This document shows, piece after piece, positions 1 through 44,932 of a DNA stretch of 44,932 bases (positions are counted from its first letter, which is position 1; each line of letters starts with the position of its first letter). The stretch comes from Citrobacter phage phiNP, in sequence record OR565852; one strand, 5' to 3'. The notes under the pieces are model-generated. The model worked only from the letters and a program-made list of their open reading frames with translations, did no database searches and was not told the origin of the DNA. The position numbers and the translations under genes are program-made.

Positions 1-25
1 GGTTCAACTCCCGCCAGCTCCACCA
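1..25 (+). repeat. ssrA: attL core; 3' terminal 25 nt of tmRNA gene (ssrA) ending in CCA
   Basis: Exact 25-nt direct repeat of 44908-44932; sequence GGTTCAACTCCCGCCAGCTCCACCA matches my recollection of the E. coli tmRNA 3' end. The gene body would lie upstream of the window. Confidence 0.7.
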
Positions 26-152
26 CTTTAGACAGGACAGTGCAAGGACAGCACCAGTAAAAACAGGAAGTTAGCAGTCCCGGCAGGACACCGACCAGAC
101 GGTAGCGGGACAAAAAAGGATACGTAAAGGAGCCGCGGCTCCAAAACAATCA

Positions 153-180
153 AGCCAGCCTCTCAGGGGCTGGTTTTTTT
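153..180 (+). terminator. Rho-independent terminator-like hairpin with T-run
   Basis: CCAGCC-tctcagg-GGCTGG stem followed by TTTTTTT (174-180); a 14-bp palindrome GGAGCCGCGGCTCC lies just upstream (129-142). Confidence 0.45.
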
Positions 181-230
181 GTGCCATAAATTTGCACAAA
201 AATTCTTACCTGATCGACACAGCTTACAAC

Positions 231-278
231 TTGACACTGTATGTATGACCAGTTAAATATAACTGTATATTCAACCAG
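231..278 (+). promoter_or_regulatory. Putative SOS-regulated promoter with two LexA-box-like sites
   Basis: TTGACA at 231-236; CTGT-N8-CCAG at 237-252 and 263-278, the same variant as the E. coli dinI SOS box as I recall it; SD AAGGAG at 281-286 precedes the ATG at 295. Confidence 0.5.
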
Positions 279-294
279 TAAAGGAGATGCTAAA

Positions 295-540
295 ATGCGT
301 GTCGAAATCAGTATTGCCAAAGAAAAATACGGAAAGTTACCGAAAACCGCGCCTTCCGCACTTCAGGAAGAAATGACAAAGCGCCTGGGTAAACAATACC
401 AGGATATTGAAGTCATCGTAAAACCAGCTGGAAGCGACGGTCTATCGGTCTTCCGTGCAGTGGATAAAGATGAAACCAAGAAGAACGTGGAAAAAATGCT
501 GCAAGAGGTCTGGGAGTCGGCTGATGACTGGTTCTTCTGA
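295..540 (+). CDS. dinI: DinI-family DNA-damage-inducible protein
   Basis: 81-aa product MRVEISIAK...EVWESADDWFF with the characteristic DinI C-terminal WESADDWF motif; the track ORF 241-540 is the same frame with an upstream ATG. Confidence 0.8.
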   Translation: MRVEISIAKEKYGKLPKTAPSALQEEMTKRLGKQYQDIEVIVKPAGSDGLSVFRAVDKDETKKNVEKMLQEVWESADDWFF

Positions 541-581
541 CATAGAATAGCCACACTATAACTCCAATAACCCCAAAAAAC

Positions 582-610
582 TTGACCCCGCCCCTCAATT
601 GGGTTACTAT
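582..610 (+). promoter_or_regulatory. Putative hicAB promoter
   Basis: TTGACC (582-587), 17-bp spacer, TACTAT (605-610); two ATAACCCCA direct repeats flank it. Confidence 0.3.
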
Positions 611-642
611 AACCCCATCAAAACAATACAGAGAGCCGGAGG

Positions 643-822
643 ATGGATAGCAGGAATGCGATAGCAATGATTGAAGCTGACGGGTGGTATCTGGTGAGAG
701 TAAAAGGTAGTCATCACCAGTTTAAGCACCCAACCAAGAAAGGGCTGGTAACGGTGAAACATCCACAGAAAGATATACCGCTACCAACACTCAAAAGCAT
801 CAAGAAACAGGCGGGGCTCTAA
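643..822 (+). CDS. hicA: HicA toxin (mRNA interferase)
   Basis: 59-aa ORF below the track size cut-off: MDSRNAIAMIEADGWYLVRVKGSHHQFKHP...; GSHHxF motif typical of HicA/YcfA; directly upstream of hicB. Confidence 0.75.
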   Translation: MDSRNAIAMIEADGWYLVRVKGSHHQFKHPTKKGLVTVKHPQKDIPLPTLKSIKKQAGL

Positions 823-845
823 GCCCCTGCCTCCTGGAGGTTCAA

Positions 846-1256
846 ATGTTATATCCCGTTGCTATTGATAAAGGCGATTCATCCTTCGGCGTTCGCGTAC
901 CTGATATTCCAGGCTGCTTCTCTGGCGGCGACAACTATCAGGATGCGATAGAGAGCGTGCGTGAGGCTATCGACGCACATATCGAATTACTGGTGGAAGA
1001 TGGTGAAGCGGTGCCGGAAGCTACCAGCGTGGAAAACTGGCTCGCAGATCCCGATTATACAGGCGTAGTATGGGCACTGGTGGATGTAGACGTTACCCGG
1101 TTAATGGGGAAAGCAGAAAAAATCAACGTAACGCTTCCCTCTTTGCTGATCCGTCGTATCGATCAATTTGTTGCCGCTCATCCCGAATATGGTAGCCGCT
1201 CAGGCTTCCTGTCACGTGTGGCTGCTGATAAAGTGATCGGACGGGAAAAACGTTAA
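846..1256 (+). CDS. hicB: HicB antitoxin
   Basis: N-terminal HicB-type domain (MLYPVAIDKGDSSFGVRVPDIPGCFSGGD...) and C-terminal ribbon-helix-helix-like segment (KINVTLPSLLIRRIDQFV). Confidence 0.8.
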   Translation: MLYPVAIDKGDSSFGVRVPDIPGCFSGGDNYQDAIESVREAIDAHIELLVEDGEAVPEATSVENWLADPDYTGVVWALVDVDVTRLMGKAEKINVTLPSLLIRRIDQFVAAHPEYGSRSGFLSRVAADKVIGREKR

Positions 1257-1280
1257 GCCTCGTTAGAGGCTTTAGGTGAA

Positions 1281-1835
1281 ATGATGCGCAAAAAAGAATT
1301 AGCTTTTCTTAAAGAGTGTTTAAGAGTAGAAGTTATCGGAAATAAGGATAAGAAATTCTCATGGGCTCGCACCATCAGACATGCCTGGCGTCAACCTAAA
1401 CGTAGATTTCTTTTCTGGTGGCGCATTGCATCTTATCTATATGGTTCAAATAACAAACAACTAAAAAAAATAGGGAAAAGAATAAATAGAAAATTATTTT
1501 TTAAATATAACACAGACATTGAACTAGGTGTTTCAATTGCCCCCGGATTATATATTGGACATTATAGCGGGATTGTTATCACAAGATATGCGACGATAGG
1601 CAAAAACTTCAACATAAGACAAAACACCACTATTGGATTAAAAAACAATAACACTAATAAAATCACAATTGGTGATAATGTTAATGTTGGAGCAAACTCC
1701 TGCATTATATCAGAAAACATTGTAATTGGTGACAACGTAAAAATAGGAGCTTTTACATTCGTTAATAAAACGATACCCTCAAACTCTATTTATTACACAA
1801 AAAAAGAAAACATCTGTAAAGAATGGGAGGTTTAA
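1281..1835 (+). CDS. Hexapeptide-repeat (left-handed beta-helix) acetyltransferase
   Basis: Tandem hexapeptide signature (IGKNFNI..TIG..ITIGDNVNVGANSCI..IVIGDNVKIGAFTFV); strongly AT-rich relative to the flanking phage DNA. Confidence 0.7.
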   Translation: MMRKKELAFLKECLRVEVIGNKDKKFSWARTIRHAWRQPKRRFLFWWRIASYLYGSNNKQLKKIGKRINRKLFFKYNTDIELGVSIAPGLYIGHYSGIVITRYATIGKNFNIRQNTTIGLKNNNTNKITIGDNVNVGANSCIISENIVIGDNVKIGAFTFVNKTIPSNSIYYTKKENICKEWEV

Positions 1836-1850
1836 CCTCCCTTCCTTTTA

Positions 1851-2429
1851 TTACTCTACTAGCTCTGGCCATTGAATGTTGGGCACATCAGTTGGTTGCA
1901 CGCGACTGAGCAATATTCGATATTTTTTCCACTCTTTCAGGCGTATCTTCTCATCATCTGTAGCCATATCTAAATCAACAGCGTCCTGTAAGGTGGCAAT
2001 GATTTCACCAGCCTGTTGGAGCTGTTCTTTCTTCTGCGATTCAGCTTCTCTGATAAATGCCTCACGCTCTGCATCGACATCATCTATCCATGCTTCTCCA
2101 TTCCACTTCTGATAGTTCCTGTCTGGTGAAATAGTTGTCACATTTGGCGGTAATGCACCAAGGGACGAAATATAAATTGGCATACCTGTTTCAGTTTCAT
2201 ACACAGTAATCCCACGATGATCTTCAACCAAAAGCCATGTATTTTCATCAATATCAAAAATGGCCGCATATCCAGCAGGAATTTCTGGTGGCGCAATATT
2301 GGTACAATTTGCAGGTAATCCTGTATATGGTGGTATATATGTATCACTCTCACCAATAAATTCATTAGTACCATCTAGTAAGTTAAACACATTAATTGTT
2401 TGTGCTTCTGCAATCATTTTAAAAGTCAT
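1851..2429 (-). CDS. Tail fibre assembly chaperone (Tfa)
   Basis: C-terminal region typical of Tfa proteins (EAWIDDV..EAESQKK..LKEWKKYRILLSRV); immediately downstream of the tail fibre gene. Confidence 0.75.
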   Translation of the reverse strand: MTFKMIAEAQTINVFNLLDGTNEFIGESDTYIPPYTGLPANCTNIAPPEIPAGYAAIFDIDENTWLLVEDHRGITVYETETGMPIYISSLGALPPNVTTISPDRNYQKWNGEAWIDDVDAEREAFIREAESQKKEQLQQAGEIIATLQDAVDLDMATDDEKIRLKEWKKYRILLSRVQPTDVPNIQWPELVE

Positions 2430-3277
2430 TATGCAAGCCTCACGATGTAATTATATGCAATGTTTTTTACAGTATTTTCTGCATTACCAGAAGCATTTAC
2501 CGTAATGGTATGCCCATGCGAACCGATTGCGATTGTATGAGAATGAGCACCAATACCGACAGTATGGTTGTGTGCACCAATGCCTACGGTATGGGCATGG
2601 TTACCTGCTGAACTGGTCTGAACAGTATTTCGAAGACCATCAGAATCCCAATCACCTCTGGTACCTGATGGCTGTGCACCTGTCGTATAACCGTGGGTAT
2701 GTTCGCCAGTTGTGTTGGTAGTTTTAGTACCGTAATCAAATGTACTGGTCGTTTTAGTCCCATAATCAAACGAACTGGTTGTTTTCGTGCCTAAATCCGT
2801 ATTTGAGGCGCTGGCACTATGGGTATGCGACTTGATGCCATCCTGCTCCTGAGACAGAACTACTCGCCCACTGGCAGGTTTCCCCTTTATTGTCCATCCA
2901 CGCATATCAGGGATAACACCTCCAGGATACGCAATTGCCAGTTTGGGGTATTTCGCTTTATCAAACGTCTGGCCCTGCATCAGCGCATACCCGTCCGGTA
3001 CCGTATCCGACGGCCAGGGAATGGGAGAGCCAACCGGGACACCAGAAGCATCATCTGTGGCCTTTTTAATAAGGCCCTGAATGGCAGTGATAACCTGTGC
3101 ATCATTCGTCGGATCCGGCTCAATACCCGCCCCCGACAGAACAGCGATTAATTCGCGCTGCACGGTGGTAAACCACCCACCCATCAGTTCAGTGGGCTGG
3201 ACATTCCCGGCCACATTACCATCAGTAAACTCACCGTTACCGTCTGCGGTATCAGTGAGATCTCCAATTTTTTGCAT
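2429..3277 (-). CDS. Tail fibre protein
   Basis: N-terminal conserved fibre region followed by tandem DYGTKTT repeats and His-rich H-x-H-T-V-G-I-G-A repeats; position between baseplate genes and tfa. Confidence 0.7.
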
Positions 3278-3330
3278 GCGTTATCCTCACAGTTACGTGA
3301 TTATGAAAAATAATTCAGGGGGTCAGAGAA

Positions 3331-3936
3331 TCAGGAGGCAGCGGGGATATAGTTAATTCGCAGAATCAGGCCAGGATCGACCAGGCGCTGCAGCATACAT
3401 TCCAGCGTTTTGTTACCCCATGACCTGAGTGGGTCACCACATCGTGCCTGCCCGCACTTTGCCCGAAATATGGTGGTTTCAGGGACGTTGACCTGCAGCA
3501 CAAACGGCCAGTCGTCACCATTCAGGGCATCGCCGCACGCAGAAAGCCCGCAGCGCGCCCGGCGATATTCAGTCACAGTAATGGTATAACCCGCCGCGGC
3601 CAGCGTCTGGATCAGCCCGTCAATACTCAGATTGCCACTGCTGGTTAGCCTGGCCACTACCGCCTCACGGCGCCGGGAAATGGTGATCATCTCGGAGATA
3701 GAGCAGTTATCCGGTAGCCCCAGCGTTTCTTCCCATTCCGTCAGCAGGGTGCCCGCCGTCGCGGGAAAGGCGTTTCGCAGCAGGGAAACCGCCGCCGTAT
3801 CGTTGGCCGCGAACGATCTGGCTATTGCCCTGAGTACGCGTCCCATCACCGTCTGGCGGTCATGTTGCCAGGCCTTTCCGGGTGGCAGTAGTTTTCCCAG
3901 CGCTGCGGCATAGTCATCTGTGCTGTACCGGCTCAT
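3331..3936 (-). CDS. Baseplate/tail protein (Mu gp48-like, YmfQ/DUF2313-like)
   Basis: Size and position after the J-like baseplate gene; family recalled from memory. Confidence 0.55.
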   Translation of the reverse strand: MSRYSTDDYAAALGKLLPPGKAWQHDRQTVMGRVLRAIARSFAANDTAAVSLLRNAFPATAGTLLTEWEETLGLPDNCSISEMITISRRREAVVARLTSSGNLSIDGLIQTLAAAGYTITVTEYRRARCGLSACGDALNGDDWPFVLQVNVPETTIFRAKCGQARCGDPLRSWGNKTLECMLQRLVDPGLILRINYIPAAS

Positions 3937-5090
3937 GTCGTGGTACCCGAAAATGTGATATCACCGCGGACGGGGAGTTCACCCGCGCCCAGCTGGATAA
4001 AGGTTCCGGAGGGGCTGTTAATCACAAAGCCCCGGGTTCCATCGATCGCACCGATGGCCAGCGTTAAATCGGACATAAAAATTTTTCCGCCAGGCTCGCC
4101 ATTGTCAAAGAAGACCTCATCAATAGCGCTTTCAATCGCTGCAACCGTGGCCGCGTCAGCATCCGGAATGCCGCCAATATCAAAATTAATCACCTTTTTA
4201 ATCGGAGAACAGACCCAGATAACAGTAGTGGCCGGGCGGCGTGGAAAAATGTAATCAGCGACCCGCAACTGGTCACCAGTAGCCTTGCCATACGGGTATT
4301 GTTCCTTTGTCGCTACCCCGTCAGTACCAACAGGAAACCCGTTGTTTGAACGATCGGCGCCATCACACATGATATAGACACCAACACTGTTAGCCCCCAT
4401 CAGTCGCGGCGCCACCCAGGCACGGGTAATGCCTGCCACCTCCAGCGCCCAACGTCTGTAATCGTCCGCGTTCCCGCCCTGTGATTCGCTCTGATACGCC
4501 AGCAATCCTCGCTGTCGGAAAGCTTCCCCATCTTCAATATCGGCCCCGCCGGTGGCGGCCTCCAGCAGTATCAGCGCGCTTTCAACGCCCGCAATGTTGG
4601 TATCCAGCGTCAGACGGGTGCCGCTGTCAGCATTTCCTGCCGATCCGCCTCCGCTCACATCCTCCGTAATATCAGAGAGCACCGCTGTGACCGGCACCGT
4701 ACCGGTACCATCAGTACCGATTTTCAGCCCGGCATCGGTGGTGTACTGGTATCCGTCAGAACGATTCAGGATGGAGCCCGCCGGAATAATCGCCCCGGGG
4801 GTACCGGTTGCCTGACAGGCTGGCGAACGGGCTGCGCTGGCCGCCTTGCGGAATACCTTCTTCAACGCCATCCACTGCGCCAGATACTCCCCCGTTGCGG
4901 TAAAGGGAATGGACTGCTTCGCGATGTAGTCCAGATAGGCATAATGCAGATGGGACATTCCGGCATCCATATCCGCCAGAACACGCAGGTTCGAAAATCG
5001 CAACAACGCACCGACGCTTTTCAGCTCGGTTTGCAGGAACTGCCGGTTTCGCTGACGCAGTTCACTCAGGGTGTCTCGTTTAAACGGCAT
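3933..5090 (-). CDS. Baseplate J-like protein (Mu gp47-like)
   Basis: 385 aa, position in the Mu-like baseplate series, overlapping start/stop with neighbours. Confidence 0.7.
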   Translation of the reverse strand: MPFKRDTLSELRQRNRQFLQTELKSVGALLRFSNLRVLADMDAGMSHLHYAYLDYIAKQSIPFTATGEYLAQWMALKKVFRKAASAARSPACQATGTPGAIIPAGSILNRSDGYQYTTDAGLKIGTDGTGTVPVTAVLSDITEDVSGGGSAGNADSGTRLTLDTNIAGVESALILLEAATGGADIEDGEAFRQRGLLAYQSESQGGNADDYRRWALEVAGITRAWVAPRLMGANSVGVYIMCDGADRSNNGFPVGTDGVATKEQYPYGKATGDQLRVADYIFPRRPATTVIWVCSPIKKVINFDIGGIPDADAATVAAIESAIDEVFFDNGEPGGKIFMSDLTLAIGAIDGTRGFVINSPSGTFIQLGAGELPVRGDITFSGTTT

Positions 5091-5532
5091 TCTTTAACTG
5101 CTCCCATACCCAGTAAAATTTGATTTCCTGCTGGCCGTCACCGTCCGGCGAACTCAGGCGAACAATCAGGTTAAGGCGCGCCGGCCATATGATTTGCGCC
5201 TCCACCTGAATATCCCCCACCACACCATCAGATTTCAGCCAGGCCAGTGCCTCCAGCGCGTATTCCTCCGCCCTGACAGCAACACGGGTCGTTAATTTTT
5301 CGCGGCGCAGCAGCCACAGGCGGGAGCCCATCGCCTGAGCCTCTCCGGAATCTCCCCACCATCCCCGGCGGTCAGTGCCTTCATAGTCATCGTCGGCACG
5401 CGCCAGGCGGTCAGTGAACAGGCTGATAATCACCGCTGTCTGGAGGTCATTACCCGACGCCAGTGCGCCAGCGGTGATCCCCCAGTCAGCGTGCATGGCG
5501 TCAGCGTCCCAGAATGATGAAACGTCACTCAT
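5080..5532 (-). CDS. Baseplate protein (Mu gp46 / gp25-like)
   Basis: 150 aa; synteny in the Mu-like baseplate operon. Confidence 0.55.
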   Translation of the reverse strand: MSDVSSFWDADAMHADWGITAGALASGNDLQTAVIISLFTDRLARADDDYEGTDRRGWWGDSGEAQAMGSRLWLLRREKLTTRVAVRAEEYALEALAWLKSDGVVGDIQVEAQIIWPARLNLIVRLSSPDGDGQQEIKFYWVWEQLKNAV

Positions 5533-6113
5533 GTCACCTGCCCCGCGGTTTTCTCACTGGTAATACTGCTGCTGCCACCAGCGACGCCTTTCGTCACATG
5601 GTTGTGACCGTTATATGCGTCGCGTAACTCTTTCAGCGTGCGCGGGTTGCTCTCGCAGTTATCGACAACATCCCCGGTAACCAGCAGCTTCGGCGTGATC
5701 AGCTTTACCTGCTCTGTCGCTGTGACCGTCAGGTTTCTGGCGTTATTCACCGTCACATCCTGTCCGTTCGCCTCAACAGTGATCCCTTTCTCCGTCATCA
5801 GGATATAAAGCCCCCACTGGTTATAAAGGACCGTTTCTCCCGGGTTCAGCCCGGTATGTCGGTGCCCCTGATGGTTGGAGCCAATGATCACCGGGCTGGA
5901 GCGATCGCCCCCCAGGAAAGCCAGTACCACATCAGAGCCCGCAGGCAGCGCGGAAGAAAAGCCAAACTCCGTTATCCGGCGGGCCGTAGCCACCTCCAGC
6001 GGTGTCTGGTACTGCACGCTCTGAACTGTGCCGCCGTCGTTCTGACCCGTCACACGACCAATACCCAACATCCCGGCGACGCGGGTCGCCAGGTGTCTGA
6101 AAAGTTGATTCAT
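5529..6113 (-). CDS. Baseplate assembly protein V / spike (Mu gp45-like)
   Basis: 194 aa; synteny; translationally coupled to neighbours. Confidence 0.6.
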   Translation of the reverse strand: MNQLFRHLATRVAGMLGIGRVTGQNDGGTVQSVQYQTPLEVATARRITEFGFSSALPAGSDVVLAFLGGDRSSPVIIGSNHQGHRHTGLNPGETVLYNQWGLYILMTEKGITVEANGQDVTVNNARNLTVTATEQVKLITPKLLVTGDVVDNCESNPRTLKELRDAYNGHNHVTKGVAGGSSSITSEKTAGQVT

Positions 6114-7189
6114 GGATTAAGCCCCGGTATCTGTTGGTAGAAAGCGTAAGGCTGGACGGTAAACGCCTCCGGTGGCATCAGGGACAGCCTGGCGTGCGTT
6201 CCGCCTGAATCCCTGATAAACGTCACCTCGGACAGCAACATTTCCCGATCGGTGACTTTCAGCGCCGGAATATTGACCGGGATCAGCGTATTGGGCTCCC
6301 ACAATTTCCCGGACTTATCCCGCCAGCTGTCAATCGTCACATCCAGTTGCCGGGAACGGCCGTAACGCCGGTTCATCTCCCAGTCGATACACTGCTGCGC
6401 CTGCTGTGACGCCATCAGCGTGCTCTCAACAATCACAATGCGTTTCCGGTAGCGCATTCTGGCCGCCTCCGGATCGCGTGCGGTCGCCAGGGTCACCGAA
6501 TCGTAGGCAGTATCCGGCGCCAGCCCGCTAACCGGGGACAGGCTCATGGATACCCCGACATAATCAGAAAACCGCTCAGCCATTGAGGTTCGGAAATATG
6601 CCTGCTCGATGTTTTCCCCCTGGGCGACACCACTGGCCGCCTTCCGGGTTCCCACCCTGGTCAGCAGCAGATTGCCGTCAGGCTGGTCGTAATACAGCAG
6701 CGCAGACCAGCGGCTGACACGTTCGATGATCTCCTGCGGGGATTCACCCCAGTTGAGTGTGAACTGGGGAACAGCAACCAGATCACTGACATCTGACGAT
6801 ACGGATATGCCGTAATACGAGGCCAGACGTGAAGCGATATCCAGCGCGTTGCCACCGTTAATCACGTTATTCGGCCACTCGGCGGAGCAGTCCACCAGGT
6901 CCTGGCACTTTCCGCGCCCCGTTGCTCTGACTTCATGGCGACTCCGGCTTATCGACGGCTCCCAGTCATCGACATAGCCGGTGATCACCAGGTCGTTACC
7001 GATCCGGATTTCGCAGGACTCCCCCTCCCTGACCAGCTGTTCATCCTGGCTACCGGGGAAATAGTCCATCAGCCCTAGGTCAAAATCAGACGGGAAACGC
7101 TCGATTGCCCGGGTGACCCGCACGGAATCCCAGCCCTCTATTCTTCTGCCTCCCACGGTGAGGGAAACGAGATCGCGGGTTTCAGTCAT
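6110..7189 (-). CDS. Baseplate hub / tail protein (Mu gp44-like)
   Basis: 359 aa; synteny between the DNA circulation and spike genes. Confidence 0.55.
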   Translation of the reverse strand: MTETRDLVSLTVGGRRIEGWDSVRVTRAIERFPSDFDLGLMDYFPGSQDEQLVREGESCEIRIGNDLVITGYVDDWEPSISRSRHEVRATGRGKCQDLVDCSAEWPNNVINGGNALDIASRLASYYGISVSSDVSDLVAVPQFTLNWGESPQEIIERVSRWSALLYYDQPDGNLLLTRVGTRKAASGVAQGENIEQAYFRTSMAERFSDYVGVSMSLSPVSGLAPDTAYDSVTLATARDPEAARMRYRKRIVIVESTLMASQQAQQCIDWEMNRRYGRSRQLDVTIDSWRDKSGKLWEPNTLIPVNIPALKVTDREMLLSEVTFIRDSGGTHARLSLMPPEAFTVQPYAFYQQIPGLNP

Positions 7190-8589
7190 TGCCGTAACAC
7201 CTTCATTTTCACAGGCATAAATGCCGGGTGGGGAACATCCGCTTCCTGCACCAGTTCATCAGCGCGCCCGGCATCCTGATACAACCGGTTTGCCAGCGTC
7301 AGCGCCGGAAGTGGCCGCGCGGTGCTGATCTCCATCAGCTCGCTCAGGTTCGGAGAAATATCGCTCATCCTGTCGATAAATGAGGATCGAAGACTGAGCA
7401 GCGCCCTGTAGAGATCATCATCGCCGCGGTCGCCCACCACCACCAGCGCTACATCCAGCTGATCGGATACCCGCTGCGTCAGTCCTTCGGCTTCGTCACG
7501 GCTGGTCGGATTGGACTCCGCCGCCGCCGCAGTCATCGCCCCGGAGCACAGCACAATGATCAGGGTGTTGACAGAGGCCGCGATTTTTCGCGTGGCCTCT
7601 GACTGCTGGTATTCGGTACTGGTGGCACCGGCCAGAGACTCCAGCAGCGTAACGCGCTCATCAATACCGCCGACGCTGTTCAGTATCAGGTTCACCAGAT
7701 CCGCCGTCAGCTGCATGATATCTTCGGGCGCCGTGGCGCTGTTGAGCCGTTCGACAGCATCTGAAATATTCTGGCGATCCATGACCGCCTGAGCCGTTAC
7801 CTGTTCGACCAGCGCCTGATAATCATCAGTGTCATCGGCCTGGTGAGTACCCGTTGCCCCGGAAGAACTCCCACCTGCCGTCCCTTTGTTGTAGCGTCCA
7901 TAGCGGGTATTCCCGAACGTGGAATTCAGGACGTTACTGACACTGGTCGCTTCGCTGATCGTGCTGTCTACCATCCGGGTCCAGAAGGCGACCGTTCCCC
8001 TGATGGTGTTGATCCCCTGAGTCACCCCCCGGAGTTCACTTTTGATCCGCGCCAGAACGCTGGAAACGGTGGTGGTAACCAGTTTCAGATAATTTGTCAC
8101 GACGTTCACACCGGCGACCTTGCTGCCGGTAATGGCGAACACCTTCAGACCTGATTCAATGGCTGTCAGGGTAAATTCGAACACCCGCCCGGCCTCCGCC
8201 GTTCCGGCAATTCTCAGGCCACCATCCGGAATGGCAACCGTCATTTCCCCCAGCGTCGGGTGTACCAGTGTCCCCGGCCCCTTTTCCTCACAGGCATTAA
8301 TCAGCGCCTGGCGCTGGGTAACGGCATCACCGCCACCGTAAACCTGGCTGTCCTCGACCAGAAAGCCCCTGATGGTTATCCGGCGAACACCCCGCCCCAG
8401 ATCTTCAATCCAGGCGGTATCCCGGTACGGGTATTCATGGACAGCCTGGCGACGTCCATGGACCCCTTCTTCAATCACGACGGCAAAAGGAACGCCCCGG
8501 AAGCTGGACGGCCGTAGCTTATCCTGCCAGCGCTCACCGCCTGTGCCGCCCATCAGAGCGGATATTGCATTCTGGATAATTGCCATCAT
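7186..8589 (-). CDS. DNA circulation protein (Mu gp43-like)
   Basis: 467 aa; position immediately downstream of the tape measure gene. Confidence 0.6.
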   Translation of the reverse strand: MMAIIQNAISALMGGTGGERWQDKLRPSSFRGVPFAVVIEEGVHGRRQAVHEYPYRDTAWIEDLGRGVRRITIRGFLVEDSQVYGGGDAVTQRQALINACEEKGPGTLVHPTLGEMTVAIPDGGLRIAGTAEAGRVFEFTLTAIESGLKVFAITGSKVAGVNVVTNYLKLVTTTVSSVLARIKSELRGVTQGINTIRGTVAFWTRMVDSTISEATSVSNVLNSTFGNTRYGRYNKGTAGGSSSGATGTHQADDTDDYQALVEQVTAQAVMDRQNISDAVERLNSATAPEDIMQLTADLVNLILNSVGGIDERVTLLESLAGATSTEYQQSEATRKIAASVNTLIIVLCSGAMTAAAAESNPTSRDEAEGLTQRVSDQLDVALVVVGDRGDDDLYRALLSLRSSFIDRMSDISPNLSELMEISTARPLPALTLANRLYQDAGRADELVQEADVPHPAFMPVKMKVLRQ

Positions 8590-8622
8590 TACCCCATAAG
8601 TAAAAACCCGCCGGCTGGCGGG

Positions 8623-10536
8623 TCAGTAGAACATAGGCATGGAGATCCGGCCGCCATTACGGGTTTCAATGGTCTGCTTCTCGCCATTACTGCCGGTCAT
8701 GGTAATTTCCAGCCTGAGTTTCTGATCCTCAAACGCCGCTTTCATCGCGCTGGTCAGATTTTCCCGTTCAGATGCGCTGGTACCACTACGCGGCTGGATA
8801 ATGGAGGGCGTCGCCCTGCTGGTGTTACCGGCGGCAACAGGTGCAGGTGACGCTGGCGACTGGCTGGCTATCACCCCGGGAGCATCCACCGCCGGTTTTT
8901 CTGCCTCCCTCACCACCGGCGGTAGCACCGGTGCCGGAACCCGGGCAGGATTCTGGTTAGCCCCTTGCGCGATATTCCGGTAATGCGCCAGTACGGCGCC
9001 AGGATACGCCGCGTTTTCCCGCCCCCACCGGCTCCGATCATAACCGCCGTTGTAATACCGCAGCGCCAGCGCCACATTTCCCCGGGAGCGTTGCATGTTC
9101 TCCGCGAAAATCTGCGCCCCGGCCATGATGTTTTGCCGGGGATCGGTCCAGTCAGTGACGCCGGTATTGCGGAAGTTTGACGGCATGACCTGCATCAGCC
9201 CCCGGGCGCCCGCCCGACTGATAGCACGCGGATTACCGCCGGACTCCTGGGACATTATCGCCTTAAGGAGTGTCGGATCGACGTTATATTTATCACCGGC
9301 TTCATGGAGAAGGTCGTCATATCGCCCCGCCCGTTCATAGGTTGTTGAGCGGCGGGATACAGGACGCCTCTCTGCTGGCCTGCGTGGCGCAATACCCGTC
9401 AGATCCTCCTGCAGCTGTGCCGCCGCGTCAGTTGCACCATAGCGGGCATCGTAGCGCCTGCGCACGGCGTCAGTATAAAATCCGGCATCCACCGCCCCGC
9501 GCTCCATCCGGGACAGGCTGCCGTACAGGTCTTTATCTCCCTGAATACGTCGCAACTTTTTGGCATTATCGCTGCTGACAAAACCGAGCGCATGAGAGAG
9601 GCCAGTAAAATCGCCGTGAGAGAACAGATCCGTTATGCCCTCCAGTCCATCTTTTACCGAACCGTCGATTTTATTCAGGCTGCCCAGTAACATACCGGCG
9701 GACATTTTCTTTTTCAGACCGTCCCATGATGCGCTGACTTCATTCAGGGTGCCGTTCATATCCTTCAGCTGGTCATTCAGAGCCGGATCCATCGTCAGAC
9801 CAAACTGATCGGACTTCGCCAGCAACTCTTTCAGGCGGGCACCTTCGCGCAGCAGCTGCAGACCGTTAGCATCCAGCCCCAGCGCATCAGCGGCGGTCTT
9901 CTGGTTCTCCGGTGACAGAGAGGGAAATACCCGGGCGATAGATTCCAGGGTTTTCAACACATCCGCCGTACCGTCCTTGTTCCTGACAATCTGTGCGCCA
10001 ATCTGGGACATCGCCCCCAGGACCGCGCTGTTTTTTCCCCAGAGCGCATCATTGAAGGTTTTAAACATCCCTTCTACAGACGCGTTCGCGCTCTGACTGT
10101 CGCTACCGAGGATGCGCATAGCGCCTGAAAGGCGGGTAAACTCGTCCACCCGCATTCCGGCGTTTTTGGCTGACACATCGAGGTTATAAGCCTCCCGCGA
10201 CGCCTCCGCGAAACTCTCTGCGACCCGCTTCATGCCATACCCGACCGCACCGGCCAGGCCAACTGAAGCCAGCTTTCCGGACAGCTCCCCCACCATTTTC
10301 AGGGGAGGAACCATATCACCGACAAACTGGACGTTATCGCGGGCCGCCCGGGCCATGCTGTCCAGTCGTCCGGAAATATTATCCAGCCCGTCAGTAGTAT
10401 CCTGGCCACCCAGCGCAAGCTCATCCTGGGTGTTCTGCAGTAGCGGGAGAAGCTTACGCACGGCCCCATCTATCCGGGAGACAGCATCACTGACCTGATC
10501 ATCTGCCACCAGTTCAAAATCAAATGCATTACTCAT
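8623..10536 (-). CDS. Tail tape measure protein with C-terminal lytic transglycosylase (SLT) domain
   Basis: 637 aa; Ala/Gly-rich helical N-terminal part; SLT-like segment LLKAIMSQESGGNPRAISRAGARGLMQVMP. Confidence 0.7.
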   Translation of the reverse strand: MSNAFDFELVADDQVSDAVSRIDGAVRKLLPLLQNTQDELALGGQDTTDGLDNISGRLDSMARAARDNVQFVGDMVPPLKMVGELSGKLASVGLAGAVGYGMKRVAESFAEASREAYNLDVSAKNAGMRVDEFTRLSGAMRILGSDSQSANASVEGMFKTFNDALWGKNSAVLGAMSQIGAQIVRNKDGTADVLKTLESIARVFPSLSPENQKTAADALGLDANGLQLLREGARLKELLAKSDQFGLTMDPALNDQLKDMNGTLNEVSASWDGLKKKMSAGMLLGSLNKIDGSVKDGLEGITDLFSHGDFTGLSHALGFVSSDNAKKLRRIQGDKDLYGSLSRMERGAVDAGFYTDAVRRRYDARYGATDAAAQLQEDLTGIAPRRPAERRPVSRRSTTYERAGRYDDLLHEAGDKYNVDPTLLKAIMSQESGGNPRAISRAGARGLMQVMPSNFRNTGVTDWTDPRQNIMAGAQIFAENMQRSRGNVALALRYYNGGYDRSRWGRENAAYPGAVLAHYRNIAQGANQNPARVPAPVLPPVVREAEKPAVDAPGVIASQSPASPAPVAAGNTSRATPSIIQPRSGTSASERENLTSAMKAAFEDQKLRLEITMTGSNGEKQTIETRNGGRISMPMFY

Positions 10537-10720
10537 CGTCGCCCCTCGCCCTGATCCCGTTGATGCGGTCAGCCTGCGCCACCCACCATTTCAGGCGCTG
10601 CCAGGTCATGTTCCATGCTGTATCAGACGGCCACCTGAAATAAAAGGTGACGTCAGCCGCCGTCACCTGCCATTGTGTCAGGGCTTCCAGGTCAAAAAAC
10701 CGAGTAAATATTCCTCGCAT
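10529..10720 (-). CDS. Tail assembly chaperone, -1 frame extension (putative frameshift product)
   Basis: Overlaps the upstream chaperone ORF by 43 nt in the -1 frame across a T6 run (10694-10699 on the plus strand). Confidence 0.45.
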   Translation of the reverse strand: MRGIFTRFFDLEALTQWQVTAADVTFYFRWPSDTAWNMTWQRLKWWVAQADRINGIRARGDDE

Positions 10721-10956
10721 TTGCGGAAGTCCAGAAAGTCCATCGGTGCCAGAACACTCTCACGAACACCGGACACCAGCGCAATCAGTAGCCGCATGGC
10801 CGCCAGCGAGGTCGATGCCGTCTGCTTTTCATAGAATTGTTCAGCCTGGCTTAACGTCGGTGCCTTCAGCTCCAGAGAGTCATAGCGCGTTTTCTGCGCC
10901 TGGTCTTCCAGGGGGACCGTCAGCGTCACCACTTTGATTCTGTCCAGCTCTGCCAT
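10678..10956 (-). CDS. Tail assembly chaperone (upstream frame)
   Basis: 92-aa ORF between the tube and tape measure genes, ending ...EEYLLGFLTWKP. Confidence 0.5.
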   Translation of the reverse strand: MAELDRIKVVTLTVPLEDQAQKTRYDSLELKAPTLSQAEQFYEKQTASTSLAAMRLLIALVSGVRESVLAPMDFLDFRKCEEYLLGFLTWKP

Positions 10957-10958
10957 TA

Positions 10959-11330
10959 TCAGTTCTCCGTTACGTCGCGTCCTTCCCAGCGCACATCAAA
11001 AACAGCGTCCTCGCTTTCCACTTCCTGGACATTCACCGTCCAGAGGCTACGACCTATGATGGTTTTGCCGTTAGCCAGCTCCGCGATGACGTTCACATTA
11101 GTCTGGTCGTTAAAGCCCGCCACGACCGTACCGCCGCTGTCGCGCAGACGCGCGGAGATATAGGACGCCACCGGCTTTTCCTTGTAGCCGTGGACGCCAT
11201 CCATCCCCACAAGAGAGGTGCGGTTAACCTTCGCAGCCTGGTATTTAAACGAGCCTTCCACCATCACCGTCACCCCGTTCACGGTGACGTAGGCGGTACC
11301 CGCCAGGCGGTTTGTGGTATCTCCTGTCAT
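10959..11330 (-). CDS. Tail tube protein
   Basis: 123 aa immediately downstream of the sheath gene. Confidence 0.65.
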   Translation of the reverse strand: MTGDTTNRLAGTAYVTVNGVTVMVEGSFKYQAAKVNRTSLVGMDGVHGYKEKPVASYISARLRDSGGTVVAGFNDQTNVNVIAELANGKTIIGRSLWTVNVQEVESEDAVFDVRWEGRDVTEN

Positions 11331-11333
11331 TGT

Positions 11334-12836
11334 TTAAGCTCCTGTAGTTGACTGCGCCTGGAGGCGGAACTGTGTCAGCAGTGCAAAGATGCGCAGCTGG
11401 TTCATCAGCGTTCCGGGCCAGAGGACATCGACCCGGTTGGGGTTCAATGCGTTCTGCTCGACGATCAGGTTTTTCGCGAATGATGCCGAATCCTGCACAT
11501 AGCCGTTATATTCCAGGGTCTGGTATTCCGCGATCTGGTCTGCCCTGATGACGTTCGGGGTCACGATGGCGGCTCCCGGCGCAAACCGGGTCCCGTCCGC
11601 CGCCAGTTTCATCCGGCCAAATTTGCTGGTTACCTGCGTGCGCAGATAGCGAACCACAAACATCAGGTTAAACAGCGTTTCCACCTGCAGATAGCTGTCA
11701 TCCGCATCGCCGTAAGCGTTGGTCTGGTAGGTGGTGATCACGTTCTCCACGCTAACGGTGCCATCATCCGCTACGGTAAAGGTGGAAATACCGCTGTGCA
11801 GCAGGTTGTTGCGTTCGGTCAGCGTAAACCGATCCTCCAGCGCTGGCGCCAGCACACCATACACCGGCAGGGTCTGAGTGGGACGACCGGGGTCGTTACG
11901 CAGCGACGGCGCTATGGCCCCGGTCAGTGCCGCCGCCCAGACATAAGACGGAGACGGTGACCGGTTCACGCCCATCAGCGTCTCATGCTGGTTATTGCGG
12001 GTTTCTCCCTTTGTCCCCAGCTCCGCGTAGGTGCCACTGGTCACACCAAATGCATGACCATAGAGCTGCTGCTCCCAGGACCAGCGCCCGGTGGCATCCG
12101 ACAGAAACGCCTTTATGGCGTCCAGCGATGCCGTGTCATCCCAGGGGTTTACGATGAAATCAAAGGTCTTGTCCTGCAGGTTTGCCAGCCCACCAACCAT
12201 ATCAGGTGCACCGGCGCCGCCGGTCATGGGCGAAATGGTGATATCCAGGCCGACAGGTGTTGCCTCTCCACCCTGTGAGCCCAGATAGTTCAGGCGCAGA
12301 TCCACCGAGTTACCGCAACTTCCGGGGTTACGGGCCGTCAGCTCTACGGCACCGGCATTCGCAGACGCCGCTACCGGAATCCCCGCCTTTTTATTAATCG
12401 CCGCGGCCAGCGCGGTGGCAATCTGACTACTGGTATCATCGGAGGTTACGGATACCTGTACCCGGGTACCGCCAATATAAAGCGAGATCACACCAGCCCC
12501 TGACGCCGTTCCGCTGATGGCAATGCTACCCGTCGCGCTGACCATGCTGGAGTCAGCGGCCAGCGGCAGGATCCAGATCTCCGCAGCGGTATCGTTCTGC
12601 TGGTAAGCCGTCATCATCGCATGCAGCATCGAGCCCCTGCCGGTCAGCTCCCCGACCACATTCACGGACGAAACGCGAACAGGAATATCCGGCGCCGTGG
12701 TGCCGGTATCCAGCATCTGGCCAATCAGCAGCGTGCGCTGGGTTGCCGTGGCGCTGTTCGCCATAGAGTTATCAAACTCCACAAAAAACAGCGGGGTTCG
12801 AAGATTAGACGGAATTCGGGAAAACGGGACGGTCAT
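11334..12836 (-). CDS. Contractile tail sheath protein
   Basis: 500 aa; size and position typical of Mu L-type sheath proteins. Confidence 0.75.
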   Translation of the reverse strand: MTVPFSRIPSNLRTPLFFVEFDNSMANSATATQRTLLIGQMLDTGTTAPDIPVRVSSVNVVGELTGRGSMLHAMMTAYQQNDTAAEIWILPLAADSSMVSATGSIAISGTASGAGVISLYIGGTRVQVSVTSDDTSSQIATALAAAINKKAGIPVAASANAGAVELTARNPGSCGNSVDLRLNYLGSQGGEATPVGLDITISPMTGGAGAPDMVGGLANLQDKTFDFIVNPWDDTASLDAIKAFLSDATGRWSWEQQLYGHAFGVTSGTYAELGTKGETRNNQHETLMGVNRSPSPSYVWAAALTGAIAPSLRNDPGRPTQTLPVYGVLAPALEDRFTLTERNNLLHSGISTFTVADDGTVSVENVITTYQTNAYGDADDSYLQVETLFNLMFVVRYLRTQVTSKFGRMKLAADGTRFAPGAAIVTPNVIRADQIAEYQTLEYNGYVQDSASFAKNLIVEQNALNPNRVDVLWPGTLMNQLRIFALLTQFRLQAQSTTGA

Positions 12837-12997
12837 TTACTGGCCCCCTTATTTTTGGTTTCAACCAGTGCCACATCGCCATCGCGCAAACGGCGGCGCC
12901 AGAAAGTATTATCCGGCACCTCGGCGCCGGATTTGGGCAAAGCTTCGCCCCGGACCGGGCAGCGAACGCTGAGCCCGTCCTTCGGTTTTACGAACAT
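12833..12997 (-). CDS. Small tail-associated protein (Mu gp38 / DUF2635-like)
   Basis: 54-aa ORF MFVKPKDGLSVRCPVRGEALPKSG... found by manual translation; its TGA overlaps the sheath ATG (ATGA coupling). Confidence 0.35.
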   Translation of the reverse strand: MFVKPKDGLSVRCPVRGEALPKSGAEVPDNTFWRRRLRDGDVALVETKNKGASK

Positions 12998-12999
12998 AA

Positions 13000-13545
13000 T
13001 TACTCCTGCAGATCGATACTGACGCCGGGGCGCGGAGTGCCGTCCGGCATTTCAATAGTGATGTCCACGCCCTCCAGGGGGTGGGTTTCGATAGGATAGA
13101 AGTCCTCCGGCCCCTGGTAGTGCTCGATGTCGATTTCCACCAGCAACTGCCCCAGATGTGCCTCACCGTCGGCATCTACGTTGATTGTCGATCGCACTTC
13201 GGCATACTGCTGAATCCGGCGGGTCAGCTCATAGCTGTTGATAACAGCCCGCTCGACCTGATCGCGCAGCGTCTCCAGCGCGATTTCGGCCCGCATGGCG
13301 CCATCATCCTCTGATTCGCCGTCATATTCCTGCACCCGCCCCGTGATCCGGATGGTGGTCACGGTGGTGAATGCCGGCGCATTACGGCCCTGAGAACGCT
13401 TGTGGTCAAAGGGGGTCTGAACCAGTATTGCCGGATAGATATCGGCCCGGGTGGGCCAGTCCCGGGGAGAATAGACGCGCTCCCCGGCGTCCGTCTTCCC
13501 GGCCAGGCTGGCAACAACCAGCTGCCTGATAGTGGATGCATTCAT
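13000..13545 (-). CDS. Virion morphogenesis protein (Mu gp37-like)
   Basis: 181 aa; synteny. Confidence 0.45.
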   Translation of the reverse strand: MNASTIRQLVVASLAGKTDAGERVYSPRDWPTRADIYPAILVQTPFDHKRSQGRNAPAFTTVTTIRITGRVQEYDGESEDDGAMRAEIALETLRDQVERAVINSYELTRRIQQYAEVRSTINVDADGEAHLGQLLVEIDIEHYQGPEDFYPIETHPLEGVDITIEMPDGTPRPGVSIDLQE

Positions 13546-13892
13546 GATCGGGACCTGACGACGTTGAGCACCAGCTTTGTGCCGCCGTGGCTGTCGGGCT
13601 GTTTATCCATAACAACAAACAGCTGATTAACCGGAACACCGCCGACAGTGCGAATAAAAACACGATCTCCCTGCTCCGGAGGTCGGGTAAAATCCGAATC
13701 CCTGACGCCCAGCACCGGACTGGTGGTGTTGATCTCAGCATCGCCATCGAGGTTCTCAGCCAGCTGCACATAGCCCCGATCAAAGATGCCATTCACGTCA
13801 AACGGCGTACCGCCGCGCGGGCGGTACTCATGCCGGTCACCAAAAACCTGATGCAACGGTGCCAGCAGATGGGTATCCCAGTTAACCCCCAT
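13542..13892 (-). CDS. Head-tail connector-like protein (Mu gp36-like)
   Basis: 116 aa; synteny. Confidence 0.45.
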   Translation of the reverse strand: MGVNWDTHLLAPLHQVFGDRHEYRPRGGTPFDVNGIFDRGYVQLAENLDGDAEINTTSPVLGVRDSDFTRPPEQGDRVFIRTVGGVPVNQLFVVMDKQPDSHGGTKLVLNVVRSRS

Positions 13893-13894
13893 AA

Positions 13895-14200
13895 TCAGCC
13901 CTCCGTAATACTGACGCCGGACGCCTTCGCCAGCGCCTTTTTACGGACCGCCTGCAGGTCCGCAATGACACCCGCCTGAATCAGACGTTCAGCATCCGCA
14001 CCGGTGACGGGAATACGCCTATTTTCACCGTATTCCCGCCCGTTATGACGGACACAGTTCCCCTTCAGCACCACATAGTCAGGATCCGATGTTTCGTCCT
14101 GCGACTCTTCGGCGTCCAGAATTTCTTCATCTTCCGGCCCGTCATACCCTGTTTCTTCTGCCTGAAGCAGGGCTTCATTTTCCGGTTTCTTTTTACCCAT
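13895..14200 (-). CDS. Acidic head-completion/connector protein (hypothetical)
   Basis: 101 aa, D/E-rich N-terminus; lies between the major capsid gene and the tail module. Confidence 0.35.
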   Translation of the reverse strand: MGKKKPENEALLQAEETGYDGPEDEEILDAEESQDETSDPDYVVLKGNCVRHNGREYGENRRIPVTGADAERLIQAGVIADLQAVRKKALAKASGVSITEG

Positions 14201-14201
14201 A

Positions 14202-15251
14202 TCACACCACCGTTGCGCAAAGTGAAGCGTTGACCCGGCTCGGAATCACCAGCGGCGCGGACTGCATCAGCAGAAGGCGCTGAGCGGGATCTTCTTTGAC
14301 CCAGGTTTTCGGCGCGTACGCTAATGGCCCGTAGTTGAAGGCAGGATCCATGATGACGCCAAATGCCCGGGTTCCCATCAAATCGGCACAACTCATCAGA
14401 ACAGCGCCGTCCGGGATGAGGGGTTTTTCCTTGTTATCTTCCGGGTCAATAAACCAGTCGTTATAAAGCCACAGGTCAAAGTTGCCCCAGCGCCCTTTAT
14501 AGACGGCCCCCTTCATGATCTGCGCCCCGGCATTGACCTGGTTACCAAACGGACTCAGTGCCGGGAAGGTGATCGCGTTGTCCTTGATGGTGGTATCCAG
14601 ACGGAACGCACGCCAGGATTTGTTGGTGAAAATCAGATCGGTTGCCACCGCGCCGGACTTCTGCAGGACACGGGTCTGCCAGTCCTCGATATCATCTGAC
14701 GGTCGCGTGTTCGTGGCACCGGCTGCCACAGTGAGCGGCCAGACGTCCGAGCCACTCAGGGTGACGGTCAGAGAGGGATCGCGCCCGAAATTCACCACAC
14801 GGGTTTCGTATCCGTCGCCGGAGACTGTGACGGTGCCGGTAGTCAGTGCGCTGGCGGCCATCCACTCCAGACGGCGGTTAATCATGTCAATCTGATCGGC
14901 CATCTCGAACTGCAGGTTCAGCATTTCGCGCTCAGCCGCGGTATATTCTCCGCCAATGCGTTCACCAATCTGACGACGGATAGGTTTACGCAGATCCGGC
15001 GCGCGCTTATCTTTGATATACGCAGGTTTAAAGGTATTGGTCTGGTAGGTTCGGGACTCCACCAGCTTGCCTTCCACCAGCGGAGACACAAACGGCGACA
15101 TACGGCGAAGACCCACGTCCACGTCAATCGCCACCTCTTCCTGGTCAGATGTCACCACATTTGGAAAGAAGCGGTCCAGCAGCCAGTTCTGGCTGGTTTT
15201 CAGGTTCGGCACCACCTGCACCAGCACACTGGTATCAAAAATATTCTTCAT
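14202..15251 (-). CDS. Major capsid protein, lambda gpE family
   Basis: 349 aa with stretches resembling lambda E (SPFVSPLVEGK vs ALYVSPIVSGE; MQSAPLVIPS vs MIQSAPLMLL). Confidence 0.75.
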   Translation of the reverse strand: MKNIFDTSVLVQVVPNLKTSQNWLLDRFFPNVVTSDQEEVAIDVDVGLRRMSPFVSPLVEGKLVESRTYQTNTFKPAYIKDKRAPDLRKPIRRQIGERIGGEYTAAEREMLNLQFEMADQIDMINRRLEWMAASALTTGTVTVSGDGYETRVVNFGRDPSLTVTLSGSDVWPLTVAAGATNTRPSDDIEDWQTRVLQKSGAVATDLIFTNKSWRAFRLDTTIKDNAITFPALSPFGNQVNAGAQIMKGAVYKGRWGNFDLWLYNDWFIDPEDNKEKPLIPDGAVLMSCADLMGTRAFGVIMDPAFNYGPLAYAPKTWVKEDPAQRLLLMQSAPLVIPSRVNASLCATVV

Positions 15252-15344
15252 ATCAGGTCTCTTTGCTATGCCGGCTCACTGGCCGGCCAAATTCAGAACA
15301 GAAGCACCCCTGCCGGTTAAGGCATACGTTCAGTGCTTCGGGGA

Positions 15345-15752
15345 TCAGGAAGAGGAAAGCGGCGTTTGTACACTGTCGCGCAGAAAGATGGCTACCGGGC
15401 GTAGCGCGGTTTTCATCTCCGCCATGGTCCAGCTTTTATCGATAGTGACACGATTCTGGTTAAATTCACCCATCAGATAAACACCGGCCTGCTGCTCTGC
15501 GTCGGTGGCATCAACATCATCCACCAGAATGGCCAGCGGCGTCTGGCTACCGTCAGCAGCCGTTTTAACGCAGGCGGTATAGTTACCGGAGTCGGTGATC
15601 ATACCCAGTACGGTACCGCGTGTTAGCACGTTACCGGCATCAATCATCACCGTATCGGTGACCAGCTGCAGAGTACCGGCAATCAGCTGATCGGGGACAA
15701 ACAGAGAACTCTGCATTCCCGGAGAAAACGGGTTTGGCCCAAACTGATCCAT
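15345..15752 (-). CDS. Head decoration protein (lambda gpD-like)
   Basis: 135 aa immediately upstream of the capsid gene. Confidence 0.5.
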   Translation of the reverse strand: MDQFGPNPFSPGMQSSLFVPDQLIAGTLQLVTDTVMIDAGNVLTRGTVLGMITDSGNYTACVKTAADGSQTPLAILVDDVDATDAEQQAGVYLMGEFNQNRVTIDKSWTMAEMKTALRPVAIFLRDSVQTPLSSS

Positions 15753-16354
15753 TATTTTTCACCTCGCGCATTGTTATAGAGCTGCGTCATTTTGCTGACG
15801 AGCTCCGATTTACCATTTGACGCCTTCCCCCCATCCGCGCCCAGACGGACCTGCTGCCCGGACATCATGCGCTCATCCAGAGAGCGACGCCCGCCAGCAG
15901 CCCCGGCACCACGCTGTGCTGCTGCGGACGATTTCATGACGCTGATAGCGGCGGCCGAACTCATCCCGGTATTGAATGCCAGCGATGCAGCCAGCGCCGG
16001 ATTAGCAGCAGCATGGTGGCTGCCAAAGATACGGGCGCAGCGGCGGCGTTCAGCCGTTCGGGCCTTACGTGTCGCTTTTCCTTCCTTTTCATCATCGCCG
16101 TCATCCTCTTCCGCATCCGGCTCCTGCTCATCATCACCTTCCGCATCCGGATCGGTCTCATCGTCTTCGGCGTCGTCCTCACGGTCGTCATCTTCGGCGT
16201 CACCATCACGATCATCGTCTTCCGCATCGTCCTCGCGCTCGTCTTCTTCAGCGCGGCGGCTGCGGGCCTTCTTCGCTTTTTTATCCTCTTCATCCTCAGA
16301 TGCAGAGGCGCCTAAACCCAACAGATGGGCGAAACTGAATGATGCTTTTGCCAT
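15752..16354 (-). CDS. Scaffold-like highly acidic protein
   Basis: 200 aa with a long (E/D)DDAEDDD(R/E)D repeat block; start overlaps the stop of the S49 protease gene, the position Nu3 holds in lambda. Confidence 0.45.
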   Translation of the reverse strand: MAKASFSFAHLLGLGASASEDEEDKKAKKARSRRAEEDEREDDAEDDDRDGDAEDDDREDDAEDDETDPDAEGDDEQEPDAEEDDGDDEKEGKATRKARTAERRRCARIFGSHHAAANPALAASLAFNTGMSSAAAISVMKSSAAAQRGAGAAGGRRSLDERMMSGQQVRLGADGGKASNGKSELVSKMTQLYNNARGEK

Positions 16355-16355
16355 A

Positions 16356-17222
16356 TCAGGCTCCTGTCAGTGAAAGTAGTTTTCTAAAAGCGGCATCCGG
16401 GGTAATCACCTCATCAGCCAGACCCAGTTCAACGCCATCACCGGCCATAAAACACGCCGCCTGGGTGTTTTTAATGACTTTTGCGCTGATACCACGGTTA
16501 CGTGCAACGGTGTTAACAAACAGTTCCCCCATTGCGTTAATGTCCTGCTGAATGGCCGTAAACGCCTCATCGGACAATTCTTTATAGGGCGACCCCTCCG
16601 CCTTACGGCTGCCAAAGGTAATGATTGTGACCTTCAGGCCGTCATCCATGATGCGCTGGCTCCAGTCCAGATGCATGGTCACCACGCCCACAGAGCCGAC
16701 GCCACCGGTGCGCGGTACGCAGATGCGATCGGCGGCGCTGGCGATAGCATAGGCCGCTGAATAGGCGCTCTCTGACAAAATGGCGTGAATCGGCTTATCG
16801 CCGCGGGCGCTATAGATTTCATCCACCAGGTCAAAACAACCGGCTACCTCCCCACCCGGGGAGTCGATGTCAAGACAAATCCCGGTAATCTCAGGGTCTG
16901 CCATCGCGGTCAGAAAGGTCTGCCGTATTCCGTCATAACCGGTCATTCCACTGTATGGACGCAGGCAGCCCAGCTTCTGGACCAGCGTCCCCTGAATGGG
17001 AATAACCGCAATCCCGGCCACATTGTCATAGCCCGGATCCCGCTGCGTTGAGCGCCGTCGGTTATCGTCATAGCCATACGACTCATCAGACATCGCCATG
17101 GATGCCTCCACCCTGCTGATGCCAAATCGATCCATGACGGCCGCCATAATGACCTCAGCTTTATGCGGGTGAATCGCCAGCGGCGTATTAAAAAGCCGCT
17201 GTGCCAGATGGGGTAAATTCAC
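16356..17222 (-). CDS. Head maturation protease, S49 (SppA/ClpP-like) family
   Basis: 288 aa with S49-like core (GGEVAGCFDLVDEI...SAAYAIASAADRI..GGVGSVGVV). Confidence 0.75.
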   Translation of the reverse strand: MNLPHLAQRLFNTPLAIHPHKAEVIMAAVMDRFGISRVEASMAMSDESYGYDDNRRRSTQRDPGYDNVAGIAVIPIQGTLVQKLGCLRPYSGMTGYDGIRQTFLTAMADPEITGICLDIDSPGGEVAGCFDLVDEIYSARGDKPIHAILSESAYSAAYAIASAADRICVPRTGGVGSVGVVTMHLDWSQRIMDDGLKVTIITFGSRKAEGSPYKELSDEAFTAIQQDINAMGELFVNTVARNRGISAKVIKNTQAACFMAGDGVELGLADEVITPDAAFRKLLSLTGA

Positions 17223-18865
17223 TATTTTTCCTCCGGATCGGTAATCGTCTCACTGGCAAACGTATCTGCCTGCGCCCAGCTCGGCAGCGGAATGCCGCGT
17301 TCCCGACAGGCGTCGATCTCCCGCTTGCGCTGGTCCATGATCTCTTCCCAGTCTTCGCCCACGTTTTCGGCAACCTCCATTTCCAGGGTGGACATGCCGG
17401 CATCGAGCCCCAGAATGGCCCCTTTCTTCTCGGCAACCGGATCCACCCAGCCACGGCCCGGCCCCATCCAGCGGGCGCGGGTATACGCGGCGCGGGCCTC
17501 AATAAAGTCAGGCGCGCCAGCAGGCAGCGGTAAATCTTCGGTATCGTGCACCTCTTCAACAAATGCGCTCAGAATAGGTTGCGCAAATCCAACAGCGAAA
17601 TCGTCGCGGCGCCGGGTCAGGGTTTTCCAGGCTTCCAGCATGGCGGAGCGGGCCGAACTGTAGTTAACGTCTGACCAGTCCTGGGTAACCTGCTGGGTGG
17701 ACAACCCCGTTGCTGCGGCGATATTGCGCAGCGCAGCGGCCTCGAAAACCTCGAAATTACTGTGCGGGCGTGCAGCGTTAACCGTCGCGATTTTTTCCCC
17801 GGGATACAGAATGGGCATCCGGGCGCCGTTCTGCAGCGTCAGACGACGATCGCTGTGAAAGCCAATGCGTCCGTCCTGGTAAGCGCCCAGACTGGTATCA
17901 TCGTAGGATTCACCCATCGCCGCCTGGACCATCTCCGGATCGTAGGGAGACTCGATATAGGCGCCGAAAATGGAGTTAAGAATTGCGGCTTCCAGTTCTG
18001 ACTGGTCGTACTTAATCAGCATCTTCAGGCGCTGGACCACCGGGGTCAGAATGCCGTTGCCGCGGTGCTGGGCGCCCCGCTCATGGTCATAGTCATGGAC
18101 CACATGGGGACGCCCCCAGTAAGTTTCCCGCGGGATGCGCTCCCATGTCAGCGTTTTCTCTCCACTCCACCAGTCGCCGATATGGGCCTGCCTGATGTGG
18201 TAGGCCACCGGCGCCCCGTCATCATCCAGTTCGACGCCGCCGCGAATATGCGGCATATCGAAATTCTGCTGCGGGTTGCTCAGGCGGTCAGGATCCACAA
18301 TCTGAACCGTCGTGGCATACCGCCCGCGACCGGGGCCAAGCCGGTCCAGGCGATACTGCAGGACCGCCAGCGCATCACCATCCAGCAACTTATGACGAAA
18401 CCCCAGACGCAGCATCTGGGAAACGGTCTGCTTACGCTCAACATCGCAATAACGCCCGGGGTCATTCGCCCAGGTGCGCCAGTGCGCTTCGAGGACTTTT
18501 CCGTATTCATCGGCCCAGGTGGCATCGAACGCCTTGTTGCCGGTCATCAGCGCCAGCATCCGGTAATCCGGTTTCATGATGGGCCGGTAGTTCGCCCCAA
18601 CGGCATTATCCAGCACCCGGGTAATCGAGCCGCTGGCCCAACCATCGTTACGCGCCAGATCCCGCACCCGGGAAACGATACGATCCCGGTAGATATTGAT
18701 TTCGTTATCCGGCGACCACAGCGCGGGCTGCCAGTTCGCCAGTTGGTCGCTGAACGAATCCGCAGCGTCGTAGGGCACCCGGCTGCCACCGGTCAGCGCC
18801 GTGTATGAGGGGCGGGAGGGTGCCAGCGGGCGCCCGTCCACGCCCAGGATTTGCACTTTATTCAT
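17222..18865 (-). CDS. Portal protein, lambda gpB family
   Basis: 547 aa; size and position between the gpW-like gene and the protease. Confidence 0.75.
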   Translation of the reverse strand: MNKVQILGVDGRPLAPSRPSYTALTGGSRVPYDAADSFSDQLANWQPALWSPDNEINIYRDRIVSRVRDLARNDGWASGSITRVLDNAVGANYRPIMKPDYRMLALMTGNKAFDATWADEYGKVLEAHWRTWANDPGRYCDVERKQTVSQMLRLGFRHKLLDGDALAVLQYRLDRLGPGRGRYATTVQIVDPDRLSNPQQNFDMPHIRGGVELDDDGAPVAYHIRQAHIGDWWSGEKTLTWERIPRETYWGRPHVVHDYDHERGAQHRGNGILTPVVQRLKMLIKYDQSELEAAILNSIFGAYIESPYDPEMVQAAMGESYDDTSLGAYQDGRIGFHSDRRLTLQNGARMPILYPGEKIATVNAARPHSNFEVFEAAALRNIAAATGLSTQQVTQDWSDVNYSSARSAMLEAWKTLTRRRDDFAVGFAQPILSAFVEEVHDTEDLPLPAGAPDFIEARAAYTRARWMGPGRGWVDPVAEKKGAILGLDAGMSTLEMEVAENVGEDWEEIMDQRKREIDACRERGIPLPSWAQADTFASETITDPEEK

Positions 18866-19128
18866 CAGAAACGGAACCTCACCGGTCGGCGTGGCCGCGC
18901 CACAATTCCCAGCTGCGCCTGCAGCAACTGGATCAGCGCCAGCAGGTCAGCCAAGCTGCTTTGCTGGTAAGAAACAGAGCGCGTGCCGTCTCCCTGTGAA
19001 TAGGAGAACGAAACACCACGACTCCCGGTAGTGAGATCGATATACGCCTGCTGTGCCTTTGCCAGTGCCTCCTGGAGCTGCTCACGAGTCATTCCACCGG
19101 CAAGCAGGCTGGTGTTTCGGTTAAACAT
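18865..19128 (-). CDS. Head-tail joining protein (gpW-like)
   Basis: 87 aa between the large terminase and portal genes. Confidence 0.5.
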   Translation of the reverse strand: MFNRNTSLLAGGMTREQLQEALAKAQQAYIDLTTGSRGVSFSYSQGDGTRSVSYQQSSLADLLALIQLLQAQLGIVARPRRPVRFRF

Positions 19129-19136
19129 GATGGTCC

Positions 19137-21116
19137 TTACTGAGGTAGTAACTGTGATAACCGTCGGCGCTTCGGCGCCGCTGGCTCTTCGATGATGACG
19201 CCCGGCAGCCGGTAATCCGGTTTCGGCTGTGGATCCGGCTCTGCGGCAATCAGTCGTTCCGGGTTAGCGGCGATACTGTCGGCCTTCGCATTCAGCTTCA
19301 GCCCCATATGCAGCAAACCGCAGAGCGCGGCATAGCCGTAAACACGGCAGTCCAGCGCCTCGTTAGCCCTGCCTGCCAGTTGCTCCCAGACGCGATAGGT
19401 CTGGCCGCCGGAGTGTTTTACAACAGAGCGTTCGGCCAGTAGCTGCCCGAAATAATGCAAATCCCGGTCAGCCGGAAAATGCATATACGCCGATTTCGAC
19501 TCCCCGGCCTCCGGCGGCTCAATATGCAGTCGGTTGCGGATAGTATCCTTTGCTGAATTGACGCCAATAATGATTGGTCGGAACGTCGCCTTACTGCGCG
19601 ATGAGGGGCGCTTGGTCGGCCAGACGGGTGACCGCTTTCCGCCCCTGGCGGACTCCCCTTTTACCGCCCAGATACGGCGTCCCAGTCGCTCTTTGGCAAA
19701 CTCGTAAACCTTCTGGGTATGGTGGCCTCCGGAATCGTGGCAGGCGGCCATGATGGTGAATCCCCGGCCATCAGCCCGGCGCCATACCTGCTTCAGGTAC
19801 GCGTCCAGGCGCTGCCAGGGCTCTTCGGTTTCCAGGTCACCCTCGATCACGTCATAGGCAATGGACCAGGACTCTTCGTTACGTCCCCATCCGATGACCT
19901 CGATTTCAAAGCGATCGTCCTGGGTATCAATCCCAGCCGTCAGAACCGCCACGCCATCCGGCACCTCGGCGGCGTAAACCTCACAGCGCTCAGCCAGCCG
20001 TTTTTCACTCAGCGCCTTCTCCCCCCTGTCCTCATAGGGCTCCCCGAGGGTGGTGTTAATGAAGGTCTGGCGCTGCAGGGGATCGTCTTTTACCTTCAGC
20101 CACTCCGCGACCAGATATTTCCATGCCGCATTAGGGAACAGGCTGTATCCGGTCCAGATATGGAATCCCGCATGGCCGCTAAATGGCCGGGTCGCGCGCC
20201 ATTCACCATTTTTCACCATCCATGCTTTATCGCTGTGCTGAATCACACAGCCGTTGTGCCGACAGACGTAATAAGCGGATTCAGGAATGCCGTTGCCGTC
20301 CTTATCCTTTTCCCACTTGATACCGTAAGACGTATCCGGGCCGCCCCACTCCAGAACCTGATATTCGCCGCAGTGTGGACAGGGAACAAAATAGCGACGC
20401 TGATCGCTCTCCAGATACGCTTTCTCGATGCGACTGATGCCTTTCACCGTCGGTGTCGAGCCCAGCGCTATTTTTCGGTTCCAGAACGTTTCCGAGCGCT
20501 TGATCCCCAGCGCTATCTGGTCGCCTTCCGCACCAGCGCCACCTGCGGGGTACCCGTCCACCTCATCAAACAGGATGATGCGGCAGGTGATACGACGGAA
20601 ACCACCAGGACTGTTCGCCCCCACCATGGTCAGGTTAGCACCATTAGTGAACGTCTTTTTGAGGATGGTCTGATTACTGTCCTTCGCTTTGGGACTACCG
20701 CAAATGTCAGCCAGAACGGGGGTATCGCGCAGCATCGGCGATATTTCGGTTTTACTGTAATCCTCGGCATCCTCAACACGGGGCTGCACCACCAGGATCG
20801 GTGACGGGTCATGTGAGAGAAAATAGCCCACTACGTGGTCGAGGATCTTGGTATAGCCGACACGGGCCGATTTCATCACACTAATCTGGACAACAGCAGG
20901 ATCCGTAATGGCATCCATGATGCCGTCCTGGTACGCAAAGGAGCGAAATTTACCCGTCTGGGCGCTGGTTTCCTTGGACAGCACCGCATATTTATTGGCC
21001 CATTCGCTCAGCGATAGAGGTTCCGGCGGGCGAACGTCTGCACGGGCCTGGACCAGCGAGGCGCGGAAGCGGCGCCAGGCGTTATTGCTGATCCCCCCCT
21101 CTGCTGTCTGTGTCAC
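19137..21116 (-). CDS. Terminase large subunit, lambda gpA family
   Basis: 659 aa; GpA-type segment VLTAGIDTQDDRFEIEVIGWG. Confidence 0.8.
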   Translation of the reverse strand: MTQTAEGGISNNAWRRFRASLVQARADVRPPEPLSLSEWANKYAVLSKETSAQTGKFRSFAYQDGIMDAITDPAVVQISVMKSARVGYTKILDHVVGYFLSHDPSPILVVQPRVEDAEDYSKTEISPMLRDTPVLADICGSPKAKDSNQTILKKTFTNGANLTMVGANSPGGFRRITCRIILFDEVDGYPAGGAGAEGDQIALGIKRSETFWNRKIALGSTPTVKGISRIEKAYLESDQRRYFVPCPHCGEYQVLEWGGPDTSYGIKWEKDKDGNGIPESAYYVCRHNGCVIQHSDKAWMVKNGEWRATRPFSGHAGFHIWTGYSLFPNAAWKYLVAEWLKVKDDPLQRQTFINTTLGEPYEDRGEKALSEKRLAERCEVYAAEVPDGVAVLTAGIDTQDDRFEIEVIGWGRNEESWSIAYDVIEGDLETEEPWQRLDAYLKQVWRRADGRGFTIMAACHDSGGHHTQKVYEFAKERLGRRIWAVKGESARGGKRSPVWPTKRPSSRSKATFRPIIIGVNSAKDTIRNRLHIEPPEAGESKSAYMHFPADRDLHYFGQLLAERSVVKHSGGQTYRVWEQLAGRANEALDCRVYGYAALCGLLHMGLKLNAKADSIAANPERLIAAEPDPQPKPDYRLPGVIIEEPAAPKRRRLSQLLPQ

Positions 21117-21687
21117 TGCTCAACTCCTCCATAGCCTCATACACCACTTCCTGAAGCGCCTGGACGAATTCAGCATCGCTGACAGTCGGGGCCAGCACAC
21201 GCAGCCGGGGGCCATGTTCCGGGGCGATAGCCACCAGGCGGGTACGCATCCGGGAATATTCTTTCCTGACCTCAGAGATCATTTCTTCGAATGGCAACAG
21301 TGCGCCGGATTTTGTGTCATATTCCAGCTGCGTCAGCAGCGCCAGGTAGTTCTCCTTCATCTGACGGGCTTCATCCAGCGTCATTTCAGCACCACGGGCA
21401 ACCAGGATCCGCTCTGCCACTTTACTGGCCGACTCCGGTCGTTCCGGCGTCGCGGTGTTACCCTGGCTGTTACTCCTGGTGGTGTTACCCTTCCTGTTAC
21501 CCTGGCTGTTACCTTCCGCATTTTTTTTACCCGGGCGACTCACCGTTTTCCGGTAGCGTTCAATGTTCGCGTTGGACGCGTCCACATCGATATCTTCACC
21601 ATCCAGAACCAGCCAGCCCCGGGCTTTCCACTGGGTGACCGTCTTCCGGCTGACGCCGTGCAACCTGGCGAATTCTGACTGGTTCAT
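21082..21687 (-). CDS. Terminase small subunit (HTH N-terminus)
   Basis: 201 aa; N-terminal HTH-like MNQSEFARLHGVSRKTVTQWKARGW; overlaps the large terminase start. Confidence 0.6.
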   Translation of the reverse strand: MNQSEFARLHGVSRKTVTQWKARGWLVLDGEDIDVDASNANIERYRKTVSRPGKKNAEGNSQGNRKGNTTRSNSQGNTATPERPESASKVAERILVARGAEMTLDEARQMKENYLALLTQLEYDTKSGALLPFEEMISEVRKEYSRMRTRLVAIAPEHGPRLRVLAPTVSDAEFVQALQEVVYEAMEELSSDTDSRGGDQQ

Positions 21688-21857
21688 GTGTTACCCCGGC
21701 TGTTACCTGTTACCCAAATTTCAAAAGTTCATAGCTAGCCGAACATCGCGGCGCGCAATGCCCGTGTGATATCAGCCAGTTAGGAAGGACCCATTTTTTT
21801 CTGAGCCGTCCTCCCCGGGGGATATCGTCGATTTTCCCGATTTGAAAAATATGCGGA

Positions 21858-22562
21858 CTACTTCGCGGTGCGGAGAGCCTCCGCTATTGCCTGACTCAGT
21901 GCACCAGGTAGCAGCGCTTCCGCCATCTGGTTCGCTCTGTCCATGTATCCCAGTACTGGGCTGACAGGAAGCGCATCACCAAAGCGAATAAGGAGTTTCG
22001 GGGCTGGCTGCTTCATCCTGTCGCGGCGCATGCCGTTCGGAGAGCGTTTAGCCCGCTTTTTCCTCTTGCTCTTCTTTGGCTTCCTGCGCTGCCATACACC
22101 GTTAACACCGTTGACGTCACCGATGAAGGTATTCGGCTTTGCCTTTAGCTGGCTCATCTTGTTACGGGTCAGGTTGCCGTATTTGTTCAGCTTGATGTTC
22201 TTGGGGTTCAGCAGTGCTTTGCCGTTCAGCTTATGCTCTCCACCAAATTCGAAAGGCTCCAGGTATCCGGCTGCCGTATCGCGAACAAACACCCGGGCGC
22301 GCAGGTTGCTCTTTCTTGCCCCCACTGAGCCAACCGACTTAACGGTGAATGGTGTCGGATTATCCAGCCTGCGCTGGAATGCCGTCTTCTGCGCAGCCTC
22401 TATCTGTCGAACGACAGACGTCATAGCCTGGGCCGTGGCGAAAGGAATCTGCTTTTTTATCGCCTGCAGCTGGCGTGACAGGTCACGTAAATCAGCCATT
22501 GGACACCCCTTATAGTGCTGGTACCCATGGTAAATTACTGGTCCACGGTTTCGGGTTTCCAT
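21858..22562 (-). CDS. Hypothetical protein with a highly basic segment
   Basis: 234 aa; KPKKSKRKKRAKR segment; alternative start at MADLRDLS. Confidence 0.35.
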   Translation of the reverse strand: METRNRGPVIYHGYQHYKGCPMADLRDLSRQLQAIKKQIPFATAQAMTSVVRQIEAAQKTAFQRRLDNPTPFTVKSVGSVGARKSNLRARVFVRDTAAGYLEPFEFGGEHKLNGKALLNPKNIKLNKYGNLTRNKMSQLKAKPNTFIGDVNGVNGVWQRRKPKKSKRKKRAKRSPNGMRRDRMKQPAPKLLIRFGDALPVSPVLGYMDRANQMAEALLPGALSQAIAEALRTAK

Positions 22563-23175
22563 GAAAGCAGACTATTCGTGCATCGGGCGGCAACGTTCCA
22601 TTGCCTTCAGACCTTAATGAGTGCCATCCTGGCATTCCGGCGCACGCGATGTGCTGCTTATAGCTGACTATCTGGCCGGGATACTCGTTCTGCCAGATAA
22701 TCCGGGGCTGAAACACATCATCGAGAAAACCCTGGTCACCCCATTTCTTCCCAGGCTGCGTACACTCCTGCATGATGCGCACCGGCGCTTCCATGAACTG
22801 TTCCCATATCGACGCTTTATTTCCATGCGGTATTCGCATCACGGCAGATCCCACCGTTGAGGGATGATAGAAATCAGCCAGAATTCCCATGCGCTGCTCT
22901 GCCAGCAATTCCGTAATATCACCGGTAATAACCGTATCGAGATCAAGAAAGAAGATGTCGCTATCACACTGAGCCGGATCGAACAATTCGATCTTGCTCC
23001 ACCAGCCCGGCCAGCTCTGCTTCAGGGGAATAGTACGAACTCCCCGGATAGCCCTGTCGGAGAAGCACACAAAGTCATATCCACCAGGTAGCTGCCGTTT
23101 CAGCCATTTCACATGCTCTGGTGCATATGCGCCACCGCTGCGTAAAACCGTTGCGATTACGGGCTTATCTCTCAT
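22510..23175 (-). CDS. Putative glycosyltransferase-like protein (DxD-containing)
   Basis: 221 aa; FFLDLDTVI contains a DxD motif; assignment is tentative. Confidence 0.3.
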   Translation of the reverse strand: MRDKPVIATVLRSGGAYAPEHVKWLKRQLPGGYDFVCFSDRAIRGVRTIPLKQSWPGWWSKIELFDPAQCDSDIFFLDLDTVITGDITELLAEQRMGILADFYHPSTVGSAVMRIPHGNKASIWEQFMEAPVRIMQECTQPGKKWGDQGFLDDVFQPRIIWQNEYPGQIVSYKQHIACAGMPGWHSLRSEGNGTLPPDARIVCFHGNPKPWTSNLPWVPAL

Positions 23176-23785
23176 CAGTCATATCCATCCATTCGGCAAG
23201 TGTCATTTGAGGTACGGAAGCTAGCTTTCCCAGAGAAACCACATTAATCTGAGGCCGGGCTGACGCGAAAAGTAACGGCAAATGAGACAAGTCTCGGCAC
23301 CAGCCGCCCTCCACACGCTCTTCGTCAGTCGCATCAACCCCCACCAGAGCTACATCGATAAATCCCAGGTGGTACGCCAGACCCAGCGCGCCGTAGGCAC
23401 TGTTACCAGAATGAATTTCGCCAGGGCTATTGCTCAGGCCGGGAGTACACGACCAGCGCCATAACCACCAGCCAGGTGATCCAACCGTTGCCGGTTCAGC
23501 GCCACGCGATGAGATTCGCCTCATCCTGATAACATGCGGCGGTAGCCCGATATCATCCGGAACAGCCGCCACATAGCAGATGTTCGGGCGCGGATTAGCC
23601 AGCCGGCTCATATTTTCCGGACTGGGATCCAGCGTGAAAAAATAATCGGTGCTCGGTAGCCAGTCGATAGCTCCATTCACCGCAATAATTGTCACCCCGT
23701 CCGGTGGACTGAACTCCGCCGCACTGGGACCGGATGCGACGATAATCGCTCTATTGCTGTTTCCAGCCTTTCGCGTTGAAAGCAT
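23165..23785 (-). CDS. GT42/Maf(DUF115)-like Rossmann-fold protein, paralogue A
   Basis: 206 aa; IIVASGPS...IIAVNGAID and ...LGLAYHLGFIDVALVGVDAT resemble, from memory, the N-terminal motifs of Cst-II-type sialyltransferases and motility-accessory-factor proteins. Confidence 0.35.
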   Translation of the reverse strand: MLSTRKAGNSNRAIIVASGPSAAEFSPPDGVTIIAVNGAIDWLPSTDYFFTLDPSPENMSRLANPRPNICYVAAVPDDIGLPPHVIRMRRISSRGAEPATVGSPGWWLWRWSCTPGLSNSPGEIHSGNSAYGALGLAYHLGFIDVALVGVDATDEERVEGGWCRDLSHLPLLFASARPQINVVSLGKLASVPQMTLAEWMDMTDER

Positions 23786-24294
23786 TTCAGAGAGGTATCC
23801 CGTGAACAGTTAACAATTTCCACCCCAGAGCAGGCCGCGGCCAGGCGGGAAAATTCACCCTGCCAGGCGATAACGCTTTCATGTGTCGGGTTTCGTAGTC
23901 GTCCGGCGGCATGGGCCCCATGCCAGTGAATCCCGCGCTTCAGTGAGCAGTCATAGCCCAACAGCAGAATCCGGCTGGCGCCCAGGGTGGCGGCTAACTC
24001 AATGGCTCGCTGCCCTGAGTTAAACGATCCCGGTATTGCTGTTTGCAGGTAGCTAATGCCGAAATGAATGGCGGTGTAACGGCTGCCACACCAGCGCGCC
24101 GCCGTTACAGGAATTTTGCTGGCGTGCTCCCGCCACCATGCAAAATCAGCCGCATAGATTGCCGAGCAGAACGGCGCCACACGCCATGAATCATTAACGG
24201 CAATAATGGGGATTTCAGCCTCATAGAGCAGCTGACAATCGGCAAGCGTCAGGGATGGCCCCGACGCTGCACAAGCGATGACGGAGTTTTTCAC
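23692..24294 (-). CDS. GT42/Maf(DUF115)-like Rossmann-fold protein, paralogue B
   Basis: 200 aa; VIACAASGPSL...IIAVNDSWR and ...ATLGASRILLLGYDCS parallel the adjacent paralogue. Confidence 0.35.
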   Translation of the reverse strand: MKNSVIACAASGPSLTLADCQLLYEAEIPIIAVNDSWRVAPFCSAIYAADFAWWREHASKIPVTAARWCGSRYTAIHFGISYLQTAIPGSFNSGQRAIELAATLGASRILLLGYDCSLKRGIHWHGAHAAGRLRNPTHESVIAWQGEFSRLAAACSGVEIVNCSRDTSLKCFQRERLETAIERLSSHPVPVRRSSVHRTG

Positions 24295-24604
24295 TGTGTA
24301 TCCAAAATATATTCCGGGGAAAGTTGAAACTGGATGCTATCTGAAACAGATCGTTTATGCTGAGTTACCCCGGAAATAAGCCGGGTATTCAGAAGAAAAT
24401 AAAAAGCACTGTCGACGAGCCTCCGAAGAAGCCCGCCTGCACTGCCCGTTATGGTGTTACTCCAGATTATCCCTGGTTATCATAAGGGTTCAGCCCGCCC
24501 ATGCCGACACATGGGCGCACACAGCAACAAGGGGGATGGCTGCTGTAATGCCCTGTTCGCTGGGCCAGCGTCGGTTGCCACCCGATCTACGGCAGTGAAT
24601 TCAT

Positions 24605-24856
24605 TTAGCCCAGCTTTGCACGCACCAGCGCATCTTTCGCTTCAAGAAGTTTACGCAAACCAGCCGACTTCTCCGGGCCATTCGGCAGCATTGCATCCAT
24701 CAGCTTAGCCAGATCACCGATAGGCTTACTGACTTCCTGTAAATGCGGAGGTAAGTGCTCATACTCAAAATACTTAATGATCGGCGTGATGATAGTTGCC
24801 ATCGATAACCTCTGTTTGATTGTTGGATGCTCTAACTGAGTCATAAATACGTTCAC
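24605..24856 (-). CDS. Hypothetical small protein downstream of the spanins
   Basis: 83-aa ORF; the likely true start is the internal MATIITP. Confidence 0.3.
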   Translation of the reverse strand: MNVFMTQLEHPTIKQRLSMATIITPIIKYFEYEHLPPHLQEVSKPIGDLAKLMDAMLPNGPEKSAGLRKLLEAKDALVRAKLG

Positions 24857-25328
24857 ACGTCATTCCAGCGCGGTAGCTTTTGTCAGATCGTCCAGCATAG
24901 TATTTAGCTTCATCTGCAAGGCGTCCGAGCATGTCGGCGAGCATCGCGGCGTTGGCGCTGGCTGTTTTGCTTCGGACGGTAGCGGCAAGATCTGCGGTGT
25001 GCTTTGCGGCGTCCAGGCGGGTGGCAAGTTTTTTAGCTTGTTGCTGCAGCTGGCTAACAGTGGCAGACAAACCAGCAGCAGTGGCAGCAGCTTTTGCGGC
25101 TTGCGTTTGTGCATCTTTCACGGCCTCATCACGGGCAATAATGCGCCCTTGCTCAATCATTCGGGCAGCAGTCTGCGCGTTAGCAGCCTGTGAGGACTCT
25201 GCGCTGTCACGATCCGCCCATTTTATTCGCCAGGCCCGGTCGCGCCAGCTATCTCCCGTAACAAACGCAATGACCACCAGCAGTATGATCGCCAGAGGCT
25301 TCCAGAATGTCTTCAGCAGAGAGAACAT
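24774..25328 (-). CDS. Rz-like i-spanin
   Basis: 184 aa with N-terminal transmembrane segment and Ala/Gln-rich coiled-coil; contains the embedded Rz1-like ORF. Confidence 0.6.
   Translation of the reverse strand: MFSLLKTFWKPLAIILLVVIAFVTGDSWRDRAWRIKWADRDSAESSQAANAQTAARMIEQGRIIARDEAVKDAQTQAAKAAATAAGLSATVSQLQQQAKKLATRLDAAKHTADLAATVRSKTASANAAMLADMLGRLADEAKYYAGRSDKSYRAGMTCERIYDSVRASNNQTEVIDGNYHHADH
24860..25114 (-). CDS. Rz1-like o-spanin (lipoprotein) embedded in Rz
   Basis: 84 aa; signal peptide with lipobox LLASC; Pro-rich mature part; wholly inside the Rz gene in another frame. Confidence 0.55.
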   Translation of the reverse strand: MHKRKPQKLLPLLLVCLPLLASCSNKLKNLPPAWTPQSTPQILPLPSEAKQPAPTPRCSPTCSDALQMKLNTMLDDLTKATALE

Positions 25329-25331
25329 CTG

Positions 25332-25739
25332 TCACCCCGCCAGATCGATAGCCTTAACGAAAACATCAAATCTGTATGGCTGGTCCCCGTTCTCATGCTG
25401 AATGATGGCCTGCAACAGCTTCATCATGAATCGGCTGTCGCTGGTATCAATACGCTGGTCGGGATCAACGCCCGTCGCTTTCGCTACGCTGTTGATATAG
25501 GACTGCGTGTCGTTCTCATTGGTCGGTGCCCAGCGGTTTATGATCCCGCTGATGGTGCTGAGCCCATGTTTACGCTGGTAGTTGCGCAAAATGATGATCA
25601 TCGCCCGAATGCCATACTCCGCCGATTTGAACTGACAGAATGATTTATCAGTGCGCTGAGTTTCTGGCACCAGCCCCTTCCACTCGTCACCCCAGCGAAT
25701 ATTGCCGGGGTTGTTATTGCGGATCCCGCGTGCTGTCAT
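25332..25739 (-). CDS. Putative endolysin
   Basis: 135 aa between holin and Rz; enzymatic class not determined. Confidence 0.45.
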   Translation of the reverse strand: MTARGIRNNNPGNIRWGDEWKGLVPETQRTDKSFCQFKSAEYGIRAMIIILRNYQRKHGLSTISGIINRWAPTNENDTQSYINSVAKATGVDPDQRIDTSDSRFMMKLLQAIIQHENGDQPYRFDVFVKAIDLAG

Positions 25740-26068
25740 TTATTGCTCTCCCTTGTGTTGATGCCGGCTCTCCTGGAGACAACAGCCAGCGCCATATCGC
25801 GGAGGCGATCAGCACCAACGAAGCCCACCAGCGCACCCACAAACGCGCCGGAATTAGCAGGGAGGCCGAAGTATTCAAGTAATGCTGAAATGGCCAGGGC
25901 GAAAATACCGCAGATCAGCGCTCCCGTTGCCGTGTACAGCTTCGGCTTTCCTGCCCTGATGTCGATCAGCGCTGAAATGCCCAGGGCGCACAGACCTGCG
26001 TATACCGAAGGGAGGTACATCGCGATCCATTTCATAGTTTGCTCAAAAATCCCGTTTGCATGGTTCAT
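25736..26068 (-). CDS. Holin
   Basis: 110 aa with predicted hydrophobic helices and a charged C-terminus; first gene of the lysis cassette. Confidence 0.6.
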   Translation of the reverse strand: MNHANGIFEQTMKWIAMYLPSVYAGLCALGISALIDIRAGKPKLYTATGALICGIFALAISALLEYFGLPANSGAFVGALVGFVGADRLRDMALAVVSRRAGINTRESNK

Positions 26069-26245
26069 GAATCCACCTCCGAAGTGATGTTCGAGGTGCT
26101 GTGTTGGGGGAAATTCAGGCTTCAGGGTGGTGGCGCTACATGGCTATATAGAGGATGAAACCCTGAGCCTGAAAGAGATGACCACCACAGCATGACAAAC
26201 GTGGTGAGCCGATTGATGACGCTTTCGGCTCATTGAGTGAGCCGT

Positions 26246-27298
26246 TTATTTTTCTGGTAACGCTCTGATTTCTTCAACGGTCTGGTTAAACCGCTCTGTT
26301 TCCAGCTCGACGCCAATAGCCTTACGGCCTAAATCGATCGCCGCTTTTAACGTGGAACCGGAGCCCATGAAGAAATCAGCTACCACATCCCCGGGTCTGC
26401 TGCTCGCGCTGATGATTTGCTTCAGCATGTCAGCAGGCTTTTCGCAGGGATGTTTGCCGGGATAAAACTGGACGGGTTTATGCGTCCATACGTCGGTATA
26501 TGGCACGGCCACCGACACGGCAAAATACCGCCGAAGGGATTTGTACTCCTCCAGCAGTTCGGAATATTTACGGTTCAGTGACTGGTATGTTGCCACCAGT
26601 TGGTGATGAGGCTGCGCCAGTTCGGCACGCTGATGCTTCTCGATAGCGATCCGGGTGAAAAGCTCCTGCAATTTGAGGTAATCCGCTTCACCCGGCAGCT
26701 GCCACTGGCTGGAACCAAACCAGTGCGAAACCATGTTCTTCTTACCAGTGGCCTCGGTGATTTGTTTCGAGGTAACGCCAAGGGATTCCCGGGCATTCTG
26801 AAAATAGGTAATAAGCGGTGTCAGCACATGCTGTTTGAGTTCACCACATTTTGCCGCGTAACCATCGTCTTTGGGCTTGCATGGCCCCTGATAGTGTTCA
26901 GCAAACAGAACACGCTCAGTGGCCGGGAAATACGCGCGCAGACTTTCTTTATTGCAGCCATTCCAGCGACCGCTCGGTTTAGCCCAAATGATGTGGTTCA
27001 GGATGCTGAAGCGGTCGCGCATTAAGATTTCAATATCTGCAGCCAGCCGGTGGCCGCAAAACAGGTAAAGGCTACCGGCGGGTTTCAACACTCGCCAGAA
27101 TTCAGCCAGGCAGCGATCGAGCCAGCGAAGATAGTCTTCATCCCCTTTCCACTGGTTATCCCATCCGTTTGGCTTCACCTTGAAGTAAGGCGGATCGGTA
27201 ACAATCAGGTCGATGGAGTTATCAGGAAGGGTGGCGATGTAATGCAGGCAGTCAGCGTTGATTAACTCAACACTGTTTATTTTTACAGTATTTTTCAT
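26246..27298 (-). CDS. DNA methyltransferase (N4/N6 class, DPPY motif)
   Basis: 350 aa; IDLIVTDPPYF motif IV near the N-terminus and FFMGSGST AdoMet motif near the C-terminus. Confidence 0.75.
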   Translation of the reverse strand: MKNTVKINSVELINADCLHYIATLPDNSIDLIVTDPPYFKVKPNGWDNQWKGDEDYLRWLDRCLAEFWRVLKPAGSLYLFCGHRLAADIEILMRDRFSILNHIIWAKPSGRWNGCNKESLRAYFPATERVLFAEHYQGPCKPKDDGYAAKCGELKQHVLTPLITYFQNARESLGVTSKQITEATGKKNMVSHWFGSSQWQLPGEADYLKLQELFTRIAIEKHQRAELAQPHHQLVATYQSLNRKYSELLEEYKSLRRYFAVSVAVPYTDVWTHKPVQFYPGKHPCEKPADMLKQIISASSRPGDVVADFFMGSGSTLKAAIDLGRKAIGVELETERFNQTVEEIRALPEK

Positions 27299-27447
27299 AG
27301 ATCAGTAAGCGGGACTCTGATAGGCTCACTGTGCTTTAGCGCTAAAGCGGTGGGCCTCGGTTCGCTTGTGACCTCAAACATGAGCGAATGGCTGGTGGAG
27401 TGCTCCAACACCCACCAGCCGCCCATTTTCACAGCCAATAGCCACCA

Positions 27448-27711
27448 TTACTGGAGGCGCTTATAACATCCGAATTGATAAAACGAAAACCCCGCCATCA
27501 CTAATTGCGTGAGTATAAATTCACAGCGTGCAAGGCTCAGGTGTGTATTCTCTGCAATTTCCCCAGCGGTCGCTGGCGTTGTACTTAGTTCATTAAGAAT
27601 TGCTTTCGCTTCTTCTGTCATATCTTGCTGATTTAGCATGTCTTTTACCTTAAAAAATAGTGTGACATACAGATAACTCTGGTCGCCGACAGCAGCAAGA
27701 AGTCTTTGCAA
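27448..27711 (-). CDS. Hypothetical small protein
   Basis: 87-aa ORF just downstream of the putative late terminator; possible internal start at MLNQQD. Confidence 0.3.
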   Translation of the reverse strand: MQRLLAAVGDQSYLYVTLFFKVKDMLNQQDMTEEAKAILNELSTTPATAGEIAENTHLSLARCEFILTQLVMAGFSFYQFGCYKRLQ

Positions 27712-27716
27712 AAGAC

Positions 27717-27743
27717 ATAAAAAAACCCCGCCGAAACGAGGTT
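27717..27743 (-). terminator. Putative tR'-like intrinsic terminator downstream of the Q-like gene
   Basis: Minus-strand AACCUCGUUUCGGCGGGG followed by U7; sits where lambda has tR'. Confidence 0.4.
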
Positions 27744-27837
27744 AGATACAGTTTTGACAAAATATCAAATTAGCCTTAAATATGGCTCATTTTGTTGCAT
27801 TTTGCAAGCGCGTTAGACGGAGTTAGTGAAATTTAGG
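27744..27837 (-). promoter_or_regulatory. Putative late promoter (pR'-like) region
   Basis: Minus-strand TTGCAA followed about 17 nt later by a TATTTA-like hexamer; placement by analogy with lambdoid late control. Confidence 0.3.
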
Positions 27838-28533
27838 TCACATTTCCAGCGCATTAGCCACTTCCAGCCCTTCGCGCCTGATGAGGATCGTTTGCAGCGC
27901 CTGAGTGTCAAGCTCGACGAATGCCGCTTTAAATCTCGCCCAGTGCGATGCATACACACGTAACCAGGTTGAACGATCCACAGACATCATTCGCGCCAGC
28001 GCCGCACCGGCGTATTCTTTATATGTGTCATTGCTTCTGGCCGCAGCCACCTCCTGCGCTGCCAGCCAGACAAGACCGACCAGTTTTTTCACTACCCGTG
28101 ATTGCAGCTTCTTCTCTACCCTGCAATTCTGAAACTCATTCCATACATGCTGGCACATCAGCGTCTGGTACCTGAAGTTCAGATCGAAACCGTAGCAGTA
28201 ACGGATCCATGCCTGCTGGTAGTCATCCAGTGAATTGATTACCCGGCGCCACGGCGCGTAACTAAATTCCAGATCCTGCATTGGCGGGAACGGTCGCCGC
28301 CGGCTTCTCGTTTCCAGCACATAAACAGGCGTGGTTAATGCCTTCACAAGCGAGTGTCCACAGCCTTCCCCGCCCTCCAGTTCGATAAGAGGCTGCCCGC
28401 AGCGGGGCGTTTTATTTTTGTCTGCCGGTGGATGTTCGCTAAACGCCTGCAGTTGCCCCTTTGTCCCTTCAGATAAATTCGCCAGGGCGCGCTTTACTTC
28501 TATACGGGTATATTCAATGGCCTGTAAGTTCAT
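27838..28533 (-). CDS. Putative Q-like late-gene antiterminator
   Basis: 231 aa immediately upstream of the promoter/terminator region and lysis genes; Cys/His cluster (CGQPLIELEGGEGCGH). Confidence 0.5.
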   Translation of the reverse strand: MNLQAIEYTRIEVKRALANLSEGTKGQLQAFSEHPPADKNKTPRCGQPLIELEGGEGCGHSLVKALTTPVYVLETRSRRRPFPPMQDLEFSYAPWRRVINSLDDYQQAWIRYCYGFDLNFRYQTLMCQHVWNEFQNCRVEKKLQSRVVKKLVGLVWLAAQEVAAARSNDTYKEYAGAALARMMSVDRSTWLRVYASHWARFKAAFVELDTQALQTILIRREGLEVANALEM

Positions 28534-28554
28534 TCAGATTAGCGCTCCATACAC

Positions 28555-29646
28555 TTACGCTTTAACAATTACGCCGATCGCCAGCGCCCGATCCAGAAAA
28601 CGAAACAGCAGTTCCAGCTGTGTGCCATATTTCTGCTCGAACGCCGCTACATCGGCATGCAATTTGTCGTGGCACTCTCTGCACAGAGGGAACACGAACA
28701 GGTCATGGGCTTTGGTAGCAGTGCCACCCATCCCATGACCGATAACATGATGCGGATCGTCTGCCGGACGGCGACAACACTCGCAGGGCTGACTTTTAAC
28801 CCAGCGCGTATACTTCTCATTCTCCCAGCGGCGGCGCTTAGGCCGTAACATGAACGACTCCGGTGATTCAGGATCTGCGCTCAATGCAATAACCCTTGGC
28901 TGCTGCTCCTGCATTACCTGCTGATTTTCCTGTGGCCTGCACCTTTTTAACGATCCAGCCGTTTTTATCCTCCTCTGCAGGGCGACGGTTGGTCGGTTAT
29001 CTGCGGCAATAATGTCGCTTTCTTTATATACAGATGGGAACGGTTCATAGGGCATCTGCATCACTCTGGCTGCCAGTTCTTCCGGAATGGCATCTGCCAC
29101 ACCGACATAAATAGCCCACCAGCACAGCTCAGCGATCGACAATTCCCGCTCGCGATTAAACCGAAGGCCGACCAGCACGGTATCAATGATCCAGTCAATA
29201 ACGTTACGGCGCGCTATACCAGCCAACAGATCGGTTGACTGCTCACGAAGTTTGTTATCGCAGTGCCAGCAAAGCATCATCGCGCCCGGGGCGTGTCGCA
29301 TGGTCACCAGCTCATGATGGTGATAATCCGAGTGCGGGTACTGACATTCACCGATATTCCGCTCAAGCCAGTGATCCAGCCCGGAGAGACTACCCGCAGC
29401 ACGGATCACCCTCTCATCAGTGAAGAATGGGATCAGCGCTTCATCCTCCGCCAGCGGCTGCCGGGCATCAGGAACACGGCCGGTTGACAGCCTGGCCATG
29501 TTCTCCGGTTCGGACTCCACCAGCACGCGCCCCGCGGAGAAAAGGCGCATTAACTCTTTGCCCGGTTTGAGCAGTACCACGCCAAGACGTGGCACAACTT
29601 CAGGGGTTAACAGCGCTCTCATGCAACCTCCCGCTGCTGGTTGCAT
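28555..29646 (-). CDS. DUF968-like protein with C-terminal HNH/Zn-finger-like motif
   Basis: 363 aa; C-terminal CECCRR..HHVIGHGMGG..LCRECHDKLH. Confidence 0.55.
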   Translation of the reverse strand: MQPAAGGCMRALLTPEVVPRLGVVLLKPGKELMRLFSAGRVLVESEPENMARLSTGRVPDARQPLAEDEALIPFFTDERVIRAAGSLSGLDHWLERNIGECQYPHSDYHHHELVTMRHAPGAMMLCWHCDNKLREQSTDLLAGIARRNVIDWIIDTVLVGLRFNRERELSIAELCWWAIYVGVADAIPEELAARVMQMPYEPFPSVYKESDIIAADNRPTVALQRRIKTAGSLKRCRPQENQQVMQEQQPRVIALSADPESPESFMLRPKRRRWENEKYTRWVKSQPCECCRRPADDPHHVIGHGMGGTATKAHDLFVFPLCRECHDKLHADVAAFEQKYGTQLELLFRFLDRALAIGVIVKA

Positions 29647-31379
29647 AACTCGGGCAGGTTGGCTTCTACCAGCGCACGGGCAAACGGGGGCGGAACGGCG
29701 TTACCGCAGCGCGCTACCTGCTTGTCTTTTGCATAGCGCTGGCCGCGATAATCACGATCGATAATGTAACCTTCAGGAAAGCCCTGGGCCTTATACAACT
29801 CATGAGGCTGCAACATGCGCATGCCAATATCGACGATCTGGTAGTCGGCACCATCAACCGTTACCAGGCCGAAGCGATCATTGGTTGTGACGGTTCCCAG
29901 CGGTTCATCCAGCGATACGCCGCTTTTTTCATTTCCGTAGTACTTCATCAGGAAGGCGCGAACCTCTCCGATATGCAGACCGCCGGCGGTCACCGTAGGC
30001 ATGGGCTGATCCACTTTTCGACCGTCTTTGCAGGTACCGCGCAGATGAACCAGGTGTGAGGTCACAACAGCATGGTGATCAGTGGTCGTAACGGTATGCG
30101 CAGGTGCATCCATAGCGGCACCCGGCCCCGTATAATTACCGCCGAAGTGTTTCGCCAGAAAGGTGGTCACCAGCTGCGACTTTCCACCACCGCCAGCGGT
30201 TACTGTTCCATTGGGTTCATCAGCGCCGTGTCCGGTACTGTTACCAAACTGGCGGGCTATCATTGGCGCCACCAGGCAGGCGCGGGACTCTTTTAACACG
30301 GTGTGGGCCGGTTTATTTATCGCCCGCGGCTTCGCCTGATATTCGCTACCACCATTACCGGCGATAAACGGGGTAACGACAGCGTATCCATGGGTTTTGG
30401 TAATAGTCTGCAGCGGACTATCAATGCCCTGCCCACGAAAGCAGTCATATGCCGTGCGGCTGCTGGTGTGATTACACTTCACAATAAACGGTGTCGGGTT
30501 GTTCAGCACAAACCGCTCAATACCACGCGCAATGCGCTTCAGCGTATTTTCCGCCAGCAGCTTTGGGCGCTCAAAAATGCTCTGGCAGGGGATTGACCAG
30601 TCGATACACTCCGCCGCGGTACGCCATGGCGCCAGCCTGCCGCTCTGAACTTCCAGCGATTTAGGATCGCCATGTGTTGGCTCTGGCCAGTGAATTTCCT
30701 CACCATCACAGCGCATGACCATGAAGAATCGCTTGCGGATCGTCGGCGCGCCGAAATCGCAGGCTCGCAGTTCGCGATAATCGATGCCGTAGCCCAGCCC
30801 GTTAATAAGGCGCTGCGCCTGCTCGCTGCCTTTAGGTACAGACAGGAACTCGCACACCTCAGACAGGGCGGGATGATCCGCAGGTATGCCGGTGGATAGC
30901 ATGCCAACAAACGCCGCGAAGGTTTCGCCCGCGCGGGATGGATCCGGGCGCATTTCGTCTGCCAGCAGCGGCCCCCACGTTTTGAACTCCTCCACGTTCT
31001 CCAGCATCATGACACGCGGGCGCTTCGCCAGCGCCCAGCGTACTACTACCCACGCCAGACCGCGAATCTCTTTTTTTACCGGCTTAGCACCCTTCGCCTT
31101 TGAGAAGTGGCGGCAATCAGGGCTAAACCAGGCCAGGCCGACCGGATTACCACCAGTGGCCGCCAGCGGATCAACGTCAAACACGGACTCGCAGTAATGC
31201 AGGGTATCGGGGTGGTTAGTTTTGTGCATAGCGATCGCGTTTTCATCGTGGTTGATGGCAATATCCACGCTGCGCCCGATCGCCAGCTCGATCCCGGTAC
31301 TCGCGCCGCCGCCACCAGCAAAGTTATCAACGATAATTTCACGCATTGACGGCTCCCTGCATGCTGTAGACCAGACCAC
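29619..31379 (-). CDS. DNA cytosine-5 methyltransferase with long, internally repetitive variable region
   Basis: 586 aa; motif I DNFAGGGG, motif IV SPDC, motif VI ENV, C-terminal GNAV; ~280-aa variable region with six P..T(V/I)T..(V/L)VT repeats. Confidence 0.8.
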   Translation of the reverse strand: MVWSTACREPSMREIIVDNFAGGGGASTGIELAIGRSVDIAINHDENAIAMHKTNHPDTLHYCESVFDVDPLAATGGNPVGLAWFSPDCRHFSKAKGAKPVKKEIRGLAWVVVRWALAKRPRVMMLENVEEFKTWGPLLADEMRPDPSRAGETFAAFVGMLSTGIPADHPALSEVCEFLSVPKGSEQAQRLINGLGYGIDYRELRACDFGAPTIRKRFFMVMRCDGEEIHWPEPTHGDPKSLEVQSGRLAPWRTAAECIDWSIPCQSIFERPKLLAENTLKRIARGIERFVLNNPTPFIVKCNHTSSRTAYDCFRGQGIDSPLQTITKTHGYAVVTPFIAGNGGSEYQAKPRAINKPAHTVLKESRACLVAPMIARQFGNSTGHGADEPNGTVTAGGGGKSQLVTTFLAKHFGGNYTGPGAAMDAPAHTVTTTDHHAVVTSHLVHLRGTCKDGRKVDQPMPTVTAGGLHIGEVRAFLMKYYGNEKSGVSLDEPLGTVTTNDRFGLVTVDGADYQIVDIGMRMLQPHELYKAQGFPEGYIIDRDYRGQRYAKDKQVARCGNAVPPPFARALVEANLPELCNQQREVA

Positions 31380-32220
31380 CAGCCACGGTGATTATTTCGC
31401 TGGTGGGCATACGCTCAAGCCAGAGCTGATTGATGTTCGCCTTCAGCTTGTTCTGCTGGGCCAACTCCAGAGAATCCGCTCCCTCAACCTGATTGAATAC
31501 CAGGCCAACCTCCAGCGGCCAGATACGCGACTCCACTTCTGGCTGTCCCAAGCCAGCAGGCATAACGTCTTCCACCGGGGCTGGCGGCACCACTTTTTCC
31601 GCGGCAAATTGGGCCAGCGACATAAATGCCCGCCCCTTAGCCTCTAGATCACTGCGATGAATGTAGCTGAAACGCTCGCCCCGCCATGTCTTATCGAATA
31701 CCACTATGGCGCCAGCGAAAAATGCGCTGGTAGGCTGCTGTTTCTCGTCTGCCGGGATAAACCATGCAGGCAGGTCGAAGCCAATGCGGCCACGGATGAA
31801 AACAATATGATCAGCATCTTCAGGCCACCATGTTTCACTAGGTGCCGCTTTGATGAGGAACACATAGCGACCGCCCTTCTCACGCATGGCAGAGGCATAG
31901 CTCATGATATGACTCATGCCGGTGATCGCCTGCTTACCGTCGTATTGCGATCGGCTATAGGGCGGATTGCCGAACGCGGCGCCACCGATGGCGATCAGCA
32001 TTTCCGACCAATCCTGTGTCAGAGCGTTATCTTCGGCGGTGTACCAGACCGGGCATTTGGCGTTACTGTCGTCGGCGAACAAATCCAGCATCAGCGGCCC
32101 AAACATCGCATTGATGCCCCAGAACAACAGTTCCGGCGTGCGCCACTGATCGCCAACTTCTTTTAACTCGTGGACTGGCTTGCTACGTAGTTCAGCCAGC
32201 GCCAGGCAGTATTTATTCAT
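31339..32220 (-). CDS. Phage-type N6-adenine DNA methyltransferase (NPPY) with C-terminal extension
   Basis: 293 aa; WRTPELLF and FGNPPYS motifs of the phage Dam family; ~120-aa C-terminal extension of unknown function. Confidence 0.65.
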   Translation of the reverse strand: MNKYCLALAELRSKPVHELKEVGDQWRTPELLFWGINAMFGPLMLDLFADDSNAKCPVWYTAEDNALTQDWSEMLIAIGGAAFGNPPYSRSQYDGKQAITGMSHIMSYASAMREKGGRYVFLIKAAPSETWWPEDADHIVFIRGRIGFDLPAWFIPADEKQQPTSAFFAGAIVVFDKTWRGERFSYIHRSDLEAKGRAFMSLAQFAAEKVVPPAPVEDVMPAGLGQPEVESRIWPLEVGLVFNQVEGADSLELAQQNKLKANINQLWLERMPTSEIITVAGGLVYSMQGAVNA

Positions 32221-33089
32221 GAGCGAAATCCCGAGTTTTCTGGTAGTGAATAATCCACATCTTTGAAGGTTGCCCGCGCAGCAGGGCTGTGGTTGTTAAC
32301 CCACTCGCCATTTTTGCGCTCAGGGCGACCAGCCTTGTGCCATTTGTTCGCGGCCTGCAGGTAACCAGGGAATTTCGTTGGGTGAAACAGTGTCGTAGGT
32401 CGAAGGTACTCGGACATTTTAAAATCCTGCCCCCATTTCTCGGTCATGTACTCCACAACCAGAGTGAGTTCGTAGATGGTGAACCCCTCCCCCAGCCGGG
32501 CGCGAATATTCTCCAGCGACGTTTTCCCCACCTGATAACGGGATCCTGTTTTTTGGTTCAGAAAAGTCAGAACCTGTTTAGCCTGATCAGTGATCTCCAC
32601 AGCAGGGGCGGGTTGCGACGCAACCGGACAAGAAGTTTTTTTATCTGATGGATCAGTAGTTGATTTTACTGACGGATCCCCGCCAGATTCTGACGGGTGA
32701 AAACCGCCATTTTTATCAGATTTTGACGCCTCAATTTTTGACGGGTCAGATTTTGATGCGTCAGATTTTGACGGGTCAGAATCTGGCAGGTGAGAGAATG
32801 CCGCCGCCTGGAGTTTCCTCACATTAAGTCGATAAACATTGGATGCATTACGGTTACCCTGGCGGCGAGCGGTACGGGTCAACCACCCTTCAGCTTCCAG
32901 CTTTGCAATAGCCGTTCTGACTGTGCTGGACCCCGCCCCAATCTGGCGAGCGATAGTCTCAATGGACGGCCAGGAAACGCCTTCATCGTTACTGAAGTCT
33001 GCCAGGCGTGCCATGATTGCGACACTGGAAATCTTCATGCCAGCCGCCGCACAGCCATCCCAGACGTATGCAGATAATTTAACGCTCAC
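32217..33089 (-). CDS. Replication initiator protein (O-like) containing the origin iterons
   Basis: 290 aa; GTG start; N-terminal HTH-like region; central SDPSKSDASKSDPSKIEASKSD peptide repeats encoded by the iteron array. Confidence 0.6.
   Translation of the reverse strand: MSVKLSAYVWDGCAAAGMKISSVAIMARLADFSNDEGVSWPSIETIARQIGAGSSTVRTAIAKLEAEGWLTRTARRQGNRNASNVYRLNVRKLQAAAFSHLPDSDPSKSDASKSDPSKIEASKSDKNGGFHPSESGGDPSVKSTTDPSDKKTSCPVASQPAPAVEITDQAKQVLTFLNQKTGSRYQVGKTSLENIRARLGEGFTIYELTLVVEYMTEKWGQDFKMSEYLRPTTLFHPTKFPGYLQAANKWHKAGRPERKNGEWVNNHSPAARATFKDVDYSLPENSGFRS
32661..32790. repeat. Iteron array (putative origin of replication)
   Basis: Seven ~15-bp units of consensus TCAGATTTTGACGGG; five are contiguous from 32716 to 32790. 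Confidence 0.6.
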
Positions 33090-33265
33090 TTATCTACCCT
33101 CACGAATCTGGAACGAAACACGATCAGCGGTGCCGCACATTCCCAGTCATATCCTGGGCGGCGGTAGATAACACGCTGTCCAGTTGCGTCATAACCGATC
33201 ACATTTACGACAATACCGTGATGATCCCGGTAATATCGGTTCAGAGGTTGAATATGCTCTGTCAC
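33086..33265 (-). CDS. Hypothetical small protein (GTG start)
   Basis: 59-aa ORF found by manual translation; SD-like GGGGGG upstream; start and stop are translationally coupled to both neighbours. Confidence 0.3.
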   Translation of the reverse strand: MTEHIQPLNRYYRDHHGIVVNVIGYDATGQRVIYRRPGYDWECAAPLIVFRSRFVRVDK

Positions 33266-33266
33266 G

Positions 33267-34001
33267 TTAGCCCCCCATCAATTCGGAGGCGTAGCGCTCG
33301 GCGATCCACTGGACGCCACGAGGTGTTACGCGGGTTTGCGTATAGGCATGACCGAAATCAGACGTGCCGGTTTTGACAGTGAACAGGCCCTCCCGCTGGC
33401 GCAGGGCATGAGGCAGCAAATTGCCGGACTGGCGGAACAAAACCTTGTCACGCACCAGTGCATCTATCATGGCTTTTTCCGGCATGTTGAGGATCTTCGC
33501 CGTCTCACGCAGGCCTTTGGCGCCGCCAGACTCTACGTAGTGGTTTACGAACGCCACCTTTGGCGCGTCCTGCTGAACCTTATGTGACAGCTGCGCATTC
33601 TGCTCTGCCATATCGGCGGCCAGGCGGAGCGCTTCGGGGAGGGTCTGGGGAATTAATGCTGTGCTTTCCAGCTCCTGCCAGCGATCCACAACCGCAGCCG
33701 TAAACTCAGGAGAAAGTCTGGCAACCAGCACCAAAGAATCGCGTTTGTTGAACCGATATTCCTGATAAACGTTGCCGTTATGCTCAAAATCGAACTGCGC
33801 CAACGGCGCGGTTAAAAGACCAGCAGCATTCAGGCGCTCAGCGGAGCGTTTGACGTCACCATGTTTACTCTGCACAAGAGCGGCGATTTCACGGCTGCTC
33901 ATTGTCACTACGCCGCCGAATGCAGGTGAAAAACCAGCAGCCTGTGCGCGATTAATCAATTGCTGTGGCATTTTGCTGACCTCCCCGGGAAATAAAGTCA
34001 C
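33267..34001 (-). CDS. Rha-family regulatory protein / antirepressor with KilAC-like C-terminal domain
   Basis: 244 aa; N-terminal [24 protein letters not shown] (Rha-like) and C-terminal ...[15 protein letters not shown] (KilAC-like). Confidence 0.6.
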
Positions 34002-34149
34002 CCACAGCCCACTCGGTAAAGCTGTGGTTCACGAGTGCCCAGCCGCCGGGTACTCTTACGGCATAGCAATACGTGACATCGCCTTTGCCACCACGAACTG
34101 GCAGCGCGCGAAGTTGCGAACGCTGGCTATTTGCGGTTAAATTGCTCAT
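33952..34149 (-). CDS. Hypothetical small protein
   Basis: 66 aa; ATG overlaps the TGA of the upstream CII-like gene (ATGA coupling). Confidence 0.3.
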
Positions 34150-34703
34150 GCGGATTTCTCCATACACATAGATTTATCTGCCACGACGCCCGGAGCTGCA
34201 CACTCGCGGGCGTCACTCTTTTCTGGCTGGCAGAAAACGCGGAAAAGCAGCGTTAAATGCTCCTGCCACTTAGCCATGACCTGATAGCTGTTCTCCTCTA
34301 TCTGCGCCCTTTCGGCATCGTCAATCACGCCGTCTGCTGTCGCCTTTCGCACATACTGAGAATGACGCCCGATCCATTCGACCGACTCCATCAGACGTTG
34401 ATTGATGTCGGCGTTATCAACTTCTTCCACGTCCGCCAGCGGCACGAATACGCCGTTTGAATGGCGCGCTATGGCATCGGCGATGTGGTTTGAGCCACCA
34501 GCGCTCTGCAGCACCATTGCCCAGCCCAGCGGGAAAACCTGGTCGCCGTCGGCACGCAGGCGGTTAAAGAGCGAATTTTCCGTAACATCAAGCCATTCAG
34601 CCGCCTCGGCGTATCCGCCAGGCAGTTCAGCGATCGTTTTTTTAATTGCTGCCACCAGCCAGGCTGGCTGACGTTCAACTTTCCACTGCGGTTCGTTACC
34701 CAC
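34146..34703 (-). CDS. Putative CII-like early regulatory protein
   Basis: 185 aa directly downstream of cro; assignment by position and weak recollection only. Confidence 0.35.
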
Positions 34704-34959
34704 GGCTATCCCCTTTTTTCTGTGGTGCAGCTTTAACGCTCTTCCCTGTAGGGTTTACATAACGCTGCGGGTACAAAATCTGGAGTTCGTCTATCTGGCC
34801 CGAATAAAACTTCACCAGCCTTTCAGCTACATCGAGAGAAGCAATTTGCTGTCCCCGTTCAATTCGGCTTAAGTTGGCAGGATCAATGCCCACCAAGTTG
34901 GCGACATATGAGAGTGTTAAATTTTGCGATTTTCGCAAATTTCTTAGCGGTGATTGCAT
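34696..34959 (-). CDS. cro: Cro-like HTH (XRE family) repressor
   Basis: 87 aa; HTH LTLSYVANLVGIDPANLSRIERG; divergent from cI. Confidence 0.7.
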   Translation of the reverse strand: MQSPLRNLRKSQNLTLSYVANLVGIDPANLSRIERGQQIASLDVAERLVKFYSGQIDELQILYPQRYVNPTGKSVKAAPQKKGDSRG

Positions 34960-35057
34960 AAAGCCCCCTATAATTGCGCAATACGCATATTAATGTGTAC
35001 TTACGACTTGCGCAAGTTGCTTTGCATATCACGCAAAAACAACCTGTAATAGAACGC
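34960..35057. promoter_or_regulatory. Immunity-region operators/promoters (OR-like)
   Basis: Divergent cro/cI intergenic region with TTGCGCAATACGCA, CTTGCGCAAG and ACGCAA elements. Confidence 0.5.
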
Positions 35058-35753
35058 ATGAACATAGGAAACCGCATTAGAGAATTGCGCCTCGCAAGAG
35101 GCATGAAAATTTCTGACCTTGCTGATGCTGTTGGTATTGACGGCGCGAACGTTTCTCGCGTAGAGACCGGTAAGCAAAAGTCATTTACTGAACAATCGCT
35201 TAGCAAATATGCAAATGCGCTCGGCGTTGATGTTGCTGAACTCTTTACACCTTCCATAAATGAAACTACTGTATACAAATCCAGTGAGAATAATCCAGTT
35301 TATGGAGAGGATGACCCGGTGTTTAGAGTCGAAATGCTTGATGTCAGTGCCAGCGCTGGCATGGGTTTTATACAGGGTAGTGATGTCATCGATGTCATCA
35401 GATCGATTGAATACAACAGCGAACGGGCGGTCGCTCTGTTTGGTGGAAGAACGCCAGATACCGTTAAAGTGATCAACGTTCGCGGTGATAGTATGGCTGA
35501 TACTATAGAGCCAGGTGACCTAATCTTTGTTGATGTTTCAATTAATGAATTTGATGGTGATGGCATTTATGTGTTTGGTTTTGACGAGAAAATTTATGTC
35601 AAACGGTTACAGATGATTCCCGATAAAATTCTGGTGATATCTGATAATCCCAAATACAGAGAGTGGTCAGTTGATCAATCTAACGAAGACCGTTTTTATG
35701 TGTTTGGGAAAGTGATGCTTAGCCAATCACAAGCAATGAAAAGACACGGATAA
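35058..35753 (+). CDS. cI: CI-like repressor (HTH_XRE + S24 LexA-like peptidase domain)
   Basis: N-terminal HTH; C-terminal S24 motifs VRGDSMADTIEPGDLIFVD and KIYVKRL; likely start at ATG 35058 within track ORF 34974-35753. Confidence 0.85.
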   Translation: MNIGNRIRELRLARGMKISDLADAVGIDGANVSRVETGKQKSFTEQSLSKYANALGVDVAELFTPSINETTVYKSSENNPVYGEDDPVFRVEMLDVSASAGMGFIQGSDVIDVIRSIEYNSERAVALFGGRTPDTVKVINVRGDSMADTIEPGDLIFVDVSINEFDGDGIYVFGFDEKIYVKRLQMIPDKILVISDNPKYREWSVDQSNEDRFYVFGKVMLSQSQAMKRHG

Positions 35754-35768
35754 CCCCTCTCCAGCAAA

Positions 35769-35795
35769 GAGCCGCCGCTTAATGGCGGCTTTTTC
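35769..35795 (+). terminator. Rho-independent terminator after cI
   Basis: GCCGCC-gcttaat-GGCGGC stem followed by TTTTT. Confidence 0.6.
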
Positions 35796-35803
35796 ATACC
35801 CTA

Positions 35804-35859
35804 AATATTGCGAATTACGCATTTTATTACTTGCGTAATTCGCAATATTATTTTATCTT
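35804..35859 (+). promoter_or_regulatory. OL/pL-like double operator palindrome with putative promoter
   Basis: AATATTGCGAATTACGCA-9 nt-TGCGTAATTCGCAATATT; each arm is itself a 13-bp dyad; possible -35 TTGCGT and -10 TATCTT. Confidence 0.5.
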
Positions 35860-36745
35860 CATTCCATCAACAGCGAACAGGCAGGACGCCCACGAAGTAG
35901 CCGCCCGGGGCATATGAAGGCCGGGATGATTCGCTCAGAACATGGCGAAAGCCGAAAGACTTGAAGGCGGTTTTCTCAGGTTGCGCGCTAAAGCATAGCG
36001 GGGAGAACCTGGGGCGGAGAGCAAACCCCGCGATTCAGGACATGATCGCCTGTGCATACCAATAAGCCGTCTGGCAGCGTAACTGCTCTTTACATTGGCA
36101 CCGGCAAAGTGGCGCCGCTGAACCGAGGCTGGTGGATCGTAAAACCGCAGGAGCAAGCAACAAACGGTAGTCCGTATGGAGAAAAATCCGTTGAGTAAGG
36201 GGCCTGGCCGGAACCGTAACCGGCACACAACGATGAGAGCATTGACGAGCAAGGTTTAATGTCCGGTTCGATTCCAGACACCACGAAGCGGTGGCAATGG
36301 GCAGGGAAAAGGTCCGTTCAATTCGGACACCGGCAGTGCTCTCTTCGTTGTGGAGTATACAAGCGTATTGCAGCGCCGGTCGACGCAAAGACCCGTAAAT
36401 CGACTGAGCCGTAGTTACTGGCGGCCAATACCAAAACAGAGCGGCGGGAAGTAAGTAGGGGTAGCGCCCTGGTGTCACAACCAAATCACGCTTAGGACCG
36501 TGATAACCGTAGTACCAATATTGCTGTGTGTAGTCTTGGCGGTACCAGTTCCATCCCTTGAAGTCCCTGGTACCGCCCTTTTTACACAAGAGACAAGAGC
36601 ATCACCGGGCGACGGGCTCATAACCCAATCCACCCGGGCGTTAAGGAAGTGGTCTTCTCACCCATGACCAGCGCGCAGGTGCTCTTTTCTGTTGTGTATG
36701 GAGAAACTTACGGCGGCGGCAGCCGCTTAACCGAGAGGAAATGCT

Positions 36746-37117
36746 ATGAGCAATGATCGCATGACCGTAGTACCCGATTTTCTGGGTGAGCTGGACGCCG
36801 GCGTGTTCATGAACAAAATCGCCGCCGCGCTTAATACCACCGCGCTGGGTGTTCTAAATAACGGCACCAAAGGCAAAGTTGTTCTCACCTTTGATTTTGA
36901 GCGTATGGGGAATTCCGTTGAAGAGAAGCGCGTCAAGATCAAGCACAAGCTGAATTACAGCACCCCGACGCCGCGCGGTAAAGCCTCCGAAGAGGACACC
37001 ACTGAAACGCCAATGTGGGTTAACAAAGGCGGCAAGCTCACCATCCTGCAGGAGGATCAGGGGCAATTGTTCAGTATCAACGGCGCCACAGACGGAAAGC
37101 TTAAAGCGGCTCAGTGA
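36746..37117 (+). CDS. YfdP-like prophage protein (hypothetical)
   Basis: 123 aa; SD GAGGAA upstream; first ORF after the long leader. Confidence 0.45.
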   Translation: MSNDRMTVVPDFLGELDAGVFMNKIAAALNTTALGVLNNGTKGKVVLTFDFERMGNSVEEKRVKIKHKLNYSTPTPRGKASEEDTTETPMWVNKGGKLTILQEDQGQLFSINGATDGKLKAAQ

Positions 37118-37155
37118 ACCGCTGACAACTAATTCACTGCCACCAATTCGATCAT

Positions 37156-38001
37156 TTGTTAATAAGGAATTTTATGTCTCAGGTAGACAGCGGTACTTTT
37201 AAGCAGGTTAAAGATCTGGTTCTTTCTGGTTATCACCTGAATGATATTAACGGCCTGGCTTGCCCAACAGCATTACTCCCGGAAGAAACTCGCGTTGAAA
37301 GCCTCGAGCGCTTTTCTCTTGAGCGCTTCCGTTTCCGTGGGGCCATGACCACAACCAGCATTGATGATTTTGCCCGTTATTCTAAAGGCTACGCCAGTAC
37401 CGAGGAACCTGCTCGCTGCTTTATTGATGCGGACAATATGACTGCGCGATCCGTGTTCAATATCGGCACGCTGGATAATCCGGGCCATGCTGATAACGTT
37501 GCTGCAATCACCCTGAAGCAGACTGCGCCTTTCCGCGCGCTGCTGGCGATCAACGGCGACCGCCTGAAGCAAAAGCAAATCGCTGAATGGCTGGAAGACT
37601 GGAGTGATTATCTGCTGGCCTTTGATGCTGACGGAAATACCATGCAAATTTCACAGGCTGCTCAGGCTGTTCGACGCATCACTATCCAGCAGGCCACCCA
37701 ACAAGATCATGAAGACGGTGATTTCAGCGGGAAAAAATCGCTGATGCAGAGTGTTGAGGCCAGCAGCAAAGATGTTATGCCTGTAGCGTTTGAGTTCAAA
37801 TGCGTGCCATACGAAGGGCTTGGTGAGCGTGCATTCAGCCTGCGCAATAGTCTGCTCACTGGTGACGAACCGCGTTTTGTACTGCGCATTGTTCAACTGG
37901 AAGCGCAGGAAGAAGCGATCGCCAACGAATTCCGCGACCTGCTGATCGGCAAATTCGACGGCGAGCCAGTGGAAACCTTTATCGGTAACTTTAAAGCGTA
38001 A
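37156..38001 (+). CDS. YfdQ-like (DUF2303) prophage protein
   Basis: 281 aa; resemblance to CPS-53 prophage YfdQ recalled from memory. Confidence 0.5.
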   Translation: MLIRNFMSQVDSGTFKQVKDLVLSGYHLNDINGLACPTALLPEETRVESLERFSLERFRFRGAMTTTSIDDFARYSKGYASTEEPARCFIDADNMTARSVFNIGTLDNPGHADNVAAITLKQTAPFRALLAINGDRLKQKQIAEWLEDWSDYLLAFDADGNTMQISQAAQAVRRITIQQATQQDHEDGDFSGKKSLMQSVEASSKDVMPVAFEFKCVPYEGLGERAFSLRNSLLTGDEPRFVLRIVQLEAQEEAIANEFRDLLIGKFDGEPVETFIGNFKA

Positions 38002-38139
38002 TTGCTCAGCCTTAATTGCCCTGCCCCGCGGGGCAATTAGTGAAGCGTAATTCATTTAAATATCGCCATCTGGCGAGGGATTCGTGCAACCAAAAATCAG
38101 CCGAAGGTGCAGCTGCGAATAAATGGAGAAATAAAACCG

Positions 38140-38682
38140 ATGAGCTACATACAGACATTATCAGGCAAGAAATTCGACTATGTGAATGCCACTGTTGACG
38201 ATATTGAGATCGAAGATATAGCGACCGCGCTTTCCCATATCTGCCGCTTTGCCGGCCACCTGCCGGAGTTCTACTCCGTGGCCCAACACTCAGTTCTGTG
38301 CAGCCAGCTGGTAGAGCCTGAGTTTGCCTTTGAAGCGCTGATGCACGACGCCGCAGAAGCGTATTGTCAGGATATTCCCGCACCGCTTAAAGCCCTGCTG
38401 CCGGACTACCGCCGGATTGAGGCGTTTGTCGACGAACTGATCCGCTTTAAATTCAATCTGCCGCTCACACAGTCTCCTGTAGTGAAATATGCCGATCTGA
38501 CAATGCTGGCTACCGAACGCCGGGATCTGGACATTGACGACGGTACATCGTGGCCCATCCTCGAAGGAATCCCCACCAGCGACCTTATCCAGATCGCTCC
38601 TCTTCGCCCGGGCCAGGCTTACGGACTTTTCATGACCCGCTTTAACGAACTGATGGAGCTGCGCGCATGCAACACCATATGA
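38140..38682 (+). CDS. HD-domain phosphohydrolase (YfdR-like 5'-deoxynucleotidase)
   Basis: HD-domain signature (H..HS..LCSQL...HDAAEAY); likely start MSYIQTLSGKKFDY at 38140 within track ORF 38107-38682. Confidence 0.65.
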   Translation: MSYIQTLSGKKFDYVNATVDDIEIEDIATALSHICRFAGHLPEFYSVAQHSVLCSQLVEPEFAFEALMHDAAEAYCQDIPAPLKALLPDYRRIEAFVDELIRFKFNLPLTQSPVVKYADLTMLATERRDLDIDDGTSWPILEGIPTSDLIQIAPLRPGQAYGLFMTRFNELMELRACNTI

Positions 38683-38867
38683 AAGTAAAAGAACTGGTTG
38701 CCGCGGCACGCATGGCAGCGTCTGACCTTCCACCAGCAGCGGCACAGTTAATGCGTGAAGTCGCCACCAGACTGGATGTGACCTTTGTTGCCCTGAGTGA
38801 AGCTCTGGATCAGCGCGTCACCCTTATGGCAGAGAACGAAATTTTACGCGGGGATAAATCGCAATGA
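38667..38867 (+). CDS. Hypothetical small protein
   Basis: 66 aa, in operon context. Confidence 0.35.
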   Translation: MQHHMKVKELVAAARMAASDLPPAAAQLMREVATRLDVTFVALSEALDQRVTLMAENEILRGDKSQ

Positions 38868-39190
38868 ACGAACAAACTACAGTTAAACACCTCCATTTCT
38901 ACGGTGCCAGCGATGATCTGCTGGAATGCGAAGGCGCGATCCGCGAGGAGATTGGTTGCTATAACTCTCCAGGCATCTATCACCTCAAATCCGCCGAGGG
39001 TGAAATGCAGGTTGTCGGTTATTACCTCGACTCCGGGCTGTGGAGCATCGGAATCAGCCAGGTCGCCGAAGATACGCCGCTGCCAGCGTGGCCCGTCACT
39101 TACGCCATGCATGAGCGTGGTTACAGTGTCCAGCTCACCATCACTGTGCCGGACGACGCCATTCTGGTTTTGTCAGAGGAAGATGAATGA
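38864..39190 (+). CDS. Hypothetical protein
   Basis: 108 aa; start overlaps the stop of the upstream ORF. Confidence 0.4.
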   Translation: MNEQTTVKHLHFYGASDDLLECEGAIREEIGCYNSPGIYHLKSAEGEMQVVGYYLDSGLWSIGISQVAEDTPLPAWPVTYAMHERGYSVQLTITVPDDAILVLSEEDE

Positions 39191-39918
39191 GCATTACCCT
39201 GCATAACGCCGACTGCTTCGATGTTTTTCCGACGATTGCCAGCGGTTCCGTAGACATGGTGTGTGCGGATATTCCCTACGGTACCACGCAGTGCTGCTGG
39301 GATTCGGTGCTTGACCTCGAGGTGATGTGGCATGAACTGTACCGCATCGCCAAGCCGTCAGCGGCAATTGTCCTGTTTTCGGCTCAACCGTTTACCGCGG
39401 TGCTGGTCGGCAGCAACCTGGCGGACTGGCGATCCGAGTGGATTTGGGAAAAAGGCAACGCCACCGGCTTCCTTAATGCCAAAAAACAGCCGTTGCGTGC
39501 CCATGAAAATATAGAGGTGTTTTATCGTCGCCAGCCGACATACAACCCGCAGTTTACCCATGGTCATGCGCGCAGAACATCGAAGCGCAAAACCGTCAAT
39601 TCGGAGTGCTACGGCAAAGCGCTGACGCTGACTAAGTATGACTCAACCAGCCGGTACCCGCGCGATGTGCAGTTTTTCTCGAGTGACAAGCAAACCGGTA
39701 ATTTCCATCCCACCCAGAAGCCGCTGGCGCTGGTTCAGTACCTGATCGAGACCTACAGCAACCCCGGCGATACGGTGCTGGATTTCACAATGGGAAGCGG
39801 TACCGCAGGAGTCGCCTGCCTGCGTGTCGGGCGCTGCTTTATTGGCATTGAGAAAGACACCTCAATATTTCAGGTCGCGCGTCATCGTATAGGGACTAAG
39901 CAGGAGCATGCAGCATGA
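39187..39918 (+). CDS. DNA methyltransferase (N4/N6 class)
   Basis: 243 aa; DIPYG motif-IV variant near the N-terminus, FTMGSGT AdoMet-binding motif near the C-terminus. Confidence 0.7.
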   Translation: MSITLHNADCFDVFPTIASGSVDMVCADIPYGTTQCCWDSVLDLEVMWHELYRIAKPSAAIVLFSAQPFTAVLVGSNLADWRSEWIWEKGNATGFLNAKKQPLRAHENIEVFYRRQPTYNPQFTHGHARRTSKRKTVNSECYGKALTLTKYDSTSRYPRDVQFFSSDKQTGNFHPTQKPLALVQYLIETYSNPGDTVLDFTMGSGTAGVACLRVGRCFIGIEKDTSIFQVARHRIGTKQEHAA

Positions 39919-40112
39919 AGATCCGCTGTTTTTTCGGGCTTCATAAATGGGTGCTGTTCAAGAAAGAGCTTCACCCATATCAATCTCTTAACGGACTGCA
40001 GCCAACTATTATTTTCCACTATGGGTGTAATGGCTGCGGCAAGACCAGAACAGAGACTCGCGAAGAGGGTTACTGGCATTCTTTTAAACCATCAGATTTG
40101 GAGCACATGTAA
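39915..40112 (+). CDS. Hypothetical small Cys-rich protein
   Basis: 65 aa containing CNGCGK; coupled to neighbours. Confidence 0.3.
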   Translation: MKIRCFFGLHKWVLFKKELHPYQSLNGLQPTIIFHYGCNGCGKTRTETREEGYWHSFKPSDLEHM

Positions 40113-40679
40113 TGAACCACCTTATGATCGACCTAGAAACGATGGGTAATAAGCCTGCTGCGCCAATTGTCGCGATCGGCGCTGTGTTTTTCGACCCGAA
40201 AAGCGGTGAGCTGGGCGCCGAGTTCTATGTGGCCGTCAACCTCGCCAGCGCCATGGATCAGGGTGCTACCCCTGACGGTGACACGATCCTGTGGTGGCTG
40301 AAGCAATCAGCGGAAGCTCGCGCTGCTATTTGTACCGACGACACTAAGAACATCGCCGAAGCGCTCTCCGAGCTTAGGTCATTTATTAGCCGTAACTCTG
40401 ACAAACCGCGTTATCTGAAAGTCTGGGGCAATGGCGCCAATTTCGACAACGTTATTTTGCGTTCAGCCTATGAACGCGCCGGCCAAACCTGCCCGTGGCA
40501 ATTCTGGAACGACAGCGACGTGCAGCACCATGGTGCTGCTCGGCAAACAGCTTGGTTTCGATCCAAAGCGCGATATGCCATTTGATGGTGTAGCCCACAA
40601 CGCACTGGCCGATGCCCACCACCAGGTGAAATATGTATCGGCAATCTGGCAGCGACTATTGCCCGCCAGCGCCGAATAA
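40112..40679 (+). pseudogene. DEDDh 3'-5' exonuclease interrupted by a frameshift
   Basis: Exo I (MIDLETMG) and Exo II (GNGANFDNV) motifs in frame of ORF 40112-40585; Exo III motif (HNALADAHH) in the overlapping +1 ORF 40431-40679. Confidence 0.5.
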
Positions 40680-40709
40680 TACCCCTAATAGCCCGGGTGC
40701 AGCCGGGCA

Positions 40710-40928
40710 ATGGAGAAATTTATGCTGAGCCTCGATTGTGTTCCCATCTCAACTTATTGCAAAGAGACAGGCGAAACTCCTGATGCGATCAACAAGCGCG
40801 TACAGCGCGGTGTGTGGCGTGAAGGGGTTCAGGTGCTGAAAGTCGAAGGCGTTAAGGAGAGATGGATAGATCTTAGTGAGGTTGCAAAATGGGCCAGACA
40901 GAATCGCCTAAACTCCCGCGCGGCGTAA
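40710..40928 (+). CDS. xis: Excisionase-like protein
   Basis: 72 aa immediately upstream of and overlapping the integrase gene. Confidence 0.55.
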   Translation: MEKFMLSLDCVPISTYCKETGETPDAINKRVQRGVWREGVQVLKVEGVKERWIDLSEVAKWARQNRLNSRAA

Positions 40929-42055
40929 CCATCAGGAAACATCGCAACGGTCAAACCATCAATATTACTTTTACATATAAAGGGGTGAAATGCCGTGAGC
41001 CTCTTTCTAATCTGGACGTAACCCCTAAAAATATCAAATACGCCGAGCGCACACTCGGCGAAATCCATAACAAGATCGAAAGGGGAACGTTTGTTTACGC
41101 GGAATACTTTCCCCGTTCTACCCGATTAAAAATTTTCGGAAACGCTGCCGCAGGAAAAACGGTGAAGATGTATCTGGATGAGTATCTGGTGATCTGCGAA
41201 ACGAGGAAGCTTTCCCCTTCGACAATAGGCGGGTACAAGAAATGCCGAAGCGCATTGTCATCACTTCATATTTATCCTGCAAGTGAGTTGACGCCGGCTG
41301 CATTGAAGACATGGATCCAGAACCAGAAAACGACATTGAAGACCATCCGAAACCAGTTGTCATTCCTGCGTTCTGCATTGGATGAAGCAGTGACAGATGG
41401 TGTGCTTCAGATTAACCCTGTATCTCTGGTAACAGCCTCACGATACCAAAGTGATAAATCAGAGGCAGAAAGTAGTTATGTGGTTGATCCGCTATCACCA
41501 GCAGAAGTTGATGCTTTGCTCTCTGCTACTGGCAATAAGCAGTGGGAGAATCTTTTCCGGTTCGCGATACAAACAGGGCTGCGTAGTTCCGAATTGTGTG
41601 CTCTTCGTTGGCGTGATATCGACTTTGTAGGGAAGACTGCCCATATCCAGAGCGCCAGTGTTGTTGGTGTGATCAAAGGGACCAAGACAAAAGCAGGTAC
41701 CCGTAAAGTTGAACTCACAGATGAAGCAATGTCGGCTCTGATAAATCAGAAACCGTTCACGTTCATGAAGGGCGCTACTGTCTTTGAGGATCCAAAGACC
41801 AATAAGCCGTGGGCAAGTGCTGATGCAATTAGAAAAAAGGCATGGGTGCCGACATTGCGAAAGGCTGGTATTCGGTACAGAAACCCATATCAGACTAGAC
41901 ATACATTCGCCACATGCCATATCAGCCGGGGAACAAACTTGTTCTGGCTTGCGACTCAAATGGGACATAAAGGCCCAGAGATGCTTTTCCGTCACTACGG
42001 CTCATATCTGAAGGAATATGATGGACAAACAAGCCTGAAGAAGATAAAAATATAA
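40889..42055 (+). CDS. int: Tyrosine integrase
   Basis: 388 aa; N-terminal arm-binding-type segment (LPRGVTIRKHRNGQ) and C-terminal catalytic region (RHTFATCHI...HYGSY). Confidence 0.85.
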   Translation: MGQTESPKLPRGVTIRKHRNGQTINITFTYKGVKCREPLSNLDVTPKNIKYAERTLGEIHNKIERGTFVYAEYFPRSTRLKIFGNAAAGKTVKMYLDEYLVICETRKLSPSTIGGYKKCRSALSSLHIYPASELTPAALKTWIQNQKTTLKTIRNQLSFLRSALDEAVTDGVLQINPVSLVTASRYQSDKSEAESSYVVDPLSPAEVDALLSATGNKQWENLFRFAIQTGLRSSELCALRWRDIDFVGKTAHIQSASVVGVIKGTKTKAGTRKVELTDEAMSALINQKPFTFMKGATVFEDPKTNKPWASADAIRKKAWVPTLRKAGIRYRNPYQTRHTFATCHISRGTNLFWLATQMGHKGPEMLFRHYGSYLKEYDGQTSLKKIKI

Positions 42056-42058
42056 TCC

Positions 42059-43846
42059 ATGTCTGAATTATTGGCCGCAATTTGTGGCCATTTCATGGAA
42101 CAAGGTACAAACATGGCAAATCCAATAACCAAACTAAAAAAAATAAACGTTGTAAAATTTCGAGGACTAAAAAATATAAATATAGAATTTGGTTCGCGAC
42201 TAACTGTTATTTGTGGTAAAAACGGCACATCTAAATCGACAATTCTTGGTATTATCGCCCAAATTTTTAGTTTTACAAAAGATCTGTCTAAGAACCCCGA
42301 GGTTGATTTAACACAATATAAGACATTAACTAATGGCACCTTCAAGTCAGCTTTCAGTGAACATTTTAGACTTTCAGAACAATTTGATACTGCAGGTTCA
42401 ATGGAAGTCAGGATTAGTGTTTATGATGGTGCATCTAACAAACATCTTGAAAAGCTAACATTGGGTCTATACAGCTCCAGTGACAGGGATAAATCAAGGC
42501 CAATAGTCAGGGGCAATGATTCCATACCGGGGAAAAACCAAAGTAGAAACGTCACTCATCCAGTTATTTTTCTAAGCTTAGCAAGACTTCTCCCTATTAC
42601 TCTACGGACTGATTACTCAACAAGGGATGTTCAGTATATCAATGAAAACGCAGATGATATAAGAATAATGAGCAATCAACTCTTACTTAAGAATAATGGG
42701 TGCTCAGTAACAGCCACGAAAGGGACGATCGATTCAATGGTCGTACACGGCGATAATTACGACCATCAATCAGTCTCTGTTGGTGAGGATAATGTTGGAC
42801 AATTAATTCAAGCAATATTTTCCTTTAAAAGGCTAAAAGAACTTTATGACGATTATCATGGAGGTATTTTATTAATTGATGAAGCGGACGCAGGTCTTTT
42901 CCCTGCTGCTCAGTTAGAATTAATTGACATTCTAGCTAAAGCAGCTAAAAAATATGACTTGCAAATAATCATGACTTCTCACTCACCATTAATAATAGAA
43001 GATATTTTCAATCGTTCCAAACAAGATGCCAACGGATTTAAAACAATATATCTGACAGATACTTATGGTGATATTAAAACAAAAGACAATCTATCATGGG
43101 CCGATATCAATGCTGATTTGCATGTTGAAACTGTAAAAATAAATGATGAGATTAGCCTTCCAAAAGCCAACGTATATTTTGAAGATAAAGAAGGCTTCGA
43201 TTTTTTCAAACAATTGATAATTGATAGAAGAATAAACAGAATATTGAATCCATTAGGAAACATAAATATTAGTTGTACTGCTATCCTAGATTTAATGGCT
43301 AGAAAAGTCCCTGAGTTTACTAACAAAAGCCTAGTTGTCTTAGACGGTGATGTTGCTCTCGATAACAGTGACAATGCTAAAAAAGCGAAAAAAGAGAGAA
43401 GCTTATGCTTGCTTCCAGGCATTCTTCCCCCAGATCAAATGATTTTTGAATTCTTATATAACTTACCTCCAGACGATATATATTGGAACAATAAAAATAG
43501 ATTTACAAAAGCAGTATTTATGAAAATAACAAAAGACATAATTACAACATTAAAAATAAGTAACTATCCTATTGATTTACTAAATTCTATAGAGAATTAT
43601 AAAAAATCAAACAAAAACCATGGCGGAGTGGTTAGAAAACTATTTAAAGATTTTGTCCATACGCCTGAGTTCCTAGCACAAGTAAAAGGGCGAGTTAAAG
43701 ATAATCCTTATCGATATTGGGTCGAGAAACACCCCGTAGAATCCGATAATTTCAAGCATGAATTAATCAAAAACCTTAAAATTATTATGACAAATGGACA
43801 TGGCGTTGACTCTGCTACCATCACTTCGTATCTGTCTGGCAACTAA
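42059..43846 (+). CDS. OLD-family-like ATP-dependent nuclease (ABC ATPase + putative TOPRIM)
   Basis: 595 aa, AT-rich; Walker A GKNGTSKST, Walker B ILLIDEADAG, H-loop MTSHSP; C-terminal candidate TOPRIM Glu (YFEDKEG) and DxD (VVLDGDVALD). Confidence 0.65.
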   Translation: MSELLAAICGHFMEQGTNMANPITKLKKINVVKFRGLKNINIEFGSRLTVICGKNGTSKSTILGIIAQIFSFTKDLSKNPEVDLTQYKTLTNGTFKSAFSEHFRLSEQFDTAGSMEVRISVYDGASNKHLEKLTLGLYSSSDRDKSRPIVRGNDSIPGKNQSRNVTHPVIFLSLARLLPITLRTDYSTRDVQYINENADDIRIMSNQLLLKNNGCSVTATKGTIDSMVVHGDNYDHQSVSVGEDNVGQLIQAIFSFKRLKELYDDYHGGILLIDEADAGLFPAAQLELIDILAKAAKKYDLQIIMTSHSPLIIEDIFNRSKQDANGFKTIYLTDTYGDIKTKDNLSWADINADLHVETVKINDEISLPKANVYFEDKEGFDFFKQLIIDRRINRILNPLGNINISCTAILDLMARKVPEFTNKSLVVLDGDVALDNSDNAKKAKKERSLCLLPGILPPDQMIFEFLYNLPPDDIYWNNKNRFTKAVFMKITKDIITTLKISNYPIDLLNSIENYKKSNKNHGGVVRKLFKDFVHTPEFLAQVKGRVKDNPYRYWVEKHPVESDNFKHELIKNLKIIMTNGHGVDSATITSYLSGN

Positions 43847-43854
43847 TTGATTGA

Positions 43855-43891
43855 AAAGGGCTTTATATGATGGCCATAAAGCCCTTTTTTT
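43855..43891 (+). terminator. Rho-independent terminator between the OLD-like and Dam-like genes
   Basis: Perfect 12-bp inverted repeat AAAGGGCTTTAT/ATAAAGCCCTTT followed by a T-run. Confidence 0.6.
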
Positions 43892-43925
43892 GATATACTT
43901 TAGACTTGACATTTAGAGGTATCAT

Positions 43926-44807
43926 ATGCGTTTTAACACCCCACTTCGTTATCCTGGCGGCAAAGGCAAGCTTTCTAATTTCATGCTTCGGATTATTGAA
44001 GATAATAAGCTTTCGCCTATACATTATGCAGAGCCATATGCTGGGGGTGCTGGTTTAGCGCTGAAGCTGTTACACTTAAATGTAGCTGAAAAAATCATTC
44101 TTAATGATATTAATATCTCAGTTTATGCTTTTTGGCACAGTGTATTAAATAATGCAGATCATTTATGTGCTTTAATTGAGGATACTGAAGTCACAATGGA
44201 TGAGTGGTTCAAACAGAAAGAAATAATTAATCATCCAAGAGACCATGATATGCTAACAATTGGTTTTTCTACCTTTTTTCTTAATAGAACAAATCGTTCT
44301 GGAATATTAAAAGGCGGTGTAATTGGTGGTAAAAATCAAGAAGGGCAATGGAAACTTGATGCTCGTTATAACAAGAGCGATTTAATTTCTCGGATTCAGA
44401 AAATATCAAAAAACCGTGAAAGAATAGATTTGTATAACATGGATGCAATTGATTTCATAAAAAAAATAGTTGTTCAATTGCCTAAAAAATCATTAACATA
44501 TTTAGATCCGCCATATTATATAAAAGGTAAGGGATTATATATCAATCATTATGAACATAGTGACCATGTTAATGTTGCAAAAGTAGTGCAGCATGATATT
44601 AAAACACCGTGGATTGTTTCTTACGATAACACTCCTGAGATCCAAGGTATGTATAAGGCATCATCATTAGTGTATGGAATAAACTACAGTGCTCAAGATC
44701 GATATAAGGGCTCAGAAGTGATGTTCTTCAGTAAACGATTGAAAGTCTTTAAAACCGATGATCCAACTAAGGTAAAAGCACCTACCAATAAAAATGCTAT
44801 GAGCTAG
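43926..44807 (+). CDS. Dam-like (D12 class) N6-adenine DNA methyltransferase
   Basis: 293 aa, AT-rich; N-terminal YPGGKGKL, AEPYAGGAG AdoMet motif, FFLNRTNRSG, DPPYY catalytic motif. Confidence 0.75.
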   Translation: MRFNTPLRYPGGKGKLSNFMLRIIEDNKLSPIHYAEPYAGGAGLALKLLHLNVAEKIILNDINISVYAFWHSVLNNADHLCALIEDTEVTMDEWFKQKEIINHPRDHDMLTIGFSTFFLNRTNRSGILKGGVIGGKNQEGQWKLDARYNKSDLISRIQKISKNRERIDLYNMDAIDFIKKIVVQLPKKSLTYLDPPYYIKGKGLYINHYEHSDHVNVAKVVQHDIKTPWIVSYDNTPEIQGMYKASSLVYGINYSAQDRYKGSEVMFFSKRLKVFKTDDPTKVKAPTNKNAMS

Positions 44808-44896
44808 ACGACTACCCACGGACAGAAAAAGCGCCGTAAAAGAGCCGCAGCAAAGTCACTTTTTAATAAATCATTTTTAATCAAAAAGATAATAAG

Positions 44897-44932
44897 TTTC
44901 GGACGCTGGTTCAACTCCCGCCAGCTCCACCA
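44897..44932 (+). repeat. attR; partial copy of the ssrA 3' end
   Basis: 36 nt TTTCGGACGCTGGTTCAACTCCCGCCAGCTCCACCA; final 25 nt are identical to 1-25; one mismatch to the remembered ssrA sequence; upstream flank is phage coding DNA. Confidence 0.7.

Follow-up and report, generated by a model that had tools for sequence, protein, structure and literature searches.

The window analysed here is the whole 44,932-nucleotide stretch of Citrobacter phage phiNP (sequence record OR565852), which corresponds to a lambdoid prophage of the SfV/ST64B-like type. It carries a gene for an S24/HTH cI-type repressor on the plus strand (34974–35753) and, on the minus strand, cro, divergent from the repressor (34696–34959), a CP76-type cII (34146–34703) and a Q antiterminator (27838–28533); the integrase gene lies at 40889–42055. 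The repressor gene is followed by an intrinsic terminator on the plus strand, made of an inverted repeat and a T run (35766–35795, AAAGAGCCGCC / GGCGGCTTTTT), and by an operator palindrome on the same strand whose 18-nt arms are 100% complementary (35804–35849). The palindrome overlaps the plus-strand promoter pL, composed of a -35 box TTGCGT (35831–35836), a 17-nt spacer and a -10 box TATCTT (35854–35859); these hexamers align under the TTGACA and -10 boxes of about ten other immunity types, and transcription would start near position 35866. The first early-left gene on the plus strand encodes a YfdP-like protein of 123 amino acids (phrog_204), starts at 36746, ends at 37117 and is preceded by the Shine-Dalgarno sequence GAGAGGA (36733–36739). 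The interval between promoter and gene (35860–36745) had been noted in a preliminary description as free of plus-strand open reading frames, and it holds none of 60 amino acids or more, the longest being of 55, 51 and 48; the long ones are all antisense (184 amino acids at 36035–36589 and 105 at 35935–36252). Its setting, with repressor, terminator and operator palindrome upstream and with an N-like ORF absent, was also correctly recognised. The best explanation for this interval is that it forms the untranslated 5′ part, or leader, of the pL (early-left) transcript.

The leader was compared with 80 IMG/VR loci encoding the same YfdP-like protein, with GenBank phages and with E. coli genomes. 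Since distinct segments of it match different phages, at differing spacings, the leader was not inherited in one piece and is a mosaic of independently exchanged structured-RNA modules, termed here A, B1, B2, C1 and C2. The proposal of a large structured RNA made in the preliminary description therefore holds for a structured non-coding RNA on the plus strand, which is supported by covariation, and fails for a single large molecule, because the segments are exchanged separately. Alignment of related leaders revealed base pairs maintained by compensatory changes beyond the level of shifted-partner controls in modules A, B2 and B1, and G-U pairs are consistent with the plus strand being the RNA. 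It is on this covariation, and not on hairpin counts, that we accept the RNA structure: the hairpins cited when the leader was called hairpin-rich are real, and the whole leader folds only a little more stably than shuffled sequences do (z = -1.75 for the plus strand and -0.46 for the minus strand). A scan for known RNA families gave 0 matches in the whole window at Rfam 15 gathering thresholds; at E values up to 10 nothing convincing appeared in the leader, where the matches to RprA and DicF are sub-threshold only. ARAGORN reported 0 tRNA genes in the window and 0 in 36 related leaders.

Module A (35872–35935, plus strand) is a 64-nt RNA forming a three-helix junction and scores 93.9 bits with our covariance model R1. 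Its closing helix P1 (35872–35877/35930–35935) begins about 6 nt past the inferred start site, and encloses P2 (35880–35882/35888–35890) and P3 (35904–35908/35921–35925). The junction bases GGCAGGAYGCCCACGAAGUAGC, GAA and AUGA (also given as GAAGUAGC/GAA/AUGA) are essentially invariant, some 30 bases in all. P1 exists in four or more entirely distinct versions (AGCGAA/UUCGCU, CCACC/GGUGG, GUCAUC/GAUGAC and AGGAAC/GUUCCU) and P3 in about a dozen. Across 118 distinct sequences, 95.5% of the cells are paired, against 20–43% when the partners are shifted, and compensatory changes occur in 10 of the 14 pairs (330 cells). A candidate pseudoknot between GUAGC in J2/3 and the loop of P3 is pairable in 97% of cases, with a 5′ strand that shows no variation in 178 distinct sequences; nor does the UAGC that follows CACGAAG vary in these 178, which were gathered without requiring UAGC. 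Aligned with their flanks, the members share about 64 nt that are conserved at 85–97% and directly follow pL-type promoters, in no fewer than ten operator/immunity types. The conservation sets in a few bases past the start site and ends sharply at ...GAUUCGC, the 3′ strand of P1, whatever sequence comes next.

The link with promoters also shows in the upstream sequences of the family. Of 121 distinct upstream regions, 55% have promoter-like hexamers matching at 9 or more of 12 positions in the 60 nt before the module, as compared with 2% of controls; for the end of the -10 box, the commonest position is 12 nt before P1. R1 detects a single copy per phage, in the window as elsewhere, which invariably lies on the pL side, and no second copy on the pR side. 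The module sits past the cI-type repressor gene or operon in SfV, SfII, SfIV, ST64B and mEp237, and occupies the same place in Pectobacterium phage ZF40, Yersinia phage YeP1, Pantoea phage AH07, SEN34, SPN3UB, Chris1, PHB10, a Klebsiella phage and Aeromonas phage pAEv1818; it also stands at the head of a transcript in T5-like Providencia phages. A one-genome-per-species collection contained 79 stretches matching the 22-nt core, nearly all of them in Enterobacterales, of which two were chance matches in coding DNA and were taken out; the genera include Citrobacter, Enterobacter, Serratia, Yersinia, Xenorhabdus, Photorhabdus, Pantoea, Erwinia and Pectobacterium. Of 5426 complete E. coli genomes, 1381 (about 25%) contain module A, and in none of them does it carry a RefSeq annotation. 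It has no match in Rfam 15, and neither its core nor the seed of C1 (see below) is printed in any searchable paper, a scope outside which the study of put-like RNAs by King et al. 2011 (J Bacteriol) falls. We regard module A as a new and very widespread RNA family. The association with the early-left genes is not universal: about 19 of 80 related loci have no module A within 3 kb upstream, and it was not found in the Qin dicB operon. Conversely, in phages such as SfV, ZF40, YeP1 and the Gifsy-like ones, the module heads leaders that have protein genes in place of the RNA cassettes.

Downstream of module A lies B1 (35938–36145, plus strand), an RNA of about 208 nt with multiple hairpins, one of them the tetraloop hairpin GGC-GAAA-GCC. 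Its pairing amounts to 97%, against 32–45% with shifted partners, and 13 of 52 pairs are compensatory, values obtained from only 7 sequences with a structure derived from the same alignment. B2 (36226–36352, plus strand) is a four-way junction closed by a stem of 20–22 bp (36226–36247/36331–36352), within which three hairpins are arranged: HP1 (36261–36279, loop UUCGAUU), HP2 (36281–36294), which is variable and covaries throughout, and HP3 (36312–36328, loop UUCAAUU). Here 95.4% of cells are paired, against 39–57% with shifted partners, 11 of 36 pairs show compensatory changes, and a U-G pair retained in 17 of 18 sequences points to the plus strand as the B2 RNA. Two of these hairpins, GTCCG-TTCAATT-CGGAC (36312–36328) and CCAC-GAAGC-GGTGG (36281–36294), had been singled out in the preliminary description; both are present at these positions, and their pairing is kept in relatives through compensatory changes. 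The near-repeat reported between 36261–36282 and 36312–36331 is present as well, and turns out to consist of two T-loop-type hairpins of this one junction, both with heptaloops resembling the T-loop of tRNA.

A further indication of the nature of B2 comes from the epsilon15-like Salmonella phage SPC32H. There, a B2 homologue with a promoter of its own is located between the head and the terminase genes; it directly adjoins, on the 5′ side, a genuine tRNA-Arg(UCU), after which comes a C1-like sRNA. In our leader, the slot of this tRNA corresponds to the spacer between B2 and C1 (36354–36479, plus strand), in which no tRNA was detected. B2 and C1 are also present without module A in an Stx2a phage. 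Because the same modules flank tRNA-Arg in SPC32H, we regard B2 and C1 as mobile stable-RNA cassettes, and, given its occurrence by a tRNA gene outside pL leaders, B2 as something other than a leader-specific regulator. B2 is not itself recognised as a tRNA by ARAGORN, and the Rfam tRNA model matches only the true tRNA-Arg of SPC32H, and not B2 or C2. With about 127 nt, an ornate fold, a long stem joining its 5′ and 3′ ends, T-arm-like hairpins and, in SPC32H, a tRNA next to it, B2 may resemble in architecture the large or stable phage RNAs that neighbour tRNA genes (GOLLD, ROOL and the T4 species 1 and 2 RNAs) and the tRNA-like Y RNAs of bacteria (YrlA). In contrast to what would be expected of a member of the GOLLD, ROOL or Y-RNA-type families, no Rfam model matches B2 at E values up to 10.

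Module C1 (36480–36583, plus strand) is a DicF-family-like sRNA comprising a 5′ hairpin (36485–36504), a single-stranded seed, ATTGCTGTGTGTAGTCTT (36520–36537), and a terminator, GGCGGTACCAG...CTGGTACCGCC followed by CTTTTT (36538–36583, dG -20.1 kcal/mol), all on the plus strand. The terminator arms TTGGCGGTAYCAGTT...CCGCCCTTTTT are common to C1 and DicF. The arrangement is reminiscent of the Qin dicF-dicB region, which is likewise an early-left operon past a repressor with an sRNA, a terminator, a long inverted repeat and the next gene, although Qin lacks module A. C1 differs from DicF (RF00039) in its seed, and reaches 20.5 bits with that model against a cut-off of 48. The seed is instead identical to a segment of K-12 rprA, with 18 consecutive identical bases (ATTGCTGTGTGTAGTCTT) located directly 5′ of the terminator in both RNAs. 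However, the remainder of C1 is unrelated to RprA (RF00034, 23.6 bits against a cut-off of 70), and the part of RprA that pairs with rpoS is missing from it.

Module C2 (36584–36698, plus strand), always found immediately upstream of the yfdP-like gene, is closed by a stem of about 20 bp (36584–36603/36678–36698). Covariation supports this stem only, in which G-U changes are many and a single pair is compensatory. The interior is nearly invariant, apart from a variable, covarying hairpin, and contains at 36613–36626 the sequence CGGGCTCATAACCC, which equals positions 28–41 of initiator tRNA (metZ), that is, its anticodon arm sequence. Two folds fit the interior, an anticodon-arm-like hairpin and the pairing given by RNAalifold, and covariation favours neither; C2 is not recognised as a tRNA by ARAGORN or by the Rfam tRNA model. 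The long stems that close B2 and C2 probably serve as RNase III sites, at which cleavage is predicted to release the stable RNAs and to trim the leader of the mRNA, and such processing would mirror that of the Qin dicF-dicB operon and of the lambda N leader. The comparison is with the RNase III processing hairpins of the lambda N leader, of T7 early mRNA and of the 3′ end of dicF: B2 and C2 share with them near-perfect duplexes of 20–22 bp, and C2 a position just upstream of the ribosome-binding site of the first gene, whereas their interiors are conserved structured domains and not simple loops.

From its position and its associations, module A can be proposed as a new antitermination RNA, that is, a cis-acting RNA controlling elongation, put-like in its action without being a homologue of put. 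In the mechanism that we envisage, module A would fold on emerging from RNA polymerase and, by itself or together with Nus factors, would give rise to a termination-resistant complex; the modified polymerase would then get past the C1 terminator and through 0.9 kb of untranslated RNA into the early-left genes, while unmodified transcripts would end near 36583 and yield the C1 sRNA. In such a scheme B1, B2 and C1 would be accessory stable-RNA cassettes and not cis-regulators of pL. Several observations speak for this proposal. First, polymerase coming from module A meets an intrinsic terminator of -20 kcal/mol before the first gene. Second, the search for an N-like protein was negative: the leader has no ORF of 60 amino acids or more, the window proteins scanned match no such Pfam family, and none of the first downstream ORFs of ten related phages is N-like. 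Third, an exact rrn-type boxA core, (C/T)GCTCTTTA or, in RNA form, (C/U)GCUCUUUA, mostly continued as ...ACAATC (...ACAAUC in RNA), follows the module at a distance of 8–45 nt in 14 of 204 distinct relatives, where about 0.3 would be expected by chance (background 0.0015 per 80 nt). These 14 relatives represent at least six sequence contexts, including a T5-like phage, and a boxB-like hairpin precedes some of the sites. Other observations speak against the proposal or are neutral. The window has neither a boxA close to module A, which 93% of the relatives lack as well, nor a copy of the module on the pR side, and the sole plus-strand boxA look-alike in the window (36084) is not kept in relatives. 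Terminator-like hairpins within 2 kb past module A show no excess on the sense strand, where 54% of 103 loci have them, as compared with 66% on the antisense strand, and the leader, being G-rich and not C-rich, is not an obvious target of Rho. Finally, related phages such as the Stx2a phage Stx2a_1447 lack module A and yet share the C1-type terminator and the early-left genes, so that the module cannot be the sole route to early-left expression. Module D of the Stx2a_1447 leader was considered as a simple put-like replacement for A and rejected, since at other loci D co-occurs with A, about 700 nt downstream of it. On balance of this evidence, antitermination by module A is a reading to which we give slightly less than an even chance.

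The promoter-proximal position of module A and the boxA found past it in 14 of 204 relatives recall the nut sites of lambda and the boxB-boxA leader of rrn operons. The boxA of nut (CGCUCUUA / UGCUCUUUAACAA) does not adjoin module A in the window, and an N-type arginine-rich antiterminator was not found in the pL operon; module A is also much larger and more conserved than a boxB hairpin. Module A could nevertheless be a nut-like recruitment site, a structured counterpart of boxB inactive on the polymerase by itself, for a trans-acting protein, whether a phage factor with its gene elsewhere or a host Nus or ribosomal protein. The boxA frequency, far above chance in several lineages, argues for such a role, as does the succession of a hairpin element and boxA, which is the arrangement of rrn and lambda, and the invariant unpaired bases would suit a protein-binding surface. 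However, no N-like or arginine-rich small protein is encoded downstream in the window or in ten phages, most members of the family lack boxA, and the module is kept in lambdoid, Gifsy-like, ZF40 and T5-like phages that have no obvious phage protein in common. We consider this reading unlikely.

The cassettes themselves suggest another view, in which the leader is chiefly a precursor of the trans-acting stable RNAs B1, B2 and C1, and module A a 5′ element serving stabilisation, folding or processing and not an elongation device. It would agree with the occurrence of B2 and C1 as mobile cassettes with a tRNA under another promoter, with the resemblance of C1 to an Hfq-type sRNA and of the long closing stems to RNase III substrates, and with the leaders that have the same cassettes and no module A. 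Yet a simple 5′ hairpin would suffice for protection, and the approximately 30 invariant bases maintained across genera imply a specific partner; moreover, module A also heads protein-gene leaders (SfV, ZF40, YeP1, Gifsy-like), and its association with boxA points to transcription. A precursor role as the main function of the leader is quite unlikely.

The size of module A (64 nt), its three-way junction and its highly conserved junction nucleotides are also what a ligand-sensing aptamer would display, and a riboswitch-like device could gate early-left expression through Rho or RNA decay. This is improbable, as there is no conserved expression platform, the sequence past P1 being unrelated between members, no Rfam riboswitch matches, and the leader is not C-rich.

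The closest functional precedent is the put RNA of phage HK022, which lets polymerase pass terminators in cis with no need of phage proteins and whose action is blocked by mutations in the rpoC zinc-binding domain. It is a folded RNA of about 70 nt that is the first to be made from PL and that binds the zinc-binding domain of the β′ subunit to render RNA polymerase resistant to termination (PMC9378689). It is built of two adjacent stem-loops forming a V (PMC9378689). Like putL and putR of HK022 and putL of HK639, module A is a folded RNA of about 65–70 nt at the extreme 5′ end of the pL transcript of an N-less lambdoid phage; as in HK639, it is present in a single copy on the pL side, whereas HK022 has a copy on the pR side too and module A has none. 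The annotated "putL-like antiterminator RNA" of HK639 is plainly HK022-like. The suggestion in the preliminary description of an HK022 put-like element is thus right for the existence of an RNA element at the putL/nutL position and wrong for homology, in sequence and in fold; the hairpins on which it was based belong to B2, and it is module A, at 35872–35935 and not singled out there, that holds the position of put. That module A might belong to the HK022/HK639 put family as a divergent member, in the same place, of the same size and with the short words CGAAC..GGC and GGAUGA in the same order, is a very remote prospect. Module A has no sequence similarity to the put consensus (CGAACGGCSCG...CAUGCGUCGG...GGCGGGYUCAGGARGA), a blastn comparison of the leader with the HK022 immunity region returned no put match, R1 finds nothing in HK022 or HK639 (at most 12.4 bits), and the CGAAC word falls in P1, which is wholly replaced in other members. 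In addition, the topology differs, since module A is a three-helix junction closed by P1, as covariation indicates, and put two adjacent stem-loops. On these three grounds, blastn, R1 and topology, we rejected homology with put.

Least of all can the leader be a degraded remnant of protein genes of the immunity region, as the preliminary description had also considered: between module A and the yfdP-like gene, other phages do have small ORFs (such as SfV orf33 and one for a ClpX-type zinc-finger protein), and antisense ORFs of 184 and 105 amino acids exist, but these have no match in Pfam, their matches to PHROG are partial (21–30 amino acids) and coincide with the conserved RNA modules, no conserved reading frame or family match was found in relatives, and the compensatory base-pair changes throughout modules A, B1 and B2, together with indels of 1, 2, 4 and 5 nt between related segments, not multiples of three, refute this reading for these three modules.

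RNA-only processive antitermination is, to our knowledge, restricted to one small family, the put RNAs of HK022 type, and we know of no early antitermination device described for many of the N-less temperate phages of enterobacteria. If module A does act on elongation, either alone or via boxA and Nus factors, it would explain early transcription in N-less phages such as SfV, ST64B, the Gifsy-like phages and ZF40, and in the pre-early regions of T5-like phages. A modification of RNA polymerase by module A would further provide a second, independent solution for structural study, and a tool for terminator-proof expression. The combined picture, in which module A represents a second, structurally unrelated class of nascent-RNA antiterminators and the cassettes downstream perhaps are stable RNAs mimicking tRNA, is more speculative, and we hold it as a possibility well short of even. 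Should the mimicry be real, the double T-loop of B2 and the copy of the initiator-tRNA anticodon arm in C2 would point to interactions with host factors that handle or target tRNA. Should module A prove to be something other than an antiterminator, it would still be a widespread phage RNA with a clean structure. The leader also reveals stable-RNA cassettes that are mobile and move together with a tRNA gene. What appears to be new here is the module A family, the cassette organisation of the leader and the sRNA with an RprA seed. The last of these suggests that the phage may interfere with the RpoS/biofilm regulatory circuit; across leaders, this seed segment is the best-conserved part of C1.

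The sRNA-like gene C1 (window 36480-36583) combines, in one phage unit, a DicF terminator with a stretch of 18 nt (36520-36537) that matches the seed-proximal part of chromosomal RprA at every base and that is the best-conserved part of C1 in many prophages. This joining of a DicF terminator to an RprA-identical stretch suggests that C1 is a phage mimic of RprA targeting. A second identity with a host RNA was found in the interior of C2 (36584-36698), the long-stem element directly preceding the yfdP-like gene, where CGGGCTCATAACCC (36613-36626) exactly reproduces the anticodon stem-loop sequence of the E. coli initiator tRNA (metZ). This motif is nearly invariant among 39 distinct copies of C2, and the start codon of the yfdP-like gene lies about 120 nt downstream of it.

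Two PHROG entries described as protein families of unknown function, phrog_36251 and phrog_33599, match the window at about 36206-36295 and 36575-36637. Both matches are restricted to short pieces, which coincide with the four-way junction RNA module B2 (36226-36352) and with C2, respectively, and the ORFs from which these families were assembled are probably false calls across conserved non-coding RNA. For B2 itself, U-G evidence favours the plus strand as the RNA strand. Opposite its 3' half, the minus strand (36383-36300) carries a promoter-like TCGACC-18-TATACT and a terminator-like hairpin, GTCCGAATTGAACGGAC, with CTTTTCC; as predicted from sequence, the two would give rise to a roughly 45-nt antisense RNA.

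Some of the modules are also encountered outside pL leaders. Salmonella phage SPC32H possesses, between its head and terminase genes, an RNA gene cluster with its own promoter (2300-2810) that includes module D, B2, a tRNA-Arg(UCU) beginning exactly at the B2 end and a C1-like sRNA; a search of this cluster with Rfam recognised the tRNA alone. Module D, a conserved non-coding module (ACGGCGTATGGCACATGCGTCG...GGTAGCCGGAATGTGCAAG), is located at 2835-2935 in Stx2a_1447, with further copies at 3420-3456 in locus L151, in L159-L161, in L136 and at 2340-2425 in SPC32H. Some leaders have it close to their 5' end, others about 700 nt past module A, and it shares the short words ACGGCG and CAUGCGUCG with stem I of the HK022-type antiterminator RNA put.

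Module A, the three-helix-junction RNA, is present in the T5-like lytic Providencia phage PSTCR5 (1479-1560), directly downstream of a promoter and followed by a boxA, CGCTCTTTAAAAA, starting 8 nt past it; in a related phage it lies inside the annotated terminal repeat. In phiNP, the cI terminator and module A show 83% complementarity between the terminator's 3' half, GGCGGCTTTTTC (35784-35795), and the module's invariant GAAGTAGCCGCC (35894-35905), so that module A could mis-fold on transcripts reading through from cI.

The pR transcript carries a boxA-like CGCTCTTTAACCG (34561-34573, minus strand) within the cII-like ORF, which may be a chance occurrence; the window holds six boxA-like matches with at most two mismatches, versus 1.55 expected. 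An 'M3-like RNA' is annotated after cII in the HK639 record (37910-37969). The prophage also carries four DNA methyltransferase genes (26246-27298, 29619-31379, 31339-32220 and 39187-39918): two are of the N6_N4 type, another encodes a C-5 enzyme as part of a fused 586-aa protein, and one is a Dam gene.

Follow-up and report, generated by a model that had tools for sequence, protein, structure and literature searches.

A candidate two-gene defence module, most likely a relative of PD-lambda-5, in prophage phiNP of Citrobacter rodentium

Introduction

PD-lambda-5 of Escherichia coli ECOR7 is an experimentally validated anti-phage system that pairs a ParB/HEPN protein with a methylase. Its cloning required a host deleted for the mrr-containing region (Vassallo et al., 2022). 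The class 1 OLD proteins, among them P2 Old and Thermus scotoductus OLD (Ts OLD, 6P74), carry an N-terminal ABC-ATPase followed by a C-terminal TOPRIM and helical region. They are products of prophage-borne lysogenic-conversion genes, and P2 Old has no methylase partner. Two further systems share the same ATPase clade and an association with TOPRIM, namely Gabija (GajA with the UvrD-like helicase GajB) and PARIS (AriA with AriB, a DUF4435 protein). Like IbfA of IncI1 plasmids, the validated single-gene system HEC-04 acts alone. It was discovered embedded in methylase-containing (Hma) systems, and its defence depends on a Walker A lysine and an E/D/D triad (Payne et al., 2024, preprint).

Here we describe a pair of genes in prophage phiNP of Citrobacter rodentium (record OR565852), whose 44,932 nucleotides are referred to as the window. 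The pair most likely represents a sister of PD-lambda-5, as yet unnamed, with an ATPase that carries a TOPRIM-like domain in place of the ParB/HEPN protein. It shares with PD-lambda-5 a methylase of the same family over its full length and a two-gene, mobile-element-borne organization, and three-gene loci join both effectors. The partner differs, being the ParB/HEPN protein PD-Lambda-5_A in PD-lambda-5 and a proposed ABC-ATPase/TOPRIM protein in phiNP. The phiNP ATPase is built like class 1 OLD proteins and lies in a prophage as they do; sequence similarity to them is limited to the ATPase. The partner of the phiNP ATPase is a methylase, unlike GajB in Gabija, and phiNP has no separate DUF4435/AriB gene as in PARIS. 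Whereas HEC-04 and IbfA are solitary, ATPases of the phiNP type are nearly always linked to a D12 methylase. The locus also resembles restriction-modification (RM) systems. As in type II RM, the methylase adjoins a putative nuclease, has its own promoter-like site and matches a type II model, and the ATPase-nuclease beside a methylase recalls Res beside Mod of type III RM. It is unlike both in its predicted nuclease fold, which is ABC-ATPase plus TOPRIM and not PD-(D/E)xK, HNH or SF2 helicase.

The Prophage Setting

The ends of the window are 25-nt ssrA att repeats. The attL (1-25) is an exact direct repeat of attR (44908-44932, + strand), which is also an exact copy of the ssrA 3' end. The published phiNP attP is the reverse complement of this repeat and matches the ssrA 3' end. 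An active temperate phage, phiNP can form lysogens in E. coli K-12, and its use in engineering host strains has been proposed. Its tyrosine integrase (40889-42055, + strand) has Arm-DNA-bind_2 and Phage_integrase domains. According to the list of open reading frames, the interval from 40889 to attR encodes just the integrase, the ATPase and the methylase. A preliminary description, made from the sequence of the window, had pointed to two AT-rich reading frames downstream of the integrase (42059-43846 and 43926-44807) and to a cargo position between int and attR. Both frames are present as described, each with a GC content of 0.34 compared with 0.556 in the prophage core. The cargo position is confirmed. 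Besides the D12 methylase gene by attR, phiNP has a second methylase gene at 39187-39918. Helicase, DUF4435 and PD-Lambda-5_A genes were not found in the window by the reading-frame list, Pfam, PADLOC or tblastn, in agreement with the earlier statement that neither a Gabija helicase nor a PARIS DUF4435 partner is there.

The Methylase and Its Family

The gene at 43926-44807 (+ strand) encodes a 293-residue protein of the D12 (alpha) class of DNA methyltransferases and of the PD-Lambda-5_B family. It scores 65 bits with Pfam MethyltransfD12 (PF02086), for which the cut-off is 22. Its motif I, EPYAGGAG (44031-44054, + strand; residues 36-43), lies N-terminal to its motif IV, DPPYY (44505-44519, + strand; residues 194-198). 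The protein is thus predicted to be a D12-class N6-adenine methyltransferase. The PADLOC model PD-Lambda-5_B (PDLC04018) matches residues 1-283 of 293 with an E value of 2.8e-123, and the type II model MTase_II matches with 6.6e-109.

The published partner was sought separately. Four variants of PD-Lambda-5_A gave no tblastn match at E 0.01 or better anywhere in the window, and PD-Lambda-5_A models were not among the 25 best PADLOC matches of the ATPase, all at E 7e-12 or better. Since PD-Lambda-5_A is missing from the window, phiNP falls outside the two-gene definition of PD-lambda-5 used by PADLOC. The pairing had been called non-canonical. This is right in that PADLOC has no model specific to the phiNP ATPase, but the methylase is a member of a defence family already known, and the pair is therefore better seen as a partner-swapped relative of PD-lambda-5 than as something unconnected.

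The ATPase and Its C-Terminal Domain

The second protein consists of an ABC-ATPase, a TOPRIM-like domain and a helical C-terminal bundle, and is the proposed nuclease effector. Its gene is placed at 42113-43846 (+ strand; 577 residues). An upstream ATG at 42059 is an alternative that would give 595 residues (42059-43846, + strand); the start at 42113 is likelier because most homologues have 577 residues and an AAGG Shine-Dalgarno sequence precedes that ATG. Pfam finds AAA_15 (1.5e-16) and AAA_21 (2e-12). The PADLOC models for PtuA, AriA, GajA and HEC-04 align chiefly to the ATPase part, and PtuA, OLD, AriA and Rad50 chains match the ATPase by sequence. Walker A (GKNGTSKST; 42215-42241, + strand) is invariant in 30 homologues. 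Walker B (LLIDEADAG; 42869-42895, + strand), with invariant D256/E257 in the 577-residue numbering, aligns to the Walker B of PtuA, and the H-loop (TSHSP; 42974-42988, + strand) has an invariant H290. These motifs and the Pfam domains identify an N-terminal ABC-type ATPase of the kind found in the OLD family.

The first putative TOPRIM acidic motif, VYFEDKEG (43172-43195, + strand), lies where strand beta-1 of the C-terminal alpha/beta domain ends and is invariant in 34 diverse C-terminal domains. Its acidic pair is E357/D358 in the 577-residue numbering and E375/D376 in the 595-residue numbering. The DxD of VLDGDV (43337-43354, + strand) comprises D411 and D413 (577-residue numbering) and is likewise invariant. 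The domain calls made previously are upheld, namely an ABC-ATPase, a Glu plus DxD in a C-terminal TOPRIM-like domain, and a D12 methylase with DPPYY.

A TOPRIM nuclease architecture had also been proposed, and here structure and sequence part ways. AlphaFold2 models have a pLDDT of 86 for the whole protein and 92.6 for the C-terminal domain. In Foldseek searches the full-length model is led by Ts OLD (6P74), the best match, and GajA, over about 600 columns. The top three matches of the C-terminal domain are the C-terminal region of Xanthomonas campestris OLD, at a probability of 0.84, and AriB, like GajA, is among the top structural matches. These structural scores, on which the TOPRIM assignment is based, are moderate. 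No sequence profile supports TOPRIM in the C-terminal domain of phiNP itself. Pfam searches with five C-terminal domains at E values up to 10 gave nothing relevant and no OLD or TOPRIM match, and a PDB sequence search with a C-terminal profile gave chance matches only. When family profiles were compared with P2 Old by hhalign, the ATPase alone aligned and the C-terminal profile gave nothing, so sequence-level membership in the OLD TOPRIM family is not claimed.

The HEC-04 profile of PADLOC matches the full-length phiNP protein at 2.5e-16, with its best stretch within the ATPase. It also matches the C-terminal domains of relatives (20 of 34, best E 1.5e-7), and the spacing from Glu to DxD is similar, at 54 residues in phiNP and 56 in the HEC-04 triad E319/D375/D377. 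The phiNP protein is longer (577 residues versus about 494 model positions) owing to the extra helical bundle at its C-terminus. Because its own C-terminal domain has no HEC-04 match at 0.05, the phiNP ATPase is regarded as a distant relative of HEC-04 and not as a demonstrable member. Ten homologues of 504-615 residues, about 29-42% identical to phiNP, are not HEC-04 members either, since a single one of the ten reached 1e-20 against that profile. A tblastn search of a plasmid collection without R64 (AP005147) did not pick up ibfA of IncI1 plasmids.

Linkage of the Two Genes

Conservation of the pair, suggested as a check across related prophages in the preliminary description, proved to be extensive among phages and bacteria. 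A gene of the methylase family adjoins the ATPase gene in 46 of 47 clusters at 90% identity and in 32 of 33 at 70% identity, the clusters ranging from 31 to 100% identity to the phiNP ATPase. This adjacency crosses phyla and unrelated insertion contexts, with gaps often of 2-40 bp and, in several family representatives, as short as 2-12 bp. Within prophages the pair is placed variously, after int, after cI or between the lysis genes and Q. It is also found in a Tn7-like element, at a non-phage chromosomal site, in a P2-like Vibrio phage and in a Streptococcus phage. Methylase and ATPase identities drop in parallel across loci. The linkage is both tight and ancient.

The methylase family swaps partners. 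Seen from the methylase side, 80 viral loci divide into 33 with the ATPase, 35 with PD-Lambda-5_A, 2 with neither and 10 whose flanks are too short to decide, so that a methylase with neither partner occurs in 2 of 70 informative loci. ATPase-partnered and PD-Lambda-5_A-partnered types are interleaved in the methylase tree, and three-gene loci with both effectors and a methylase occur in several lineages. One clade of 10 loci (L075-L084) departs from the rule, having an intact ATPase and no methylase within 5 kb, which indicates that the nuclease need not be lethal when no methylase adjoins it.

Thousands of indexed assemblies contain an exact copy of the pair as found in Acinetobacter baumannii. 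In this species the ATPase is frameshifted, disrupted by an insertion sequence or missing in 5 of 10 distinct contexts with an intact methylase, whereas the methylase is intact in all 10 contexts with an intact ATPase and the reverse decay was not seen, in what is a small and non-random set of contexts. Such asymmetric decay, with the nuclease lost and the methylase kept, is typical of RM systems.

The Intergenic Region

A strong terminator between the genes had been taken to argue for separate transcription units. A terminator-like hairpin with a T run does lie there (43853-43891, + strand; hairpin proper 43853-43889), with a 14-bp stem and a 9-nt loop; a simple terminator scan overlooked it because of the size of this loop. 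Its folding energy is -16.4 kcal/mol (z -3.8), and none of 200 shuffled sequences folds as well. The E. coli counterpart of the intergenic region is 93% identical in the alignment, and a C-to-T change in the stem keeps a G-U pair. A strong hairpin with a T run is found in 6 of 30 family representatives. The terminator was therefore rejected as a family-wide feature and is confined to the close relatives of phiNP, while elsewhere the gaps shrink to 2-12 bp; to that extent the earlier argument against an operon does not extend to the family.

A consensus scan placed a promoter-like site of the methylase at 43871-43899 (+ strand), consisting of TGGCCA as the -35 element, a 17-nt spacer and TG-n-TATACT as an extended -10 element. 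The TGGCCA (43871-43876) lies within the loop and 3' arm of the hairpin. Of 96 dereplicated regions upstream of methylase genes, 47 contain the pattern TGGCCA-N17-TAnAAT with an upstream TG, whose background frequency is 0.038 per 120 nt. This pattern is frequent at methylase genes of the ATPase type and of the PD-Lambda-5_A type alike, and the partner genes have no such site upstream. The number of TGGCCA sites in the prophage, 11 versus 17.0 +/- 4.0 expected, is not significantly low. The modification reported at TGGCCA is m6A in some species and m4C in others, and the m6A marks have been attributed, in part tentatively, to fused REase/MTase enzymes. An attempt to tie the phiNP methylase to the alpha-type methylases listed in REBASE with TGGCCA failed, no Chania homologue appearing among the 120 best proteins and 80 genome loci. 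In the A. baumannii copy of the pair, TGGCCA is missing from the upstream region. Given this failed link, that copy and the mixed m6A and m4C reports, TGGCCA as the specificity of the methylase is a lead only. Published C. rodentium methylome data contain none that bear on the phiNP methylase.

Discussion

The reading that we prefer is that the pair is a conserved, mobile two-gene defence module, an RM-like nuclease gated by methylation and carried as lysogenic-conversion cargo. We put its probability at roughly one half. The methylase, expressed from its own promoter, would mark host and prophage DNA, and the ATP-dependent nuclease would attack unmarked DNA such as incoming or replicating phage DNA. 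The methylase may also guide the nuclease, a role played by Mod towards Res in type III systems. The lysogen would thereby gain protection from other phages. We infer nuclease activity, methylation dependence, target and defence phenotype alike for the pair.

A broader form of this idea is possible and is put forward tentatively. The pair may belong to an unnamed, widespread RM-like immunity in which one D12 methylase serves swappable effectors, including a methylation-gated OLD-like nuclease. Each effector would combine an NTPase with a nuclease-like domain, be it ParB/HEPN, ABC-ATPase/TOPRIM or both together, and the methylase would autoregulate by way of its recognition site, possibly TGGCCA, in the -35 element of its promoter.

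Several observations sit uneasily with an RM-like mechanism. P2 Old, Gabija, PARIS, retron Eco8, HEC-04 and IbfA act without a cognate methylase and are mostly infection-triggered or abortive effectors. HEPN domains are usually RNases, so PD-Lambda-5_A as the alternative partner suits simple DNA restriction poorly. It is conceivable, if rather unlikely, that the ATPase-TOPRIM protein lies dormant as a suicide nuclease, which the methylase restrains or which monitors the methylase, as in PrrC with EcoprrI. This nuclease would be triggered by a phage product that counters methylation or restriction, for example a DNA mimic or a SAM-degrading enzyme, and its target might be RNA or tRNA (compare AriB). 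Under this model the nuclease would not read methylation itself as a self/non-self mark. Effectors that join an ABC-ATPase to a nuclease typically sense phage proteins, PARIS responding to Ocr and retron Eco8 to SSB. HEC-04, which acts alone, is toxic on induction, and IbfA behaves as an abortive-infection factor. In each of the methylase's two partner types an NTPase is joined to a nuclease-like domain, and one clade keeps its ATPase intact without a methylase. However, guarding alone leaves unexplained why an active methylase has to accompany an intact ATPase and why an effector is near-constant beside the methylase.

A further alternative is two independent cargo genes that travel together, a stand-alone HEC-04-like nuclease and an orphan phage methylase with an anti-restriction or epigenetic role. 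The strong hairpin and separate promoter-like site between the phiNP genes would fit such a history, as would the single-gene nature of HEC-04 and the commonness of orphan phage methylases, of which phiNP has a further candidate. A 'DNA adenine methylase' of A. baumannii A118, possibly related to the phiNP methylase family and treated as an orphan, gave no protection to a transforming plasmid, which lacks TGGCCA sites. Yet independence is improbable, since the genes stay adjacent in 32 of 33 clusters, in different phyla and insertion contexts and at identities as low as 31%, since methylase and ATPase identities drop in parallel, and since viral methylases with neither partner are rare. It is this adjacency, with a methylase seldom lacking an effector, that favours a coupled module. 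A role outside defence, for instance one in which an SMC-like ATPase and the methylase would control phage replication, partition or packaging, is very improbable. The ATPase does have a head fold of the SMC/Rad50/RecF type and phiNP is an active phage, but the pair occupies varying accessory positions among phages as well as a non-phage chromosomal site and a Tn7-like element, its GC content is 0.34 versus 0.56 in the prophage core, its nearest relatives and its methylase family are defence proteins, and it is often disrupted while the element persists.

The coupled module, if correct, bears on how phage-borne immunity is catalogued. Because finders define PD-lambda-5 by its two published genes, phiNP-like loci would read as an orphan methylase next to an anonymous 'AAA family ATPase'. 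The ATPase variant is about as common as PD-lambda-5 in the sampled viral contigs (33 versus 35 of 80 loci). Its frequency and its presence in thousands of A. baumannii assemblies suggest that a sizeable part of phage-borne immunity is unannotated. A PD-lambda-5 methylase that takes two unrelated effectors offers a handle on its role, which may be to provide a self mark, to serve as the subunit that targets the effector or to be the protein that is guarded. An OLD-like member coupled to a methylase makes self/non-self discrimination in the OLD family testable; if the broader form of the RM-like reading is true, phiNP would supply the first demonstrated case of an OLD-family nuclease that reads an epigenetic mark of self. 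In practice, E. coli K-12 lysogens made with phiNP, as in the proposed strain engineering, may gain new methylation together with a new restriction barrier.

Cargo Genes of the phiNP Prophage

Downstream of the integrase gene (40889-42055; Arm-DNA-bind_2 and Phage_integrase domains) come, in the same orientation, an ATPase open reading frame (42059-43846, 595 aa) and then a methylase open reading frame (43926-44807). Both cargo genes have a GC content of 0.34, versus 0.556 in the prophage core. The preliminary description of two low-GC genes between the integrase and attR is thus correct, as is that of the second product as a D12-type methylase with DPPYY; the protein passes the Pfam D12 threshold. 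The 595-aa open reading frame matches the entry 'AAA family ATPase [Citrobacter phage phiNP]' with 100% identity. An exact 25-nt direct repeat, GGTTCAACTCCCGCCAGCTCCACCA, occupies both ends of the window (attL, 1-25; attR, 44908-44932). The published phiNP attP is the reverse complement of GGTTCAACTCCCGCCAGCTCCACCA and matches the 3' end of ssrA. Given the ATPase identity and the ssrA-type end repeats, the window is the complete C. rodentium prophage phiNP, attL and attR included. The phiNP database entry has the longer form of the ATPase. ATG 42113 is the likelier start than 42059, because 577 aa is the length of most homologues and of the RefSeq E. coli annotations, and a Shine-Dalgarno-like AAGG lies just 5' of 42113.

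A second low-GC cargo region is found at the attL-proximal end. It holds a DinI-like gene (241-540), a 59-aa HicA toxin (643-822) with a HicB-like antitoxin (846-1256; PF15919, 3e-45), and a hexapeptide acetyltransferase (1281-1835). Another DNA methylase, unrelated to that of the cargo, is encoded at 39187-39918 (N6_N4_Mtase, 5e-27), and shortly before the integrase region there is a gene with an Rv2179c-like 3'-5' exoribonuclease domain (40112-40585; 3e-56). Overlapping repeats at 32716-32795 have 15-bp spacing, TCAGATTTTGACGGG-like units and four 35-nt copies in register; they are candidate iterons, or might form an operator array.

The Probable ATPase-TOPRIM Effector

The N-terminal ABC-type ATPase is matched by AAA_15 and AAA_21 in Pfam, by the PtuA, AriA and GajA models of PADLOC, and by PDB chains of PtuA, OLD, AriA and Rad50. 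Sequence searches with the phiNP protein recognise nothing beyond this domain. The Walker A and B motifs, the H-loop, the glutamate (here a Glu/Asp pair) and the DxD lie where they had been placed from the sequence and do not vary within the family. For the full-length AF2 model (pLDDT 86), the best Foldseek matches are the Thermus OLD nuclease and GajA, with about 600 aligned columns. A separate model of the C-terminal 248 residues, built from 34 diverse sequences (pLDDT 92.6), consists of an alpha/beta domain of four strands followed by a helical bundle. Its only Foldseek match of appreciable probability is the C-terminal region of Xanthomonas OLD (0.84).

Independent sequence support comes from the PADLOC model of HEC-04, which matches the C-terminal domains of 20 of the 34 relatives (best E 1.5e-7). 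HEC-04, an ABC-ATPase/TOPRIM fusion validated by experiment, needs K62 and an E319/D375/D377 triad for defence; IbfA is its homologue. The invariant E357/D358 and D411-x-D413 of the phiNP family are spaced as in this triad (numbering of the 577-aa form). The TOPRIM-type C-terminal domain proposed earlier agrees with the OLD matches and with the HEC-04 hits in relatives, but the Foldseek scores are modest and Pfam, PDB-sequence and hhalign comparisons gave no match supporting it. From sequence and models together, we conclude that the phiNP protein is probably an OLD-like ATPase-TOPRIM effector. It appears to be a distant relative of HEC-04 and not a demonstrable member of that or any other named family.

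Linkage of the Pair and Exchange of Partners

Linkage to the methylase was scanned in 80 IMG/VR loci with ATPase relatives (38-100% identity) and in loci from other look-ups. A methylase of the PD-Lambda-5_B type adjoins the ATPase in 46 of 47 clusters at 90% identity and in 32 of 33 at 70%, in unrelated contexts, so that the gene pair is conserved. The methylase is usually downstream and on the same strand, and the identities of the two proteins drop in parallel across loci. The pair follows the integrase in phiNP and 85 E. coli genomes, and a cI-like repressor in Pseudomonas. It lies between lysis genes and Q in Yersinia, adjoins TnsE in a Tn7-like element, and is present in a P2-like Vibrio phage and, at 25% identity, between repressor and integrase in a Streptococcus phage. 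In A. baumannii it occupies a chromosomal site whose flanks have no called phage genes. The sole exception to pairing is a clade from a low-GC host (L075-L084, IMG/VR) with no methylase within 5 kb. Its ATPase (about 40% identity, 615 aa) has an N-terminal extension of some 60 residues and intact catalytic motifs, and its gene directly follows a cI-like repressor.

The methylase matches PADLOC PD-Lambda-5_B over its full length (E 2.8e-123) and also a PADLOC type II methylase model (6.6e-109). PD-lambda-5 was discovered in E. coli ECOR7 by functional selection; it pairs a 'ParB/HEPN' protein with a methyltransferase, and its protection extends to nearly all of the phages tested. The two systems have the methylase family in common, whereas the partner is the ParB/HEPN protein (PD-Lambda-5_A) in PD-lambda-5 and the OLD-like ATPase-TOPRIM protein in phiNP. 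No PD-Lambda-5_A was found in the phiNP window. Among 80 viral methylase loci the neighbour was the ATPase in 33, PD-Lambda-5_A in 35 and neither in two; flanks were too short in ten. A genome set of the same size, spanning many phyla and including archaea, gave 39 loci with PD-Lambda-5_A, 18 with the ATPase, three with both, five too short, and 15 without an assigned partner, seven of which have partial PD-Lambda-5_A matches just past the distance limit. The partner types are interleaved in a rough neighbour-joining tree of the methylase. Several lineages have three-gene loci, in which several gene orders are seen (L008/L009 of Enterovibrio, L053, L063, L256, and L091, which is beside TnsE_C in a Tn7-like element). 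The neighbour counts, the interleaved tree and these loci make the methylase a near-obligate partner of either of two unrelated effectors. Both are described as combining an NTPase with a nuclease-like domain in one protein and, as judged from these comparisons, they have been swapped repeatedly. In Vibrio phage ValB1MD-2 (L275) two short hypothetical genes come after the methylase and might be a split PD-Lambda-5_A.

The Intergenic Hairpin and a Predicted TGGCCA Promoter

A hairpin separates the two genes in phiNP (-16.4 kcal/mol; z -3.8 against shuffles). Hairpin and flanks are 93% identical between phiNP and E. coli, versus about 85% for coding sequence, and a C-to-T change in the stem keeps a G-U pair. 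The terminator-like hairpin noticed earlier is present, but a strong hairpin and a following T run occur together in only six of 30 family representatives and several intergenic gaps are 2-12 bp, so its argument against an operon is local and not general.

The predicted methylase promoter (43871-43899) overlaps the hairpin and has TGGCCA at -35, a 17-nt spacer and TATACT as an extended -10 preceded by TG. TGGCCA is the top enriched hexamer 5' of methylase genes, found in 47 of 96 dereplicated regions (0.038 expected per 120 nt); the signal is weaker in the genome set (13/80). The geometry is fixed: TGGCCA and TAnAAT are 17 nt apart, and a TG lies two bases before TAnAAT. At -35 the hexamer is exact or missing, and near-variants are rare. 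The pattern occurs with both partner types and across enterobacterial, Pseudomonas and low-GC sequences that cannot otherwise be aligned (L002, L018, L026, L027, L042, L101 and others). There is no such enrichment 5' of the partner genes (ATPase, 3/66; PD-Lambda-5_A, 1/22). A second TGGCCA (42085-42090) lies 28 nt 5' of the ATG favoured for the ATPase; the nearest E. coli relatives (L001, L015) keep it, the wider family does not.

Since the methylase has no DNA-binding extension, the palindrome is possibly its own site. TGGCCA may thus be a candidate recognition site of the methylase, used for feedback autoregulation. TGGCCA alpha-type 'orphan' methylases, predicted by REBASE, are reported in Chania, and TGGCCA modification has been traced to an A. 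baumannii 'DNA adenine methylase' that has no obvious nuclease gene beside it; kinship of either to the phiNP methylase is only a lead. Further TGGCCA marks have been assigned to different enzymes, in some cases only tentatively.

Mode of Action

Functional coupling of the methylase and ATPase in defence is, judging from their genomic association, highly probable (about 0.85); that the two act independently, in spite of 32 of 33 clusters keeping them adjacent, is unlikely. In a restriction-modification-like working, the nuclease would be gated by methylation, and we give this about even odds. The copy of the pair in A. baumannii is extremely widespread: its exact sequences were indexed in 8238 blocks for the methylase and 6156 for the ATPase. 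In a small, non-random sample of contexts, the ATPase was frameshifted, IS-interrupted or missing in five of ten distinct methylase contexts (L175-L194, L049), and the methylase was intact in all ten with an intact ATPase. Such asymmetric decay would be natural if loss of the methylase made the nuclease harmful, as in restriction-modification systems. Against simple restriction, characterised relatives are triggered or abortive effectors that act without a methylase, the L075-L084 clade lacks a methylase, and the alternative partner PD-Lambda-5_A is described as a HEPN-domain protein. As an alternative to methylation gating, a PrrC-like guard or abortive mechanism is possible, though rather doubtful.

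The effector of the module is probably OLD-like ATPase-TOPRIM, and the pair is not a new category of system. As read from sequence, the two genes form a genuine module that is both ancient and mobile, the partner-swapped sister of PD-lambda-5.
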